64,000 bases of DNA from an uncultured delta proteobacterium. GTDB taxonomy: Bacteria > Desulfobacterota > Binatia > UBA9968. The notes under the pieces were generated by a model. That model saw nothing but the letters and a program-made list of their open reading frames with translations. It did no database searches and was not told the DNA's origin. The stretch spans positions 12,272 to 76,271 of the forward strand of contig CAVTUQ010000017.1 of NCBI GenBank assembly GCA_963737905.1, given 5' to 3'. Position numbers and translations under genes: made by a program. Positions 1-64,000 of this stretch are shown here, one piece after another; within the stretch, counting starts at the first letter, position 1; each line of letters begins with the position of its first letter.

Positions 1-43
1 TAGACGCAAAGTTCACAAAATACGACTTCTTCAGGGGATAAAA

Positions 44-1087
44 ATGAAAACTTGGATAGCGGCCATCCTGGTTGCAATTAGCCTTGGAGTAAACGCTTGG
101 GGCCAAAGCTCCCGGCCTCAGACCGCGGCTGAGCTGGGGAAATATTCAGGCGCTGACCGGGAGCGTTTGCTATACGAAGGGGCGAAGAGAGAAGGCAAGC
201 TTGTATGGTACACGTCGCTCACGCCGTACAAGGAGTTTGCCAAATCCTTCGAAGCCAGATACCCGGGTGTGACGGTTGAGCCCTATCGTGCTCCGGCTGT
301 CAACTTAGCCACGCGAACATTAGGCGAGGCTCAAGCGCGGCGTTACATTGTCGACACGTTCGAAACGACACAAGGTGCGCTGATGTTGCTGCGCGACAAC
401 AAGCTGCTCTTACCCTATACCTCCCCGCATCTAAAGGACTATCCGGAAGGCTCCAAAGAAAAAGCGCCGGGCGGTTTGTCTTTTTACGTCGTCGATCGTG
501 AATCGTATCCCGGCATCGGTTACAACAAGAACGCGATCCACGACTCCGACGTGGCCAAGAGCTTTGACGACTTGTTGAGGCCGGGATTGAAAGGCAAGAT
601 CGGCATCAGCGGAGAAGAAATCGGCAACCGGGTCATCGGCGCGATGCTGAAATCCAAAGGCGATGAATTCATCAAAAAATTGGCGGGACAGGATATCAAG
701 GTGTATGGGCTCCCCGCCCTCGGCCTGAACGAGTTGATCGTCTCCGGAGAGGTGCCGCTCACGTTTACGGCAGTGGATAGCAACATTCGACTGGCCGCGG
801 CTAGAGGGGCCCCGGTGGCATGGCTGGCGCCAGATTTGGTCCCTGTCAATTCGGGCAGCGTCGCTGTCTTCACGCATGCTCCGCATCCTCACGCAGCGCT
901 GCTGTTTATCGACTTTCTCATCGGTCCGGAGGGCCAGAAACTATTCTCCGATAAATTCGGTTATGGCACGCCGCGCAAAAATGCCGGATTCAAACGATGG
1001 TACCCGGAGCAGGGTTTGTCGACCTACGATTACGCGGAGACCATCGAGCGATGGAACAAGATCCTTTTAGAAATCTCCCGCAAGTGA
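44..1087 (+). CDS. ABC transporter extracellular solute-binding protein (Fe3+/thiamine-type family)
   Basis: Signal peptide; GAKREGKLVWYTS and APHPHAALLFIDFLIGPEGQ motifs typical of this SBP family. Confidence 0.85.
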   Translation: MKTWIAAILVAISLGVNAWGQSSRPQTAAELGKYSGADRERLLYEGAKREGKLVWYTSLTPYKEFAKSFEARYPGVTVEPYRAPAVNLATRTLGEAQARRYIVDTFETTQGALMLLRDNKLLLPYTSPHLKDYPEGSKEKAPGGLSFYVVDRESYPGIGYNKNAIHDSDVAKSFDDLLRPGLKGKIGISGEEIGNRVIGAMLKSKGDEFIKKLAGQDIKVYGLPALGLNELIVSGEVPLTFTAVDSNIRLAAARGAPVAWLAPDLVPVNSGSVAVFTHAPHPHAALLFIDFLIGPEGQKLFSDKFGYGTPRKNAGFKRWYPEQGLSTYDYAETIERWNKILLEISRK

Positions 1088-1091
1088 ATAT

Positions 1092-2066
1092 TTACGCACC
1101 CAGGGCAACGGCCGTAATGGACGGGAGTCCGCTGATGATTGTGCGCGATCCGGATGAATCGACGTGTACGACGTCGCCTTCCGATGTCGAAGCGAAAATA
1201 CCGTCCTCCCCCAACCCAGCACACATAGCCATGATGCCACCCTGCAGTCCTTCAACGGCGATGTTCCAATGGGCTCCGTCATTGCTGGCGAAAAGCGCGG
1301 CATCGGCGCGCGCTTCGCGCAGCCAGGTGTTTGGGCGGCCGAGAGCCATGGCGAGGTAAATGATTCCATTGCTGTCTTCCGCGACGGACGAGCCGAAGGT
1401 CCGATTTCCCGGCGGCGTGATATTTTCCCAATGTTCCCCGCGATCCGTGCTGCGATAGGCGCCTTCACCGCAGGCGGCGATGACGAGTCCCTTGGTCTTC
1501 GCACTGGGGAGAATTTGGTGGACGTCGGGATCATCCAAACCTTTCGTAGCGGCCGTCCACTGCCGGCCCGCATCGTCGCTAACGAGCAAGCCTCCGACCT
1601 CGATTGCCGCGTAGAGGCGCCGCGGCGTTTCATTGTCCGCGGCGAGAAAGCGGGTGCGCGCTCCCAACTCGGGACTCGGGGGAAAGCTGCCGCCGGTGGC
1701 GCCAAGACGTACGCCCGCCAGCTCCTGCCAACCGCTGCCATTGCTCGCGGTGTAGAGCGCTGCCGGCACGGTGCCGGCAAGTATCTTGCCAGGCAGCGCC
1801 AGCAGTGACGTGGTTGTTAAGCGGGGAACGTTAGGTTTAGCGCGATTCCATTTTGCACCGCCATCGTCGGTGACGAAAAGTCCGGAATGTTCCGTGGCGA
1901 TGTAGATATGGCACGCATTCTCCGGATCCACTTGGAGGGACGTCATCTTCCAGAAGGTCAGTGCCCTATCGCTTTGCATCCATTCTTGACCGTGTTGTTC
2001 AAACCGATACCAGCCCGAGTAAGTGGCTATGTGCAGTGCTTGTGCTTTTCCATCGTTGCGGCTCAT
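1092..2066 (-). CDS. BNR/Asp-box beta-propeller protein
   Basis: Repeated S/TxDGGxxW Asp-box motifs (TDDGGAKW, SDDAGRQW, STDRGEHW, SNDGAHW). Confidence 0.8.
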   Translation of the reverse strand: MSRNDGKAQALHIATYSGWYRFEQHGQEWMQSDRALTFWKMTSLQVDPENACHIYIATEHSGLFVTDDGGAKWNRAKPNVPRLTTTSLLALPGKILAGTVPAALYTASNGSGWQELAGVRLGATGGSFPPSPELGARTRFLAADNETPRRLYAAIEVGGLLVSDDAGRQWTAATKGLDDPDVHQILPSAKTKGLVIAACGEGAYRSTDRGEHWENITPPGNRTFGSSVAEDSNGIIYLAMALGRPNTWLREARADAALFASNDGAHWNIAVEGLQGGIMAMCAGLGEDGIFASTSEGDVVHVDSSGSRTIISGLPSITAVALGA

Positions 2067-2229
2067 GGTAGACCTCCTTCGAGGTTAGGCGGCACGCTAC
2101 GGGTTAGATTTGAGTGAGACTATATCGGCGAGTCGGTTCCCGTCAAGTTAGACTGAATTTTACCCGCTACGATTTGTGTAGATAACCTTTTAGCATACAT
2201 CAAATTGGACATGAAAAGGAGAAAAATCG

Positions 2230-3048
2230 ATGGCGACGAATTATGAGACCCTGCTTTTGACCAAGGACGGCGGCATTACGACGATTACGTTCAACCGTCC
2301 GGAGAAACGCAATGCGATGAGCCCGCAGCTCCACCGGGAAATGTTTGAGCTGCTCACCGAGCTCCGTTACGATAAAGAGTCGCGGGTGATCGTGCTGACC
2401 GGCGCCGGCGAGAGTTTTTGCGCCGGCCAAGATCTAAAACAGTATGCCCTCGAGTTGGAAAGCCAGCCGGCGAGGGTGCGCGACGAGGTGCGCGAGAAGG
2501 TCCGGCGTTGGCGCAACGAGATGCTGCGAACCTTGCCGCAGCCGATTATCGCGCGGATCACGGGTTGGTGCCTGGGCGGAGCCCTCACCGTGGTGGCCGG
2601 ATGTGACATCGCCATTGCCGCGGAGGACGCGCTTTTTGGTCTTCCAGAAGTCAACTTCGGTCATTTCCCCGCCGGCGATACCACTCCCGTTCTTACTGAA
2701 AATATTCAGGCCAAGCATGGGCTTTACTATGCCCTGACAGGAGAGATGATGACCGCCAGAGAGGCGGAACGGATCGGCCTCATCACGAAAGTCGTTCCGC
2801 GCGCAGATCTGGACAAAGAAGTTGCGAGGGTTGCCAAATGTCTCGCCGAAAAAAGTCCCATGGCACTGAAAGCGGTAAAGGAGGCTTGGTATTACAGTTC
2901 GTATTCAACACCGGCGGTTGCCTACGAGATCTCAAATTTGATTTCCCAGCGCACGATACGCGAGCATGGCGGGCGGCCAGGCCTGGAGCAGTTTGTGCAA
3001 AAGAAGTTTCGCCCGGTATCCGGCGTCATGAACCTTGAAAAGGAGTGA
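2230..3048 (+). CDS. Enoyl-CoA hydratase/isomerase, hydroxycinnamoyl-CoA hydratase-lyase-like
   Basis: NRPEKRNAMSP, FCAGQDLK, GWCLGGA, FGLPEVNFG crotonase motifs; AGGAG RBS upstream. Confidence 0.85.
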   Translation: MATNYETLLLTKDGGITTITFNRPEKRNAMSPQLHREMFELLTELRYDKESRVIVLTGAGESFCAGQDLKQYALELESQPARVRDEVREKVRRWRNEMLRTLPQPIIARITGWCLGGALTVVAGCDIAIAAEDALFGLPEVNFGHFPAGDTTPVLTENIQAKHGLYYALTGEMMTAREAERIGLITKVVPRADLDKEVARVAKCLAEKSPMALKAVKEAWYYSSYSTPAVAYEISNLISQRTIREHGGRPGLEQFVQKKFRPVSGVMNLEKE

Positions 3049-3186
3049 GAGTCACGGAATTGTTACTCGCAAGAAACGAAGAAATCCTGGATTTTGGAAG
3101 CGAGAGATGGGCTTACTGCGCAAAAAATTTTGCCGGCCATATTTGAAAATCGGCGTTAAAATGCCAAACTACCGGCAAGGAGGTAC

Positions 3187-3402
3187 GTGATGATTTCTGA
3201 AGTTAAAACCATTGGTGAAACTGCCGGTTTGGTGTGGCAATTTTTGCGCTCCAACGGAGAATCCAGCCTTAGCGCATTGGAGAAAGGCGTTAAAGCTCCG
3301 AGATCGACAGTCTCGATGGCGGTGGGGTGGCTTGCGCGCGAAGGCAAGATAGAAGTGAAGGACGAGAAGCGAGCTGTCCGAATCTCCTTAAGAGACGCTT
3401 GA
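3187..3402 (+). CDS. Small winged-helix protein (DUF2582-like)
   Basis: IGETAGLVWQFL...MAVGWLAREGKI signature. Confidence 0.85.
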   Translation: MMISEVKTIGETAGLVWQFLRSNGESSLSALEKGVKAPRSTVSMAVGWLAREGKIEVKDEKRAVRISLRDA

Positions 3403-3717
3403 TGCGATACATCAGGTAAGTCCCCATGGATTTACCTGCCAGAAAATACTCTGAGTGCAACATCACTAGCCTTACCGTGTCCGCAAATCTCGCTTTTCAA
3501 CGAGACCCCCCGAACTGCGGACCCGCCGACCTAAGTCCAAGTGATTCGGAACAAAGAAAACTAGTCAGAGTACAGGACTTTGCTGTCCCTAGGCTTTGAA
3601 GTCCACTCTTCGCGGTGCGGAAACTATGGGTTCCAGACGGCGCGGCACTTCTTTGAGCGCCGCTTTTTGACCCTGCGGAGAATCAAAATTCACCCCGCGA
3701 AAATATTGGCGTCGCGC

Positions 3718-4143
3718 TCATTTCTGCGGCAGCACTTCTTTGACAACTTTGAAGATCGGCGTCAGATGCGCCGGTTTAATCGGTTCCTGCGCTTTGTAAA
3801 GCACATCGTGGATCGTATTTGCACCCGCGCTGAAAACGTCCGGCAAATATTTATCGCCCCGTCTTTCGGCGAGAACCCGCGCGCCCAGTTGTCCTCCCGC
3901 CCCTAGAACGATGCTCACTTTGATTTTCGGATACTTCTTCCTAAAGCCTTCAAGAATACGATCATATTCATAGCAGCAGCCATATAGCGTTAACTGGCCT
4001 TCCGCTTCAGCCGCGCGCGCCGTTTTTTCCCAGTCGTCTTTCCAGCTGGCCTGCGCCCCAAGGACAGCAGGGGATATCACGATGAAAAGAAGGAACGCGC
4101 TGATGAAAGATATTACGTCTATGGCAAAGCGATAGAAGTGCAT
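3718..4143 (-). pseudogene. Internally deleted solute-binding protein
   Basis: SBP N-terminus (WEKTARAAEAEGQLTLYG, RVLAERRGDKYLPDV) ends after only 141 aa, versus about 340 aa for paralogues in this window. Confidence 0.65.
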
Positions 4144-4258
4144 GAGGCAAAGTTATTGATGCAACGCAACTATGTCAACCACGCTGAAGCGAGAGAACAG
4201 GGTATAAGCAAAGATTGCGTATTTTTTAAGAAAATTCCGCTTTTTTCTTTGACCCTAG

Positions 4259-5584
4259 GTGAATAATGCTGTAGGGTTGGAAAAGTTTTTGTTCACCGTG
4301 ATGAAGCAGCGAAAATATTTTGATGCCTCGATTCTGCATCGTTTGCGCGCATCGCTGGTCCGTGTCACTGGACTTGCTTTCGCTACAATAGTTTTGGTGT
4401 TGTGCACGCCGTTTGTAACTCCTCCGCAAAAGGAACATGAGCCCAAGCTTTCTCCGCCGGTTGCTGCCGAGGAACCGCCGCGCGTCGGCGTCAAGTTGCG
4501 TCGCGGCGACACCCTGGCTTCAGTGCTCAAGCGTTTCGGCGTAAAGCCGCCATCGGCTCACGCCATCGTCGACAAAGTGCGGCCTTTCTTGAATCCACGC
4601 CAGATTCAACCAGGCCACAACGTCCAGATGCTTTTGAGTCCTGAAGACAAAACGGTGCAGGGGATGGAGTTGGTCGTCGATAATAATCTGGTGCGCGTAA
4701 AGGCGACGGCGGACGGGTGGTTGGCAGAGCGCGAAGAGATTCCCTTTGTCCGGGAAACCCGGGTGATTGCCGGTACGATAGACGACAGCCTCTATCAAAG
4801 CGGTGTCGCCGCCGGACTCACGCCGCGACATATTATGGCGCTCGCGAAGATCTTCGAATACGACATTGACTTTTTTTCTGACTTTCATCAGGGCGATGGT
4901 TTTTATTTCGCCGTTGAGGAGTTGCGCTACGCGGATGGCCGGCGGGTACTGGGACGGATTCTCGCTGCTGAGCTGGAATCGGGGGATGAAACATTCAGCA
5001 CCTTTTATTACGCGGCGAAGGACGGTCGCGGCGCCTACTATGACAGCGAAGGGCGATCTGCTCGACGCTCTTTTCTGCGCGCGCCTCTGAGTTATGTGAG
5101 AATCTCTTCTCCGTTTAGTTTCAACCGGCAGCATCCCATCTTCCGCACCGTGCGTCCGCATATGGCCATCGATTATGCGGCTCCGGCGGGGACACCGGTG
5201 GTCGCCATAGGAAAAGGGGTTGTAGACTTTGTCGGTTGGCGTAACGGGTACGGCAACGTCGTCGATATCCGCCATGCAGGCGAGTACATGTCGCGCTACG
5301 CTCATTTCTCCCGGTTTGCCAAAGGCATCCGCAGAGGAATGGCGGTAGAGGCGGGAGATGTTGTGGGTTATGTCGGGCAAACCGGCCACGCGACCGGTCC
5401 CCATCTTCACTTCGAATTCTTACGCGGCGGGCAAAAAATTAACTTCCTCAGTCTGCGGCTTCCGAAGAACGATCGTTTGGAAGGTCAAGACTTGCGGCGC
5501 TTTAAACAGCTGCGCGATGAACGGCAGGTGCAGTTGCACAGTAGAGAGAACCAGGTCGTGCGTAGCGTCACTGAGGGTTTCTAG
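4259..5584 (+). CDS. M23 family peptidoglycan DD-metalloendopeptidase (MepM-like)
   Basis: HMAIDYAAP (HxxxD) and ATGPHLHFE (HxH) motifs; N-terminal TM and LysM-like segment; start uncertain. Confidence 0.9.
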   Translation: MNNAVGLEKFLFTVMKQRKYFDASILHRLRASLVRVTGLAFATIVLVLCTPFVTPPQKEHEPKLSPPVAAEEPPRVGVKLRRGDTLASVLKRFGVKPPSAHAIVDKVRPFLNPRQIQPGHNVQMLLSPEDKTVQGMELVVDNNLVRVKATADGWLAEREEIPFVRETRVIAGTIDDSLYQSGVAAGLTPRHIMALAKIFEYDIDFFSDFHQGDGFYFAVEELRYADGRRVLGRILAAELESGDETFSTFYYAAKDGRGAYYDSEGRSARRSFLRAPLSYVRISSPFSFNRQHPIFRTVRPHMAIDYAAPAGTPVVAIGKGVVDFVGWRNGYGNVVDIRHAGEYMSRYAHFSRFAKGIRRGMAVEAGDVVGYVGQTGHATGPHLHFEFLRGGQKINFLSLRLPKNDRLEGQDLRRFKQLRDERQVQLHSRENQVVRSVTEGF

Positions 5585-5638
5585 TGGTCCGAACCCACCC
5601 CCCCAAACGACGACACAGCATCAGAGCCTCCAGATTAG

Positions 5639-5818
5639 CTAGGCGTCACGAATGTTCGCTTTGACGCGCTCGATCAGCTCCGGCGTCACTTGCCGGATGC
5701 CGTGTTGCATGGCGTGCTCACCTGCTTTCTGCAGTACCTCCTCTTCTGTCTCACCCCGTACGATGTGCTGACACCCGCTCGACGGGTCTACTTTGGCGCA
5801 TTCCAGGATCTTTGCCAT
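5639..5818 (-). CDS. DUF1059 family small metal-binding protein
   Basis: MAKILEC...GC...RGETEEEVL..AGEHA..HG; GGAGG RBS before ATG at 5818. Confidence 0.85.
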   Translation of the reverse strand: MAKILECAKVDPSSGCQHIVRGETEEEVLQKAGEHAMQHGIRQVTPELIERVKANIRDA

Positions 5819-6070
5819 GACGGCCTCCTTATTTTTAACGTGATCCACTAATATCTAGGGTCGCTGTGAATGCAATGCTTTTAGCAGGCCCTATACACTG
5901 ATATTTTTACGAGGTGATCAGCCCGCCCAAAATGTCGGAGATGCCGGCGAATTCGGCCGTTAAGTGCGAGCAACAGTACTGCGGCAAGACCGATAAGCGC
6001 ACCCCGATCAAACCGCCAAGGAAGTTCGGTTCAGTCATAAACAGTCGAGGCTAGTGAATAGCCGTTGCAA

Positions 6071-7148
6071 TTATTCCTTTTGGCTTCCCTTTACCTTGGC
6101 TTTCGCCTCGTCAATAATCGGTTGAATTTTTTTCTTTAGCCCGGGATTAAGTTGGAAGGCCTTTTGAAAATCCGCGTCTCCTTCCTTTTCCTTGCTCTGG
6201 TAGAGGCGGGCGATTCCTCGATAGACATAGGCCTCCGCGTTGCGTGGCTGCATACGTATCACGTCGCTAAAATCCCGGACTGCATAATCGTATTTTTCGG
6301 CGCGGAGATAGGCCAGGCCGCGGTTGTAGGGTGCCTCTGGATCTTTTGGCGCGAGCCTAATCGATTCGCTGTAGTCCTCGATGGCCTCATCGGTCTTTCC
6401 CAACTTGGCGTTCGCCAGTCCCCGATTATAATAGGCGTCGGCGTTTTTTGGTTGCTGCTGGATTGTTTCGCTAAAATCGCGAACCGCCTTTTCCTGCTCT
6501 CCGAGAAAAGCGTAGGCAATGCCGCGATTGTAATAGGCGGCGGCAAGTTTGGAATCTAAGCTCAGGGCTTGATCGTAGTCCGTTGTGGCTTCATCGTGCT
6601 TGCCCAGTGCGAGGTAGGCGTTGCCCCGATTATAGTAGTTATTTGCGTCTTGCGGGCTAATTCGGATCGCTTCGCTGAAGTCTTTCACGGCGGCCTCATA
6701 TCGTCGCGCATCGAAGTGAATGCTGCCGCGATTGACGTAATTCTTCGCGTCTTCCGGGCTCAGCTTGATCGCTGCTGTGTAGTCCTTGAGCGCGATCTCT
6801 TCTTTTTTGAGACGGCGATAGGCATTGCCGCGGTTATAGTAGGCCTCCGCGTCCTTGTGGATTAAGCGGATCACTTCGCTGTAGTCCTTGATCGCCTAGC
6901 TCGTTCTGGCCCAGATCGTAATAGGCGTTGCCGCGATTGAAATAAGCGTCCGCAAGTTTCGGATTCATCTTGACTGCGCGGTCGTACTCCCGGATCGCCT
7001 CTTTAGGTTTGCCGGCATCGTGCAGCTTCAAGCCCTCATTCAGCGCCTCCTCGGCTTGGCCCGACCAAGCCGGGGTGACAATCAAAAAAATCCAGAGCGC
7101 GGCAAGAAGGGCACATGTTTTTTGTAGATGCGGCATACCTGCCTTCAA
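6071..7148 (-). CDS. Secreted TPR-repeat protein, split by a single-base frameshift near 6897
   Basis: AYxNRGxAY TPR repeats in ORFs 6834-7148 and 6071-6874; removing one base restores GQNELAIKDYSEVIR. Confidence 0.8.
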
Positions 7149-8197
7149 CGTTGAGTGGACGGTGCTTTTTGATCGGTGATCAGGGGATCAAGTTTTTCTT
7201 TCAGACTTGGCTCCAACTCGACGGCTTTTTTAAAGTCTTTCTGCGCATCCTCGTTTTTTCCCTGGCGCAGCTTCACCATTCCCCGGTTGCCGTAAATCCG
7301 GGCATTTTTGGGGTCGAGTTTTATGGCTTCATCGTAATCTCGTAACGCCTGGTCGTACTTGCCGAGCAGCGAGTAAGCGTTGCCGCGGTTGTTGTAAGCC
7401 TCGGCATCCTTGGAATTGAGTTTGATTGCCTCGGAATAATCTTTTACCGCCAGCTCATGGTTGCCCAGCCGGCGCTGCGCGAGTCCACGGCTGGAATATA
7501 TTTCAGAGTCCTTGGGGCTCAGTTTCTGGGCCTGATTGAAATCTTGAATCGCTTTTTCGAACTGGCCCAGGCGCGTGTAGGCTTCACCCCGCTGGTAGTG
7601 GGCTTTAGTTGATTTCGGCGTGTGCTTGATGACCTCGTCGTAGTCTTTTATCGCGGCCTGGTACTGCTTCTGCGCGAAGTGAGCATTGGCACGGTTGTAG
7701 AAAACATCGGTGAGTTTGGGATTTTGTTGCAACGCTTCGTCAAAGCTCTTGACGGCGTTGTCGTACTGTCCGAGCTTATAATAGGCCAGGCCACGGTTGT
7801 TGTAGACCTCCGTGAGCTTTGGATTGCGGCGCACGGCTTCGTCATAATCTTTGATAGCCGCTTGGTATTGTTTAGATTCGTCGTGGGCATCACCTCGCTT
7901 GTAATAGGCGTCTGCCAGATCCGGATTTAGCCTAATGGCCTCATCGTAATCCTTGATGGCCCGATCTGACTCCCCAAGTTTGGCATAGGCGGAACCCCTG
8001 CCGAGATAAGCTTCAGCGGCTTTGGGTGCAGCCTTGATCGTTCTGTCGTAGGCGGCGATGGCTTCCTTAAACTTTCCGGCGCGGTAGAACTTCACCCCCT
8101 CGTTAAAGGCGTCTTGTGCTTCGCCGGCAAAAAGCAGGCTTGCTATTCCGATAAAGACAACGCCCGAGATCCACCCCATGCCTGATTGCGCTCTCAT
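7145..8197 (-). CDS. Secreted TPR-repeat protein
   Basis: Signal peptide and about 9 TPR repeats; paralogue of the adjacent gene. Confidence 0.9.
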   Translation of the reverse strand: MRAQSGMGWISGVVFIGIASLLFAGEAQDAFNEGVKFYRAGKFKEAIAAYDRTIKAAPKAAEAYLGRGSAYAKLGESDRAIKDYDEAIRLNPDLADAYYKRGDAHDESKQYQAAIKDYDEAVRRNPKLTEVYNNRGLAYYKLGQYDNAVKSFDEALQQNPKLTDVFYNRANAHFAQKQYQAAIKDYDEVIKHTPKSTKAHYQRGEAYTRLGQFEKAIQDFNQAQKLSPKDSEIYSSRGLAQRRLGNHELAVKDYSEAIKLNSKDAEAYNNRGNAYSLLGKYDQALRDYDEAIKLDPKNARIYGNRGMVKLRQGKNEDAQKDFKKAVELEPSLKEKLDPLITDQKAPSTQR

Positions 8198-8326
8198 GCT
8201 GTCAAGATGTTTAACTTATGGCGTCAAGAATGTCCACTTTGTGCGCGGGCGCCGATCGTGCCTGGACAAAACGGCCAAAAAGGAATAAGGGTGGGAGATA
8301 ATGATTAGCGACAGGAGGATAGAGTT

Positions 8327-9382
8327 ATGAGCACAGCCGCAGCATCGACGGCAGAGTCGGTTCTCGCCGGTGAATCAATCGTTTCGGCGGATTCCCATAT
8401 CATGGAACCGGTGGATCTTTGGGAAAAGAATTTGACGCCCAGCCTAAAGGAGAAATACCCCAAATTTCCTCCGCGCAACTCGCCGGGGGAAAAGCCGGGA
8501 GGGTGGGATCCCAAAGCACGTCTTGGAGAAATGGAAGTCGACGGGGTTAGCGCCGAGGTGCTTTATCCGACCTTCGGCCTGCGCTTGTTTGCTTTGGAGG
8601 ATGCCGATGTACAAGAGGCCTGCTTCCGAATCGCCAACGATTGGCTGATCGATTACTGCAAGGTTTCGCCGGGCCGGTTAGTAGGAATCCCGATGATCTC
8701 CCTTTACAACCTCAAGAACGCGATTAAAGAGCTCGAGCGTTGTAAGAAAGAGGGATTGGTGGGCAGTTTGATCTGGCAGGTCCCGCCGGAGCATCTGTCG
8801 TTTACCAGCGACTATTACGATCCGTTTTGGGAAGCCTCTCAGGATTTGAACATGCCGGTCAACCTGCACATTCTCACCGGCTTCAACTACAGCCGCTTTG
8901 ATCGCAAGGGACTCGATACTTACAGAATGACGGTGAATCAGAAGCTGGCCGATGCCGCCAATACTTTGTTTGATCTCGTGTTCAGCGGCGTCATGGCACG
9001 GTTCCCCAAGCTGAAGTTCGTCTATGTGGAGAACGAAGTCGGCTGGATCCCGTTTTTCGTTCATGAATGGGACAAGTATTTCGTCCGCCACAGCCCGAAA
9101 ATGCCTCTCCCGTATATGAAGAAATTACCCGGAGAGTACGTCGCCGAACAGGTTTACGCGACGTTTTTCAGCGACCCGGCGGGCGGGCGGCTGATGGAGG
9201 ATTTCGGTCAAGACACCTTCATGTGGTCCAACGATTATCCCCATGCAGCGTCCACTTGGCCCCATTCGCGCGATGTTATTGCCAGGGAGCTTGGTCACCT
9301 ACCCAAAGATATCCTTCGAAAAGTCGTGCGCGATAACGTGATTAAGCTCTACGATCTCAAGATTGACGGAATAAATAATTAA
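8327..9382 (+). CDS. Amidohydrolase_2 family protein
   Basis: SADSH metal motif, EVLYPT, WSNDYPH. Confidence 0.9.
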   Translation: MSTAAASTAESVLAGESIVSADSHIMEPVDLWEKNLTPSLKEKYPKFPPRNSPGEKPGGWDPKARLGEMEVDGVSAEVLYPTFGLRLFALEDADVQEACFRIANDWLIDYCKVSPGRLVGIPMISLYNLKNAIKELERCKKEGLVGSLIWQVPPEHLSFTSDYYDPFWEASQDLNMPVNLHILTGFNYSRFDRKGLDTYRMTVNQKLADAANTLFDLVFSGVMARFPKLKFVYVENEVGWIPFFVHEWDKYFVRHSPKMPLPYMKKLPGEYVAEQVYATFFSDPAGGRLMEDFGQDTFMWSNDYPHAASTWPHSRDVIARELGHLPKDILRKVVRDNVIKLYDLKIDGINN

Positions 9383-9413
9383 AGGACTAATCCAATATTG
9401 GAAGGAGCCAGAG

Positions 9414-9905
9414 ATGCAAGCAACCGCAGCCGCAAGAAAAGAAACAGAGGAAAAGCCAAAAGCCTATACTTTCTCGCTGAAAACCCCGTACATGCAGCAG
9501 GGGCGCGTTACCCAGCTCGTCGCGGAAACCGCGAACATGTGGATCCACACGAAAATCAACGCCGAGGGCGGTGAAAACGAAATCCATTCTCACCTCGACG
9601 AAGATCATTCCTTTATCGTGCTGGAAGGCGAGATGAGCGTGTTCGACGAAAAAGGCAATGAGATGAAGGTGGAAAAGTACCAGGGAGTCATGATTCCCAA
9701 GGGCGCGTACTATCGTTATCTGAACACCGGGTCCGGAAATTTGGTCGTCCTGCGTATCGGGGCGGGCATCAAGGGCCAACCCCAGGGTGGCGTGGACATG
9801 CGCGTTCGCCCCGATGGCCGGCCGCTGCTCGCGGGCTCGGTTGAGAACAAGACGCTGCCGCCCATCGAAATGCCCGGTAAGTTTTTCGCCGAATCGGCAG
9901 GATAA
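9414..9905 (+). CDS. Cupin domain protein
   Basis: GGENEIHSHLDEDHSFIVLEG cupin motif. Confidence 0.85.
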   Translation: MQATAAARKETEEKPKAYTFSLKTPYMQQGRVTQLVAETANMWIHTKINAEGGENEIHSHLDEDHSFIVLEGEMSVFDEKGNEMKVEKYQGVMIPKGAYYRYLNTGSGNLVVLRIGAGIKGQPQGGVDMRVRPDGRPLLAGSVENKTLPPIEMPGKFFAESAG

Positions 9906-9909
9906 CAGT

Positions 9910-9988
9910 AGACCAGACACAAGGAGACAGAGGACAAGGAGAAAACAGAGGGAGACAATGAGACGCGGTCTCCTTGTCTCCTTGTCTG
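9910..9988. repeat. GACAAGGA-unit inverted repeat (REP-like)
   Basis: acaaggagac..gacaaggaga paired with tctccttgtctccttgtc. Confidence 0.6.
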
Positions 9989-9995
9989 ATTTTTC

Positions 9996-10565
9996 ATGTC
10001 CCAAGCTGAACAAATCTTCTCGTGGGAAACGCCGCCGGAACTGTGGCGCGGCTTCAAAACCACCAGCCCCGGTTGGCAAGGCAACGTCGTCTCTCTTTAC
10101 ATTGCGCCGCAACCAGCCCAGCTGATGGTTCCTGTGTCCCAAGTGCGCGCCTTTGCGGACCGAGGCTTGGAAGGCGACCGCTTTTTTCGCGAATCGTGGA
10201 GAGCAGCGAACCGCCCTGACAAGGCGGTGAGCCTCATTGAAGAGGAGACTCTTGAAGCGGCTGCGGCCGAACTGGGTACCGAGACGTTTGGCGACAAAAC
10301 GCGGCGTAACATCGTCACCCGCGGCGTGCCGCTTGTTGAATTGCTAGATCGCGAATTCATCATCGGTGGCGTGGTCATGCGGGGTATCCGGCTATTCGAG
10401 CCCTGCGGCCATCTGGAAAAGGTTTCTAAAGTTGCCGGAATATTTCGCGCCTTAGAACACCGTAGCGGCCTCAAGGCGGCGATCCTGAGTGACGGTGTCA
10501 TCCGTGTCGGCGATCCGGTTGGGCTACGCGGAGAGACTCGGCCGGCGACCTCGTCATCGGCGTGA
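9996..10565 (+). CDS. MOSC domain protein
   Basis: GLEGDR, RRNIVTRG, EPCGHL, GVIRVGD motifs. Confidence 0.9.
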   Translation: MSQAEQIFSWETPPELWRGFKTTSPGWQGNVVSLYIAPQPAQLMVPVSQVRAFADRGLEGDRFFRESWRAANRPDKAVSLIEEETLEAAAAELGTETFGDKTRRNIVTRGVPLVELLDREFIIGGVVMRGIRLFEPCGHLEKVSKVAGIFRALEHRSGLKAAILSDGVIRVGDPVGLRGETRPATSSSA

Positions 10566-11510
10566 CGGCCATGGAGTTTGGACTCCACCTGCCGGCTTCC
10601 AGCTCGGGGGTCAATTCAGAAGATCTGATCCGGTTTGTTCAAAAGGCAGAAGCGCTGGGCTTTTACTGCATTACTGTCGCCGATCACATTATTGTCCCCA
10701 AAAGTATATCCATCCCCTATCCTTACACCATCGACGGCAAGTATCCCGGCACGGGTTACCACCTGGAAACATTGACGACCATGTCCTTTCTCGCCGGTGC
10801 CACAGAGCGTATCCGGTTTATCACCAGCGTCATGATCGCACCTTACCGCAATCCGGTGATTACGGCCAAGATGCTCGCAAGCCTCGACGTTCTTTCGCAG
10901 GGCAGGGTGATCGTTGGCTTGGGCGTGGGCTGGATGAAGGAAGAATTCGACAACCTGAAGGCGCCACCGTTTAACGAACGCGGCCGGGTAACGGACGAAT
11001 ACATCAAAGCCTTCAGAGAACTTTGGACCCAAGAAAAGCCGTTGCTTTAACGGCAAGTACTGCAACTTTTCCGACATCATCTTTCTGCCCAAGCCGGTGC
11101 AAAAACCAACCATTCCGATCTGGATCGGCGGCCACAGCAAACAAGCGCTGCGCCGCGCCGGTGAATTGGGCGACGGCTGGCATCCCATCGGCGGTGTGCC
11201 AACCATTCCTTTGGAGCCGGAAGATGTGGTGCGAGATTTGGAGATGCTGGCGGGCTACGCCCAAAAGGCGGGAAGAAACCCTAAACACATCCGCGTCGCT
11301 CTAAAAGGCTCGCTGTTCGATCGCGAAAAGCAAACCACGCCTGGTAAGCGAAGGAGATTTCTCGGCAATGCAGAGGAGATCGCCTCCGACATTCGGGATT
11401 ACCGCCAGGCGGGCATCGATACCATGATCTTCGACGTGCGGCGTCCGACTCCCGCAGAGACCCTCGAGCGCATGGAGTGGATGGCGAAAGAAGTGATTGC
11501 GAAGGTATAG
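10562..11510 (+). CDS. LLM-class (probably F420-dependent) oxidoreductase, frameshifted near 11042
   Basis: ADHI..P...YPY, GLGVGWMKEEF in ORF 10562-11050, continuing as FNGKY...PIWIGGHS..ALRRAGELGDGW in another frame. Confidence 0.85.
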
Positions 11511-11590
11511 ACTGTTGGAAGTGTTTCACCTTGGCGAACACTTTGCGTCTTTGCGGGAGTCATAGTTTCCCTTAATAAAGATCAATCATC

Positions 11591-12604
11591 ATGCGTTTCT
11601 ACATCAACATCCTGACCACTTATTATCCCGATCTCGATCCGCCCTACGACGTTTACTATCAGCAGATTCTCGAGCAAATCGAGCTCGCCGAAGAGTTGGG
11701 CTGGGAATGTTTCATGTTCAACGAGCACCATTTCCTCGGCTACGGCGGCCTCGTCGCCAACCCCGCAGTGCTGCTGGCCGCCGCCGCGGCGCGCACCTCG
11801 CGCATTCGCTTGGGTCCCTGCATCGCGATTCTGCCGTTACGCCATCCGCTGCAGAGCGCCGAAGACTACGCTATGGTGGATGCGGTTTCAGGTGGCAGGC
11901 TGGAGTTCGGTATCGGCTCCGGCAATACGCCTTTGGATTATCACGTGTTCGATATCGAGAGGGAGGAGGGGCAGGCGAGGATGGAAGAAGCGCTGGAGAT
12001 CATTCTCAAAGCTTGGCGTAGCGAACGTTTCAGCCACGAAGGGAAGTTCTGGCGCTTTCAGGAGATAACGCTCTACCCGAGGCCGGTGCAGCAACCGCAT
12101 CCGCCGATTTGGGTCGCAGGCACATCGGCGAGGACTCTGGAATGGGCGGGGCGCCGGGGGTATGACATTATGACGGTGGGCCATCCGCATCCACCGGAAA
12201 AAGTGGGTCCGGGTGTCGAGGCGTGGAAAAAAGCGTTAATCGAGAGTGGCATCGACCCAAAGGAGCGCCGTTGCCAGTTCCACACGAGAACTCACGTTAA
12301 CGAGAATAGCGAGCGTGCGCGCGACGTCGCCATGGCGGCGGTCACTCGCTACGACGCGATTTCCAGAATCGGTCGCAGATCAGTAAAGCCCGAAACGGAC
12401 AACTATGATTGGGATGGGATGTTGGCAACCGGCCGAAATCTCTACGGCAATCCCGACCAGTGCATTGAGATCATTCACAACGCCATGCGTCATTACTATT
12501 TCAATATCTTGACTACAACTTTTAATTTCGGCGGCATCCCCCACGAAGAGATCAAAAAATCCATGCGTCTCTTCGCCCGAGAAGTGATGCCGGCCCTCCG
12601 CTAA
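11591..12604 (+). CDS. LLM-class flavin-dependent oxidoreductase
   Basis: EHHF, AAAARTSRIRLG, GGRLEFGIG, PVQQPHPPIWVA, MRLFAREVMP. Confidence 0.9.
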   Translation: MRFYINILTTYYPDLDPPYDVYYQQILEQIELAEELGWECFMFNEHHFLGYGGLVANPAVLLAAAAARTSRIRLGPCIAILPLRHPLQSAEDYAMVDAVSGGRLEFGIGSGNTPLDYHVFDIEREEGQARMEEALEIILKAWRSERFSHEGKFWRFQEITLYPRPVQQPHPPIWVAGTSARTLEWAGRRGYDIMTVGHPHPPEKVGPGVEAWKKALIESGIDPKERRCQFHTRTHVNENSERARDVAMAAVTRYDAISRIGRRSVKPETDNYDWDGMLATGRNLYGNPDQCIEIIHNAMRHYYFNILTTTFNFGGIPHEEIKKSMRLFAREVMPALR

Positions 12605-12676
12605 AATCGGTTTGTTGTCTTGAGCACTAGAGAATCATGCTTCTATTGGTAGGGGTGGATGTAGTACATTCCTCCC

Positions 12677-13663
12677 GTGCCGCGGAACGATCAGATAACC
12701 CGTCAGTGGCACTTGTTGCGGCGGCTCGAAAACACCCGGGGCCTGACTCTCTCGGAGCTTGTCGAAGCGGTCCCTGACGATTACCCAAAGAACGATCGCA
12801 CGGTTCGGCGGGATTTAGAGGCGCTGGAAGCGGTCGGTTTTCCGCTCGTGACAGAACACCACAATGGGCAGACACGCTGGCGGTTGATCGAGGGCTTCCG
12901 AAATATTCCCGCGCTCGGGTTTTCGGCTACGGAGCTGATGGCTCTGACTTTTAGCCGGAAACTACTCGAACCGTTACAAGGCACGGAGATTCAGTCAGCG
13001 CTCAACTCCGCATTGAACAAAGTCGCGAGCGCGTTACCGCCGCAGGCGCACGGGTATGTTCGCTCGCTCGATAACTTGTTTTCCATCGGCCTCGGCCCGC
13101 ACAAGAATTATCAGCAATACAAGACCATCGTCGACCTCATCACCCAAGCCATCGACAAAACTCGAACCGCACAGATCAGGTATTTCTCCGCATCGCGTAA
13201 CGCAACCAGTCGGCGGGAAGTCGGTCCTTATCGTCTCTGGTACGCTTCCGGCGGCCTCTACTTGATCGCCTATGACCACCTGCGAAAAGATGTGAGGATG
13301 TTCGCTGTCGAGCGGATTCGCTCCATCACTCTCACGGATCATCCGTATCAAATGCCGCTCGGCTTCGAGGTGGAGGAGTACGTCCAGGACGCGCTCATGA
13401 TTATGAGAGGACGGCGGATCGACGTGGAACTTCTCTTTTCCAAGAAAGTGGCGGCATGGATGAAGGACAAGCTCTGGCATGCCAGCCAGGAGGCGTTCCT
13501 CATGAAAGACGGACGGTTGAGAATGACCTTGAAGGTGGCGGACACCGATGAGCTTGTAGGCTGGATCTTGAGCTTTGGCAGCCAGGTCCGGGTCGTCAGC
13601 CCCGAAAGTCTGTGGAAAAAGGTGCGAGACGAAGCGAGAAAAATAGCGGGTTCAAAAGGATAA
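12677..13663 (+). CDS. WYL-domain transcriptional regulator (HTH-WYL-WCX; PafBC/DriD/YafY-like)
   Basis: N-terminal HTH (RTVRRDLEAL), WYL region (PYRL..GGLYLIAYDHLRKDVRMFAVERI), C-terminal WILSFG..V.V.SP. Confidence 0.92.
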   Translation: MPRNDQITRQWHLLRRLENTRGLTLSELVEAVPDDYPKNDRTVRRDLEALEAVGFPLVTEHHNGQTRWRLIEGFRNIPALGFSATELMALTFSRKLLEPLQGTEIQSALNSALNKVASALPPQAHGYVRSLDNLFSIGLGPHKNYQQYKTIVDLITQAIDKTRTAQIRYFSASRNATSRREVGPYRLWYASGGLYLIAYDHLRKDVRMFAVERIRSITLTDHPYQMPLGFEVEEYVQDALMIMRGRRIDVELLFSKKVAAWMKDKLWHASQEAFLMKDGRLRMTLKVADTDELVGWILSFGSQVRVVSPESLWKKVRDEARKIAGSKG

Positions 13664-13741
13664 GGTCGGAGACGGCGTCATTTTTAACTTTGAACTGAGC
13701 GAAGCAAACGGTTTCCCGATCGCATTTAACGCCCGGCTATT

Positions 13742-13757
13742 ACATCAAAAATGATGT
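13742..13757. promoter_or_regulatory. Putative antitoxin operator ACATCA-N4-TGATGT
   Basis: Perfect 6-bp inverted repeat 9 bp before the toxin start codon. Confidence 0.55.
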
Positions 13758-13766
13758 TGCATCCCT

Positions 13767-14120
13767 ATGGATTTCACAGTAGAGTTTTATGAGACGGAGA
13801 CGGGGAAGTGCCCGGTGCGAGAATTCCTGGACGAGTTGAAGGCCAGTGATCCGGACGATTTCGCGGCGGTGGTCGCCGGTCTGGCAAAACTGCGGAGCCG
13901 GCAATATCACCGGGAGCCGTTATCCAAGGCGCTCGGCGATGGGTTGTTTGAACTGCGCCACGTCGGCAAGCTTAATACCCGTGTGTTGTGGTTTTTCATG
14001 AAGAATCGCCGAATCGTTGCGCTGCACGGCATCCGCAATAAGAGGCGCGCGATACCGTCTCGCGATCTCAATACTGCGCGGGAGCGGATGCGTGACTGGC
14101 GGAAAAGAGCAGAACAATGA
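13767..14120 (+). CDS. RelE/ParE/HigB-family toxin (Gp49-like)
   Basis: VEFYET..GKCPVREFL, PLSKAL.DGLFELR, RVLWFF..RRIVALHG. Confidence 0.85.
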   Translation: MDFTVEFYETETGKCPVREFLDELKASDPDDFAAVVAGLAKLRSRQYHREPLSKALGDGLFELRHVGKLNTRVLWFFMKNRRIVALHGIRNKRRAIPSRDLNTARERMRDWRKRAEQ

Positions 14121-14497
14121 AAAAAACCAATTTCGACCGTTACCTCGAAAAGCAGTTGCAGGATCCGACGTTTGCCGCCCGTTTTAAGAACGCGGGCGAG
14201 GCGTGGGATGTCGCGCTGCAAATAGCCGCCCTTCGCGAGCAGGCCGGGCTTTCGCAAAAGGACCTCGCGAAGCTGCTCAAAACCTCGCAGCAGCAGATTA
14301 GCCGGCTTGAGTCGCCGGGCTACGAAGGCCACTCCCTCAGCACCCTGCGCCGCGTCGCCGGCGTCTTGCACGCCCGGGTGCGCATCGTATTCGAGCCGAC
14401 AAAAGTCACAAATGAGATGCATGTAGCCGAACCGCCAGGGCCATATCGCGCCAAGCGTGCTAAGGCTAAAAGAAAACAAACCGGAGTTGGTCCTTGA
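14117..14497 (+). CDS. XRE-family HTH antitoxin (HigA-like) with basic C-terminal tail
   Basis: LREQAGLSQKDLAKLLKTSQQQISRLES; ATGA overlap with the toxin gene. Confidence 0.88.
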   Translation: MKKTNFDRYLEKQLQDPTFAARFKNAGEAWDVALQIAALREQAGLSQKDLAKLLKTSQQQISRLESPGYEGHSLSTLRRVAGVLHARVRIVFEPTKVTNEMHVAEPPGPYRAKRAKAKRKQTGVGP

Positions 14498-14540
14498 ACC
14501 CGTTCGCCAGGCTCAGGGCAAGCTTTGAACATTGAACCAA

Positions 14541-14633
14541 CGCCAGGCCCTACGGAGCGAAGCGGTTGAACGGTTGGAACGACGTGAACGTTTTGAACGG
14601 TAGTTTTCTTGGCGATCGTGACCTTGGATGTCA
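14541..14633 (+). repeat. 93-bp direct repeat, copy 1
   Basis: cgccaggccctacg...gaagcggttgaac...gaacggtagttttcttgg.gatcgtgacct.ggatgtca; collinear with 15603-15695. Confidence 0.92.
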
Positions 14634-14650
14634 CTCGTATGTGGTAGAAA
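14618..14650 (+). promoter_or_regulatory. Putative WYL operator/promoter GTGAC-N7-GTCAC-N10-TAGAAA
   Basis: Palindrome at 14618-14634, -10-like box at 14645-14650, ATG at 14658 with no RBS (possibly leaderless). Confidence 0.6.
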
Positions 14651-14657
14651 TCACGGC

Positions 14658-15203
14658 ATGAGCGAGGAACTGGAGGTTTTGAAGGAGGTGGCGCGGCGCC
14701 TCGACCGCGTCAACATCGGCTACATGATTACCGGATCGATTGCGACAAACTTTTACACGGTCCCGCGCATGACTCGTGATATCGATATCGTCGTGGAGTT
14801 GTTCGAGCAAGACATTGGCCGATTCATTCCGCTCTTTGAAAACGACTATTATCTGGAACCGCAGACCGTCGGAGAAGCGGTTCGGAACAAAGGGATATTC
14901 AATCTGATTCATGATCAATACATCATCAAAATCGACTTCGTGGTACGGAAAGATACACTCTACCGGCGCCGCGAATTCTCCAGAAGAAGGAAAGTTACGG
15001 TCGATAATCAGGATCTCTTCGTCGTATCACCGGAGGATCTCATCCTATCCAAGCTGGACTGGGCGAAAGATTCGCGATCCGAAGTCCAGCTCAATGACGT
15101 GCGAAATCTCTTGAAGTCCGTCAAAAGGCTTAACCGAAGCTATCTTGCCCGCTGGGCAAAGGCATTGGGCATCGAATCCCTTTATCGCGAGGTGAGTAGG
15201 TGA
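14658..15203 (+). CDS. Pol-beta superfamily nucleotidyltransferase (DUF6036-like), putative toxin
   Basis: ITGSIA...PRMTRDIDIVV catalytic motif, KIDF, PEDLILSKL. Confidence 0.8.
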   Translation: MSEELEVLKEVARRLDRVNIGYMITGSIATNFYTVPRMTRDIDIVVELFEQDIGRFIPLFENDYYLEPQTVGEAVRNKGIFNLIHDQYIIKIDFVVRKDTLYRRREFSRRRKVTVDNQDLFVVSPEDLILSKLDWAKDSRSEVQLNDVRNLLKSVKRLNRSYLARWAKALGIESLYREVSR

Positions 15204-15631
15204 AAGACACGCCTTTGGCAATCGAACGGAAATTTCGAAAGATGCTGATGAAACGGTCCGGAGAGGAGCGTCTTAAGATGGGATGTTCGATGCATGGGAC
15301 CGCGCAGGCGCTTGCTAAAGCGTACATATCGCAGCAGCATCCGGGTGCTCATCCGGCTCAGTTCAAGCGGCTATTCTTTCTTCACTTTTACGGCCCAGAC
15401 TTTGAGCCCAAAGAGCGAAAACGAATCGCGGCAGCCTTGTCCGAGAAACCGCGCGTCCGCCGGAGTGCTGGAGCCGGGCAAGCCGGCAACGCGCAACCTA
15501 TCACGCCCAAGAATGCCGGCCATCGTGAAGGTTTCGCCGCGGGTGCGGTCCGGGAAAAACGCGAGACTTATGGAGCAAAGAGAAAAAGCAAAGCTAAACG
15601 ACCGCCAGGCCCTACGAAGCGAAGCGGTTGA
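15200..15631 (+). CDS. Small helical partner of the nucleotidyltransferase (putative antitoxin) with basic tail
   Basis: GTGA overlap with the NTase stop; MKDT...SGEERLKMGCSM...LFFLHFYG; stop codon lies inside direct repeat 2. Confidence 0.7.
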   Translation: MKDTPLAIERKFRKMLMKRSGEERLKMGCSMHGTAQALAKAYISQQHPGAHPAQFKRLFFLHFYGPDFEPKERKRIAAALSEKPRVRRSAGAGQAGNAQPITPKNAGHREGFAAGAVREKRETYGAKRKSKAKRPPGPTKRSG

Positions 15632-15695
15632 ACGTTTTGAACGGCTTGAACATTTTGAACGGTAGTTTTCTTGGTGATCGTGACCTCGGATGTCA
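15603..15695 (+). repeat. 93-bp direct repeat, copy 2
   Basis: Same length and collinear with 14541-14633, with about 10 substitutions. Confidence 0.92.
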
Positions 15696-15701
15696 AAATG
15701 G

Positions 15702-15735
15702 TGTGACCTGATCTGTCACAGAGGTACTGTAGAAT
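15702..15735 (+). promoter_or_regulatory. Putative WYL operator/promoter of the cas operon TGTGAC-N7-GTCACA, -10 TAGAAT
   Basis: Perfect palindrome at 15702-15720; TGTCAC(15714-15719)-N10-TAGAAT(15730-15735); 31 bp before the cas3 ATG. Confidence 0.68.
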
Positions 15736-15766
15736 CCAAATGTAAACTGCCAACAGAAAAAGACCA

Positions 15767-18261
15767 ATGGTGTCGTTCCCATATATTGCACATCAACGAA
15801 AACAGGATGGTGCCGAACAAAGTTTGGAAGAGCATCTATTCGGCGTTGCTGAAACAGCGAAATCTTTCGCGGCAAAGATTCGTTTAGAGGAGCAAGGTGA
15901 GCTAATCGGGCTGCTGCATGATTTGGGAAAATACAGCAAAGAATTTCAAATTTATTTCCGGTCCGCCGTTGGACTTATCAACCCGGATGAAGATGATTTC
16001 GTCGATGCGCGGGGACTAAAAGGAAAGGTAGATCATTCGACCGCTGGAGCTCAGCTTGTTTGGGAAGAACTCTCGACGCGAGGTCAGTTGGGGAAGATCG
16101 CCGGTCAAATCCTCGACTTGTGTATAGCGTCGCACCACTCTGGCTTGATCAACTGCCTTTCCTCCGATACCAAAAGCGTCGGCGCGGACGTTTTCGCAAA
16201 ACGGATGCAGAAGTTGGATGATCGAACCCACCTCCAGGAAGCCCGGCGCAACATGGACACGGTTATCGCCGAAAGATTCCGCGAGTTGGCTAATAATCCG
16301 AAAATAATTGACGGAATCAAAGAATCTATCCGGCAAGTGGCAATTTGCGATATTAGGTCAGGAATACGGCCCCACGAAAACCCAATCACGCAATTTAAAA
16401 CCGGTTTGCTCGTACGATTCCTCTTCAGTTGCCTGATCGATGCAGACCGCATCAATACAGCCGACTTCGAAAGCCCAGAAACCGCTGGGAAGCGGCTGAA
16501 TGGTAAGTATTCCGAATGGAATCTACTGATCGATCGGTTGGAATTGCATCTTCAGAAGTTCACAGACCAATACCCGATAGATGAATTCCGTCGTCGCATT
16601 TCGGACCAATGCAGTCAGAGTGCAACTCGGGATAAAGGCATATTCACGCTTACCGTACCAACTGGTGGCGGTAAGACGCTCGCCAGTCTTCGGTTTGCGC
16701 TACGCCATGCTCAACGGCACGAGATGGATCGGGTGGTTTATGTGATTCCGTTCACGTCTATCATCGACCAGAATGCTGACGTCGTGCGGAAGATTTTTGA
16801 ATCATCAGCGGATGGCGTAGAGCCAGGCAGTATCGTACTCGAACACCACTCGAATATTACGCCGGAAGAACAAACGTGGAAAAGTAAGATTCTGTCCGAG
16901 AACTGGGATGCGCCCGTTGTTTATACGACTAATGTTCAGCTATTAGAGACTTTTTCGGGGCCGGCACACGCGGAGCGCGGCGGATGCACCAGTTAGCCAA
17001 TGCCGTGATTGTCTTTGATGAAATCCAGACCCTTCCCGTCAATTGCATTCATCTGTTCTGTAACGCGGTCAATTTCCTTGTCGAACATTGCGGAAGTAGC
17101 GTCGTGCTGTGCACGGCCACACAACCACTGCTGAATCGTGTGGAACCGTCGAAGGGCGCGCTGCGCATGGTTGCAAATAGTGAAATCATGCCGGGCGTGG
17201 CGAAACTTTTTGAGGATTTGAAGCGGGTTGAGGTGGTGAATGGCAGAAAGCCCGGAGGCTGGACGAATGAGGAAATTGCCCGTCTTGCGCTGGACGAAGC
17301 GGATCAGAGTAATAGTTGTCTGGTGATTGTGAATACCAAGAAATCAGCGCAGGCGCTTTTTCAGCTCTGTGAAAGCGCGAAGCAAATGCCGACCTACCAC
17401 CTGAGCACAAACATGTGCGCCGCGCACCGCAAGAAGAGGCTTGGTGAAATTCGCGGACGTCTCGCTAACTCTGAGCGTCTTTTGTGTATCAGCACCCAAC
17501 TAATCGAAGCTGGAGTCGATATAGATTTTGGATCGGTAATTCGATTCATCGCGGGGATGGACTCTATCGCGCAAGCGGCTGGAAGGTGCAATCGTAATGG
17601 ACGTCCGAAGTTAGGTAGAGTGCATATCGTTAACCCATGCGCCGAAAACGTTGATATGCTCAAGGACATAAGCAGAGGAAGGGATACTACCGCGAGACTA
17701 CTTGATGAGTATGAGAAACAGCCCGCTAGATTTGGCAATGATTTGCTCGGACCCGACACGATGGGCTGGTATTTCAATTACTATTTTTTTGACCGGCGCG
17801 GAGACATGGATTACCCGGTTCGGGCTGGGACGCTTGGGCATGATGACACTCTACTCAATTTGCTCTCGGTCAATCCAAACGCAACCGAAGAGTTTCGTCG
17901 TTCCCATGGCGCGTCTCCCAATATGTATCTTCGCCAATCGTTCATGGCTGCGGCCAAGGCGTTCAAGTCAATCGATGCACCGACCAGAGGCGTAATTGTA
18001 CCGTATGGCGAAGAAGGCAAGGCTCTTATCAATGAATTATGCGCTGCCTTTGCAATTGAAAAACAGTTTGGGCTTCTGCGAAAGGCGCAGCAGTACACGG
18101 TCAACGTGTTTCCCCATGAGCTACAGCGACTACGGGACGCCCAGGCCGTGCACGAAGTGCAGGACGGTACGGACATTCTCTATCTTGATGCCCGTTATTA
18201 TAGCGATGAGTTCGGACTGAGCCTGACGCCCAACGGGGACATGGAGGTGTTATATGCCTGA
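15767..18261 (+). CDS. cas3: CRISPR-associated helicase/nuclease Cas3 (HD + SF2), single-base frameshift at 16951-16955
   Basis: [47 protein letters not shown]; adding one base restores the reading into [13 protein letters not shown]. Confidence 0.95.
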
Positions 18262-18976
18262 ATTGAATCGGAACATTATTCAGTTTCGCGTCTGGGGACG
18301 GTTCGCGCTTTTCACCGATCCAATAACCAAGATCGGTGGAGAAAAGTGCTCGTATCACATTCCAACCTACGAGGCGATTAAAGGTATCGCCAAGTCGATC
18401 TATTGGAAGCCCACGTTCGTTTGGGTCATTGACGAAGCGCGTGTCATGAAGCGTATTCGCACCCAAACGAAAGGAACTAAACCGTTGGAATACGGTGGTG
18501 GAAATACTTTAGCCATCTACACATTTCTGGCGGATGTCGAGTATCGGGTAAAGGCTCATTTCGAATGGAATATGCATCGGCCAGAGCTTGCAGATGACCG
18601 TAACGAATCGAAGCACCACATTATCGCTCAACGCATGTTGGAACGCGGCGGGCGGCAGGATATTTTTCTCGGCACTCGCGACTGCCAGGGCTATGTGGAA
18701 CCTTGCGAGTTCGGCTCTGGAGTCGGTTATTACGACAAGTCGGGAGAACTCGCGTACGGTGTGATGTTTCACGGGTTCGATTACCCCGATGAAACAGGGG
18801 ACGGCAAGCTTCACGCACGTTTCTGGCGACCAACCATGACCGATGGCGGGATTCGGTTCGCGCGGCCAGAGGATTGCACGATCAGAAAGTTTGTCAGGGA
18901 GATGACCGTGAAGGAATTCGATAAAAAAAGGAATTTCCGCAGCGTGGAATCCGAAGTTAGCGGATTGGAAGACTGA
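18254..18976 (+). CDS. cas5: Type I-C Cas5c (Cas5d) pre-crRNA processing protein
   Basis: [27 protein letters not shown]. Confidence 0.95.
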
Positions 18977-18977
18977 T

Positions 18978-20873
18978 ATGAGTTGGCTTCAGAAACTCGA
19001 TGAAACTTACCAGAGATGTGCACGTAACCCAAGGTTCGTCGGCGAAGCGAAGCCGCTGTTGCCAATCAGCCATGCGACACAGCAAGCTCATGTCGAGATC
19101 GTCATAGACGATCAGGGGAAGTTTCGGCGGGCAACCGTTCTTCCCAAAGTAGAAACGATCCTGCCTGCTACGGAGCAATCGGCTGGCCGGTCCAGTGGCG
19201 AAGCACCGCACCCACTCTGCGATAAAATTCACTATTGCGCCGCCGACTATCCTAAGTATGGCGGTCAGAAACCTGCGTATTACGTCGGATACGCCGAACA
19301 GCTGTCGCAATGGTGCAATTCCAGCTTTTCTCACGCCAAAACCAAGGCTGTGCTCAAGTATGTCAGCAAAGGAACCGTCGTTGCTGATCTTCTCCGCGAG
19401 AAGATTTTGCACGTGGGCGATGACGGGAAACTCGTGACTTCTTGGGACTCCGATGCCCCTGGACCCGACATATTTAAGTATTTGGCTGCCAAGAAAGAGT
19501 CAGGCGTCACGATTCGAGACCAAGGGGATGCGTTGGTACGCTGGCGCGTTGAGACGGTAGGAATTCCCTTGTCCGCAACATGGGAAGACCAAGACTTGAT
19601 GCAAGCTTGGATTGGCTTCTATGCAAGTCAGAAACAAAGCCGGGGGCTTTGTCAGGTGACTGGAGAAGAATCGATATTGGCGGATCAGCATCCTGCCAGG
19701 CTGAGGCACGGTGGAGACAAAGCGAAGCTGATTTCCTCCAACGATACTAGCGGATTTACTTTTCTCGGACGGTTTATTGATGCCGATCAAGCGTGCGGCG
19801 TAGGATTTGATGTCACCCAAAGAGCCCATAATGCTTTGCGCTGGTTGATTGGGCGACAGGCATACCGAACTGGGGATCAGGTTGTTGTGGCGTGGGCCGT
19901 GTCAGGTAAGCAGATTCCCGATCCTTTCAAAAACTCGCATGAGTTATTTGGTATTGAGACGCACCAACTGGAAGTAGAGCTGGCATTGCAAGGAGATGTG
20001 GGACAGGCGTTTGGAAGGAGACTCGCCCAGTTGATTGCCGGCTATCGAGCAGAACTCGGTTCGACCAATGAAATTGTCGTCATGGGACTCGACTCGGCTA
20101 CGCCAGGCCGTATGGCGATCACATTCTATCGGGAACTGAGAGGTTCGGAATTTCTCGAGCGCGTTCAAGCGTGGCATGAAAACCTTGCCTGGTTCCAACA
20201 CTATTCCAAAGAAATTCGCTTCATAGGAGCGCCGTCTCCTAGAGAAATTGCCGAGGTCGCTTTCGGGCGGCGATTGGACGACAAACTACGGAAAGCAACG
20301 GTAGAGCGCCTGCTGCCCTGCATTATTGACGGGCAGCCGATTCCTCGCGACCTCATGGAATCGGCGGTACGCAAAACCTGTAACCGGGCAGGTCTCGAAC
20401 CTTGGGAGTGGGAAAAGAACCTAGGCATCGCTTGCGCCTTATTCAGAGGTTATTTCGCAGAAAGGAGCTACCAGATGGCGTTAGAATCGAATCGGACCAC
20501 ACGTGATTATCTTTACGGCCGGCTGTTGGCAATTGCGGAACATATCGAAGACCGTGCACTTTATATCGCTGGTGAAAGACGGGATACGAGCGCAGCCAAG
20601 CTCATGCAACGTTTTGCCGACCGTCCCTACTCAACCTGGAGAACAATTGAGCTTTCGTTAGGACCATACAAGACACGTCTCCGTGCCAAGCGTCCATCGT
20701 TCCTGAATGAAATGGGAAGAAAGCTCGATGAGGTTATCGGCGCGTTTCATGAGCCGGATTTCACGGACGAACGACGGCTTTCCGGTGAATTCCTGCTTGG
20801 ATATCATTGCCAGCGACAGGCGTTGTGGGCCAAACCAGAGAACGGAACAGATGAAGAGGATAATGATAGCTAA
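18978..20873 (+). CDS. cas8c: Type I-C Cas8c/Csd1 large subunit
   Basis: MSWLQKLDETY, PHPLCDK, AKLISSND, YLYGRLLAIA, FLLGYHCQR. Confidence 0.95.
   Translation: MSWLQKLDETYQRCARNPRFVGEAKPLLPISHATQQAHVEIVIDDQGKFRRATVLPKVETILPATEQSAGRSSGEAPHPLCDKIHYCAADYPKYGGQKPAYYVGYAEQLSQWCNSSFSHAKTKAVLKYVSKGTVVADLLREKILHVGDDGKLVTSWDSDAPGPDIFKYLAAKKESGVTIRDQGDALVRWRVETVGIPLSATWEDQDLMQAWIGFYASQKQSRGLCQVTGEESILADQHPARLRHGGDKAKLISSNDTSGFTFLGRFIDADQACGVGFDVTQRAHNALRWLIGRQAYRTGDQVVVAWAVSGKQIPDPFKNSHELFGIETHQLEVELALQGDVGQAFGRRLAQLIAGYRAELGSTNEIVVMGLDSATPGRMAITFYRELRGSEFLERVQAWHENLAWFQHYSKEIRFIGAPSPREIAEVAFGRRLDDKLRKATVERLLPCIIDGQPIPRDLMESAVRKTCNRAGLEPWEWEKNLGIACALFRGYFAERSYQMALESNRTTRDYLYGRLLAIAEHIEDRALYIAGERRDTSAAKLMQRFADRPYSTWRTIELSLGPYKTRLRAKRPSFLNEMGRKLDEVIGAFHEPDFTDERRLSGEFLLGYHCQRQALWAKPENGTDEEDNDS
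20475..20873 (+). CDS. cas11: Putative Cas11c small subunit translated from an internal in-frame start in cas8c
   Basis: AAGGAG Shine-Dalgarno at 20462-20467, in-frame ATG at 20475 (MALESNRTTRDYLYGRLLAIAE). Confidence 0.7.
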   Translation: MALESNRTTRDYLYGRLLAIAEHIEDRALYIAGERRDTSAAKLMQRFADRPYSTWRTIELSLGPYKTRLRAKRPSFLNEMGRKLDEVIGAFHEPDFTDERRLSGEFLLGYHCQRQALWAKPENGTDEEDNDS

Positions 20874-20891
20874 GTTGGCCAAGGAGGAAAT

Positions 20892-21740
20892 ATGAGCACG
20901 TTGCAACAAAAGATAGACTTTGCCGTTGTTCTTCGCGTCAAGAACGCAAATCCCAACGGCGACCCTCTGAACGGGAACCGACCGCGCACGGACTATGATG
21001 GACTCGGCGAAATAACTGACGTGTGCATCAAGCGCAAGATCAGAGATCGGCTTCTCGAAAAAGGCAGCGCGATTTTCGTTCAGTCGGACGATAGAAAGGT
21101 GGACGACGCGAAAAGCCTGCGGGGTAGGGCCGAGGCTGCCCTTGGGAAAAAGCTTGGTTCCACCGACACAGCCAAAATCGCTTGTGAGAAATGGTTCGAT
21201 GTCCGTGCCTTCGGTCAGCTTTTCGCGTTTAAGTCTGACAAAAAAGGTAAGAAAAAAGACGAGGGTGATGATGGAGATACGGGCGTTTCCATCGGAATAC
21301 GCGGACCTGTCACAGTCCAATCCGCGTTCAGCGTAGAGCGTGTGAGTATTACAAGCACGCAGATTACGAAAAGCGTCAGCGGTGAAGGAGATGGTAGCAA
21401 GCGCAGTTCTGACACAATGGGTATGAAGCATCGTGTGGATCAGGGTGTGTATGTATTCTTCGGTAGCATGAACCCGCAGCTAGCGGAGAAAACCGGGTTT
21501 AGTGACGAAGATGCTGATGCAATCAAACAGCTATTACCACGGCTTTTCGAGAACGACGCTTCATCAGCCAGACCCGAAGGCAGCATGGAGGTATCTAAAG
21601 TGTTCTGGTGGAAGCATAACTGCAAAGCGGGACAATACTCCTCCGCCAAAGTTCACCGCACGTTGTCCGTCAAACCTGATGGCAGTTACGAACTCGGGAG
21701 TCTTGAAGGCCTGAAACCTGAAGAAATTGACGGCTTTTGA
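20892..21740 (+). CDS. cas7: Type I-C Cas7/Csd2 backbone
   Basis: NANPNGDPLNGNRPR, DVCIKRKIRD, DVRAFG, NDASSARP. Confidence 0.95.
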   Translation: MSTLQQKIDFAVVLRVKNANPNGDPLNGNRPRTDYDGLGEITDVCIKRKIRDRLLEKGSAIFVQSDDRKVDDAKSLRGRAEAALGKKLGSTDTAKIACEKWFDVRAFGQLFAFKSDKKGKKKDEGDDGDTGVSIGIRGPVTVQSAFSVERVSITSTQITKSVSGEGDGSKRSSDTMGMKHRVDQGVYVFFGSMNPQLAEKTGFSDEDADAIKQLLPRLFENDASSARPEGSMEVSKVFWWKHNCKAGQYSSAKVHRTLSVKPDGSYELGSLEGLKPEEIDGF

Positions 21741-21779
21741 GAAACATCGGATTCGTCAGTTCACGAAGCGAATTGAACC

Positions 21780-22403
21780 ATGAGCGCCAACATCGAAGAC
21801 GACCTCGTCATGATCTCCGCCCTGGAGCATTACAGTTACTGCCCGCGGCAGTGTGCGCTGATTCATGTTGAGCAAACATTTGACGAGAACCTTTATACGT
21901 TGCGCGGCCGGGTTGTGCATGAGCGGGTGGATGAGCCGTTGGCTGAATTTCAGGAAGGCGTGCGGGTCGAACGGGCGCTGCCGTTGTGGTCGAAACGGCT
22001 GGGGCTAATCGGCAAGGCGGATGTCGTCGAATTTCACGGTGTAATTCCCTATCCCGTCGAGTACAAGCATGGCTCAAAGCGTGAACGGGAGCATGACGAT
22101 CTGCAACTCTGTGCGCAGGCGATCTGTCTTGAGGAAATGGCCGGAAAAGCTGTTCCGAAGGGCGCGATCTTTTATCACAGCTCGCGCCGGCGGCGGGAAG
22201 TGGCATTTACAGACGCCCTTCGTACCGACGTAGAAGCCGCCACGGATGCGATTAGGACAATGATGAAGGAACAAAACCTGCCGCCACCTGTGAATGACAG
22301 CCGGTGCCGTCACTGTTCGCTTAAAGATTCGTGCATGCCTGCGGTTGTGGGGGAGAAGGCGAGGGCCGCTGCTTTGCTACGCAGCTTATTCGTGGCGGTT
22401 TAG
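21780..22403 (+). CDS. cas4: Cas4 RecB-like nuclease
   Basis: YCPRQ, GKADVVE, PVEYK, QLCAQ, C..CS....C Fe-S cysteines. Confidence 0.95.
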   Translation: MSANIEDDLVMISALEHYSYCPRQCALIHVEQTFDENLYTLRGRVVHERVDEPLAEFQEGVRVERALPLWSKRLGLIGKADVVEFHGVIPYPVEYKHGSKREREHDDLQLCAQAICLEEMAGKAVPKGAIFYHSSRRRREVAFTDALRTDVEAATDAIRTMMKEQNLPPPVNDSRCRHCSLKDSCMPAVVGEKARAAALLRSLFVAV

Positions 22404-22417
22404 TATATGAGGAAAAT

Positions 22418-23449
22418 ATGCATCAACTTCTGAATACCCTTTACGTAACCACAGAAAATTCTTTCTTGCGCCTCGATCATGAAACCCTGAAAGTAAGCGT
22501 CGAGAAGGAAACGAAGCTTCAGGTGCCGCTGCATCATCTCGGGGGCGTAGTTTGCTTCGGCGACGTGATGGTCAGTCCGGCGCTGATGCGGCGCTGTGGC
22601 GAGGATGGGCGCTCGCTGGTTTTGCTCGACCGTAACGGTCGCTTTAAAGCACGACTTGAAGGGCCGGTATCGGGTAACGTCCTTCTTAGGCGGGCGCAAC
22701 ATCAATGGTCGACCAACGCAGAAAAGTCGCTTGGCATCGCTAAGAAGATCGTTGCCGGTAAGATCCAGAACTCGAGGCAAGTTCTCATGCGTGCCGCGAG
22801 GGAAGCGGCGGATGCCGACGATGAAAAGGGTCTAAGAGAGGGCGCGGAGGCGCTAGCTGATGCGCTGGTACGGATTCCCAACGGCGACGATATCGATCAG
22901 CTTCGCGGATTTGAAGGGGAATCCGCCCGCGCATACTTCAACTGTTTCGATCACATGGTTCTCGAAGACCGCGAATCGTTTCGTCTCGACGGCAGAAACC
23001 GCCGCCCGCCTCTCGATCCAATGAATGCGCTTCTCTCATTTATCTACTCGATGCTGACGAACGACTGCGTTTCGGCAGCGGAAGGCGTAGGATTGGATCC
23101 TCAAGTCGGATTTCTGCACGTCCTGAGGCCGGGCCGACCGGCGCTTGCTTTGGATTTGATGGAAGAGTTGAGGGCGATTCTCGCGGACCGTCTGGCTCTG
23201 ACATTGGTGAATCGCCGGCAGGTGACCTCCGCAAACTTCGAAGATCGTCCAGGTGGTGCCGTACATCTCGGCGAAGAGGGAAGGAAGGTTGTAGTGGTCG
23301 CATATCAGACTCGGAAGCAGGAAGAAATCCTTCATCCGTTGCTGGAGCAAAAAGTTCCCTTGGGGCTTGTGCCGCATGTGCAAGCGCGTTTATTGGCGCG
23401 CGTCTTGCGCGGCGACATGGAGGAGTATGTTCCGTTTCTCTATCGGTAG
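22418..23449 (+). CDS. cas1: Type I-C Cas1 integrase
   Basis: LLNTLYVT, GNVLLRRAQ, LRGFEG, RRPPLDPMNALLSF, ALDLMEELR. Confidence 0.97.
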   Translation: MHQLLNTLYVTTENSFLRLDHETLKVSVEKETKLQVPLHHLGGVVCFGDVMVSPALMRRCGEDGRSLVLLDRNGRFKARLEGPVSGNVLLRRAQHQWSTNAEKSLGIAKKIVAGKIQNSRQVLMRAAREAADADDEKGLREGAEALADALVRIPNGDDIDQLRGFEGESARAYFNCFDHMVLEDRESFRLDGRNRRPPLDPMNALLSFIYSMLTNDCVSAAEGVGLDPQVGFLHVLRPGRPALALDLMEELRAILADRLALTLVNRRQVTSANFEDRPGGAVHLGEEGRKVVVVAYQTRKQEEILHPLLEQKVPLGLVPHVQARLLARVLRGDMEEYVPFLYR

Positions 23450-23457
23450 CTCTGACT

Positions 23458-23748
23458 ATGCTGATTCTTGTTTCCTACGACGTTTCAACGAAAACTGCCG
23501 AAGGCGAGAAACGTCTTCGCAAGGTAGCACAACTGTGTAAAGACTTCGGCCAGCGCGTGCAAAAATCAGTATTCGAGTGTTCTGTAGATCAGGCGCAGTA
23601 CGAGGATCTTGTTCGTCGCCTTCGTCAGTGTATAGAGGAGGATGAAGATAGCATCCGGTTCTATAGGCTCGTCGAGCCGCGTGATCGCTATATGAAAGTG
23701 TATGGTGTCAACCGTGATGTTGATTTTGAGGCGCCTCTTATTTTTTGA
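23458..23748 (+). CDS. cas2: Cas2
   Basis: LVSYDVST, GQRVQKSVFEC, DSIRFY. Confidence 0.97.
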   Translation: MLILVSYDVSTKTAEGEKRLRKVAQLCKDFGQRVQKSVFECSVDQAQYEDLVRRLRQCIEEDEDSIRFYRLVEPRDRYMKVYGVNRDVDFEAPLIF

Positions 23749-23936
23749 CTACTGGAACGCGAACCATGAGTGATGAGAAACAACGCATAAGGATCGCGGC
23801 AAGTTCAATCCCTGAAGAATTAAAGATTTTTCCGATGTCGTCGGCGATTGAGAACCACCTGGAAACGTCGGTGTCGTGGTGGTTCGCGCTTGGTGCCGAT
23901 AAAAATGAAAGGAGACAAGCACTTATCATATGCACT
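23749..23936 (+). promoter_or_regulatory. CRISPR leader
   Basis: Non-coding segment between cas2 and repeat 1; CGCGAACCA/TGGTTCGCG inverted motifs at 23758-23766 and 23880-23888. Confidence 0.8.
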
Positions 23937-25791
23937 GTAGCGCCCGCTCTTCGGAGCGGGCGAGGATTGAAACGTACCTGAGCGCCGTACTCCTGCGCGA
24001 TGTTGCCGTGTAGCGCCCGCTCTTCGGAGCGGGCGAGGATTGAAACATCTGATTTGGCTCCCGAAGCTACATCACTGCTGTAGCGCCCGCTCTTCGGAGC
24101 GGGCGAGGATTGAAACTCCATTCATACCGGAGGCTGCACGGTAGAAGCCGGGTAGCGCCCGCTCTTCGGAGCGGGCGAGGATTGAAACATAATGATCGTA
24201 CCGGAAATGCTTAAATCCTCTATCGTAGCGCCCGCTCTTCGGAGCGGGCGAGGATTGAAACCTACATATACGTGTGCCATCGTAGATCGGCATCAACATG
24301 GGTAGCGCCCGCTCTTCGGAGCGGGCGAGGATTGAAACATCCTGTCCGCCCTGCATCTAATATCGCCGGGTCAGGTAGCGCCCGCTCTTCGGAGCGGGCG
24401 AGGATTGAAACTGTCTGCGATGCAGCGAAGCTCGCCTACGCATGAGTAGCGCCCGCTCTTCGGAGCGGGCGAGGATTGAAACGTTCCTACCGCCGAGGCA
24501 CCCTGACGGGCAGGCACGTAGCGCCCGCTCTTCGGAGCGGGCGAGGATTGAAACGGTGGGGCGATATATCGGCAGCGAGTTTGCTGCTACGTAGCGCCCG
24601 CTCTTCGGAGCGGGCGAGGATTGAAACACGGTGGACAATGGAAGTCGCCACAATATTACCAGGTAGCGCCCGCTCTTCGGAGCGGGCGAGGATTGAAACT
24701 CACGGAGGTCAGTCACCACGCCATTGAGCCAGTTGGTAGCGCCCGCTCTTCGGAGCGGGCGAGGATTGAAACATTTTTAGCGACGTATCTGTCTAAGCTG
24801 CAAGGTAGAGTAGCGCCCGCTCTTCGGAGCGGGCGAGGATTGAAACGGGCGAAATCCACTATCGACGCAGGGTGAAACCGGGTAGCGCCCGCTCTTCGGA
24901 GCGGGCGAGGATTGAAACTATATTTTGTCATCGGTCCCCGCATCAGTCATTTAAGTAGCGCCCGCTCTTCGGAGCGGGCGAGGATTGAAACTTTTTGTAA
25001 CGAGATTACAGACCACACGACGCTTACTGTAGCGCCCGCTCTTCGGAGCGGGCGAGGATTGAAACTCGTTACAATAATCACAGTAGCACCGTAACAGGAT
25101 ACGTAGCGCCCGCTCTTCGGAGCGGGCGAGGATTGAAACCTTCATGGAAGTTACGCTCCAGAGTCTCATGCCGCGTAGCGCCCGCTCTTCGGAGCGGGCG
25201 AGGATTGAAACCCAACCTAAGTAATCAAAGCGAAACGCGGCGATAGTAGCGCCCGCTCTTCGGAGCGGGCGAGGATTGAAACCATGCAAATGGCTGCTAA
25301 TCATGCTGGAATTACCTAGGTAGCGCCCGCTCTTCGGAGCGGGCGAGGATTGAAACCTCGAATCCGCCTATTAGATCGGCCTTGCTGATTTTGTAGCGCC
25401 CGCTCTTCGGAGCGGGCGAGGATTGAAACACCAGTAACGGCAGCAGGCCACGCCCTAGGGGAGGTAGCGCCCGCTCTTCGGAGCGGGCGAGGATTGAAAC
25501 CCAACTGTTCTTTTGCGAGATGGGATCGACGCCGATGTAGCGCCCGCTCTTCGGAGCGGGCGAGGATTGAAACATTGCCTGCCACACAACTGAAGCGGCG
25601 GTTTTGTCGTAGCGCCCGCTCTTCGGAGCGGGCGAGGATTGAAACCGTGGGCGAATAACCTCGGGCTACAGGGGATAAACGGGTAGCGCCCGCTCTTCGG
25701 AGCGGGCGAGGATTGAAACCAGCCGTTGCTGATCGTGTTTGTGTGCCTGCGAGCGTAGCGCCCGCTCTTCGGAGCGGGCGAGGATTGAAAC
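23937..25791 (+). CRISPR. Type I-C CRISPR array, 26 repeats of GTAGCGCCCGCTCTTCGGAGCGGGCGAGGATTGAAAC (37 bp), 25 spacers of about 33-40 bp
   Basis: Repeats counted by eye from 23937 to 25755; 9-bp stem with TTCG loop and 3' ATTGAAAC end. Confidence 0.99.
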
Positions 25792-25865
25792 AATGCCGAC
25801 CCGTTGATTGTTCCTTCAATCGTTGGCTCGATCCCCGACCGTCCTAATGTGATACTCTCGCCCCG

Positions 25866-25990
25866 ATGGCGCGGGTAAAGCCAAGAACTATTCGCCTGAT
25901 TGGCCGGCTTCACGCATGCTTGTGGAAGCTAACCGACGGAAAACTAGGGAATGGGTTCGAAACGGCACCGTTCATGATCCTCACCACGTC
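25866..25990 (+). pseudogene. Truncated deazaflavin-dependent nitroreductase (DDN-like) N-terminus
   Basis: GRLHACLWKLTDGKLG...PFMILTT, then loss of the expected GRKSG motif and the rest of the domain. Confidence 0.55.
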
Positions 25991-26032
25991 TCCGGGTAAA
26001 TTCCACCGCAGGTGGAAAGCGCGATCGACCGC

Positions 26033-26470
26033 TCATCTTATCGGCCGGAACTTGGGCAGGGTATAATCCTCATTGTCTTCGTACACGACCTCCACCGGCA
26101 TGCCGATCTTGACTTCTTCCGGCGGGCATTCGATGACGTTGCTGATCAGGCGCGGTCCCTCGTCGAGATCGACCAACGAAACATTGTACGGCACTTTGCC
26201 TTCGTAGGACGGATGCCAGGCGCGGTTGTAGCTGACAAAGGAATAGACTTTGCCTTTGCCGCTGAGGGTTACCCATTCGTAGTCGGGCGACAAGCAGTGC
26301 GGGCACGATCCCTGCGGCGGAAAGGTGAATAATTGGCTGCACGCTTTGCAGCGCTGAGCCGACAGTTTGTGCTCTCGAAGGTTGGCCCAGAAAGGCTTGG
26401 CTTCAAGCTCCTCTAGAAAGGGTTTGACTTTGCGAATGGCTCGGCCGCGGCTATCACTGGATTCGCTCAT
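26033..26470 (-). CDS. Zn-ribbon/OB-fold (DUF35) protein
   Basis: PFW, QRCKAC, CPHC, SGKGKVYSF, PY..SLVDLDEGPR. Confidence 0.92.
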   Translation of the reverse strand: MSESSDSRGRAIRKVKPFLEELEAKPFWANLREHKLSAQRCKACSQLFTFPPQGSCPHCLSPDYEWVTLSGKGKVYSFVSYNRAWHPSYEGKVPYNVSLVDLDEGPRLISNVIECPPEEVKIGMPVEVVYEDNEDYTLPKFRPIR

Positions 26471-27621
26471 AGGGCCCCCAAAATGAGTGTTGCGTGCATG
26501 CACAAGCTGCCGCCATGGCCACTGACGATGCCGGCTTTGGCATCTTTCACCTGGCGCTCGGGTTCGACTTCGTTGCCGCGCAGCTGTTTCACGGCTTCCG
26601 TTACATGCAACATGCCTTCGATGTGCGCTTGCGACAGCAGACCGCCGTGCGTGTTGACCGGCAGCTCACCGCCGACTTCGATGCGGCCGTTCTTGACGAA
26701 ATCTCTGCCGTCGCCCTTTTTACAAAAGCCGTAATCTTCGAGCGTGATCATTGTCGTGATCGTGAAGCAGTCGTAGATCTCGGCGAAGTCCATGTCCTTT
26801 GGGGTGAGGCCCGCCTGTTTGTAGGCCAGCTCCGAAGATTTTTTGCCGCCGAGGGTAGTCAAAGTCGGCGCGTCCATCAAACTGAAGTGCGGGTGATGTT
26901 GGCCCATGCCCAGGATCGCCACGGGCCGCTTTGGAAAATCACGCGCGCGCTCGGCGCTGGTAACGAGAACCGCCCCGCCGCCGTCGGACTCCAGGGCGCA
27001 ATCGAACAGGCGGAGCGGATCGACGATGGTGCGCGATGCCTGGTGATCGGCGATGGTCATGGGCTTACGCATAGTCGCGTTCTGGTTCAAGCAGGCATGC
27101 TTGCGCGTCGCCACCGCGATGTGCGCGAGGTCTTCGCTGGTGGTGCCGAACTCGTACATGTGACGCTGGGCGGCAAAGGCATGATTGGCGACAGCGGAAA
27201 AGTGTCCCCACGGCTCTTCCCAGTGTTCGTCACCGTGTCGGATCGGATGGCCCGGCGTCGGATCGGGAGTGCCGCGCTTGCGCGCGTGCACGCACATAAC
27301 GGTGTTGGCCATCCCGGCTTCGATAGCCATCACCGCGTTCTGGACCATGGCGATGGGCGTCGCGCCGCCGAGGGCAAGATCCGTGGCATAGTTGGGACGC
27401 ATACGCGCCATGTTTGCCATCCTCACTGCGTAACTTCGGTGCGCATCGTTGAGCGGCTGGTTGGTGACGAATCCGTCGACGTCGGCGGCTTTGATACCGG
27501 CGTCGTCCAGACAAGCTTTGATGCATTCTAAATGGAGTGAATGTGTGCTGGCATCGGGTCGCTTGCCGACTTTGGTTTCCGCGACACTGACGATGGCGTA
27601 TTTCCCACTAATGTTTGCCAT
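26467..27621 (-). CDS. Thiolase-like protein (SCP-x/Ltp type)
   Basis: PLRLFDC, EIYDCFT, NTHGGLLS; coupled to the DUF35 gene. Confidence 0.9.
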   Translation of the reverse strand: MANISGKYAIVSVAETKVGKRPDASTHSLHLECIKACLDDAGIKAADVDGFVTNQPLNDAHRSYAVRMANMARMRPNYATDLALGGATPIAMVQNAVMAIEAGMANTVMCVHARKRGTPDPTPGHPIRHGDEHWEEPWGHFSAVANHAFAAQRHMYEFGTTSEDLAHIAVATRKHACLNQNATMRKPMTIADHQASRTIVDPLRLFDCALESDGGGAVLVTSAERARDFPKRPVAILGMGQHHPHFSLMDAPTLTTLGGKKSSELAYKQAGLTPKDMDFAEIYDCFTITTMITLEDYGFCKKGDGRDFVKNGRIEVGGELPVNTHGGLLSQAHIEGMLHVTEAVKQLRGNEVEPERQVKDAKAGIVSGHGGSLCMHATLILGAL

Positions 27622-27845
27622 AAAGCCCTCCGGTCGAAATCGTTGGAGTGTTGGGATACTGGCGTATCGCCGAAGGCGCAAAGTGCAGTACCCAAGCTTT
27701 CCATTACTCCAATCGCCGCAATATTTCCAATCTCCATCGCGTCCATTTCGATATCACCCGACGACCTGGAGTTTCCTCAGCGGAGGATCGGCTGGTGGTT
27801 TAGCGAGATTGCTGGATCCAAAAGGGGGAAAATATTAAAGTTAGC

Positions 27846-28574
27846 TCACGCTTTTAAACCGGCGAAGGCCGGTTCAATCCATTCATCCGGTAGCTCATTC
27901 ACCGAGGCGCGCAACCGCTCCTGCCACCAGTTGGAGGCATGCTCAAGATCTTTTTTTTCGTAGCGATGCTCGATGATCCGATAGCTGCCGCCCTTATAAA
28001 GAACGACGTCAATGGGAAAATCTACGCCCGCTGCGCTCACTCGGGTGGAGTCGAAGGCCAAACAGCCGACCTTGAGAGCGAAGCGCATCGGATCCTGGTA
28101 TTTGAGCGTGCGGTCGAGAATGGGTTTACCGTAACCCGACGCACCGATGATCTGATAGGGCGTGCCCTGGCCGACCTCGGTCCAGTTTCCTTGCGGGTAG
28201 AGTAGAAAAAGCTTGTGTTCTTTATCGTCTTCGAACTGGCCGCCGATCAGAGCTGAAAAATCAAAGCTCAAACCGCTTTCTTGGAGCGATCCCCTGTCCT
28301 CCTGGGCGACCCGGCGGATCTGCGCAGCAAAAAGATTGACCGCTTTGAACAGGTGGTCGAGCGGCTCCTCATGTTGCGCCATAGATTCTTCGAAATAAGT
28401 CACCGCTTTGTCCCTCAATGACCGTAGGCCCGCGGTCACCACAAACATCGCTTGACGATCTTGTTGGTAAACCGACACTTTTCGGGCCACCACCATCTCG
28501 TTGCCGGACAAAACCCGAGTGTCGGCGATGCCGACAAGGCCATCCGCTAATTTGATTCCCAAGCAGAAGGTCAT
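27846..28574 (-). CDS. Proteasome-type protease (Anbu)
   Basis: M-T-F-C N-terminal Thr nucleophile, ADTR, QIIG.SGYGKPILDR, FDST. Confidence 0.88.
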   Translation of the reverse strand: MTFCLGIKLADGLVGIADTRVLSGNEMVVARKVSVYQQDRQAMFVVTAGLRSLRDKAVTYFEESMAQHEEPLDHLFKAVNLFAAQIRRVAQEDRGSLQESGLSFDFSALIGGQFEDDKEHKLFLLYPQGNWTEVGQGTPYQIIGASGYGKPILDRTLKYQDPMRFALKVGCLAFDSTRVSAAGVDFPIDVVLYKGGSYRIIEHRYEKKDLEHASNWWQERLRASVNELPDEWIEPAFAGLKA

Positions 28575-29560
28575 CCACTACCCTGTATTTGAGCTTGGCC
28601 AGCCGATTCCCCTATGGGTCGGAGGGCAAAGAAGGTATCGAAAATAGAATGGTCCACCAGATTGAGTTTCTTTTGCAGCCCGTCGAGAAATTCATGGAGC
28701 CCTACCGCGATGATCTGCCGAGTGTCCGTGTAGGCGAGCTCGGCGCGCAACCGGCCAAGGTGTTGCTCGGCCGGGTTACGGTACATACCGATGGGAGTGC
28801 CGGACATGGCGTGGAGAGAATCGTTGGCCGTGGTTAGGCAGTAATGGATGGAACGTGGAAATTCACGGTCGAGCAGAAGGAACTCGATAATCTGATCAGG
28901 CACGATAGGACCATGGCGTTTGCGGTACATTTCCAGGGCGCTCGCCGATCGCAACACGGCTGCCCATTGAATATCGTCCAGCGGGGTTCCCACGTCCGTT
29001 ACAGAGGGAAGCAAGATGAAATATTTCACGTCGAGCAGTCTCGAAGTCTTGTCCGCCCGTTCCAAAAGACGACCCATGCGGTAAAAATGCCACCCCTCGT
29101 CATGCAGCATGGTCGCTTCGGTGATGCCGTCGAAAAGATGGCTGGCCTTTTTTACTTCGCTAAAAAAGCTATAGGGCGACTCCATGATGCGCGGATCGAA
29201 TGCTGCGGCGTTGACCATCAAATAGCAAGTATTGATCTGCTCCCACATTTCAGGGGAAATCGCTTCCCGTATCGTGCGGGCATTCTCACGGGCGGCCCGC
29301 AAACAGGAAATAATCGAGTTGGGATTATTGGTATCAAAAGTGAGAAAACGGATCACATTTTCCCGGCTTGGGCCGCTAAAGTGCTCGGCAAAAGCCGCGT
29401 CGTCACCGGTGATGATGACGAGCGGTGCCCACTGCTCCGTGGACCCGCTGGGGAGGTCGAGGATCATCTGCAGATTCACGTCGATGAAGCGCGCAACGTT
29501 TTCGGCCCGTTCCGTATAACGGCTCATCCAGTAAATGGAATTGGCGACTCGGCTCAGCAT
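28571..29560 (-). CDS. Alpha-E domain protein
   Basis: MLSRVANSIYWMSRY.ERAENVAR, ARENAR, LERADKTSR, FPRS. Confidence 0.92.
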   Translation of the reverse strand: MLSRVANSIYWMSRYTERAENVARFIDVNLQMILDLPSGSTEQWAPLVIITGDDAAFAEHFSGPSRENVIRFLTFDTNNPNSIISCLRAARENARTIREAISPEMWEQINTCYLMVNAAAFDPRIMESPYSFFSEVKKASHLFDGITEATMLHDEGWHFYRMGRLLERADKTSRLLDVKYFILLPSVTDVGTPLDDIQWAAVLRSASALEMYRKRHGPIVPDQIIEFLLLDREFPRSIHYCLTTANDSLHAMSGTPIGMYRNPAEQHLGRLRAELAYTDTRQIIAVGLHEFLDGLQKKLNLVDHSIFDTFFALRPIGESAGQAQIQGSG

Positions 29561-29579
29561 AAATCGGGGAGAATGGGTT

Positions 29580-29646
29580 ATTGGAGTACTGGACTATTGG
29601 AGTGTTGCTTTTCCATCCTATACTCCATCACTCCCAGTACTCCAAT
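29580..29646. repeat. Intergenic inverted repeat (TGGAGTA-unit REP-like)
   Basis: attggagtactgg ... ccagtactccaat perfect 13-bp arms; related copy at about 27641-27715. Confidence 0.7.
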
Positions 29647-29649
29647 CGC

Positions 29650-31083
29650 TTAGGGGAGCAGCACCCACGTGTCCTTGCTGCCTCCGCCCTGGGAGGAGTT
29701 GACCACCAGAGAGCCCTTTTTGAGTGCGACTCGAGTTAATCCCCCGGGAAGAACATAAATATCCTTGCCATAGAGAATGTAGGGGCGCAAATCGATATGC
29801 CGGCCGGCAAACTGGCTATCGACAATCACCGGCGCGCGGGAAAGCCCCAAAGTGGGCTGCGCAATGTAGTTCCGCGGATTGGCCTGTATCCGCCGCGCGA
29901 ATTCCGCGCGTTCGTTCTCCGTGCTGTGCGGGCCCACCAACATGCCGTAGCCGCCGGATTCATTGACTGCTTTCACGACCAGGTGATTCAACTGTGAAAC
30001 GACGTAAGAACGGTCTTTTGCCTCGGCACAAATATAAGTCGGCACGTTGGGAATGATGATTTTCTCCCCGAGATAGTACTCGATGATCTTTGGCACATAG
30101 GCATAGATGGATTTGTCGTCCGCGATGCCGGTGCCCGGCGCATTCGCTAATGCCACGTTGCCCTTCTTGTAGACATCCATGAGACCGGGAACGCCCAGCA
30201 ATGAATCAGAGCGGAAAACCTGGGGATCTAGAAAATCGTCATCGATGCGCCGATATAAGACATCAACCCGCTCAAACCCCTTGGTGGTGCGCATCATGAC
30301 TCGCCCGTTGACGACGACCAGGTCGCGCCCTTCCACCAGTTCCACGCCCATCTGTTGCGCCAGGAAGGCGTGCTCGAAATAGGCGGAATTGTAGATTCCC
30401 GGCGTCAACACGGCGACCTTGGGCGACTCCAAAGCCGTTGGAAAAAGCGACTGCAGCATAGAGAGCAGGCGGCTGGGATATTCATCCACGGGACGAACTC
30501 GAGAGGCCTCAAAAACCTGGGGAAAGGTTCGTTTCATTACCCGGCGATTTTCCAGGACATAGGAAACACCCGACGGGCAGCGGAGATTGTCCTCCAGAAC
30601 ATAAATTTGGCCGTCCCGGTCGCGGACTAAGTCTGTGCCCGTGATGTGGCACCATATACCCTGCGGAGGATTGAGCCCCACGCAGGCGTCCCGAAAAGAA
30701 CGGGCGGAGCGAATGAGATATTCGGGAACTACGTTGTCTTTGACGATTTTTCTGTCGTGATAAATGTCGTCGATAAAAAGATTGAGCGCAAAGACACGCT
30801 GCTTGAGCCCTTTTTCAATCCAGTCCCACTCTGAAGCTTCGACAATGCGTGGAATAACGTCAAACGGAAAGATTTTCTCGGTGGCGGCGCTGTCGCCATA
30901 AACGTTAAACGTGATGCCGCTTTGCAGCAATAAACGCTCGGCAGCCTCCTGGCTAAGCAAGAGCTCGCCGTTTGGCAAAGACTCAATCCGCTCTTTGAGC
31001 AAGCGAGCGCCGGAACGGGCACAGCCGTCAGGCAGGAACATCTCGTCGAAGAATTCGGCAGTGTCGTAGGAGGCAAAATTCAT
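29650..31083 (-). CDS. Circularly permuted type 2 ATP-grasp protein
   Basis: LEDNLRCPSGVSY, YRRIDDDFLDP, ESGGYG, VVNSSQGGGSKDTWV. Confidence 0.95.
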   Translation of the reverse strand: MNFASYDTAEFFDEMFLPDGCARSGARLLKERIESLPNGELLLSQEAAERLLLQSGITFNVYGDSAATEKIFPFDVIPRIVEASEWDWIEKGLKQRVFALNLFIDDIYHDRKIVKDNVVPEYLIRSARSFRDACVGLNPPQGIWCHITGTDLVRDRDGQIYVLEDNLRCPSGVSYVLENRRVMKRTFPQVFEASRVRPVDEYPSRLLSMLQSLFPTALESPKVAVLTPGIYNSAYFEHAFLAQQMGVELVEGRDLVVVNGRVMMRTTKGFERVDVLYRRIDDDFLDPQVFRSDSLLGVPGLMDVYKKGNVALANAPGTGIADDKSIYAYVPKIIEYYLGEKIIIPNVPTYICAEAKDRSYVVSQLNHLVVKAVNESGGYGMLVGPHSTENERAEFARRIQANPRNYIAQPTLGLSRAPVIVDSQFAGRHIDLRPYILYGKDIYVLPGGLTRVALKKGSLVVNSSQGGGSKDTWVLLP

Positions 31084-31492
31084 TCGCCGGCCTCAATACA
31101 ACCTAGTTGTTAAATGGAGCTTGAAACATCTAGCTCCTTCTTGGCGCGAGGGTTTTACGTAGCTTAGGGTCGAAGCTGACTGATATAGTCACACAAGTTT
31201 ATAGCGCTAAGGTCTAGTTCTATTCAAGCTAATAGATGGGTCTCTTGCGCCGCCAGTTAAATTATTCTCTTCAAGTGATCGCAATCAACATGCCATTTGG
31301 CTCTACCGGTTCGGTTAGTCGTTTTTGCGTTTGAATGATGCAGCTGATTAATCTTTCGCCACCAGCGTGCCTAAAAGGCAGTCAGACAGACCAGACCAAC
31401 CGGTTCCTGCTCGTCGGTACCTGTTCGAAATCGCGTTTCGCTTTGGAGATACTTCCGAAGCGAAATATGCTAAAAATGAGCTTGAGGTGATC

Positions 31493-32287
31493 ATGTTTAC
31501 AAAAGCGCACGGGATCGTTCAACACTTCGTGTCCCAGGGATCAAAGGATAAGCCGGTCCTAGTTTTTGCTAACTCTCTTGGGAGCGATCTCAGGATCTGG
31601 GACGGCGTCGTTGGTCATCTGGCGGGCGATTTTAGAACCATCCGTTATGATAAGCGGGGGCACGGACTGAGTGACGTGCCCGCGCCGCCGTATTCCCTGG
31701 ATGATCTTGTCCTGGATCTGGTGGGACTACTCGATGCTCTGGAAATCAAAGAGGCGACGGTCTGTGGACTGTCGGTGGGTGGAGTCATCGCCCAGGGCTT
31801 GGCGATCAGCCGACCCGATCGTGTGAGCGGGCTTGTGCTCTGTGACACTGGCATGAGGATTGGTTCCTTCGCCAGCTGGGAGGAGCGCATAGCGACAGTC
31901 AAAGAGTCTGGATTGGCTAAGCTGATCGCTCCCTCGATGGAGCGGTGGTTTACCGCCGCCTTCCGGAAGCATCGAAGCGTCGAAATGCAAGGCTACGCCA
32001 ACATGCTTCTGCGCATTCCTCGGGATGGGTATTTGGGCGCATGTTATGCGCTGCGGGACGCTGATCTGACGCAGGAGACCCCTAAAATCACTAAACCGAC
32101 ACTTGTCCTCTGCGGTGATCAAGACATTGCGACACCACCGGATCTCGGGCGTGAGCTTGCCCAGGCGATTTCCAACGCTCGTTTCGTCCTGATTGAACAG
32201 GCGGCACATTTGATTTGTATAGAACAGCCGGAAACCATGGCACGCCGGATGATGGAATTTTTGCGCGGGGTGAATATCAGTTATTGA
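31493..32287 (+). CDS. pcaD: 3-oxoadipate enol-lactonase
   Basis: NSLGSDL, YDKRGHG, GLSVGG nucleophile motif; pca context; start chosen after GAGG RBS. Confidence 0.88.
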   Translation: MFTKAHGIVQHFVSQGSKDKPVLVFANSLGSDLRIWDGVVGHLAGDFRTIRYDKRGHGLSDVPAPPYSLDDLVLDLVGLLDALEIKEATVCGLSVGGVIAQGLAISRPDRVSGLVLCDTGMRIGSFASWEERIATVKESGLAKLIAPSMERWFTAAFRKHRSVEMQGYANMLLRIPRDGYLGACYALRDADLTQETPKITKPTLVLCGDQDIATPPDLGRELAQAISNARFVLIEQAAHLICIEQPETMARRMMEFLRGVNISY

Positions 32288-32423
32288 TAAACTTGCCAAT
32301 GACAGCATGGCCGAGCTAGCCATCGACGGCAACACGGAGTCCATTGAAGATAAGCAGAAGATCTACAAGCAGAATGCCCGAAAGCTATTACGACTCGACT
32401 AAATTGGAACCTGGAGGTGAACC

Positions 32424-32810
32424 TTGGCTAACGATCGATTTGATCAAGGCATGGCCATGCGCAAGTCAGTCCTAGGGACCGAGCACGTTGCGCGGGCAGA
32501 GGCTAACAAGACCGATTTCGACGCTGACTTTCAGCGCATCATAACCGAAAGCGCATGGGGAACCGTTTGGACACGGCCTGGGATCGATAAGAAAACGCGG
32601 CACCTGCTGACCTTGGCCATGCTCGCGGTGATGGGAAAGCACGACGAACTCGCCATGCATATCCGCGCGACGCGCAACACCGGCGTCACTCAAGAGGAGG
32701 TCAGGGAAGTTTTTCTACAAGTTTGGGCTTATGCCGGGGCGCCGGCGGCAAACAGCGCTTTTGGGATTGCGAAACGAGTTTACAAAGAGCTAGAGAACGA
32801 AGGCAAATAG
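32424..32810 (+). CDS. pcaC: 4-carboxymuconolactone decarboxylase
   Basis: GMAMRKSVLG..HV, AWG.VWTRPG, ELAMHIRA, YAGAPAAN. Confidence 0.92.
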   Translation: MANDRFDQGMAMRKSVLGTEHVARAEANKTDFDADFQRIITESAWGTVWTRPGIDKKTRHLLTLAMLAVMGKHDELAMHIRATRNTGVTQEEVREVFLQVWAYAGAPAANSAFGIAKRVYKELENEGK

Positions 32811-32829
32811 ATCCGGGAGGTAGCGTCCT

Positions 32830-33546
32830 ATGGAAGTCAAACCGTACAATCCGCGTGATTGGAAATCCCATCCGCCTTATCGCTTCGAGGGCTACAGGTC
32901 ATCGATGAAGCGCGCTCCACTGAAGCGGCTCGTGAAAATGACGCAGACCCTGTCCGAGATCACCGGGCCGCTCTTCGATCACGAGACAGTGCAGCCGGGC
33001 GACAGCGATCTCACCCGCAACGCTGGCACCGATAGCGAGGCGATGGGGGAACGGGTGATTATCGTCGGGCGAGTGTTGGACGAGGATGAGCGAGTGGTTC
33101 CTGACACGTTGATCGAGATCTGGCAGGCGAACGCCGCCGGTCGTTACCATCACGAGGTGGATCAGCACCGCGCGCCGCTGGATCCCAATTTTATCGGAGC
33201 GGGGCGCTGCATGACTAATGAGCAGGGCGAATATCGATTCCTCACGGTGAAGCCCGGCCCTTATCCGTGGCTGAACCATCCCAATGCGTGGCGACCGTCC
33301 CACATCCATCTATCGTTGTTCGGACCAAGCTTCGTGACCCGCCTAGTGACTCAGTTTTTCTTTCCCGGCGATCCGTTGATCCCCATGGATCCGATCTTGA
33401 ATTCGGTGCCGTCCAAAAGTGGCCGCCAGCGGCTGATCAGTTCCTATGCGCATGACGCCACGGAACCCGAGTGGGCGTTGGGCTACCGCTTTGACATTGT
33501 CTTGCGGGGGCGGCGCCAGACACCTTTCGAGGGGAACGCACGATGA
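32830..33546 (+). CDS. pcaH: Protocatechuate 3,4-dioxygenase beta subunit
   Basis: EIWQANAAGRYHH, LDPNF, KPGPYPW.N..NAWRPSHIH. Confidence 0.95.
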   Translation: MEVKPYNPRDWKSHPPYRFEGYRSSMKRAPLKRLVKMTQTLSEITGPLFDHETVQPGDSDLTRNAGTDSEAMGERVIIVGRVLDEDERVVPDTLIEIWQANAAGRYHHEVDQHRAPLDPNFIGAGRCMTNEQGEYRFLTVKPGPYPWLNHPNAWRPSHIHLSLFGPSFVTRLVTQFFFPGDPLIPMDPILNSVPSKSGRQRLISSYAHDATEPEWALGYRFDIVLRGRRQTPFEGNAR

Positions 33547-34112
33547 AGCAAACGCCGTCACAAACCGTCGGACCGTTCTATGCGTTGGGACTGACGGAAA
33601 AAACGATGAACGTGCTGGCGACCGATACGACTCAGGGCGAAAAGATTCGGATTGAGGGTTATGTATTCGACGGAGATGGGCAGGCCGTGCCGGACGCGAT
33701 GGTGGAAATCTGGCAGGCCAATGCTTATGGGCGCTACAACCATCCGGATGACAAGCAGGAGAAACCACTGGATCCGAGTTTTCTCGGTTGGGGCCGATCC
33801 GGCACAGATAAAACGGGTGTGTTCTCATTCGAGACGGTAAAACCGGGGTCGGTGCCCGGGCCGGACGGATCCGTACAGGCTCCCCATATCAATGTGACGG
33901 TCTTTGCGCGTGGAATGCTCGTTCACGCCTATACGCGAATCTATTTCGGTGACGAGCCGGGAAATGAGACGGACCCGGTGCTGTCTTCGATCAAGAACAA
34001 AGTCCGGCGTCAGACGCTGATCGCATCCCGTGAAGAAAAGAATGGCAGGCCGGTCTATCGCTTTGACATCCGGCTGCAGGGAGAGAGCGAAACCGTCTTC
34101 TTCGATATGTGA
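33543..34112 (+). CDS. pcaG: Protocatechuate 3,4-dioxygenase alpha subunit
   Basis: TPSQTVGPF, QAPHI.V..FARG, FDIRLQGE.ETVFFD. Confidence 0.95.
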   Translation: MKQTPSQTVGPFYALGLTEKTMNVLATDTTQGEKIRIEGYVFDGDGQAVPDAMVEIWQANAYGRYNHPDDKQEKPLDPSFLGWGRSGTDKTGVFSFETVKPGSVPGPDGSVQAPHINVTVFARGMLVHAYTRIYFGDEPGNETDPVLSSIKNKVRRQTLIASREEKNGRPVYRFDIRLQGESETVFFDM

Positions 34113-34197
34113 TGCCCCCTCACCCTAACCCTGTCCCGCGAGGGGAGCGGGGAACGGAGGGCGCTTCGCCGAAAGAAAACCGATAACGTAGCGACCC

Positions 34198-35553
34198 ATG
34201 ACCACTACGCTCGATTCGAAAATTTTTGGCCCTCTCTTTGGCGACTCCGAAATCGACCAATTGTTGGGCGATGAAGCCTACGTTCGAGCGCTCGTGGAAG
34301 TCGAGATCGCACTGGCGCGAGCCGAAGCTAGTCTCGGCGTTATCCCCTCAAGGGCGGCGGAACAGATCTCTAACGCTGCACAGTGGAACAAAATCGATAT
34401 CGCCGCGCTCGCTAAAGGAACGGCTCGCTCCGGGTTTCCGATCATCGCTCTGGTCCAGGAATTACGCAAAGCCGTTGGAACGGAGGCGGCGTCCTACGTG
34501 CACTGGGGCGCGACGACGCAGGACATCATGGATACGGCTGGCAGCCTGCAACTGCGTGCGGTAATCAAGCTAATCAAAGTACGCATCGCCGAGATGGCGC
34601 GTCTTCTGAGCGAACTTTCAAATCGGCATCGCGTCACGGTCTTGGCGGGGCGCACCCATGGGCAGCAGGCGCTGCCGGTGAGCTTCGGCTTGAAAGTTGC
34701 CGCGTGGCTTGCGCCCTTTATTCGCCACGCCGAGCGGCTTCATGAAATTTCGCCACGGCTCCTGGTGGTTCAGTTCGGCGGCGCGGCCGGCACTCTCGCG
34801 GCCCTCGGTGACAAGGGTCTTGAGGTGATGCACGGACTAGCGGATGAGCTGGGATTGGGTGCGCCGGTGATGCCGTGGCACGCCCAGCGTGACAATCTAG
34901 TAGAATTCGCCGGCTGGCTTAGTCTAGTGACGGGCAGTCTCGGCAAGATGGCACAGGATATTATTTTGCTGGCCCAGACCGAGGTCGGGGAGGTTTCCGA
35001 GTCGGCAGAAGAGGGGCGAGGCGGCAGCAGCACGATGCCGCAGAAGAGCAATCCCATCGCGAGCGAGCTGATCGTGGCTGCCGCGCGCACCAATGCGTCC
35101 TTACTGTCGGCTCTCCACCAGGCGCAGATTCAAGAGCACGAGCGGGCAACCCATGGCTGGCAGGTGGAATGGTTGACCTTGCCGCAGATGATTGTGCTTA
35201 CCGGCGGCGCCCTAAAGCACAGCCTCTATTTGGCGAAGAATCTGCAGGTGGACCAACCTAAGATGCGCGAGAATATTGCGCGTGGGGATGACGTCATTCT
35301 CGCTGAAGCTGCCGTGTTCACCTTGGCAAAAGTGATGCCACGCTCTAAAGCGGATGATCTCGTCAAAAAGGCATGCGGCATCGCCGTGTCCGAAGGAAAG
35401 CCTCTCATCGAAGTCGTGAGAAATTTGGCCGCAAGCACAATAACCAACGATGCTATAGATTGGCAGGCGTTGGCAGCGCCTGAAAACTATCTAGGGGCAA
35501 CGGAAAGAATCATCGACCGGGTGCTCAAAAGTGCAAATAATCTTTTGAGCTAA
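34198..35553 (+). CDS. pcaB: 3-carboxy-cis,cis-muconate cycloisomerase
   Basis: HWGATTQD, GSSTMPQKSNP fumarase-superfamily motif; pca context. Confidence 0.9.
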   Translation: MTTTLDSKIFGPLFGDSEIDQLLGDEAYVRALVEVEIALARAEASLGVIPSRAAEQISNAAQWNKIDIAALAKGTARSGFPIIALVQELRKAVGTEAASYVHWGATTQDIMDTAGSLQLRAVIKLIKVRIAEMARLLSELSNRHRVTVLAGRTHGQQALPVSFGLKVAAWLAPFIRHAERLHEISPRLLVVQFGGAAGTLAALGDKGLEVMHGLADELGLGAPVMPWHAQRDNLVEFAGWLSLVTGSLGKMAQDIILLAQTEVGEVSESAEEGRGGSSTMPQKSNPIASELIVAAARTNASLLSALHQAQIQEHERATHGWQVEWLTLPQMIVLTGGALKHSLYLAKNLQVDQPKMRENIARGDDVILAEAAVFTLAKVMPRSKADDLVKKACGIAVSEGKPLIEVVRNLAASTITNDAIDWQALAAPENYLGATERIIDRVLKSANNLLS

Positions 35554-35575
35554 CGAACGTTCAGCGATTGACCTT

Positions 35576-36508
35576 GTGAGCAAGCCAGCAAAAGCCAACA
35601 AACTTGTGTCCATGGGAAAAGCCGTCGCTACCTACGTCAGCGACAACTCTTCCGTGGCCATCGAAGGTTTCACCGGGTTCATCTGCTTTGCGGCTGGCCA
35701 CGAGATCATCCGCCAGCGGCGGCGCAACCTGACCTTGATCCGCATGACGCCGGACTTGATCTATGATCAAATGATCGCCGCGGGCACCGCGAGCAAACTG
35801 ATTTTTAGCTACATGGGCAACCCCGGGGTCGGCTCGCTTTATTGCATCCGGCGCGCCGTGGAGAAAGCCATTCCTTGCCCGTTGGAGCTGGAAGAGTACT
35901 CCCACTACGGCCTGGTCGGTCGTTTTGCGGCCGGCGCATCCCGGTTACCCTTCTTTGCTTTGCGCAGCTATATCGGCTCCGACATGCTCACGGCAAATCC
36001 GCTGATCAAACTGATTGACGATCCCTATGGCACGGGCAAGATCGCGGTGGTGCCGCCGCTCAATCCCGATGTCGCCATCCTCCACGCTCAGCGCGCCGAT
36101 GCGAAGGGCAACACTCAGCTGTGGGGACTGCTCGGCATGCAAAAGGAAATAGCGTTTGCCTCCAAGCATGTCATCGTGGTGGTCGAAGAAATGGTGGACG
36201 AATCGGTGATCCGCGCCGATCCCAATCGTACGCTGATCCCCGGGTTGATCGTCGATGCCGTCGTGCACGAGCCCTACGGCGCGCACCCCTCCTATGTCCA
36301 GGGATACTACGACCGCGACAACGAATCCTACCTGGCTTGGGACAAGCTTTCCCAAGATCACGCGGCGGTTTTGGAGTGGCTCGACGAGTGGGTTTACGGC
36401 TTGGAAAATCATGCCGCTTACGTGCGCAAGTACGGGCAGGCTTACTTTGATAAGCTCAAGCCGGGGCCTTTGCCGGCGCCGCCGGTTGACTATGGAAGGT
36501 ATCGATGA
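35576..36508 (+). CDS. CoA-transferase subunit A (GctA-type, probably 3-oxoadipate CoA-transferase)
   Basis: EGFT, AAGHEIIRQ, RMTPDL.YDQ, GAHPSY.QGYYDRD. Confidence 0.88.
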   Translation: MSKPAKANKLVSMGKAVATYVSDNSSVAIEGFTGFICFAAGHEIIRQRRRNLTLIRMTPDLIYDQMIAAGTASKLIFSYMGNPGVGSLYCIRRAVEKAIPCPLELEEYSHYGLVGRFAAGASRLPFFALRSYIGSDMLTANPLIKLIDDPYGTGKIAVVPPLNPDVAILHAQRADAKGNTQLWGLLGMQKEIAFASKHVIVVVEEMVDESVIRADPNRTLIPGLIVDAVVHEPYGAHPSYVQGYYDRDNESYLAWDKLSQDHAAVLEWLDEWVYGLENHAAYVRKYGQAYFDKLKPGPLPAPPVDYGRYR

Positions 36509-37272
36509 GCGAAGTAACTTACACCGATTCAGAGATGATGGTCGCAGTGGCCGCGCGCATGTTGAAAGGAGCGCGCACTGTTTTCGTCGGCGTGGGTCTG
36601 CCCAACATCGCCTGCAACCTGGCGCGCTACACCGTCGCGCCTGATCTGGAGCTCATCTACGAATCCGGGGTCTATGGGGCCCGTCCCGAACGGTTGCCTC
36701 TGTCCATCGGCGACCCGACCCTGGTCAGCGGCGCCGCTTCGGTCGTTTCGATGGCAGACCTTTTCGGGCTTTACCTGCAACGTGGATTGGTCGAGATTGC
36801 CTTGTTGGGCGGAGCCCAGATCGATCGCTTCGGAAATCTCAATACCACGGTCATCGGCGACTACAAGAAACCCAAAACGCGCCTCCCCGGCAGCGGGGGC
36901 GCTTGCGAGATCGCCATCAACGCTCAGCGGACGTTTATGATCATGCGTCTGAAGCGCCGGGCGTTTGTCGACCATCTGGATTTTCTGACCAGCCCCGGCC
37001 ACCTGACCGGCGGCGATAGCCGCGCTCGATTGGGTTTGCCCGGCGGTGGGCCGGAGCTGGTGATCACCGACAAGGCGATCTTGAACTTCGAGAACCCTGA
37101 GCGCGAGATGCAGCTCTGCGAGCTCTATCCCCGGGTCACTCCAAAGGATGTACAGGCCGAAGTCGGATGGCCGCTGCGGGTCGCGGAGACGGTGGGCGAG
37201 ACAGCCGCGCCAACTGCTGAAGAGCTACGTTTGATCCGTGACGAGGTCGATCCCCAAGGAATGTATCGGTAG
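36505..37272 (+). CDS. CoA-transferase subunit B (GctB-type)
   Basis: FVGVGLP, LIYESG, GAQIDRFGNLN, RLPGSGGA. Confidence 0.88.
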   Translation: MSEVTYTDSEMMVAVAARMLKGARTVFVGVGLPNIACNLARYTVAPDLELIYESGVYGARPERLPLSIGDPTLVSGAASVVSMADLFGLYLQRGLVEIALLGGAQIDRFGNLNTTVIGDYKKPKTRLPGSGGACEIAINAQRTFMIMRLKRRAFVDHLDFLTSPGHLTGGDSRARLGLPGGGPELVITDKAILNFENPEREMQLCELYPRVTPKDVQAEVGWPLRVAETVGETAAPTAEELRLIRDEVDPQGMYR

Positions 37273-37372
37273 AACATCGGGGGATGGCCGTGACGATGGT
37301 TGTTTCAATTAGGGAGAAAAAGTTGGATGGGCTCGACCATTCGCGCAGCAATCGGTCGGACAGGAGACGGAG

Positions 37373-37756
37373 ATGCCTAAGAAAGAAGTGATTCAGGTGA
37401 ATCTCGCTGCGGCCAACCCCAACCTCTCGCCCGCGACCCGGTTCGGTAACCTGGTCTTCGTGGCCGGGCAGACGGGGAGGCACCCGGTTTCGGGGAAAGT
37501 CGGCAAAGGCGTTCGCGAGCAGACCCTTTATGCCCTGCAGCGCGTCGACGCGATCTTGGCCGCCGCCGGCACATCCCTCGATAATGTCCTAACCGTGACT
37601 ACACATCTTACCAAACGGGAGGACCTGGCGGCCTATAATGAGGAGTACGCCAAGTTCTTCCCGAGTAACAAGCCGGCCAGGACCACCGTGGAAGTGATGT
37701 TAAACTCGCCCGATCTCCTGGTGGAGATCACCGTAACCGCGTGCATCCCCGATTGA
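37373..37756 (+). CDS. RidA/YjgF family protein
   Basis: VFVAGQT, NEEY..FF...PARTTV, LVEI. Confidence 0.9.
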   Translation: MPKKEVIQVNLAAANPNLSPATRFGNLVFVAGQTGRHPVSGKVGKGVREQTLYALQRVDAILAAAGTSLDNVLTVTTHLTKREDLAAYNEEYAKFFPSNKPARTTVEVMLNSPDLLVEITVTACIPD

Positions 37757-38124
37757 CCCTTGTCTGTGACGCGGAGGATGATCAGACTTTCGATGAGGTG
37801 CGAAACAACGGCTTGACAGGCTTCGCGCATGGGTTTAGCCGCAGCTTTTTCGCTTTGAAACACTTAAGTTCCGGGATGAGTGGCTAACCCTTCGCGCTGC
37901 GGAACGCCCCATCCGCAACAACCCGCCGATTTATCGGCGCACAAGGAGAATAAGCATGAAGCAGGACGCACGGAAAAATTCGCATAGGCGCAAAAGACAA
38001 AAGAGGCGCCTCGCTTTGAAAAAGTACGTAGCAGAAAAAAAATCAAAGAATGGCGAGAGATAGTACTGTCGTAATTGGTCTGGTATAAGAGTCGGCGGCG
38101 CCGGCAGCATGAACAGGCAACCGT

Positions 38125-38433
38125 TTATTTTGCCTGCGGCTCTTGCGGCTCTCCGGTGCCGCCCGGTCGTTTAGGTTTCCGCCGCGGATCCTCTGAATCA
38201 GGCAAGCAATAGTAGGTCATCGTGGTCTTGTTTTCGGTAAACGTAACTGCGTTGCCGGCAAACTTTGCGTCTCCGAACTGCCGCCATGTATCCAGCTTTT
38301 CTTTCATGCTGGCCAGACATTTTTCCTGATTTAGGAATCCAGCGACCCCCAACCAACTATCTACCGCCGGTCCTTGGGTTCGAATCCAGAGCACCCACGC
38401 GAGCAAAAGCACCAAGTAGCATGAATGTTTCAT
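38125..38433 (-). CDS. Hypothetical secreted protein
   Basis: AWVLW N-terminus, two Cys, YYCLPD..DPR C-terminal motif; GGGGAG RBS. Confidence 0.65.
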   Translation of the reverse strand: MKHSCYLVLLLAWVLWIRTQGPAVDSWLGVAGFLNQEKCLASMKEKLDTWRQFGDAKFAGNAVTFTENKTTMTYYCLPDSEDPRRKPKRPGGTGEPQEPQAK

Positions 38434-38601
38434 AGGCTGAACTCCCCCATCGTCCGGTCCTGTTTAGGCCAAAAAGATCTTTCCTCCCGTTGTTGACCAG
38501 CCAGAAGGCATGTCCTTCATTTCGTAACACAATTCTCTCTTGACACGCTACTCCTTTGAGGCGTAGACGAGTGGCAAGAGGTAAGTAGAAAGGAGCCGGC
38601 C

Positions 38602-39624
38602 ATGGCAAACCATTTCGAAGTGATCGACGCGGACGGTCATATCACCGAGGAAGACAGTCAATTGAAGCAATATATGGAAGCACGCTATCGCGACAGATCG
38701 GCCACTCTTACTCCCAGAGATAGTTGGGACCGCTCCTTGGGAGGAACGTTGGGCACTCGTGCAAGAGATGCGAAAAGTTGGCTTGATGCTATGGACAAGG
38801 GGGGCGTGTCGACTGCGGTCCTGTATCCGACGAACGGCCTCAGTGTGGGCTGGATTAGGGAGCCGGACGTGGCCGTAGCGTACTCAAAAGCCTGGAACGA
38901 CTTCGTAGCAGAAGAATTTCAAAAAGTTAGCCCGCGGCTGAAGGCGGTGGCGCTGGTTCCTTTTCAGGATGTGCCCGAAGCGGTCAAGGAACTCCGTCGG
39001 GCCGTCAGAGAGCTGAAGCTCGTCGGCCTCATGTTGCCCGCCGTGGGATTGCGGCTCCCTCTAGGACACGAGAGCTTCTGGCCGATCTATGAAGAGGCGG
39101 AAAAATTAGACTGCATGGTCGGAGTCCATGCCACAGTAAGGGGTCCGCACTATTTTGCCGGCGACATGTTCGATCAGTTTATCGAAGTGCATACTCTGTC
39201 CCATTCGTTTGCCCAAATGCTGCAATGCACGAGCATGATGTTTCGCGGCGTGTTCGACCGTTTTCCCAAGCTTCGCGTCGCCTTCATGGAGGCGGGTTGT
39301 AGTTGGGCGCCCTATTGGTTCGGGAGAATGAACGAGGAGTGGGAAAAACGCGGCAAAATCGAAGCGCCCAACTGTAAGAACAAACCCACCGAGTATTTTA
39401 AAGACGGGCGGATCTATTTTCATGCAGAAGATTACGAACCCTTGATCGGCGCCACGGCAAATCTTCTGTCGCACAAAGTCATCTACTATGCGTCGGATTA
39501 TCCCCACTGGGATACCGAATTTCCGGAAAACATCGAACAGCTGAGCCGGCGTGAAGACTTGAACGAAGAGGCCAAAAAATGGCTTTTGGCAGAAAGCGCC
39601 AAGAAGCTCTACAACTTGCATTGA
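38602..39624 (+). CDS. Amidohydrolase_2 family protein
   Basis: IDADGH, VLYPT, FMEAG, ASDYPHWD. Confidence 0.9.
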   Translation: MANHFEVIDADGHITEEDSQLKQYMEARYRDRSATLTPRDSWDRSLGGTLGTRARDAKSWLDAMDKGGVSTAVLYPTNGLSVGWIREPDVAVAYSKAWNDFVAEEFQKVSPRLKAVALVPFQDVPEAVKELRRAVRELKLVGLMLPAVGLRLPLGHESFWPIYEEAEKLDCMVGVHATVRGPHYFAGDMFDQFIEVHTLSHSFAQMLQCTSMMFRGVFDRFPKLRVAFMEAGCSWAPYWFGRMNEEWEKRGKIEAPNCKNKPTEYFKDGRIYFHAEDYEPLIGATANLLSHKVIYYASDYPHWDTEFPENIEQLSRREDLNEEAKKWLLAESAKKLYNLH

Positions 39625-39632
39625 GGACATCT

Positions 39633-40658
39633 ATGGCGGCAAAACGTAAAGTCTGTTTCACGGGGCCCATGAGGCTAAAGCTTGCCGAAGAATTGTTGCG
39701 GAGCGCGGGCTGCGAGCTGGTGTTAGGTAAAAACGCCGACGACTTTCGCACCTATAAGTACGAGCGGCGGGAGTTGGTCGATCTCATCGGTGATTGTCCG
39801 GTGGTCTATCCGTCGGGCCGCGACGTGATCGGCGCGGAGATCTTGGATTCCTGCCCGGATCTGCAAGCGGTGGTGAAGTCGAGTATCGGGATCGAAACCG
39901 TGGATGTGGATGCCGCCACGGATCTCGGGATCCTTTGTTGCAATAGTCCGACTCCAGAGAACTACCTGGGAGTCGCCGAAGCGACCGTCGGTTTCGCGGT
40001 GGCTCTGTTCAAACGGCTCAAGTTCAACGAGGCCTTCCTGCGGGTCGGACAGTGGAAAGAGCCGGAAAACCGCGGGACGCTGATGGTCGGCAAAACCATC
40101 GGGATCATCGGCGTCGGCCGCATCGGCCGCAACGTTGCCAAGAGGCTCGGCCCCTGGGAGATGAAGTTTCTAGGCTATGATCCCTACGTGTCCCAGGAAA
40201 CGGTGGCGCCGCTTAATATCAGAATGGTGAGCCTCGAGGAACTGCTGCGGGAGTCGGATGTCGTGACGCTTCACGTCGTTCTTACACGGGAAACCCGTAA
40301 CCTGATTACGCTTCGGGAATTGAAGATGATGAAGCCCACGGCCTACATTATTAATACCTCGCGCGGTCCGGCAATCAACGAAGCGGATTTAGCCCGGGCC
40401 TTGAATGAGAAAATCATTGCGGGCGCGGCACTGGACGTTTTTGCTGAAGAGCCGACGCCGATAAGTAATCCGTTGCGGGAGGTCGATCCAGCGAGGCTGA
40501 TCATGACGCCGCACATCATCGGCAACAATCCCGGCTCCGCGGAAGCTGGACAGCGCATGGCAGCCGAAAGCATTCTTTCGATCCTCGACGGCAAAGCTCC
40601 CGATACGGTGGTAAACCCGAAGGCGATCGATCAGTGGAAGGAGCGATTCTGGGCATAG
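39633..40658 (+). CDS. D-2-hydroxyacid dehydrogenase (SerA-like)
   Basis: GIIGVGRIG, INTSRG, ALDVF..EP, TPH. Confidence 0.88.
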   Translation: MAAKRKVCFTGPMRLKLAEELLRSAGCELVLGKNADDFRTYKYERRELVDLIGDCPVVYPSGRDVIGAEILDSCPDLQAVVKSSIGIETVDVDAATDLGILCCNSPTPENYLGVAEATVGFAVALFKRLKFNEAFLRVGQWKEPENRGTLMVGKTIGIIGVGRIGRNVAKRLGPWEMKFLGYDPYVSQETVAPLNIRMVSLEELLRESDVVTLHVVLTRETRNLITLRELKMMKPTAYIINTSRGPAINEADLARALNEKIIAGAALDVFAEEPTPISNPLREVDPARLIMTPHIIGNNPGSAEAGQRMAAESILSILDGKAPDTVVNPKAIDQWKERFWA

Positions 40659-40659
40659 C

Positions 40660-41691
40660 ATGGGGCGGGGATGGCGGGAGAAGATGAACGTACGTAGGCT
40701 GGTCGAAATTTCCCTTCTGGTGATTCTCACCATCGCTCTTTCATCGACATTCAGCCGGCCGGGTTTTTCTGCCGTAGCTTCCTCCGTCGTGCGCATGGGT
40801 TATCCGCAGCCCAGCGGCGCCATGATGCCGATCTGGGTTATGTCGGACGCTAAGATCGACCACAAATACGGCGTCGATCTCCAGAACATCTATATATCGG
40901 GCGGTGCTCGGCTAACGCAGACTCTGGTTGCCGGAGATATCGACCTGGCGTCGTCAGGCGGCGCCGTGGTAAACGCGATCTTGAGCGGCGCCGACATCGT
41001 CTGCATCGCCGCTAGCATTCCCACCTATGGCTTCTCGCTCTATGCACGGCCCGACGTGAAAGACGTGTCGAGCTTGAGGGGAAAAGTAGTCGGGGTGATG
41101 ACGAAGGGAGCTTCCTCCGATCATGCCGCCGTAGCGCTGCTGCGCCGGAACAACATGCAAGCCGGCCAAGATGTAAAGCTTCTTTATCTCGGTGGTGTGC
41201 GGGAGGTATTGGCTGCCCTGGAACGAGGCATCGTCTCGGCCGGGGTGTTATCGGCCCCGACGACCCTGATGGCGCGTCGGCTCGGGTTTAAAGAGATCGT
41301 CAATATCGCCGATCTGAAACTGCCTTACGTTCATAGCGGTGTGGTGGTGCGCCGTTCCCTGGCGCGACAACAACCCGACCGAGTAAGAGCGTTTCTTAAA
41401 GGTTATGTCGTGGCGATTAAAGTTAGCAATGAGGATCCTGAAACCAGCAAGCGGGCCCTTGCCCGATATCTAGCTACGACTGACAGCGCCGTCATCGACG
41501 AAGCCTATCAATCTTTTCGGGGTGTCTTTCCAAAAGTGCCCTATTTTAGCGAAGAATATATCAAGTCCGTGCTTTCGGTAACCGATCACCCCAAAGCTGC
41601 TACCGCAGATCCCAAAGAGTTCTTTGACAACCGGTTCCTAAAGGAGTTAGAAGATAGTGGATTCGTGCAAGAGCTTTACGGTAAACGTTAG
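40660..41691 (+). CDS. ABC substrate-binding protein (NMT1/SsuA-like)
   Basis: Signal peptide, LRGKVVGV, DPKEFFDNRFLKELEDSGF. Confidence 0.85.
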   Translation: MGRGWREKMNVRRLVEISLLVILTIALSSTFSRPGFSAVASSVVRMGYPQPSGAMMPIWVMSDAKIDHKYGVDLQNIYISGGARLTQTLVAGDIDLASSGGAVVNAILSGADIVCIAASIPTYGFSLYARPDVKDVSSLRGKVVGVMTKGASSDHAAVALLRRNNMQAGQDVKLLYLGGVREVLAALERGIVSAGVLSAPTTLMARRLGFKEIVNIADLKLPYVHSGVVVRRSLARQQPDRVRAFLKGYVVAIKVSNEDPETSKRALARYLATTDSAVIDEAYQSFRGVFPKVPYFSEEYIKSVLSVTDHPKAATADPKEFFDNRFLKELEDSGFVQELYGKR

Positions 41692-41706
41692 GAGGGGACC
41701 AGCTGA

Positions 41707-42720
41707 ATGAATATCCGAGCAACTAGATTAGCAGCAGGGTGTTTTGCACTGTTCCTGCCAGTCACGATGTTCTTGGCCAAAGGTTTAGCCGGGGCGGCGG
41801 ATAAACTGGTGGGGATACATTCCGCGCGGGTGATGTCGCAATCGATGCCCTGGATGGCGCAGGAAGCGGGCTTGTTCAAGAAATACAATCTAGATTTCAG
41901 TTTAGTCTTTATCTCTTCGTCGGGAATCGTGACGGCGGCATTGTTGGGCGGCGACGCGGAGATGACGGTGACCGGCGGGGTCGGGAACGTCGCTGCATAT
42001 ACCCGGGGATCCACCGATGTCGTGTTCATCGGCGGCGTAAAAAACACCATGACTCAAACACTGGTGGCCGGCGGAAATATCAAAAAACCTGAAGATCTCA
42101 AAGGAAAGAAGATCGGCGTGAGCCGGATCGGCGGCAATTCCCACTATTTTACCATCCAGGCACTGCGTCGCTTCGGCATGGACGCCAGTCGCGACGTACA
42201 ATTCATTCAAACCGGCGGCGATCCCGAGACTTTTGCGGCTTTTGTCAGCGGATCGATCGATGTCGCCAATCTCACGCCACCGACGGATGCGCTGGCGATT
42301 GCGCGCGGGTATCATTACGTAATCTACGGCCCCGATCTGAAAATTCCCTACGCTGCGACCGCGTTTGTGACCAAGCGCTCCGTGATCGCGAAACGCCCCC
42401 AGGTCATCGGCAATTTTATGCGCACGATGGCGGAAACCGCCAAGCTGATGCACACGGATCGTGAGTTTGTTTACAAAGTGCTGGGCAAGTATCTGCGAGT
42501 AACCGACCGCAATGTTCTGGACTCGGCGTACAATGCTGAAATCAAGGTCTTGGAGCCGCGTTTGGTGATCAAGACGGAATCGTTACAGGCGATTCTGGAT
42601 GAACTCTCGGCAACCGACCCTCGGGCCAAGAAAGTCAAACCCCAGGAAATGATCGACACTCGTTATCTGGATGAAATGGAAAAGAGCGGTTTTTTCGATC
42701 AACTATGGGCTAAGAAATAG
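41707..42720 (+). CDS. ABC substrate-binding protein (NMT1/SsuA-like)
   Basis: AGLFKKYNLD, DLKGKKIGVSR, IDTRYLDEMEKSGF. Confidence 0.87.
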   Translation: MNIRATRLAAGCFALFLPVTMFLAKGLAGAADKLVGIHSARVMSQSMPWMAQEAGLFKKYNLDFSLVFISSSGIVTAALLGGDAEMTVTGGVGNVAAYTRGSTDVVFIGGVKNTMTQTLVAGGNIKKPEDLKGKKIGVSRIGGNSHYFTIQALRRFGMDASRDVQFIQTGGDPETFAAFVSGSIDVANLTPPTDALAIARGYHYVIYGPDLKIPYAATAFVTKRSVIAKRPQVIGNFMRTMAETAKLMHTDREFVYKVLGKYLRVTDRNVLDSAYNAEIKVLEPRLVIKTESLQAILDELSATDPRAKKVKPQEMIDTRYLDEMEKSGFFDQLWAKK

Positions 42721-42737
42721 CAAAAAAAGGAGGAGCC

Positions 42738-43907
42738 ATGGAAGAATTAATAATCTCGGCAGATTCTCACGTTATCGAGGTTCCCGACCTCTGGGAGAAG
42801 GGTATGCCTCAGACCCTCCAGGCGCGGGCACCCAAAGTCTATTTCGACGAAAAGAAAGACGCCTGGCTTTTCGGCTCCGAGGAAGTGATCCCGCAAGCCG
42901 TCGGCGGCTTGTTCATGGCTGGGCAGCGGCCGGACAATTTGGAGAATTTTCGCAGGGCCGGATTCTCCGTAGCGCGTCCCGGCGGTTGGGACCCCATCGT
43001 GCGCATGAAGGACATGGAAACGGACGGCGTCTCCGCCGAAGTGCTTTATCCCAGTTTGGGACTGGGCTTGTATTGCGTTGAAGATGCAGCCCTCCAGGAA
43101 GCTTTGTTTCGAACCTACAACGACTGGCTGATTGATTACTGCCAGAAAGTACCGGATCGCTTGTTCGGCATCGCGCTTATTTCCATGTACGACATCGACC
43201 ACGCTATCGCCGAGACGGAGCGCTGCAAGAAAGCGGGGATGGTCGGAACCATGATCTGGCAAGTGCCAGACCCGAAGTTGCCCTTTACATCGGAGCACTA
43301 TGAACGCTTCTGGGCGGCGTCTCAAGCGTTGGATATGCCTATCCACCTCCATATCCTTACGGGTTTCGGTGCCAGCATGAATCGCGGGTCGGCCAAAGGG
43401 ATAACCCGGTATCGTAACAGTGTGAATCAGACCCGAGAGATAGAAGACGCTCTGTTCGATATGATCTTTTCCGGAGTTCTCGAGCGCTATCCCAAACTTA
43501 AAATCGTTTCCGTTGAGAACGAAGTGGGCTGGATGCCGTTTTGGCTAGGGCAGTGTGACAAATCCTTCAGGCGCCATCGGCACGCCGAAAAACTTTCCAT
43601 CGATAAACCGCCGAGCGAATATTTCCAGCGGCAACTCTACGCCACTTTCTTCAATGACCATGTCGGCGGACGGCTGTTCACGTGGTGGGGTAGTGACAAC
43701 TGCATGTGGTCGAACGATTATCCGCACCAGAACTCGACCTGGCCGCACTCTCGCGACGTTATCGCGCGTGACATGGGCCATTTGGCAGCGGCCGACCGCG
43801 CGAAGTTGCTGAATACCAACGTCACGAGACTGTACAATTTGAATATTCCCGCTTCGGCGGCAGCGAAGTTACCGAGTAACGGCGAAGCTGTGGCGGCGAA
43901 CGCTTAG
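42738..43907 (+). CDS. Amidohydrolase_2 family protein
   Basis: ISADSH, EVLYPS, VENEVGW, WSNDYPH; close paralogue of 8327-9382. Confidence 0.9.
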   Translation: MEELIISADSHVIEVPDLWEKGMPQTLQARAPKVYFDEKKDAWLFGSEEVIPQAVGGLFMAGQRPDNLENFRRAGFSVARPGGWDPIVRMKDMETDGVSAEVLYPSLGLGLYCVEDAALQEALFRTYNDWLIDYCQKVPDRLFGIALISMYDIDHAIAETERCKKAGMVGTMIWQVPDPKLPFTSEHYERFWAASQALDMPIHLHILTGFGASMNRGSAKGITRYRNSVNQTREIEDALFDMIFSGVLERYPKLKIVSVENEVGWMPFWLGQCDKSFRRHRHAEKLSIDKPPSEYFQRQLYATFFNDHVGGRLFTWWGSDNCMWSNDYPHQNSTWPHSRDVIARDMGHLAAADRAKLLNTNVTRLYNLNIPASAAAKLPSNGEAVAANA

Positions 43908-44031
43908 CATTTCGTCGACTTATGCAGTAGCCCCTCTCTTCTCTCCCCCGCGGCGGGAGCGGCGGGGAGATGGAAGAGGGGGATTCCGAAAAACCTTGAA
44001 CTTGAAGGTGGAACAACCGAGGAGATAAATT

Positions 44032-45051
44032 ATGGATTTACGCGATGCAATCAAAGTATTGGATTCCGATGCTCATGCGCGGGATTTCGACAACGATATT
44101 AGACCCTATTTGCCCGAGCCCTATCGCAATCAGCGCGCGTCATTTATTCCCAGTGAGCATTACGACCGCAATCTCGGTGGTACCCTCGGCCAGTCCGGCG
44201 CCAAGGTCGAAGACCGTTTGGCCGCGATGGACGTGCAACAGATCCATACCGCCGTGATGTTTCCCACCAGCGGTCTCGGCGTCGGCCGAGTTCGGGACTC
44301 GCAATTCCAGACCGCGCTCTGCCGGGCGTATAACGATTTTATCTCTGACTATTGCAAAGCATCGCCGCGCCTAAAAGCGGTGGCAAATTTGCCGGTGAAT
44401 AATCCGGCGGAATGCGCCAAAGAGCTCAATCGCGCGGTGACCAAACTGGGCTTGTGCGGCAGCATGCTGGTAGCCCAAGCGCATAGAAAAAATCTTGGCA
44501 GCCCGGAGTTTTACCCTCTGTATGAGGAAGCCCAGAGGCTCAACACGCCCGTCACCGTGCATGCCTTTGGCGGTGACGAGCCCGGGAGCGAGGTATTCGA
44601 TTCGTTTATCTGTTTGCATACGACAGGTCATCCTTTCCCGGTTCTGCGCCAACTGACTGCGATGATTTTTGGCGGCATCCCGGAGCTGTTTCCCAAGCTC
44701 AAGATCGGTTACCTCGAAGTCGGCTGCGGCTGGCTGCCCTACTGGGCGGAGCGTATGGATGAAGAGTGGGAAAAACGCGGCAAAGTCGAGGCGCCGCTCT
44801 GCAAGAAGAAACCGAGCGAATACTTGTCCAGTGAAAACATCTACTACGGTTGCGAGCCGGAAGAGAAGATGATCAGCTACGTGGTCAAAGAAATCGGTTC
44901 GAAGACGCTGATGTACGCTTCGGATTATCCGCACTGGGATATGAGTTGGCCGGAATCGGCGTCAATCCTCTGGCAGCGAGATGATATTTCCTGGAGGCAA
45001 AAAAGGACCTGCTGCTCAATAACGCCAAACGGTTTTACAGACTTGAGTTGA
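44032..45051 (+). CDS. Amidohydrolase_2 family protein, frameshift near 44990
   Basis: DSDAH, ASDYPHWD; the expected tail LEAKKDLLLNNAKRFY is in another frame; paralogue of 38602-39624. Confidence 0.85.
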   Translation: MDLRDAIKVLDSDAHARDFDNDIRPYLPEPYRNQRASFIPSEHYDRNLGGTLGQSGAKVEDRLAAMDVQQIHTAVMFPTSGLGVGRVRDSQFQTALCRAYNDFISDYCKASPRLKAVANLPVNNPAECAKELNRAVTKLGLCGSMLVAQAHRKNLGSPEFYPLYEEAQRLNTPVTVHAFGGDEPGSEVFDSFICLHTTGHPFPVLRQLTAMIFGGIPELFPKLKIGYLEVGCGWLPYWAERMDEEWEKRGKVEAPLCKKKPSEYLSSENIYYGCEPEEKMISYVVKEIGSKTLMYASDYPHWDMSWPESASILWQRDDISWRQKRTCCSITPNGFTDLS

Positions 45052-45200
45052 CGACGAGGATTCCGTGTGACGACGCAGGTCCATGCAACACCAAAAGCTT
45101 ATTCCTCGTCGTCAGCTACTCAGGACGACAGATAATATGACGGGTCATTCTCATATTGCAAAACGCGATATTAAACTAACAATTGATTAAGGAGTTTTAA

Positions 45201-46937
45201 ATGATTCAAACCAAAGGATTGTCAGGTGCCCAGACCATGCTGCGTGTTTTGGGCAAAATGGGTGTGGAGCGGATCTTCGCATCGCCGGGGTCTGAATGGT
45301 CACCCTTGTGGGAAGCGCTGGCGGAACCCGGCGTGGAAGGCATGCCGATTTATATGAGCACGCGCCATGAGGAAATCGCCGTCGGCATGGCGAGCGGCTA
45401 CGCAAAGTCGACAGGCAAATTGCCTGCGGTGGTAATTCACACCACCGTCGGCGCGCTCCACGCGACCATGGCGATGCGCGGTGCCTTGCACGAGCAAGTC
45501 CCGATGGTTGTCTTTGCCGGGGAATCCATCGGTTTTGGCGAAGACGAGGGGCCCGATCCTGGGGGACAATGGGGAAGCCATCTGGGAGACATGGGCGGTC
45601 CGGCCAAACTCGTGGATCATACAGTCAAGTGGAGTTTCGGGATTAATACCAAGTCGATTCTTCCGGCCACGATTCAGAGGGCGTGTCGCCTCGCAATGGC
45701 GGGTCCACGGGGCCCTGTTTTCCTCTCGATGCCCATGGAATATCTGTTCGAGACGATGACCAAGGATGTGCCGTCGGATCTGGGTGCCGCGCCGCTGGCG
45801 ACCGCCGACCCGAAGGGCATCGAAGAGCTGGCGGATATGTTGGCTGGGGCGAAGAACCCGGTGATTGTTACGGAGGACTCCGGACGGACGGCCAAGGGTG
45901 TGGAGTGTCTGGTGGAGATCGCCGAATTGCTCGGTTGTCCCGTGGTCGAAACACGGAGCACCGGAGCGATCAACCTTCCAAGGACACATCCGCTTCACAG
46001 CGGCTTCGATCCACGGGAAGTCGTCCAGGGAAGCGATGTGATTTTTCTTCTGGCGGTTATAGCGCCGTGGCATCCGGCATCGATTACTCCATCGCCGGGC
46101 GCCAAGGTCGCGGCGCTCGACGAAAACCCGCATCGAGCCGAACTGCCTTACTACGGCTATCAAGTGGATCTCTGCCTGGCGGGTGAGGTCGAGTCTTCCT
46201 TGGAGCATCTGCTCGCCGCTCTCAAAAAGCGAGTGTCCAAGGGGGATGCTGCACGGAGCCGCCGCGCCGAGGAACTCAAGACCAAAAACGAAGCGCGCCG
46301 GAAAAAGTGGCGCGAGGAAGCGCAAGCCCTTGCCAATCAAAAGCCGATGGACACCCGTTGGGTAGCCCACGAAATCAGCCAGGTGTTGCCCGCGGACGCC
46401 ATGGTGGTGGAAGAGACCATTACCCATCGTTTGGCCATTCACCGCTACCTCGACAAGCTCAAGCCAGGATCTTTCTTCGCCGGTTGCATCGGCGGTTTGG
46501 GAACGGGTTTGGCCACCGCGTTGGGCGTGAAGGCCGCCAATCCCAAGCGTCCGGTGATCTGTCTGATCGGCGACGGCTCTTTTAGTTACGATCCCGCGCC
46601 GGCGGCCTATGGAGCGGCGCAGGAGCACAACCTGCCCTTCTTAACCATAATGTTTAATAACCAAGGCTATCTCTCTCAAAAGTCTGGGATTCCGAGATAC
46701 TATCCCGATGGCTGGGCAGTCAAGTCCAACAACTTTTCGGGACTCCATATCGTACCTTGTCCGGAATATTCGACGATCATCAAAGCCTTTGACGGCTACG
46801 GCGAGAGAGTTGAAGAACCAGGTGAGGTGCGCAAAGCCGTCGAGCGAGGGCTCAAAGCCGTGGCAGCAGGGCAATCCGCGCTCATCGATGTTCGCCTGAA
46901 GCCGGTGGAAGAAATCGTCCAACGGGGAGAGGGTTAG
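45201..46937 (+). CDS. Thiamine-pyrophosphate-dependent enzyme (acetolactate synthase/decarboxylase-like)
   Basis: RHEEIAVGMA, GPVFL, IGDGSF...FNNQGY TPP motif. Confidence 0.9.
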   Translation: MIQTKGLSGAQTMLRVLGKMGVERIFASPGSEWSPLWEALAEPGVEGMPIYMSTRHEEIAVGMASGYAKSTGKLPAVVIHTTVGALHATMAMRGALHEQVPMVVFAGESIGFGEDEGPDPGGQWGSHLGDMGGPAKLVDHTVKWSFGINTKSILPATIQRACRLAMAGPRGPVFLSMPMEYLFETMTKDVPSDLGAAPLATADPKGIEELADMLAGAKNPVIVTEDSGRTAKGVECLVEIAELLGCPVVETRSTGAINLPRTHPLHSGFDPREVVQGSDVIFLLAVIAPWHPASITPSPGAKVAALDENPHRAELPYYGYQVDLCLAGEVESSLEHLLAALKKRVSKGDAARSRRAEELKTKNEARRKKWREEAQALANQKPMDTRWVAHEISQVLPADAMVVEETITHRLAIHRYLDKLKPGSFFAGCIGGLGTGLATALGVKAANPKRPVICLIGDGSFSYDPAPAAYGAAQEHNLPFLTIMFNNQGYLSQKSGIPRYYPDGWAVKSNNFSGLHIVPCPEYSTIIKAFDGYGERVEEPGEVRKAVERGLKAVAAGQSALIDVRLKPVEEIVQRGEG

Positions 46938-46945
46938 AATAGTAG

Positions 46946-47016
46946 GTTCAAAGTTCAAAGGTTCAATGTTCAAAGTTCCGGGACCGACGTTGAACCTGGA
47001 ACATTGAACCTTGAAC
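46946..47016. repeat. GTTCAA/TTGAAC-unit inverted repeat (REP-like)
   Basis: gttcaaagttcaaaggttcaatgttc ... gaacattgaaccttgaac. Confidence 0.7.
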
Positions 47017-47029
47017 TACCCAATCGGTT

Positions 47030-47739
47030 ATGGGAACTGGTTTTCACGACCAGCTAGTCACAACTCGCAATAAGAAACATAGCAAGGATCATCCCTTCTT
47101 CGAGCTGTGGGCGCAGGGGAAGCTGACCAAGGAGCAGACCGCTTTCTACTGCGCCCAGCATTTTCACTACGTCGTCGAGTATTTGAATTGGATGGCCTAT
47201 GAGGCGTCCCAGATCCCTCAACGGGACGTAAAGGCCTATCTGTTTGAAAATCTCGGCGATGAAGAGAACCCCGAAGATCGCCATCTCGACATGCTCAAGG
47301 ATTACGTCGCTGCCTGCGGCGTGAACCGAGACAGCGTCGAAAACTCGGTCGTACTGGGTGGCACCGATCAGTTGCAAAACTGGGGCTGGCGGCTGGTATA
47401 TCAAAAGCCCTGGCAAGCCGCTCTGGCGGGCATGTTCATCGGTTTAGAGTCTCAGTTTTTGGATATCTGCAAGAAGATCGTTCCGGCACTGCACAAATAT
47501 TACGGCCACAAACCCGGCGCGAGAGAGAGCCGATTCTTCGAAGAGCACATCACGCCGACGAAGTTCACGGATCGAAAGGTTTCGCAATCGTCGAGAAATA
47601 TGCCGATACTCCGGAGTTGCAAGCGCTCGCTCTCAAAACTGTGGAAGAGGCGGGCATCCGGCGGTGGCGATATATGAACAGCATTTACTGGTATGCGCTC
47701 CACGGCAAAGAGGACGACACGCCGCTTCTCGGGACCTAA
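47030..47739 (+). CDS. Heme-oxygenase-like (TenA/PqqC/CADD) iron-containing redox enzyme, frameshift near 47551
   Basis: HPFF..W..G.L, ENLGDEE...H, GLESQ; the duplicate copy shows the intact FFEEHINADEVHG. Confidence 0.8.
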
Positions 47740-48450
47740 CAGGCTCGTGATCAAAGAAGCGGTTCCAGCCGTTCAAATCGTTCTGTGTGTTTACTGCTGA
47801 GATCTTATGGCAAGAAAGAATCCAAAATGAAGATTCGTATCGACGGTAGTGTCGTAGTGGGTTGGTCCGGTATCAACCGACAAGACCTTAAAGAGAAAGT
47901 ATTGCTACGACTTAGCCTAGGTAAGTGAATACAACTATGTATGTTCATCGGTTTAGAGTCTCAGTTTCTCGATATCTGCAAGAAGATCGTTCCGGCACTG
48001 CACAAATATTACGGCCACAAACCCGGCGCGAGAGAGAGCCGATTCTTCGAAGAGCACATCAACGCCGACGAAGTTCACGGATCGAAAGGTTTCGCAATCG
48101 TCGAGAAATATGCCGATACTCCGGAGTTGCAAGCGCTCGCTCTCAAAACCGTGGAAGAGGCGGGCATCCGGCGGTGGCGTTATATGAACAGCATTTACTG
48201 GTATGCGCTCCACGGCAAAGAGGACGACACGCCGCCTCTCGGGACCTAACAGGCTCGCGATCAAAGAAGCGGTTCCAGCCGTTCAAATCGTTCCGGGTGT
48301 TTACCGCTGAGATCTTATGGCAAGAAAGAAACCAAAATGAAAATTCGTATCGACGGTGGCGTCGTAGTGGGTTGGTCCGGTACCAACCGACCAGACCTTT
48401 AAGGGAAAGGATTGCTACGACTTGGCCCAGGTAAGTGAATACAACTTTGT
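47432..48450 (+). repeat. Imperfect tandem duplication (47432-47940 and 47941-48450)
   Basis: Both units run from atgttcatcggtttagag to gtaagtgaatacaact.tgt. Confidence 0.95.
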
Positions 48451-48496
48451 GAAGTCGGCCACAGGTGCCGTTCTCCATCTCGATCGCTTAATAACT

Positions 48497-49405
48497 TCAC
48501 AATCGCACGGAAGCTTCTCGTTCGAGCCAGAAGTTTGCTATATCGATGCAAGGGTAAAATCGTACGCCATCGTGACCCTGGGCATAATCGATGAACCGAG
48601 CCAGCAGTTGACTCATCCCGGGTCTCCCGCTGATGTGCACATGGCAGGCGTAGCAGAACTTCATGGGATGCCTGAGAGACTCCTCGTAACTAGCATCAAA
48701 GGCATCCTTTAATTGCGCGAGACCAGCAGCCAGACCGAGCGGCACGAGAGTGTTATCAGTACAATTCGGCATGACATAGCCCACCGACACGATCTTTTTC
48801 CCGTTCACGTCGATGACGTATGGCACGTCAGAGTCGGAATAGTCCGCCGTCCAAACAAACCCCAGCTCCGTGCAGATCTCCAGCGTATTCGGCGTCGGCC
48901 GCGGCCCCTGCGACATGTAGCCGACGATTCGCGATTTAGTGGCCTGTTCGAGTGCAGTAATAGATTTAGCGATGGAGTTTCTTTCTTCATCCTTGGTCTT
49001 GAAGACAGGAGGGTGCATCGATTGGTCCCACCCGTGGGTGGCAAGCTCCTGCCCTCGCGCTCTGACCTCTCGCACGCTCTCCGGGAATAGCTCAGCGACC
49101 AGACCGCTTGCGATGACCGTGGCCTTGACATCATGCCGGTCCAATACGTCGAGGAGGCGCCAGATACCGGATCTGGCGCCATATTCACGCGCGCCCAGCG
49201 CCAGGTAGTCGAATGTGTGGTGTGCTCCTTTGGGCATCGGCCTGGTGGGTGCGGGTACGGACTCCCATTCGTGCAGCAAGATGAGCATCACCGCCATCCT
49301 GGCGCCGCCAGGCCACTCCCTGAACCAATCCGGTCGCCCGGGACGTTGCGGCCGGTAATTCCACTGGTACGCTCCGACGAAATCGGGAAAGGTCATGATG
49401 GTCAC
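48497..49405 (-). CDS. Polysaccharide deacetylase family protein (PuuE-like)
   Basis: WPGGARMAV, EYGARSGIWRLL, ELATHGW, HVHISGRP. Confidence 0.85.
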   Translation of the reverse strand: MTIMTFPDFVGAYQWNYRPQRPGRPDWFREWPGGARMAVMLILLHEWESVPAPTRPMPKGAHHTFDYLALGAREYGARSGIWRLLDVLDRHDVKATVIASGLVAELFPESVREVRARGQELATHGWDQSMHPPVFKTKDEERNSIAKSITALEQATKSRIVGYMSQGPRPTPNTLEICTELGFVWTADYSDSDVPYVIDVNGKKIVSVGYVMPNCTDNTLVPLGLAAGLAQLKDAFDASYEESLRHPMKFCYACHVHISGRPGMSQLLARFIDYAQGHDGVRFYPCIDIANFWLEREASVRL

Positions 49406-49673
49406 CCTCCTTCACACGAACTCGACAACTGTTTTCGGACGCTTCACGTGTCCTCGGTATGTGACAATACGATCACCGACCGGTCAGTTGCAAGGCGATA
49501 CTTTGGCCCCCTACTTTCCACACCAAGTGATTTTTCTAAGTTGTAAGTCAAACGGAAAAAGCTGTTGCGCCTTAAATGGCTTTCATCGGGGGAGAGTCTT
49601 GTTATATATAAGATTGAAGCCGACTTCGGGTGGGATGGGCCGCAAGGATCGTGCTTGCTGGAAGGAGAAGCAG

Positions 49674-50843
49674 ATGGTCGATTTCAAGTTGATTTCCGCT
49701 GATGGCCACATCAACGAGCCTCCTGCTGCATGGGAAAGAGCGCATAAGGAATACGGCGACAGAGCTCCAAAGGTCGTCAAAGATCCCGAGGGGTTCAAAG
49801 GAATCTGGGTGATAACGGATGGGCTCCCTCCCAGTCCTTGCTCCAACTATTCCATTGGACACGTTGTGAGTAAGCCCGGGGGTCTTGGCAGCGTCGAGAT
49901 GGATAAGCACCACGAGCGCATTCATTTTCACGAGAATTTTAAGTACGAAGATTTTCCTGCGTCTTGGGAGCCGGCAGCGCGCATCAAGGATCAAGACGCC
50001 GACGGCGTCGCGGCGGAAGTCTTATTTGCGAGTGTTGGAAGATTTTTCTATGGTCTCACTGACGGCGCATTTCAGCGTGCCATCTTTCGCTCCTACAACG
50101 CCTGGCTTTATGAGTTTTGCAGCTACGACCCGAAACGTTTCGTTGGAGTTGCCCTGCTTTCGATTCTCGACCCGGAAAAAGCCGGACAAGACATGCGGGA
50201 ATATGCTGGACTGGGTTTCAAAGCGGTGCAGATCCCTTACGCCATCAAGGATGGCGGTTACTATGACCCGGTCTATGAACCAATCTGGAGCGCAGCGGAG
50301 GATAACGCGCTGGTTGTTCACATTCACCTCGGAGGACCGGCGCAAGGAGTCAAACCGCGCTGGTTCGGGTTTCAGCGTTTGACCGCAGAGGGGTCGAGTG
50401 ATTTTTTCGGCGCGCAGCGGATCGCGACGGCAACAGGTTTCATCAGCCATTTGATGTTTTCCGGCGTTTTTGATCGCCATCCCAACCTTAAGATCGTTTG
50501 CACGGAATACGATGTGGGGTGGGTCGCGATCATGTACGAACAGGCCAATTACCGTTATGGACGCGCCACCGCCTACGGTTCGGATGTCAAGTTGAAGATG
50601 GCGCCCGGAGATTACATGAAACGCCACACCTGGTTCACTTTCCAGGACGATCGCGCGGGGATGCTTACCACTCCCGTCTTCGGCGCCGACAATTTCATGT
50701 GGGCAAGTGACTATCCGCATGGCAACACAACATGGCCCTATTCCCGGAAGACACTGGAGCGGGTTGGCATCGGCGTAAGCCCTGACGTGCAGCGCAGGGT
50801 CGGCCGTGAAAATGCGAACCGGTTGTATCGCATGGGGCTGTAG
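49674..50843 (+). CDS. Amidohydrolase_2 family protein
   Basis: ISADGH, MWASDYPH; AAGGAG RBS before ATG 49674. Confidence 0.88.
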   Translation: MVDFKLISADGHINEPPAAWERAHKEYGDRAPKVVKDPEGFKGIWVITDGLPPSPCSNYSIGHVVSKPGGLGSVEMDKHHERIHFHENFKYEDFPASWEPAARIKDQDADGVAAEVLFASVGRFFYGLTDGAFQRAIFRSYNAWLYEFCSYDPKRFVGVALLSILDPEKAGQDMREYAGLGFKAVQIPYAIKDGGYYDPVYEPIWSAAEDNALVVHIHLGGPAQGVKPRWFGFQRLTAEGSSDFFGAQRIATATGFISHLMFSGVFDRHPNLKIVCTEYDVGWVAIMYEQANYRYGRATAYGSDVKLKMAPGDYMKRHTWFTFQDDRAGMLTTPVFGADNFMWASDYPHGNTTWPYSRKTLERVGIGVSPDVQRRVGRENANRLYRMGL

Positions 50844-50984
50844 GGATGATTCGTTCCAGTCGTTCTAAACGTTCAAGCCGTTCAAATCGTTGACGGAAGC
50901 AGACTAGGACGGGAAAGCGCAAACAGCGCAAAAAGGAATCCCCGTTTCGGGGGAGAGTTCGAGAGGGGGCAAACGCAAGCACAA

Positions 50985-52025
50985 ATGATTCAGCGTCGTG
51001 AGAAAAACGTTTTTCCGCTCGGCTCGCGCAAAGTAAACTCTTGGTTTCGGGCTTGGCTGATTTGGGTCGTTATCGCTCTGATTCAGAACCTGAATCCACA
51101 AGATGCAGTTTCCGCGGAGAAGTTTGTTTGCATTCTAGGCGGCACGGGGACGAGACATGCGATCCCAGTCCTGGCAGCGACGTTCGGCCTCTATCCAAAA
51201 TACGGGCTAGACGCAAGCATTATTCGGATCGGTAGCGGCACGGTTGCGACTGCTGCGCTGTTAGGCGGCGAGGCGGATGTGATTAATACGTCCGGCCCGG
51301 CTCTGATCAACGCACGTCTCGCAGGATCGCCCATTTTGTACGTGACTAACTTCAATGACTGGAGCGACGCCCACCTCCTGGTTCGACCTGAAGTGACCAG
51401 CATGGAACAGTTGCGCAGCGGAAAGTTTGCGGTCCCGGGGTTGGGAGGAGGCTATGCGCACATGCTGCGCGCTTTCATTTTTCCCAAGTACGGCCTTGAC
51501 AAAGGCGCCCAACAGCCGACGATCCTCTCGGCGGGAGATACTCCTTCCGCCCTAGCCGGGGTCGTAACCCGTCAATACGACGCGGCGCTCGCCTCCTACG
51601 AAAATTACATGGCCTTTCGCAAACGAGGACTCAAGGCTCTCGTTACGCCCGAAGATGTCAACGTAAGGTGGTATACGGGTCTCATTACGCTGGAAAAGAA
51701 AGTAAAAGAGCGCCGGCGCGCCATGATTTTGTTTATTAAGGCGCAGATCGAGGCGGTCAGCATCATCAAAAAAGAGCCGGTCAAAGCCCGGGCCGCACTC
51801 AAGAGCTATTTTCGCAGCAGCGACGATGAGCTCATGGCCGAGTACCAGAAATATCTTGCCGCCAAGTTGCCGCTCGTCACTCGGGTCGATACGGAAAATA
51901 TCAAAACTTTGCTTCTGACCTCGACGAACCCAGCTGCAAAGCAAGCGAGGCCCGAGGAATTCATCGATAATTCACTGGTGGATGAGATCGTCCGTGAAGG
52001 TTTCATCAAGCAATTTGAGCAGTGA
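50985..52025 (+). CDS. ABC substrate-binding protein (NMT1/SsuA-like)
   Basis: GLYPKYGLD, AALLGGEAD, PEEFIDNSLVDEI..EGF. Confidence 0.8.
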   Translation: MIQRREKNVFPLGSRKVNSWFRAWLIWVVIALIQNLNPQDAVSAEKFVCILGGTGTRHAIPVLAATFGLYPKYGLDASIIRIGSGTVATAALLGGEADVINTSGPALINARLAGSPILYVTNFNDWSDAHLLVRPEVTSMEQLRSGKFAVPGLGGGYAHMLRAFIFPKYGLDKGAQQPTILSAGDTPSALAGVVTRQYDAALASYENYMAFRKRGLKALVTPEDVNVRWYTGLITLEKKVKERRRAMILFIKAQIEAVSIIKKEPVKARAALKSYFRSSDDELMAEYQKYLAAKLPLVTRVDTENIKTLLLTSTNPAAKQARPEEFIDNSLVDEIVREGFIKQFEQ

Positions 52026-52046
52026 AAGCCGAACGATGGTGAGTCC

Positions 52047-53402
52047 GTGCCGATGACCGAAGATATTGCCGATTTTGCTGTCTCGTTCAGCCTGGCGGCC
52101 GCGCCTGCGGAGCTCCTGCCGCGGGTGCGCGAAGCGTTTCTTGATTCCTTTGGTGTCATGCTGGCGGGGTGCCGCGAGGAGAGCGCGCAAATCGCCGCGC
52201 GCTGGGTTCGAGACCAAGGGAACAGCGGGAAGTGCACGGTTTTTGCTCAAAAAGATATGCATGCCGCGCCTTCAAATGCGGCGCTGGCCAATGGTGTCGC
52301 GGCGCATACGCTGGACTATGATCATTTCGGCCACCAGAGCGCGGTGATCGTTCCTTGCGTATTGGCCGCCGGTGAAAATAAAGGCATTAGCGGCCGCGGG
52401 TTGATCGAAGCCTATATCGTGGGTGTGGAGGTAAGCACGTTGCTGGCCAGGGGGTTGGGAAGGGAAAGCCATGCGCTGGGCCTTCATCCCGCTGGTGTGT
52501 GCGGTTCGTTGGGCGCCGCCGCGGCGGCGGCACGAATTCTCGGTTTGAAACGTAGACAAATCCAGGTCGCACTCGGAATTGCTGCTTCTTTGACGTCAGG
52601 ACTGAGCCAGAACTTTGGCACGATGGTCAAGCCCCTTCATCTCGGTAGCGCAGCAAAGAACGGCATTATGGCGGCGGAGCTTGCGGCAGCGGGATTTACG
52701 GCAAACCCGGAGATCTTCGATCAGCAGGGCGGATTCTTTGGCGCGCTGACTGCTGCGGAAGTTCGGGAAACCCTTGGCAAGAAATATAGATTTTTGCAGC
52801 CGGGGATCGCTTTCAAAGCGTATCCTTGCCCCTACAGCTCGCAGCGGGCGGTGGATGCCGTCATCAAGATTGCCGACCGCCACAACGTGAGTCCGCGCGA
52901 CGTGAAAGAGATCACCTGCGCTGCCGCTCCGAACACCTTTCGAGTGCTGATCCATCACCGGCCAACGACGAGCCTGGAAGCAAAATTTAGCCTCGAGTAT
53001 TTGCTGGCGGCCGGGCTGGCGCTCAAAACGATTAATGAAGAATGCTTCGACCGTAAGCATGTCAATGATCCCGTGATGCGCGACCTCGTAGCCAAGGTGC
53101 GTGTCGTTGATGCGCCCACCAAGCGCGAAACACCCGGCGAAGGGCCGGTGACAGTGCAGGTCCGTACGCCCACCGCTGTCCACGAAGAGACGGTCAGCTA
53201 TGCTCCCGGCCATCCGAAAAATCCTCTGTCGTGGGAACGCCTCGGCGCGAAGTACCAGGCCTGCGCGCGCCAGGCCGGACTCACGGAAACTACGATTGCC
53301 AGTTCTCTGCACGTGCTAAGTCGAATCGACGAAATCACGAACGTGAGAGAACTGATGCAGCTTTTCGCGACGGGAGATTGGACCTCGGGAGCGCTCAAGT
53401 AA
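52047..53402 (+). CDS. MmgE/PrpD family protein
   Basis: AALANGVAAHTLDYD, NFGTMVKPLH, FKAYPC, GHPKNPL. Confidence 0.9.
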   Translation: MPMTEDIADFAVSFSLAAAPAELLPRVREAFLDSFGVMLAGCREESAQIAARWVRDQGNSGKCTVFAQKDMHAAPSNAALANGVAAHTLDYDHFGHQSAVIVPCVLAAGENKGISGRGLIEAYIVGVEVSTLLARGLGRESHALGLHPAGVCGSLGAAAAAARILGLKRRQIQVALGIAASLTSGLSQNFGTMVKPLHLGSAAKNGIMAAELAAAGFTANPEIFDQQGGFFGALTAAEVRETLGKKYRFLQPGIAFKAYPCPYSSQRAVDAVIKIADRHNVSPRDVKEITCAAAPNTFRVLIHHRPTTSLEAKFSLEYLLAAGLALKTINEECFDRKHVNDPVMRDLVAKVRVVDAPTKRETPGEGPVTVQVRTPTAVHEETVSYAPGHPKNPLSWERLGAKYQACARQAGLTETTIASSLHVLSRIDEITNVRELMQLFATGDWTSGALK

Positions 53403-53430
53403 TCGCCGCACTCTCAATGGCATCATTCGC

Positions 53431-54462
53431 ATGAGCCAAATTCGCATAGGGCTGCACTTACATCCCCCACCGAAGCAGAGTCTGGAAGCGTTTACGGACA
53501 TGGTAAGACGCGCGGACCGCTACGGTTTTGCCCGCCTCGGCACCGGCGACACGCAGTGGCACAATATGGAGTGCTTTGTTGCGCTGACGCTCATGGCTTT
53601 GAACAGCGAAAGGGTAGAGATCGGGCCGCGCGTCACGAATCCGGTGACGCGAGAGCCCGCTGTGATGGCAAGTGCCATGGTTAGTCTGGAACTGATTTCA
53701 AAGGGGAGAGCCGTGCTTGCTATCGGCAGGGGTGACAGCGCGGTTCACAATATAGGGCTCAAGCCGGCCACGGTCGAGGAAACGCGAGACTATATCATTG
53801 CTGTTCGTGAGCTTTTGGAGAAAGGAGAAACCATTTACCGAGGACGGCCCAATCGCTTTATTTGGCCACGCCCCGGAATGCGGCAGCGCATTCCGATTTG
53901 CGTGACGGCGGAGGGACCAAGGATGCTGCGTTTGGCCGGGCAGATCGGCGACCAAGTTCTCATCGGTACCGGAGTAACGCCGGAAATCGTCCAGGCTTCT
54001 TTACAGCAACTTCATGAAGGCGCGAAAGAAGCGGGGCGGGACCCTGAGAAGCTGGAGATTTGGTGGGCTCCCCGGCTAAGTATCGCGGAGAACAGAGAGA
54101 AAGCTTTGAAAGAGGTAAGAGCTAGCGTCGCGTCTTCGGGAAACCATGCACTGAGATCGGGACTCGCAGGGAAGCATGTCCCGGAACCGCTCGAGGAAAG
54201 TATCCGGCGATTTCACCGAGAGTACGATTATTCTCAGCACGGAGACAAAAACGGAAAGAACGCTCGACTCGTCGAGGAGCTGGGGCTCACTGAATATCTG
54301 CTCGACCGTTTCGCGGTCGCGGGGACACCCTCGGATATTGTTCAGCGAATTCGAAGTCTGGCGCGCCTGGGGCTCAAAAACCTCTGGCTGAGCTCTCCGG
54401 GAGATGATCCATCGGGTCTCGATCTTATGGGAAAAGAAGTGCTGCCTTATCTCAATCCGTAG
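53431..54462 (+). CDS. LLM-class oxidoreductase (Mer-like)
   Basis: GPRVTNPVTR, IGRGDSAV, AEGPRMLRLAGQIGD. Confidence 0.85.
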   Translation: MSQIRIGLHLHPPPKQSLEAFTDMVRRADRYGFARLGTGDTQWHNMECFVALTLMALNSERVEIGPRVTNPVTREPAVMASAMVSLELISKGRAVLAIGRGDSAVHNIGLKPATVEETRDYIIAVRELLEKGETIYRGRPNRFIWPRPGMRQRIPICVTAEGPRMLRLAGQIGDQVLIGTGVTPEIVQASLQQLHEGAKEAGRDPEKLEIWWAPRLSIAENREKALKEVRASVASSGNHALRSGLAGKHVPEPLEESIRRFHREYDYSQHGDKNGKNARLVEELGLTEYLLDRFAVAGTPSDIVQRIRSLARLGLKNLWLSSPGDDPSGLDLMGKEVLPYLNP

Positions 54463-54587
54463 GCCCGGTGAACCGGGACGAAAGCAAGAAGGTCGTGGCG
54501 ACCGGTAATCGTTCGGCTCATGCTGACTGTCTCGAAGTACGAAAACCAGCTGTCAGCAGCCTGCTAAGGAATAAAAGACCTGAAACA

Positions 54588-55607
54588 ATGAGCTCGAGAA
54601 GAAATGTTTTTTCCTGGTTGGTGCTAGGATTGTTGCTGTGGAACATCTCTAGCGAGAACGCGCCGGCGGCAACGGACGGGAGCGTCGTCGAAAAGGCAAA
54701 GACCGAGGGAGAGGTCGTCCTTTACACTGCATGGGGCCTCGACACCGTCCAGGCATTGCAGGCGGCTTTCGCAAACAAATATCCGTTCATCAAACTCGAC
54801 GTGCTCCGCACAGGCAGCGAAAGGCTTTTAACGATTACCATCGCCGAGCACAAACAGAAAGTGTTTCGCGCCGACCTTTTTAGCGGGAGCCATTTGGCGA
54901 TGATCAATCATAAGAAACTGAGTCATCTGCAAAAATATCCCTCTGCGGAACAATCCGCTTTCCCCAAGGAATATAAGGATCCCGACGGTTATTGGACGGC
55001 ATTTTACATGGACACAAGGGTTTTGGCTTACAATACCCGTCTGCTGGCGCGGCAGGATGCACCGAAAAGCTACGAGGACCTCTTGCTCTCCAAATGGAAG
55101 GGCAAAATGGCGATGGATGACGCCGACTATATCTTGTACGGGAGTCTGCTGGAAATGATGGGACGGGCGCGGGGACTTTCGTACATGAAACAATTGGCGC
55201 AGCAAGATCTCATTATCCGCGGCGGCCATCCGCTTTTGACTCAGCTTCTCATTGGCGGTGAGTTCCCTATCTATCTGGATGGGTTTGGCAGTAATATCGA
55301 AAAATTTAAGTCACAAAGAGCACCGATCGATTGGGTGGCCCTGGAACCTGTCATCGTCTCGCTCAATCCAGTGGGGATGGCTATCAATGCCCCGCATCCC
55401 AACTCTGCAAGGTTGCTGATGGACTTTCTCTTATCGAAGGAAGGGCAACAGATCGGCAGGAGCGTCGGAAAGATTCCTGCGCGGGCCGAGGTGGAGCCGC
55501 CCTATCCGAGATTGACCAAAGGGCTCAAACTCTTCCCGGTGCCGTTGTCGGTTGCGGATAGATACGGGGAGATAGTCAAAGAGTTCCGTGAGATGTTTTT
55601 GAAGTAA
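54588..55607 (+). CDS. ABC extracellular solute-binding protein
   Basis: KAKTEGEVVLYT, KDPDGYW, APHPNSARLLMDFLLSKEGQ. Confidence 0.85.
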   Translation: MSSRRNVFSWLVLGLLLWNISSENAPAATDGSVVEKAKTEGEVVLYTAWGLDTVQALQAAFANKYPFIKLDVLRTGSERLLTITIAEHKQKVFRADLFSGSHLAMINHKKLSHLQKYPSAEQSAFPKEYKDPDGYWTAFYMDTRVLAYNTRLLARQDAPKSYEDLLLSKWKGKMAMDDADYILYGSLLEMMGRARGLSYMKQLAQQDLIIRGGHPLLTQLLIGGEFPIYLDGFGSNIEKFKSQRAPIDWVALEPVIVSLNPVGMAINAPHPNSARLLMDFLLSKEGQQIGRSVGKIPARAEVEPPYPRLTKGLKLFPVPLSVADRYGEIVKEFREMFLK

Positions 55608-55830
55608 AATTTTTGTTGGAGTCGTTCTGTTGGACATTTAGGTTATTCCGAGTTTTCTGTGAAGAATATTCACCACCGAGGCCCAGAGTTCGCAGAGATC
55701 GGAGATTTTGTTTATCAAGAAATCTTTACTCCGCGTTCTCCGCGCCTCCGCGGTGCAATCCCGGCGTCCTGCTTCACAGGAAAGCCTGAAGGCCCAACAT
55801 TTAAAAGGTAAGAGTTTCAGAGGAGGTGTT

Positions 55831-56982
55831 ATGAGTGAAATTATTTCAGCGGATTGCCATTTGGATTTTTGGTATTTACCCGGAGATCTTTTTGTGTCCG
55901 AGGCTCCCGCATCCTGGAAAGACCGCATGCCTAGAGTTGAAAACACTGATAGCGGACGGGCCTGGGTTCATAACGGCAAGATCATTCGCTACGTCGGCGA
56001 CGTCGGCCTTGGCCGGGATAACGTGCGATTCGATCGCGTGACGATGTCAGTCCGTCTACGGAGAAAAGCCCGCACCGGTCTTTACTCGGATGCCATGAAC
56101 GGTGTGTTCCGGCCTGCGTTGCCGGAGCATAGAATCGCGGATCAGGAACGGGACGGAGTGGGCGCCGAGGTCATCTACGGTATTTTGGGTTTGAGCCGCC
56201 GGGTCCAAGACGGTGAGGCCATGGGAGTCGTCTATCGGATCTACAACGATTTTGTCATGCAGTTTCGTAAGTTTAATCCTGACCGGTTTGCCCCTTTGGC
56301 CTGCCTGCCAAACCACGATCCCAAAGCAGGGGCCGAGGAGTTGCGGCGCATTGCCAAGCTCGGACTCACGGGAGCGGAGTTGATCGCGTCGGATTCCGTA
56401 AGGCCCATATGGGATCGTGACTGGGATGTGGTGTGGGAGGCGGCGGACGAGACCGGCATCCCCATATCGTTTCATAACCAGGGGCAAGACGTTCGTGCGG
56501 TTAATACGTCCGACTCGCATTACGACGACAATGTAAAGGTGCGGAACGCCGTGCGCCAGGCGGTGTCTCGTTTCGGATCCGCACAATTTCTCGCCTCGAT
56601 CATTTATTCCGGAGCTTTCGACCGCTTCCCGGGATTCAGATTTGTGCTCGGCGAATCGAGCATCGGGTGGATCCCATTTTTTCTGCAACGGATGGACTAC
56701 GAATATGAGGAGGAAGAATCATTCCATCTGAGATTGCGACTGAAGCCAAGCGACTATTTCCGCATCAACGGTTTCGTGACGTTTGAACGCGACGCCGTGG
56801 GTGCCCGCCTGATGGACCTATTGGGTGAAGACAACGTGATGTGGGGCTCCGACTACCCGCATCCGGATGGGACTTGGCCGGATTCGATGCGCTTCCTTGA
56901 ACAGGAACTGGGCGGCCTGTCCGATCGGGTGAGGCGCAAGGTCACCCACGACAATGCGGCCAAGTTATACGGGCTCAAGTAA
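55831..56982 (+). CDS. Amidohydrolase_2 family protein
   Basis: ISADCH, MWGSDYPH, NAAKLY; GGAGG RBS before ATG 55831. Confidence 0.88.
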   Translation: MSEIISADCHLDFWYLPGDLFVSEAPASWKDRMPRVENTDSGRAWVHNGKIIRYVGDVGLGRDNVRFDRVTMSVRLRRKARTGLYSDAMNGVFRPALPEHRIADQERDGVGAEVIYGILGLSRRVQDGEAMGVVYRIYNDFVMQFRKFNPDRFAPLACLPNHDPKAGAEELRRIAKLGLTGAELIASDSVRPIWDRDWDVVWEAADETGIPISFHNQGQDVRAVNTSDSHYDDNVKVRNAVRQAVSRFGSAQFLASIIYSGAFDRFPGFRFVLGESSIGWIPFFLQRMDYEYEEEESFHLRLRLKPSDYFRINGFVTFERDAVGARLMDLLGEDNVMWGSDYPHPDGTWPDSMRFLEQELGGLSDRVRRKVTHDNAAKLYGLK

Positions 56983-57010
56983 TCATCGCCGGCTGTGGAG
57001 GATATAAAGC

Positions 57011-58393
57011 ATGGCAACCTGCACCGAAGTACTCGCTGAGTTTGCTTTGAAACAAAAGATGGAGGCGCTTCCTACGAGAGTGTTGGCGAAAGCCAAGTTG
57101 CTGATTCTGGATGGGATGGGCTTGGCTTTGGCTGCTGCGCGCGAGGATTTCGTCCAGAAGACCATGAAGGCGATGCGAGCTTTCGGTCAGGGATCGGACG
57201 CGACGGTGGTGGGCTTTAAGGACAAGCTTCCAGTTACGAGTGCGCCCTTACTCAACGGAATGCTCATTCATGCGTTTGACTTTGACGATACGCACCATCC
57301 CCTTGTGGTTCACAACACTTCAGTTGTGATGCCGGCGGCGTTGGCAACTTCCGAATGGCTGGGATTATCCGGCAAGGATTTTATTACCGCTTGTGCCGTT
57401 GGCTTCGAAGTTTCCCTTCGCGTCGCCCGTGGCCCGCGGGTGCATGCGATGCATGGACGCGGCTATCATCCAACGGCTGTTTGTGGTGTTTTTGGCGGAG
57501 CCGCGGCGGCGGGGCGTCTCTTGGGACTATCGCACGATCAACTGGTATATGCCCTCGGCCTGGCCGGAAGCCAGGGTTCGGGAAACATGGAGTGGCAGTC
57601 GGACGGCAGTTGGTCGAAGCGTTTTCAGCCTGGTTGGGCATCCCATGGCGCAGTCGTGGGCGCTCTTTTGGCACGGGAGGGTTTCACAGCTCCCCGCACT
57701 GCTTTGGAGGGGCCACGGGGGTTTTATTCAACTCATGTGGGCGAGGGGAATTTTGATGTCCGGTCGGCGATCGATGGCATAGACAACGACTGGGAACTGG
57801 ATCGCGTAGAATTCAAACCGTATCCCTGCGCTGGCGCTCTGCAAGCCACCGTTCGGGCCTGCGTTAATTTGCATAATCGGTATCACTTTAAAGCGGACGA
57901 CATCGTCGATGTCGAGTGCCGTTTGCGCATGGGAGATAGCGCGGCGCCAGCGGGACGCGAGCGCGTGTTCTCCCAGCAAACACCCCAGGGGGAGTATGGC
58001 GCTCATTTCTCGACACCTTATATTGCTGCAGTTGCCCTCCTTAAAGGCCGGCTGGCTCTGGCTGATTTCGACGACGATGCGCTGAGAGACCCAAAAGTCT
58101 TAAAGCTCTCGTCCAGGATCAGGCGGGAAGATGATCCCAACAGCGGGCGCCCCAAGTATGCGTCGGGTCACGTTTTCGTCAAGACGAGCGACGGTAAAGT
58201 CTACGAAGAACGACAACACATACACCCGGGGCATGTTGAAAACCCTGTGTCTGATGGAGATGTCCAGGAGAAGTATTCCTACAACGCGTTACGCCTTGTC
58301 GGTCAAGAAAAGGCGCAGACTTTGATGAGACAAATCATGTCGATCGAGCAGCTGTCAAATATCCGTGAGCTGACCGAGCAGCTGCGCTTTTAA
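57011..58393 (+). CDS. MmgE/PrpD family protein
   Basis: NGMLIHAFDFDDTH, GYHPT, FKPYPC. Confidence 0.9.
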   Translation: MATCTEVLAEFALKQKMEALPTRVLAKAKLLILDGMGLALAAAREDFVQKTMKAMRAFGQGSDATVVGFKDKLPVTSAPLLNGMLIHAFDFDDTHHPLVVHNTSVVMPAALATSEWLGLSGKDFITACAVGFEVSLRVARGPRVHAMHGRGYHPTAVCGVFGGAAAAGRLLGLSHDQLVYALGLAGSQGSGNMEWQSDGSWSKRFQPGWASHGAVVGALLAREGFTAPRTALEGPRGFYSTHVGEGNFDVRSAIDGIDNDWELDRVEFKPYPCAGALQATVRACVNLHNRYHFKADDIVDVECRLRMGDSAAPAGRERVFSQQTPQGEYGAHFSTPYIAAVALLKGRLALADFDDDALRDPKVLKLSSRIRREDDPNSGRPKYASGHVFVKTSDGKVYEERQHIHPGHVENPVSDGDVQEKYSYNALRLVGQEKAQTLMRQIMSIEQLSNIRELTEQLRF

Positions 58394-58697
58394 AGGCTTG
58401 TCCGGCCAAGCTCCATGCCCCCTACATTAAACGAGACGAGCATTTTATGCCCCCGTACGTCGGGGGCAGGCTTTCGAGCTCGCCCCTCGCGGTGGTGACG
58501 TGCCCGACCTTTCTTCGTAGAACAGACAATCCTGTCTGTTTCACAAGGCCCTAGTTCAACCCCATCTGCTTCTTCTTCCCCTCCAGCCGCCGCGGGCGGA
58601 AGCCCGCGGCCCGGCCCGCCACCAAGGTCGGAGTCCAGGCTCGGGGCCCGGGGCAGCCGCAATATAGCATCGCCTGCGATATGGTATCGTATGAGAT

Positions 58698-59120
58698 GTG
58701 AGGGCCGTCCTCGACACTACCGTCGTGGTTGCGGCCATGCGCAGCCCGGCCGGGGCATCGGCCGCCATCCTGAGGGCGGCACGCCAACAGCGGTTGACCC
58801 TGTTACTCAGCGTCCCCCTGGCCATCGAGTATGAGTCGGTCTGCTCGAGAGCCGAGCATCGCGAAGCGGCGGGGCTAACGAGGCGCGAAGCCGATATCTT
58901 CGTGACAGCCCTGATCGCCCTTGCCGAGCCCGTAGAAGCCCATTTCCTTTGGCGCCCCCAACTACGCGATGCGGCCGACGAAATGGTGCTGGAGGCAGCT
59001 ATCAATGGCCGTGCGGACGCCGTGGTAACCTTCAACACGCGGGATTTTGCCTCCGCGTGCGCACAGTTCGGGGTAGACATCCTGCTTCCGCGGGAGATGA
59101 TCGCCAGGATCAAGCGATGA
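58698..59120 (+). CDS. PIN-domain (VapC-like) toxin
   Basis: VLDT.V.VAA, WRPQLRD..DEMVLEAA, VTFNTRDF. Confidence 0.88.
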   Translation: MRAVLDTTVVVAAMRSPAGASAAILRAARQQRLTLLLSVPLAIEYESVCSRAEHREAAGLTRREADIFVTALIALAEPVEAHFLWRPQLRDAADEMVLEAAINGRADAVVTFNTRDFASACAQFGVDILLPREMIARIKR

Positions 59121-59374
59121 AAGAAACCAAAACCTATCCGTTGCGGCTGCCCCGATCGCTCAAAGAAGCCGTCGAACGGTTAAGCCGCGAAGACGGCACC
59201 AGCATCAACCAATTCGTAGCCATGGCCGTCGCCGAAAAAGTTTCCGCGCTCGAAACCGCCCGTTTCTTTCAGGACCGCAAAGCACGCGCGGATTTTGCAG
59301 CCTTTGACAAGATTCTCAAGCGGCGCCGAGGGAAACCACCCCGCCAGGGGGACGAGTTGCCGGCCCAAGATTGA
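59117..59374 (+). CDS. Ribbon-helix-helix antitoxin
   Basis: YPLRLPRSLK, GTSINQFVAMAVAEKVSAL; ATGA overlap with the PIN gene. Confidence 0.85.
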   Translation: MKETKTYPLRLPRSLKEAVERLSREDGTSINQFVAMAVAEKVSALETARFFQDRKARADFAAFDKILKRRRGKPPRQGDELPAQD

Positions 59375-59414
59375 TGCCCGGCACACCCGTCGTACGCGAC
59401 GCCCGCTGCCTGCC

Positions 59415-60737
59415 TCAATTCGCCTGCGCCGGCGACCGCCGCCGCCAGACAAAATAAACCGGGATTCCCGCTGCCACAATCAAAAACCCCGGCCATGTAT
59501 AGCGCGGCTTCTCGACCAGCAGGCAAATCTCGAGCAACACCGTAAAGACCAGGTACAGCGCCGGCACGAGCGGATACCCCGGTGCGCGATAAGGCCGCTC
59601 GGCGTCCGGCCACTGCCGCCGGAACACGAACAGGGTCGCAATCGCCATGGCGTAAAAAATCAGTACCGCGGCAACGATGTAGTCGAGCAGATCACTATAG
59701 GTCCCCGTCACCGTCAGCACGCTCGCCCAGACGCCCTGCAGCATCAGGGCCGCATTCGGCGTATAGGTCCGCGGGTGCAGCTCGCCCAGCCGCTCGAAAA
59801 ACAGGCCGTCCCGCGCCATCGCGTAATAGACGCGCGGATAGGCAAGAATCAACCCGTTGTTGCAGCCAAACGTCGAGATCATGATCGCCGTCGCCATCAG
59901 GTAGCCGCCCAGCGGACCCAGCACCATCTCCGCCGACGCCGCCCCGACGCGATCTCGGCGGCATGCTGAATGCCGCGCGCCAGAACCGTCGCGCCGTCCG
60001 CAACGCCGTTCAAAGGCAGCGTGGCCAAATACGTAAAGTTGTCAGCATGTAGAGCGTCATCACGATACCCGCGCCCAAGCCAGCGACAGCGGCACATTGC
60101 GCCGCGGGTTGATGGTCTCGGCGGCCGTGAACGTCGAGTTCTCCCACGCCGTGGACGCAAACAGCGGCCCAACCATCGCCACCGCAATCGCCACCAGCGT
60201 GGCGGGCCCCCAATCGAGATTCCGCCACATGTTTTCGAAATTCGACGCTCACCGCCGTAGGGTTGCGCCCAATCGTCAGCCCCAGCCCGATCAACCCGAT
60301 GACCGCCCCGGTTTTCGCGAAGGTGAACACGTTCTGCACCATGGCACCCGTCCGCACCCCGCGCATGTTGACCAGGTCAGCAGCGCGATCGAAACGATCG
60401 CCAGCAGATTCTGAGCATTGAGCCCGATCGAATACGACCCCAAGACGCCGAATTTCCAGATCCAGTTCGTCGAAGAAAACCAGGGAAAGAAAACGCCGGT
60501 GAACTTGGCGAAAGCGACGGCGACCACGGCAATCGTCGCCGAGCCGATCACCAGGAACACGCCCCAGCCGTAAAGAAACCCCCACATCGGCCCATAGGCC
60601 TCGCGCAGGTACACGTAAACGCCGCCCGCCCGCGGCATCAGGGCGCCCAACTCGCCGATGCTGAGCGCCCCCACCATGGTCATCAGGCAGCTCAGCAGCC
60701 ACGCGATCACCAGTCCGCCGGGCGAGTCGGTCTGCCG
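59415..60737 (-). pseudogene. APC-family amino acid permease, 5'-truncated with several frameshifts
   Basis: ELGALMPRAGGVYVYLREAYG, PRVYYAMARDGLFF, RPYRAPGYP spread over several frames. Confidence 0.75.
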
Positions 60738-61000
60738 GTCTTCCGCCAACATCCTTGGCCCCACGATTGGCGGCCTCCATGAGCCCCCGGACCGCCACCG
60801 GTCATGACAGTGAAGCCGGCACGAGCTAGCCGTTCTCCAATCTCTCGGGAGAGCGGCGTGATGCGGAGAAGTTTCCCCCAGTCGTGCCGAGCCGAACACG
60901 GTAACGCAGGGTGCGAGGAAGTGAAACTTGCGGAAGCCGCCCATCAGCTCGCAAAAGATTTCAAAGGCTTTGCCCAACTCGAAACCGCGGGACTGAGGTC
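60738..61000 (-). pseudogene. LOG-family (Rossmann-fold) gene fragment
   Basis: PCVTVFGSAR and LMEAANRGAKDVGGR, cut off where the permease sequence begins. Confidence 0.65.
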
Positions 61001-61367
61001 CTTGGAGGAACCGTATCGCGTCCGCGGCCGCATCTCCGGCATTCCAAGTCACCCCAGATGCCGTAGCGTTCTGCGGCGGCTTTGCATTCTGACTCGCAAT
61101 TCGCTAGACTCGTGCATCTATGTATTCTCCCTGCCTGCTGCCGGGTGCGGCTCCAGTCTATGGCCAATGCACAGCGCAGATGGTCGTTGGTCTCCACAGC
61201 AAGGACGTATGTGCATTGTGCTCAAAAAAAACTCGGCGTCAGCGTCTTCACGATATTATTGAGTCGCGAAGGCGATGATTCGACTTAAAGAATGGGGTCT
61301 CATCATTTTGCCAGTGGTATTTCCAGGCACCACTTAATTGAATCGGCTTCCAGCACGAGGCAGTTCC

Positions 61368-61631
61368 ATGCCACAAACATTGCACGTCGAGAAACACTTT
61401 ACTGCCTCGGAAACGGTTCGCGACATCGTAATCGGAATGTCGGATGGTTTGACCGTGCCTTTCGCTCTGGCGGCAGGACTATCCGGTGCGGTGGACGCGA
61501 GCAGTGTCATCATCACGGCGGGACTAGCCGAGGTTGCAGCCGGTGCAATTGCGATGGGCTTGGGCGGTTACCTGGCGGCACGTACGGACGCCGAGCATTT
61601 CGTCTCTGAATGGGCGAGCAGCCGATTTTGA
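61368..61631 (+). pseudogene. VIT1/CCC1 iron transporter N-terminal fragment
   Basis: RDIVIGMSDGLTVPFALAAG, AGAIAMGLGGYLA; ends after about 80 aa. Confidence 0.75.
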
Positions 61632-61873
61632 GAGATTCCGGCAGCGTTTCTAAATCGGTCGTTACTCGGCATGTCCCACGCCCAGGCCTGCAAGGCGACT
61701 TGATGACGTATTCCAGGCGCAGGCATCCAAGTAGCTTTGACCTGCCGCTGGTGACAATTCGCACTTCGACGAACGTCATGCACCGACGGTATAAAGAGTG
61801 CGGCCACGCAACCAACAAGGCGACTTCGTTGCTTGAATTGACAATTGGAGATGCCGCCTGGGCAATCGAACGA

Positions 61874-63172
61874 ATGCACGAGTGCGAAGTCTGGTATCAC
61901 GTTTATCCGCTTGGCTTTCTCGGCGCCGAGCTTGAGAATCCTGCCGCGGCGAAAGTGAGGGCCCTGTCACGCATCGCCTGCCGCAGCTTGTCGATTGGCT
62001 GGACTATCTGGTGGAGCTGGGGATCACGGCGCTTACTGGTCGGCCCGGTCTTCGAGTCAGAAACGCACGGCTACGATGTGGTCGATCCATTTCGCGTGGA
62101 CCGTCGGCTGGGCACCCGGAAGACTTCGTAGCGGCTCATCGACGAGTGCCACCGGCGATCGCTCCGCGTGGGACTCGATGGCGTGTTTCACCACGTCGGC
62201 CGCCAGCATGCAAATTTTCGGACGTCTTGGCGAATCGGCAGCAGTCGGCTTGGCGAGATTGGTTCGAGATCGACTTCGAGCGGCCTGGCCCCGACGGGTT
62301 CGCTTACGGCAACTTCGAGGGACACGATCACCTCGTCAAGCTGAACCATGCCAATCCTGCCGTGCTGGACTGGGCGGTGGATGTGGCGAGGTGTTGGGTT
62401 GAGCGGGGCGTTGACGCGTTCCGCCTGGATGCGGCCTATGCGTGCCGCCGGCGTTCGTGGCCGCGTTTGCCGATCGGTCGCGGGCATTGCGGCCAGATCT
62501 GTTTCTGGTCGGCGAGGTGATCCGTGGCGACTACGTGCGGACGGTGCGCGAGATGCATCTTGTCGACCGTCACGCAATACGAGTTGTGGAAGGGCATCTG
62601 GAGCTCGCTCAACGACGGCAATTTTTTCGAGTTGGCCCACGCACTCAAACGCCATGCGGAGTTTTCGCAGCACTTTCCGCCGTGGAAGTTTGTTGGCAAC
62701 CACGACACCACGCACATCGCCACGCAGCTGGTCGACCCGCGGCAGTTGGGCCACGCGCTGGCGGTCTTGTTCACCGTGCCTGGGATCCCGGCCATCTATG
62801 CCGGCGACGAGCAGGGTGCCGACGGCCGGAAATACGATCGAGCGGGTGGCGACGCGGAAGTCCGCCGGCCGCCCCCATATCGCCCAGCCGAGCTGGCCGG
62901 CGACAGTCTTGCATATCTGGCGGCTCCACCGTGATCTGATCGCCATCCGCCGTGCCCGCCCCTGGCTGGCCACCGGCATGCTCAGCGTGACCCACGTCGA
63001 CAATCGGTCCATCATGTACGAGGTGCGTGCGAACGCAGGACGTCTGGTCGCGGTGCTGAGTACCGAGGACAAGACCGTGCGGTTAAAAATTCCTCCGGAT
63101 CTTACTGCCCTGGCTGGTCATGCCGACGCCGAACTACCGCCGCACGGTTGGGGCGTGTGGGCAACGCCGTGA
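61874..63172 (+). pseudogene. GH13 alpha-amylase family glycoside hydrolase with several frameshifts
   Basis: WYHVYPLGF, HGYD, DGVFHH, FRLDAAY, GEVI, GNHD, YAGDE motifs across frames. Confidence 0.8.
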
Positions 63173-64000
63173 AGTTTCTGCACCTGGTCCACGATGTTCA
63201 GCTCCGGCAGTTTGAGAAACGAATAGTAGAAACGGGTCTGTCTTCGAAGCATCTCAGAAATGGGATGAGTTAATGCGGTTCAGTTGTTCTCGAACCGAAA
63301 TACGGTCTTCCAATCGGTCTTAATGCTGATGACCGTTCAGCCCTGCTTCTTCGCCATGTCATGCATCGCCTGGCTCAATGCGCCGACTTTGGTGTCGAGC
63401 AAGGCGAGCTTGATCCGACTCTCGAAGCGTTGAGCGTCGTACGGAGCAAAGCCTCGTCCACGTCCGACTCGACGCGAAGCGTTACAGTCCACTGCGGCCG
63501 TACGTGGCGAACGCTGGTCACGCTCGCACGCTCTGCCACGGCAGCTGAAACACGAACATGTAGTCGGGCGAAATACAGTCCTTGCAGTCTTGGTTCAACT
63601 GCACCTCGTCATGAAGTGCCACCTGATAGTGTTGAGTTGAAGACAATGCTGATGGGTCGATACTCATACCGTACTCCGTTCCGGGTGCCATGCTGGTTAG
63701 TATTCGGAGTATCGCTGACGATCAAATGCGGCCAGTGAGCAATAACACGATTAGAATCGCACCAATTAATCCCAGCCCGCCGCTGGGAAGATAACCCCAA
63801 TTTCTACTGTGGTTCCAAGTGGGGAGCCACCCAACAGCGTCACAACTAACGATCAAGATTGTGGGAAGCATTTCGTTTTTCTCTCGGTGACAAGTGTCGG
63901 TGTTTGTTGTTGCGATCTACGGGCCTTACGTGTTACAGACTTACCGGCGGTGGATTGTTATCAATTTGTTTGACATCTTTCTCGGTGGTGATGGTCCCTC

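Follow-up and report, generated by a model that had tools for sequence, protein, structure and literature searches.

Box promoters linked to a WYL regulator precede a putative toxin-antitoxin cassette and a type I-C CRISPR operon

Genes and promoter elements of the locus

The window (the entire 64,000-nucleotide stretch of DNA analysed here) carries on its plus strand a gene for a 328-residue wHTH-WYL-WCX regulator (12677-13663), which matches the Pfam families WYL (1.4e-19) and WCX (5.2e-18) and, weakly, HTH_11/DeoR. PADLOC labels the protein 'WYL, CAS associated_signaling' (8.8e-41), and its closest solved relatives are PafBC (8e-17), PafC (7e-13) and DriD (2e-10). No BrxR- or CapW-named entry occurs among the phmmer matches listed for the protein at E ≤ 0.01; three phmmer matches carry only the label 'WYL domain-containing protein'. 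The first-pass annotation had placed this gene next to a nucleotidyltransferase (NTase) gene. The two do share one locus, but they are separated by a Gp49/HigB-like toxin gene (13767-14120, plus strand; Pfam Gp49, 6.1e-13) and an XRE-family HTH gene (14117-14497, plus strand; Pfam HTH_3, 1.1e-8), whose start overlaps the upstream stop and whose product is likely the antitoxin of the Gp49-like protein. No WYL box lies ahead of the Gp49/HigB-like gene. A 16-bp palindrome is found at 13742-13757, ahead of the same gene.

The NTase gene (14658-15203, plus strand) encodes a putative MenT1-like toxin of 181 residues, and the gene downstream of it (15200-15631, plus strand) encodes a 143-residue putative antitoxin related to MenA1 (Rv0078B). 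An NTase profile built from 30 relatives matched MenT1 (PDB 8an4) at 5.8e-4 over 70 residues. The NTase has 6343 relatives, and G26, S27, T39, D41 and D43 are invariant. PF18993 matches 20 of 29 members of the partner family at E ≤ 0.01, and the window partner itself at 0.0066, which is under the curated cut-off. The predicted NTase-partner complex scored 0.91, compared to 0.29 for the best control. Of the solved complexes, 58 of 80 attained the mark, as did 2 of 110 mismatched pairs; these counts calibrate the score only roughly because our own alignments were used. The runs shared at least 87% of contacts with a partner pLDDT of at least 82, and the partner is predicted to sit on NTase residues 31-40, beside the active site. 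Because a like complex, MenAT1 (8AN5), has already been solved, passing this score may reflect likeness. From profile matches and modelling, the two proteins look like a MenT1/MenA1-type toxin-antitoxin pair, in keeping with the toxic module proposed earlier.

The following gene, cas3 (HD and helicase domains; 15767-18261, plus strand; Pfam and NCBIfam), is broken into two reading frames that overlap at 16984-16996. Both halves align to the single 757-residue Cas3 of a related locus (L059), the first as far as residue 367 and the second from 378 onwards. The type I-C genes cas5c, cas8c, cas7c, cas4, cas1 and cas2 occupy 18254-23748 on the plus strand (Pfam Cas_Cas5d, Cas_Csd1, Cas_Cas7, Cas_Cas4, Cas_Cas1 and CRISPR_Cas2), and a CRISPR array with a 37-nt repeat was detected at 23937-25574 on the same strand by Tandem Repeats Finder.

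Inspection of the sequence located three boxes on the plus strand, all where the first-pass annotation had reported them. In the NTase promoter, the box GTGACCTTGGATGTCAC (14618-14634; sequence and motif scan) is followed by a 10-nt spacer (14635-14644) and then by the -10 hexamer TAGAAA (14645-14650; sequence and offset statistics), which has a TGn motif before it. TAGAAA sits 7 nt ahead of the ATG, so the NTase mRNA is probably leaderless. A GTGACCTTGGATGTCAC-type box also precedes the same NTase cassette in two relatives (L034 and L063). The motif scan of the cas3 promoter gave a proximal box, GTGACCTGATCTGTCAC (15703-15719), and 23 bp upstream of it (centre to centre) a distal box with one mismatch, GTGACCTCGGATGTCAA (15680-15696). 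The hexamer TAGAAT (15730-15735; sequence and offset statistics) begins 10 bp past the proximal box, with no TGn. No sigma-70-type -35/-10 pair was found on the plus strand in the window's intergenic regions between 12500 and 15900, which bears out the earlier remark that a clear -35 is missing.

It had also been claimed that the two promoters share an operator. Box and spacing are indeed the same in both; however, the boxes at 14618 and 15680 form the ends of two 90% identical copies of a 99-nt repeat (copy A, 14535-14633; copy B, 15597-15695; direct repeat D1). They are thus two copies of one promoter module and not independent occurrences. The partner gene extends at its 3' end into copy B, and the inner part of the repeat (TTGAACGNN 9-mers and an GGAGCGAAGCGG stretch) is dispersed genome-wide.

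Distribution of the box in the genome and in orthologous loci

When at most one mismatch was allowed, GTGAC-N7-GTCAC matched 7 times in the window against 1.47 expected, and 7 matches were reached in none of 100 shuffles of the window. The 6.7-Mb genome contains 8 exact palindromes, approximately the chance number, 2 of them at this locus, and 4 GTGACC-N5-TGTCA sites, 3 of them at this locus. A genome-wide scan for the box with N10 and TAnnn[A/T], of the kind named in the first-pass annotation, returned 3 sites, 2 of which are here. The strict proximal pattern occurs once in the whole genome, and a relaxed pattern gave 7 genomic matches at N10 versus 7 at N9 and 6 at N11. Scanning the rest of the genome revealed no additional box promoters, and the predicted WYL regulon is local, with two promoters.

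We compared 39 orthologous loci labelled Binatia, Nitrospirales or Acidobacteriota: 33 from one set, 5 from another and the window. L022 was left out as part of the same contig as L031, and L023 and L028 were left out too. A GTGACC-N5-TGTCAC box followed by N10 and TA lies 3' of the WYL gene in 30 of the 39 loci, although such counts overstate independence because the loci are kin. The contig stops shortly past the WYL gene in 4 of the 9 loci without this arrangement. The WYL gene is the only gene common to the 30 box-bearing loci, the XRE gene being missing from most of them. For 35 loci the sequence extends approximately 300 nt ahead of the WYL start, and no box was found in that stretch. 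These comparisons strongly support, at the level of sequence, the earlier attribution of the boxes to the neighbouring WYL protein, whatever the cargo.

Between -5 and +4500 relative to the WYL stop, 74 boxes were collected. Both the motif and its 10-bp spacing, whose conservation the first-pass annotation had proposed to check, are kept in these loci: 38 boxes have TA at offset 10, and 29 have TAnnnT. The runner-up offsets were 15 (9 boxes) and 12 (8 boxes), with none other above 9, and reading the reverse strand gave only 5 of 74 at offset 10. Searched at 16-18 bp spacing, the best -35 match was at most 3/6 in all 38 box promoters. TGn precedes the -10 (extended -10) in 18 of them, and 20 have neither -35 nor TGn. 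The 38 boxes yield the proximal consensus TGACCTnnnnTGTCAC-N10-TAnnnT, and 27 boxes yield the distal consensus cGTGACCYnGGATGTCA; paired boxes are spaced 23, 32-34 or 98-113 (about 100) bp apart. One locus (L024) has a box at position 1514, directly ahead of a Fic gene, without TA at N10. Among 10 further NTase cassettes from same-family genomes, one has the full box and two have the (T)GTCAC half-site alone at N10.

The same layout recurs in soil bacteria of the three labelled groups, where it heads varied anti-phage systems. Behind box promoters we found type I-E gene sets (L027, L044, L050 and L053), type I-C (L059) and I-G-type genes (L026), other cas3 genes (L029, L045, L047, L048, L060 and L061), HsdR of type I restriction-modification (RM; L030), BrxA of BREX (L037) and DUF4007 (L040, and with PAPS reductase in L052). 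Ssp/Dnd-like genes, Fic, ORF6N, an SF1 helicase-nuclease and toxin-antitoxin cassettes are also among the cargo of relatives.

Possible modes of action of the box promoters

With the consensus GTGACC-N5-TGTCAC and the core GAC-N7-GTC, the 17-bp box would be the binding site of the protein encoded at 12677-13663, and we consider it very probable that the WYL protein binds it. The box forms part of promoters in which the -10 hexamer follows after exactly 10 bp and a -35 hexamer is absent. A ligand-bound WYL dimer would most probably occupy the place where sigma region 4 meets the -35 element and recruit RNA polymerase there, like PafBC and DriD. The first window promoter would drive the leaderless MenT1/MenA1-like cassette and the second the type I-C cas operon, so that an infection or DNA-damage cue would turn on both jointly. 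The cue may be a nucleic-acid ligand such as single-stranded DNA (ssDNA), a suggestion that we put at somewhat short of an even chance. The roughly 100-nt promoter module has been copied ahead of successive cargo genes, and relatives carry other defence systems in place of this cargo. The abortive-infection backup envisaged in the first-pass annotation is speculative; toxin and antitoxin would be co-induced. Activation is the best reading because the geometry is that of the PafBC motif and the closest solved relatives, PafBC and DriD, are activators; judged by that geometry and those relatives, the protein activates rather than represses with a probability a little above even. A local regulon of WYL box promoters under an activator is, overall, the explanation that we favour, and we hold it to be somewhat likelier true than false.

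The WYL protein could instead be a BrxR/CapW-type repressor of extended -10 promoters that fire unaided, its dimer, sitting at about -39 to -23 with support from the distal box, blocking RNA polymerase until a ligand releases it. We regard this as rather unlikely. Toxin-antitoxin operons are usually repressed, and the box pairs at their three spacings would suit cooperative or looping repression. An extended -10 works without a -35, so the 18 promoters with TGn might be self-active, which leaves room for repression. Moreover, the characterised defence-linked WYL regulators CapW and BrxR are reported to repress (PMC9122588, PMC9122601, PMC11662680, PMC13622015). Yet a repressor needs no exact spacing to the -10, and offset 10 is kept in just over half of the boxes even though the WYL proteins are 52-85% identical and the N10 spacer has drifted to only 33% identity between promoters. 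The 20 promoters with neither -35 nor TGn also speak against repression, as do the nearest solved relatives and the lack of a box upstream of the regulator's own gene. Known repressor sites are described as overlapping the -10 (CapW; PMC9122588) or as repeats downstream of it (BrxR; PMC9122601), whereas the boxes here precede it.

It is very improbable that the boxes are cassette-boundary or recombination sequences, or that they serve a different DNA-binding protein, for instance the XRE antitoxin, with their likeness within the window stemming solely from the 99-nt duplication. Two of the three window boxes do lie inside that duplication, boxes flank cassettes of about 1 kb in the window and in L031, and short metagenome contigs hint weakly at cassette-less relatives (joints 14498-to-15201 and 13599-to-14482, each in 2 of 4 runs). 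However, it is the WYL gene alone, and mostly not XRE, that accompanies the boxes, and a recombination site would not hold a -10 at 10 bp on one strand (38 versus 5 of 74). Nor was any integrase family found among the Pfam matches of the scanned open reading frames 3' of the WYL genes.

Comparison with known systems

The NTase cassette resembles MenAT1 in NTase size (181 versus 196 residues), in the active-site stretch PR(M/F)TRD(I/V)DIVV with T39 and D41 kept (PMC10435456), and in the weak match of the partner family to the Rv0078B model. It differs in that similarity is weak overall, with an NTase profile at 5.8e-4 and a partner under the Pfam cut-off. The partner gene lies downstream of the NTase gene, whereas 15 of 21 menA1 genes are reported upstream (PMC10435456), and the partner core is about 85 residues rather than 68.

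The PafBC and DriD motifs had been given correctly in the first-pass annotation (PMC8635444, PMC10853764). The PafBC motif, tGTCgg(N10)tA(N3)T in promoters described as lacking a -35 (PMC8635444), has a half-site register identical to TGTCAC(N10)TA(N3)T here, and the -35 absence and WYL-WCX architecture are common to both. PafBC, however, acts as a heterodimer or fusion, recognises one half-site and serves about 150 DNA-damage-response genes. Here a single 328-residue protein would face a complete palindrome, often accompanied by a second, distal box; the regulon is predicted to be local, and the cargo is anti-phage and toxin-antitoxin genes instead of repair genes.

DriD of Caulobacter crescentus is likewise described as a homodimeric wHTH-WYL-WCX protein, of equal length, with a GAC-N7-GTC core palindrome, ATACGAC(X)7GTCGTAT (PMC10853764). 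Its sites are reported to lie across the -35 position, always equally far from the -10, and the promoters that carry them have no -35 (PMC13004042). The base-reading pair Arg37 and Arg41 is kept as R41 and R45 of the window protein. DriD Glu40, reported to read C1 (PMC10853764), aligns to R44, and the half-site here is TGAC versus CGAC. Of the 10 residues with which DriD contacts ssDNA, a low-identity alignment shows 5 conserved, a conservative substitution at 1 and no conservation at 4 (R189, R207, Y240 and R288 align to S, A, M and D). DriD also differs in binding its own promoter and in governing repair and cell-division genes; the window regulator gene has no upstream box.

BrxR and CapW share the domain architecture, and BrxR-family regulators are described beside and upstream of CRISPR-Cas, RM, BREX and toxin-antitoxin genes (PMC9122601). 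They are autoregulating repressors with sites over or past the -10; here no box stands ahead of the regulator's own gene, and a spacing of exactly 10 bp separates the box from the -10 that follows it. The first-pass annotation had known of no described system with this layout, which was too strong a claim given such neighbourhoods in print and given DdaA of Moraxellaceae. DdaA is a WYL activator with the palindrome CGWCA-N5-TGWCG (W = A gives GAC-N7-GTC), and its motif is reported in CRISPR-Cas and RM promoters whose expression rises after DNA damage (PMC12392091). It differs in acting globally, in place of the SOS system, and in being encoded away from defence genes, and the available text of that source (PMC12392091) mentions no toxin-antitoxin cargo. 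With its design recurring ahead of so many anti-phage systems, the locus resembles damage-sensing switches of a type already known, here put to use for local immunity.

Gene layout and the nucleotidyltransferase unit

The locus lies on the plus strand, downstream of a luciferase-like monooxygenase gene (11591-12604). Its regulator gene (12677-13663) encodes a 328-aa wHTH-WYL-WCX protein that matches PF13280 (1.4e-19, residues 151-218) and PF25583 (5.2e-18, residues 247-324). Hits of its N-terminal winged HTH to HTH_11 and HTH_DeoR were weak and below cut-off, and its alignment with the WYL activator DriD is full-length. The gene is followed by a Gp49/HigB-like gene that overlaps an XRE-HTH gene (13767-14497), a nucleotidyltransferase (NTase) gene of 181 codons (ATG at 14658, end at 15203), an overlapping gene for a 143-aa partner (15200-15631), and the type I-C genes cas3, cas5c, cas8c, cas7c, cas4, cas1 and cas2 (15767-23748), with a CRISPR array of 37-nt repeats downstream (23937-25574). 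The type I-C set is complete in gene content and the array is present, but cas3 is not intact: it consists of two overlapping frames, with a break at 16984-16996 inside the helicase domain. Both halves match the single continuous Cas3 of a related type I-C locus (L059), one up to residue 367 and the other from residue 378, and the break could reflect a frameshift, pseudogene formation or misassembly.

A perfect 16-bp palindrome, ACATCA-AAAA-TGATGT, lies at 13742-13757 and ends 9 nt 5' of the Gp49/HigB-like start codon (13767); it is likely the operator of the XRE antitoxin, with no relation to the WYL box. In PADLOC, the WYL protein further matched a 1009-position "Cas3c" model over positions 61-313 (2.9e-27), which implies that type I-C systems include WYL-Cas3 fusion proteins.

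The WYL protein, the NTase and the partner found no match in NCBIfam, and neither the NTase nor the partner had a PADLOC match. We retrieved 6343 relatives of the NTase, all without names, and its hits to DUF2204 and DUF6036 were marginal. A profile of 30 of these relatives matched PDB entry 8an4 over residues 7-75 (5.8e-4); this entry is MenT1, an NTase toxin that modifies tRNA (PMC10435456). Residues T39, D41 and D43 are invariant in the 30 relatives; together with the profile match this supports an NTase fold with the catalytic Thr/Asp motif. The partner has 176 relatives. Its profile search of the PDB returned no solved structure, and PF18993 (Rv0078B, which is MenA1) matched 20 of 29 partner relatives at E ≤ 0.01, with a best value of 8.1e-6; the window partner itself scored 0.0066 and 16.9 bits, below the curated cut-off of 27.1. 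Prediction of a complex between the NTase and partner residues 1-90 gave a score of 0.91, compared to 0.29 for the best control. Of 80 solved complexes, 58 reach the mark used for such scores, as do 2 of 110 mismatched pairs; these counts are only roughly valid here because our own alignments were used. Prediction runs agreed in at least 87% of contacts, partner pLDDT was at least 82, and the partner is predicted to bind the NTase at residues 31-40, beside the catalytic aspartates. Because the MenAT1 complex has been solved, this pass may reflect likeness. The partner gene lies downstream of the NTase gene, unlike most menA1 genes in the account given in PMC10435456. It is therefore reasonable to read the two genes as a putative toxin-antitoxin pair. 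The first-pass annotation had proposed that this unit serves as an abortive-infection or dormancy backup to CRISPR, an idea for which co-induction of toxin and antitoxin would give no ground.

The two-gene unit also occurs at two related loci (L034 and L057), and a box with N10-TAAGAG precedes it in L034 and in L063 (genome G083). Among ten further NTase cassettes in genomes of the family, one has a full box and two have the (T)GTCAC half-site alone at N10.

Boxes and promoters in the window and its relatives

The two promoters proposed by the first-pass annotation proved exact in their coordinates. GTGACCTTGGATGTCAC at 14618-14634 is followed by TAGAAA at 14645-14650, upstream of the NTase gene, and GTGACCTGATCTGTCAC at 15703-15719 is followed by TAGAAT at 15730-15735, upstream of cas3. 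Its third site, called degenerate, was confirmed as GTGACCTCGGATGTCAA at 15680-15696, and its remark that a consensus -35 is missing also held, with no sigma-70 type -35/-10 pair on the plus strand between 12500 and 15900. Allowing one mismatch, GTGAC-N7-GTCAC occurs seven times in the window against 1.47 expected, a count reached in none of 100 shuffles. The bare palindrome has eight sites in the 6.7-Mb genome and is not commoner than chance; the longer pattern GTGACC-N5-TGTCA has four sites genome-wide, three of them at this locus. We considered and rejected the distal box as a leftward promoter with TTGACA as its -35, there being no acceptable -10 at 17-18 bp.

The boxes at 14618 and 15680 form the 3' ends of the two copies of a 99-nt direct repeat that are 90% identical (14535-14633 and 15597-15695), and so the NTase promoter is a copied upstream half of the cas3 promoter module. 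The cas3 promoter is the full module, comprising a distal box, a proximal box 23 bp further on (centre to centre) and the -10; at the NTase gene the copied half is joined to that gene's own N10 and -10. The NTase ATG lies just 7 nt 3' of the -10 hexamer, and for this reason the mRNA is probably leaderless. In four related loci with box promoters (L030, L033, L034 and L059), the first listed start codon likewise falls 3-9 nt past the -10.

The repeat has a central part built from TTGAACGNN tandem 9-mers and a GGAGCGAAGCGG stretch, which are dispersed genome-wide. The 9-mers and an adjoining GCCAGGCCCTACGGAGCGAAGCGG stretch occupy 14550-14600 and 15612-15662 of the window and recur at very many places in its genome. 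These sequences also draw many unrelated soil-metagenome contigs with many loose ends, and similar TTGAAC runs stand 5' of boxes in relatives. Four soil-metagenome runs yielded short contigs only, none of them across the cas3 frame break, with two weak joints (14498 to 15201 and 13599 to 14482) that may derive from relatives.

Orthologues of the WYL protein share 72-76% identity with it when they come from other genera of its family, and 57-58% when they come from a second family within the order. Scanning species-representative genomes added 33 WYL loci at 52-85% identity, labeled Candidatus Binatia, 'Deltaproteobacteria', Nitrospirales or Nitrospira, and Acidobacteriota. We pooled these with five loci fetched separately and the window to give 39 loci, leaving out L022 (on the same contig as L031), L023 and L028 (from an unpublished genome). 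Boxes were counted from -5 to +4500 of the WYL stop codon if their GAC-N7-GTC core was intact and no more than two positions mismatched. This search found 74 boxes, and at least one box with an exact N10 and TA was present in 30 of the 39 loci. The motif and its 10-bp spacing are thus conserved in homologous WYL loci. The nine loci lacking such a promoter are L035, L036, L046 and L054, in which the contig ends soon after the gene, and L051, L052, L053, L055 and L056.

The register of the box to the -10 is strict. TA stands at offset 10 after 38 of the 74 boxes (TAnnnT after 29), and the next most frequent offsets were 15 (nine boxes) and 12 (eight boxes); when the boxes were read on the opposite strand, offset-10 TA followed only five. 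The N10 spacers are mutually 33% identical, and therefore the spacing has been kept while the sequence drifted. The 38 promoter-proximal boxes have the consensus TGACCTnnnnTGTCAC-N10-TAnnnT, with C at position 6 in all 38, T at position 12 in 36 and A at position 16 in 37, all beyond the bases required by the search. Another 27 boxes, mostly distal, share cGTGACCYnGGATGTCA, with GGAT in 26. Distal and proximal boxes are 23 bp apart in the window and 32-34 bp apart in six promoters of Binatia type; the separation is wider in 15 loci, mostly from Nitrospirales (98-113 bp), and widest in a single locus (184 bp). A block, GGTAnTTTTCTTGGnnATC, is conserved 5' of the distal box in Binatia-type loci. 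None of the 38 promoters matches TTGACA at more than three of six positions 16-18 bp from the -10.

In 20 loci, no more than 120 nt separate the WYL stop codon from the first box that has one mismatch or none, and in L024, L026 and L027 the TGA stop itself falls within the GTGACC half-site. In L030-L033 the box begins 9 nt past the end of the tblastn match; the window WYL gene has lost the stop-overlapping box, keeping only GGAT at 13651-13654. The WYL gene is the sole gene common to the loci, which bears out the earlier assignment of the box to the neighboring WYL protein, of which it is the candidate binding site. We found no further box promoters in the window's genome, which is 87% complete; a relaxed pattern gave seven hits with N10, seven with N9 and six with N11. 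This lack of other box promoters argues that the regulator acts locally.

Cargo genes in relatives

We took as cargo the genes behind box promoters or immediately after the WYL gene. CRISPR-Cas cargo includes type I-E gene sets (L027, L044, L050, L053), a type I-C set (L059), an I-G-type set with GSU0053 and a Cas4-Cas1 fusion (L026), a GSU0054/RAMP set (L049) and further cas3 genes (L029, L045, L047, L048, L060, L061). Other loci carry a type I restriction HsdR (L030), a VWA protein with an SF1 helicase and BrxA (L037), DUF4007 with a large ORF (L040), joined by a PAPS reductase in L052, and a 1747-aa helicase-nuclease (L021). Genes for Fic (L024, L030, L032, L033), ORF6N (L025, L029, L034, L057) and AlbA_2 (L022, which equals L031) proteins were also found, as were VapBC pairs on the opposite strand.

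On the contig of L022, an unrelated second NTase-like gene (184 aa) and a 73-aa partner form a cassette (L031, 7985-9332) flanked by two promoter modules of ~110 nt, each with a distal and a proximal box; this cassette-between-modules layout matches that of the window. A short ORF downstream of the WYL island in L025 (5485-5751) opens, in translation, with a Cas4-like N-terminal motif and may be what is left of a former cas operon.

Activation, repression and known WYL regulators

The first-pass annotation proposed that the WYL protein activates both the NTase unit and the type I-C operon upon sensing ssDNA, and we lean towards activation of the box promoters. By sequence, the best solved relatives of the protein are PafBC (8e-17), PafC (7e-13) and DriD (2e-10; entry 9pfq is cited by the DriD-RNA polymerase preprint). 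PafBC promoters read tGTCgg(N10)tA(N3)T without a -35, and the protein sits between the DNA and sigma region 4 (PMC8635444). DriD targets ATACGAC(X)7GTCGTAT (PMC10853764). The promoters concerned have no -35, and the DriD sites in them overlap that position, always equally far from the -10 (PMC13004042). Both features, a fixed box-to-(-10) distance and no -35, are found here, and the promoters of these loci have the activator layout in the exact register of the PafBC motif as published. Two arginines of DriD, R37 and R41, recognize the conserved half-site bases G and C and correspond to R41 and R45 of the WYL protein; the place of DriD Glu40, which recognizes the first C of CGAC, is taken by Arg44 in this protein, and the half-site here is TGAC (PMC10853764). 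In this low-identity alignment, the DriD ssDNA contacts Y168, S172, R178, Y192 and R204 are kept and W206 is conservatively replaced by F, but four of ten (R189, R207, Y240 and R288) are not kept, among them the intercalating residue Tyr240.

The opposite reading, that the WYL protein represses these promoters, seems to us less likely. It gains from the TGn found directly 5' of the -10 in 18 of the 38 promoters, as an extended -10 can stand in for a -35, and from the paired boxes, which fit cooperative binding. Moreover, the defence-linked WYL regulators studied to date are repressors, and toxin-antitoxin operons are usually kept down. The position of the box speaks for activation: the palindromes bound by the repressor CapW overlap the -10 (PMC9122588), and the repeats bound by BrxR lie downstream of the -10, ahead of brxR's own gene (PMC9122601), whereas the box here ends 10 bp upstream of the -10. 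In contrast to these published cases, none of the 35 loci whose sequence covers the ~300 nt before the WYL start has a box there.

With activation as the favored reading, we tentatively suggest, as a possibility we would not yet bet on, that a single infection or damage sensor rules a "plug-in" island. Each newly captured cargo would have a portable ~100-nt promoter module (distal box, proximal box, -10 and no -35) copied before it; the cargo would thereby become activator-dependent, remaining silent until the WYL protein is triggered, and could be exchanged through module-to-module recombination. If so, one sensor would command toxin-antitoxin pairs, Fic, ORF6N, restriction-modification, BREX, Ssp-like systems and at least three type I CRISPR-Cas subtypes. 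Little is yet understood of how bacteria time the expression of defence genes that are costly or that harm the cell itself. With its conserved box and exact -10 register, this WYL clade offers a clean, sequence-defined test case for a logic opposite to repression, in uncultured soil and water bacteria of three labeled groups and with cargo from toxin-antitoxin pairs to three CRISPR subtypes. Were activation true, CRISPR-Cas and its neighbors would by default stay off until a nucleic-acid cue induced them, and the box-plus-N10 rule could read such regulons straight from metagenomes.

WYL proteins have been reported beside CRISPR-Cas (PMC4012209), and WYL regulators beside CRISPR-Cas, restriction-modification, BREX and toxin-antitoxin systems (PMC9122601). 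The first-pass annotation knew of no described system with this layout. That view stands for a local, island-encoded WYL regulator with PafBC-type promoters before type I CRISPR-Cas or MenT-like cassettes, and for a WYL regulator linked to a type I-C cas3 promoter or to MenT-type toxins: we found no report of either in a literature search that took in few subscription journals. It does not stand for WYL activation of defence genes in general, as the activator DdaA raises CRISPR-Cas and restriction-modification expression after DNA damage (PMC12392091). Like brxR and capW, the WYL gene here adjoins varied defence systems. If the plug-in reading is true, the island would parallel, on a local scale and in inducible form, the global DdaA and PafBC regulons, with a logic opposite to that of the BrxR and CapW repressors.
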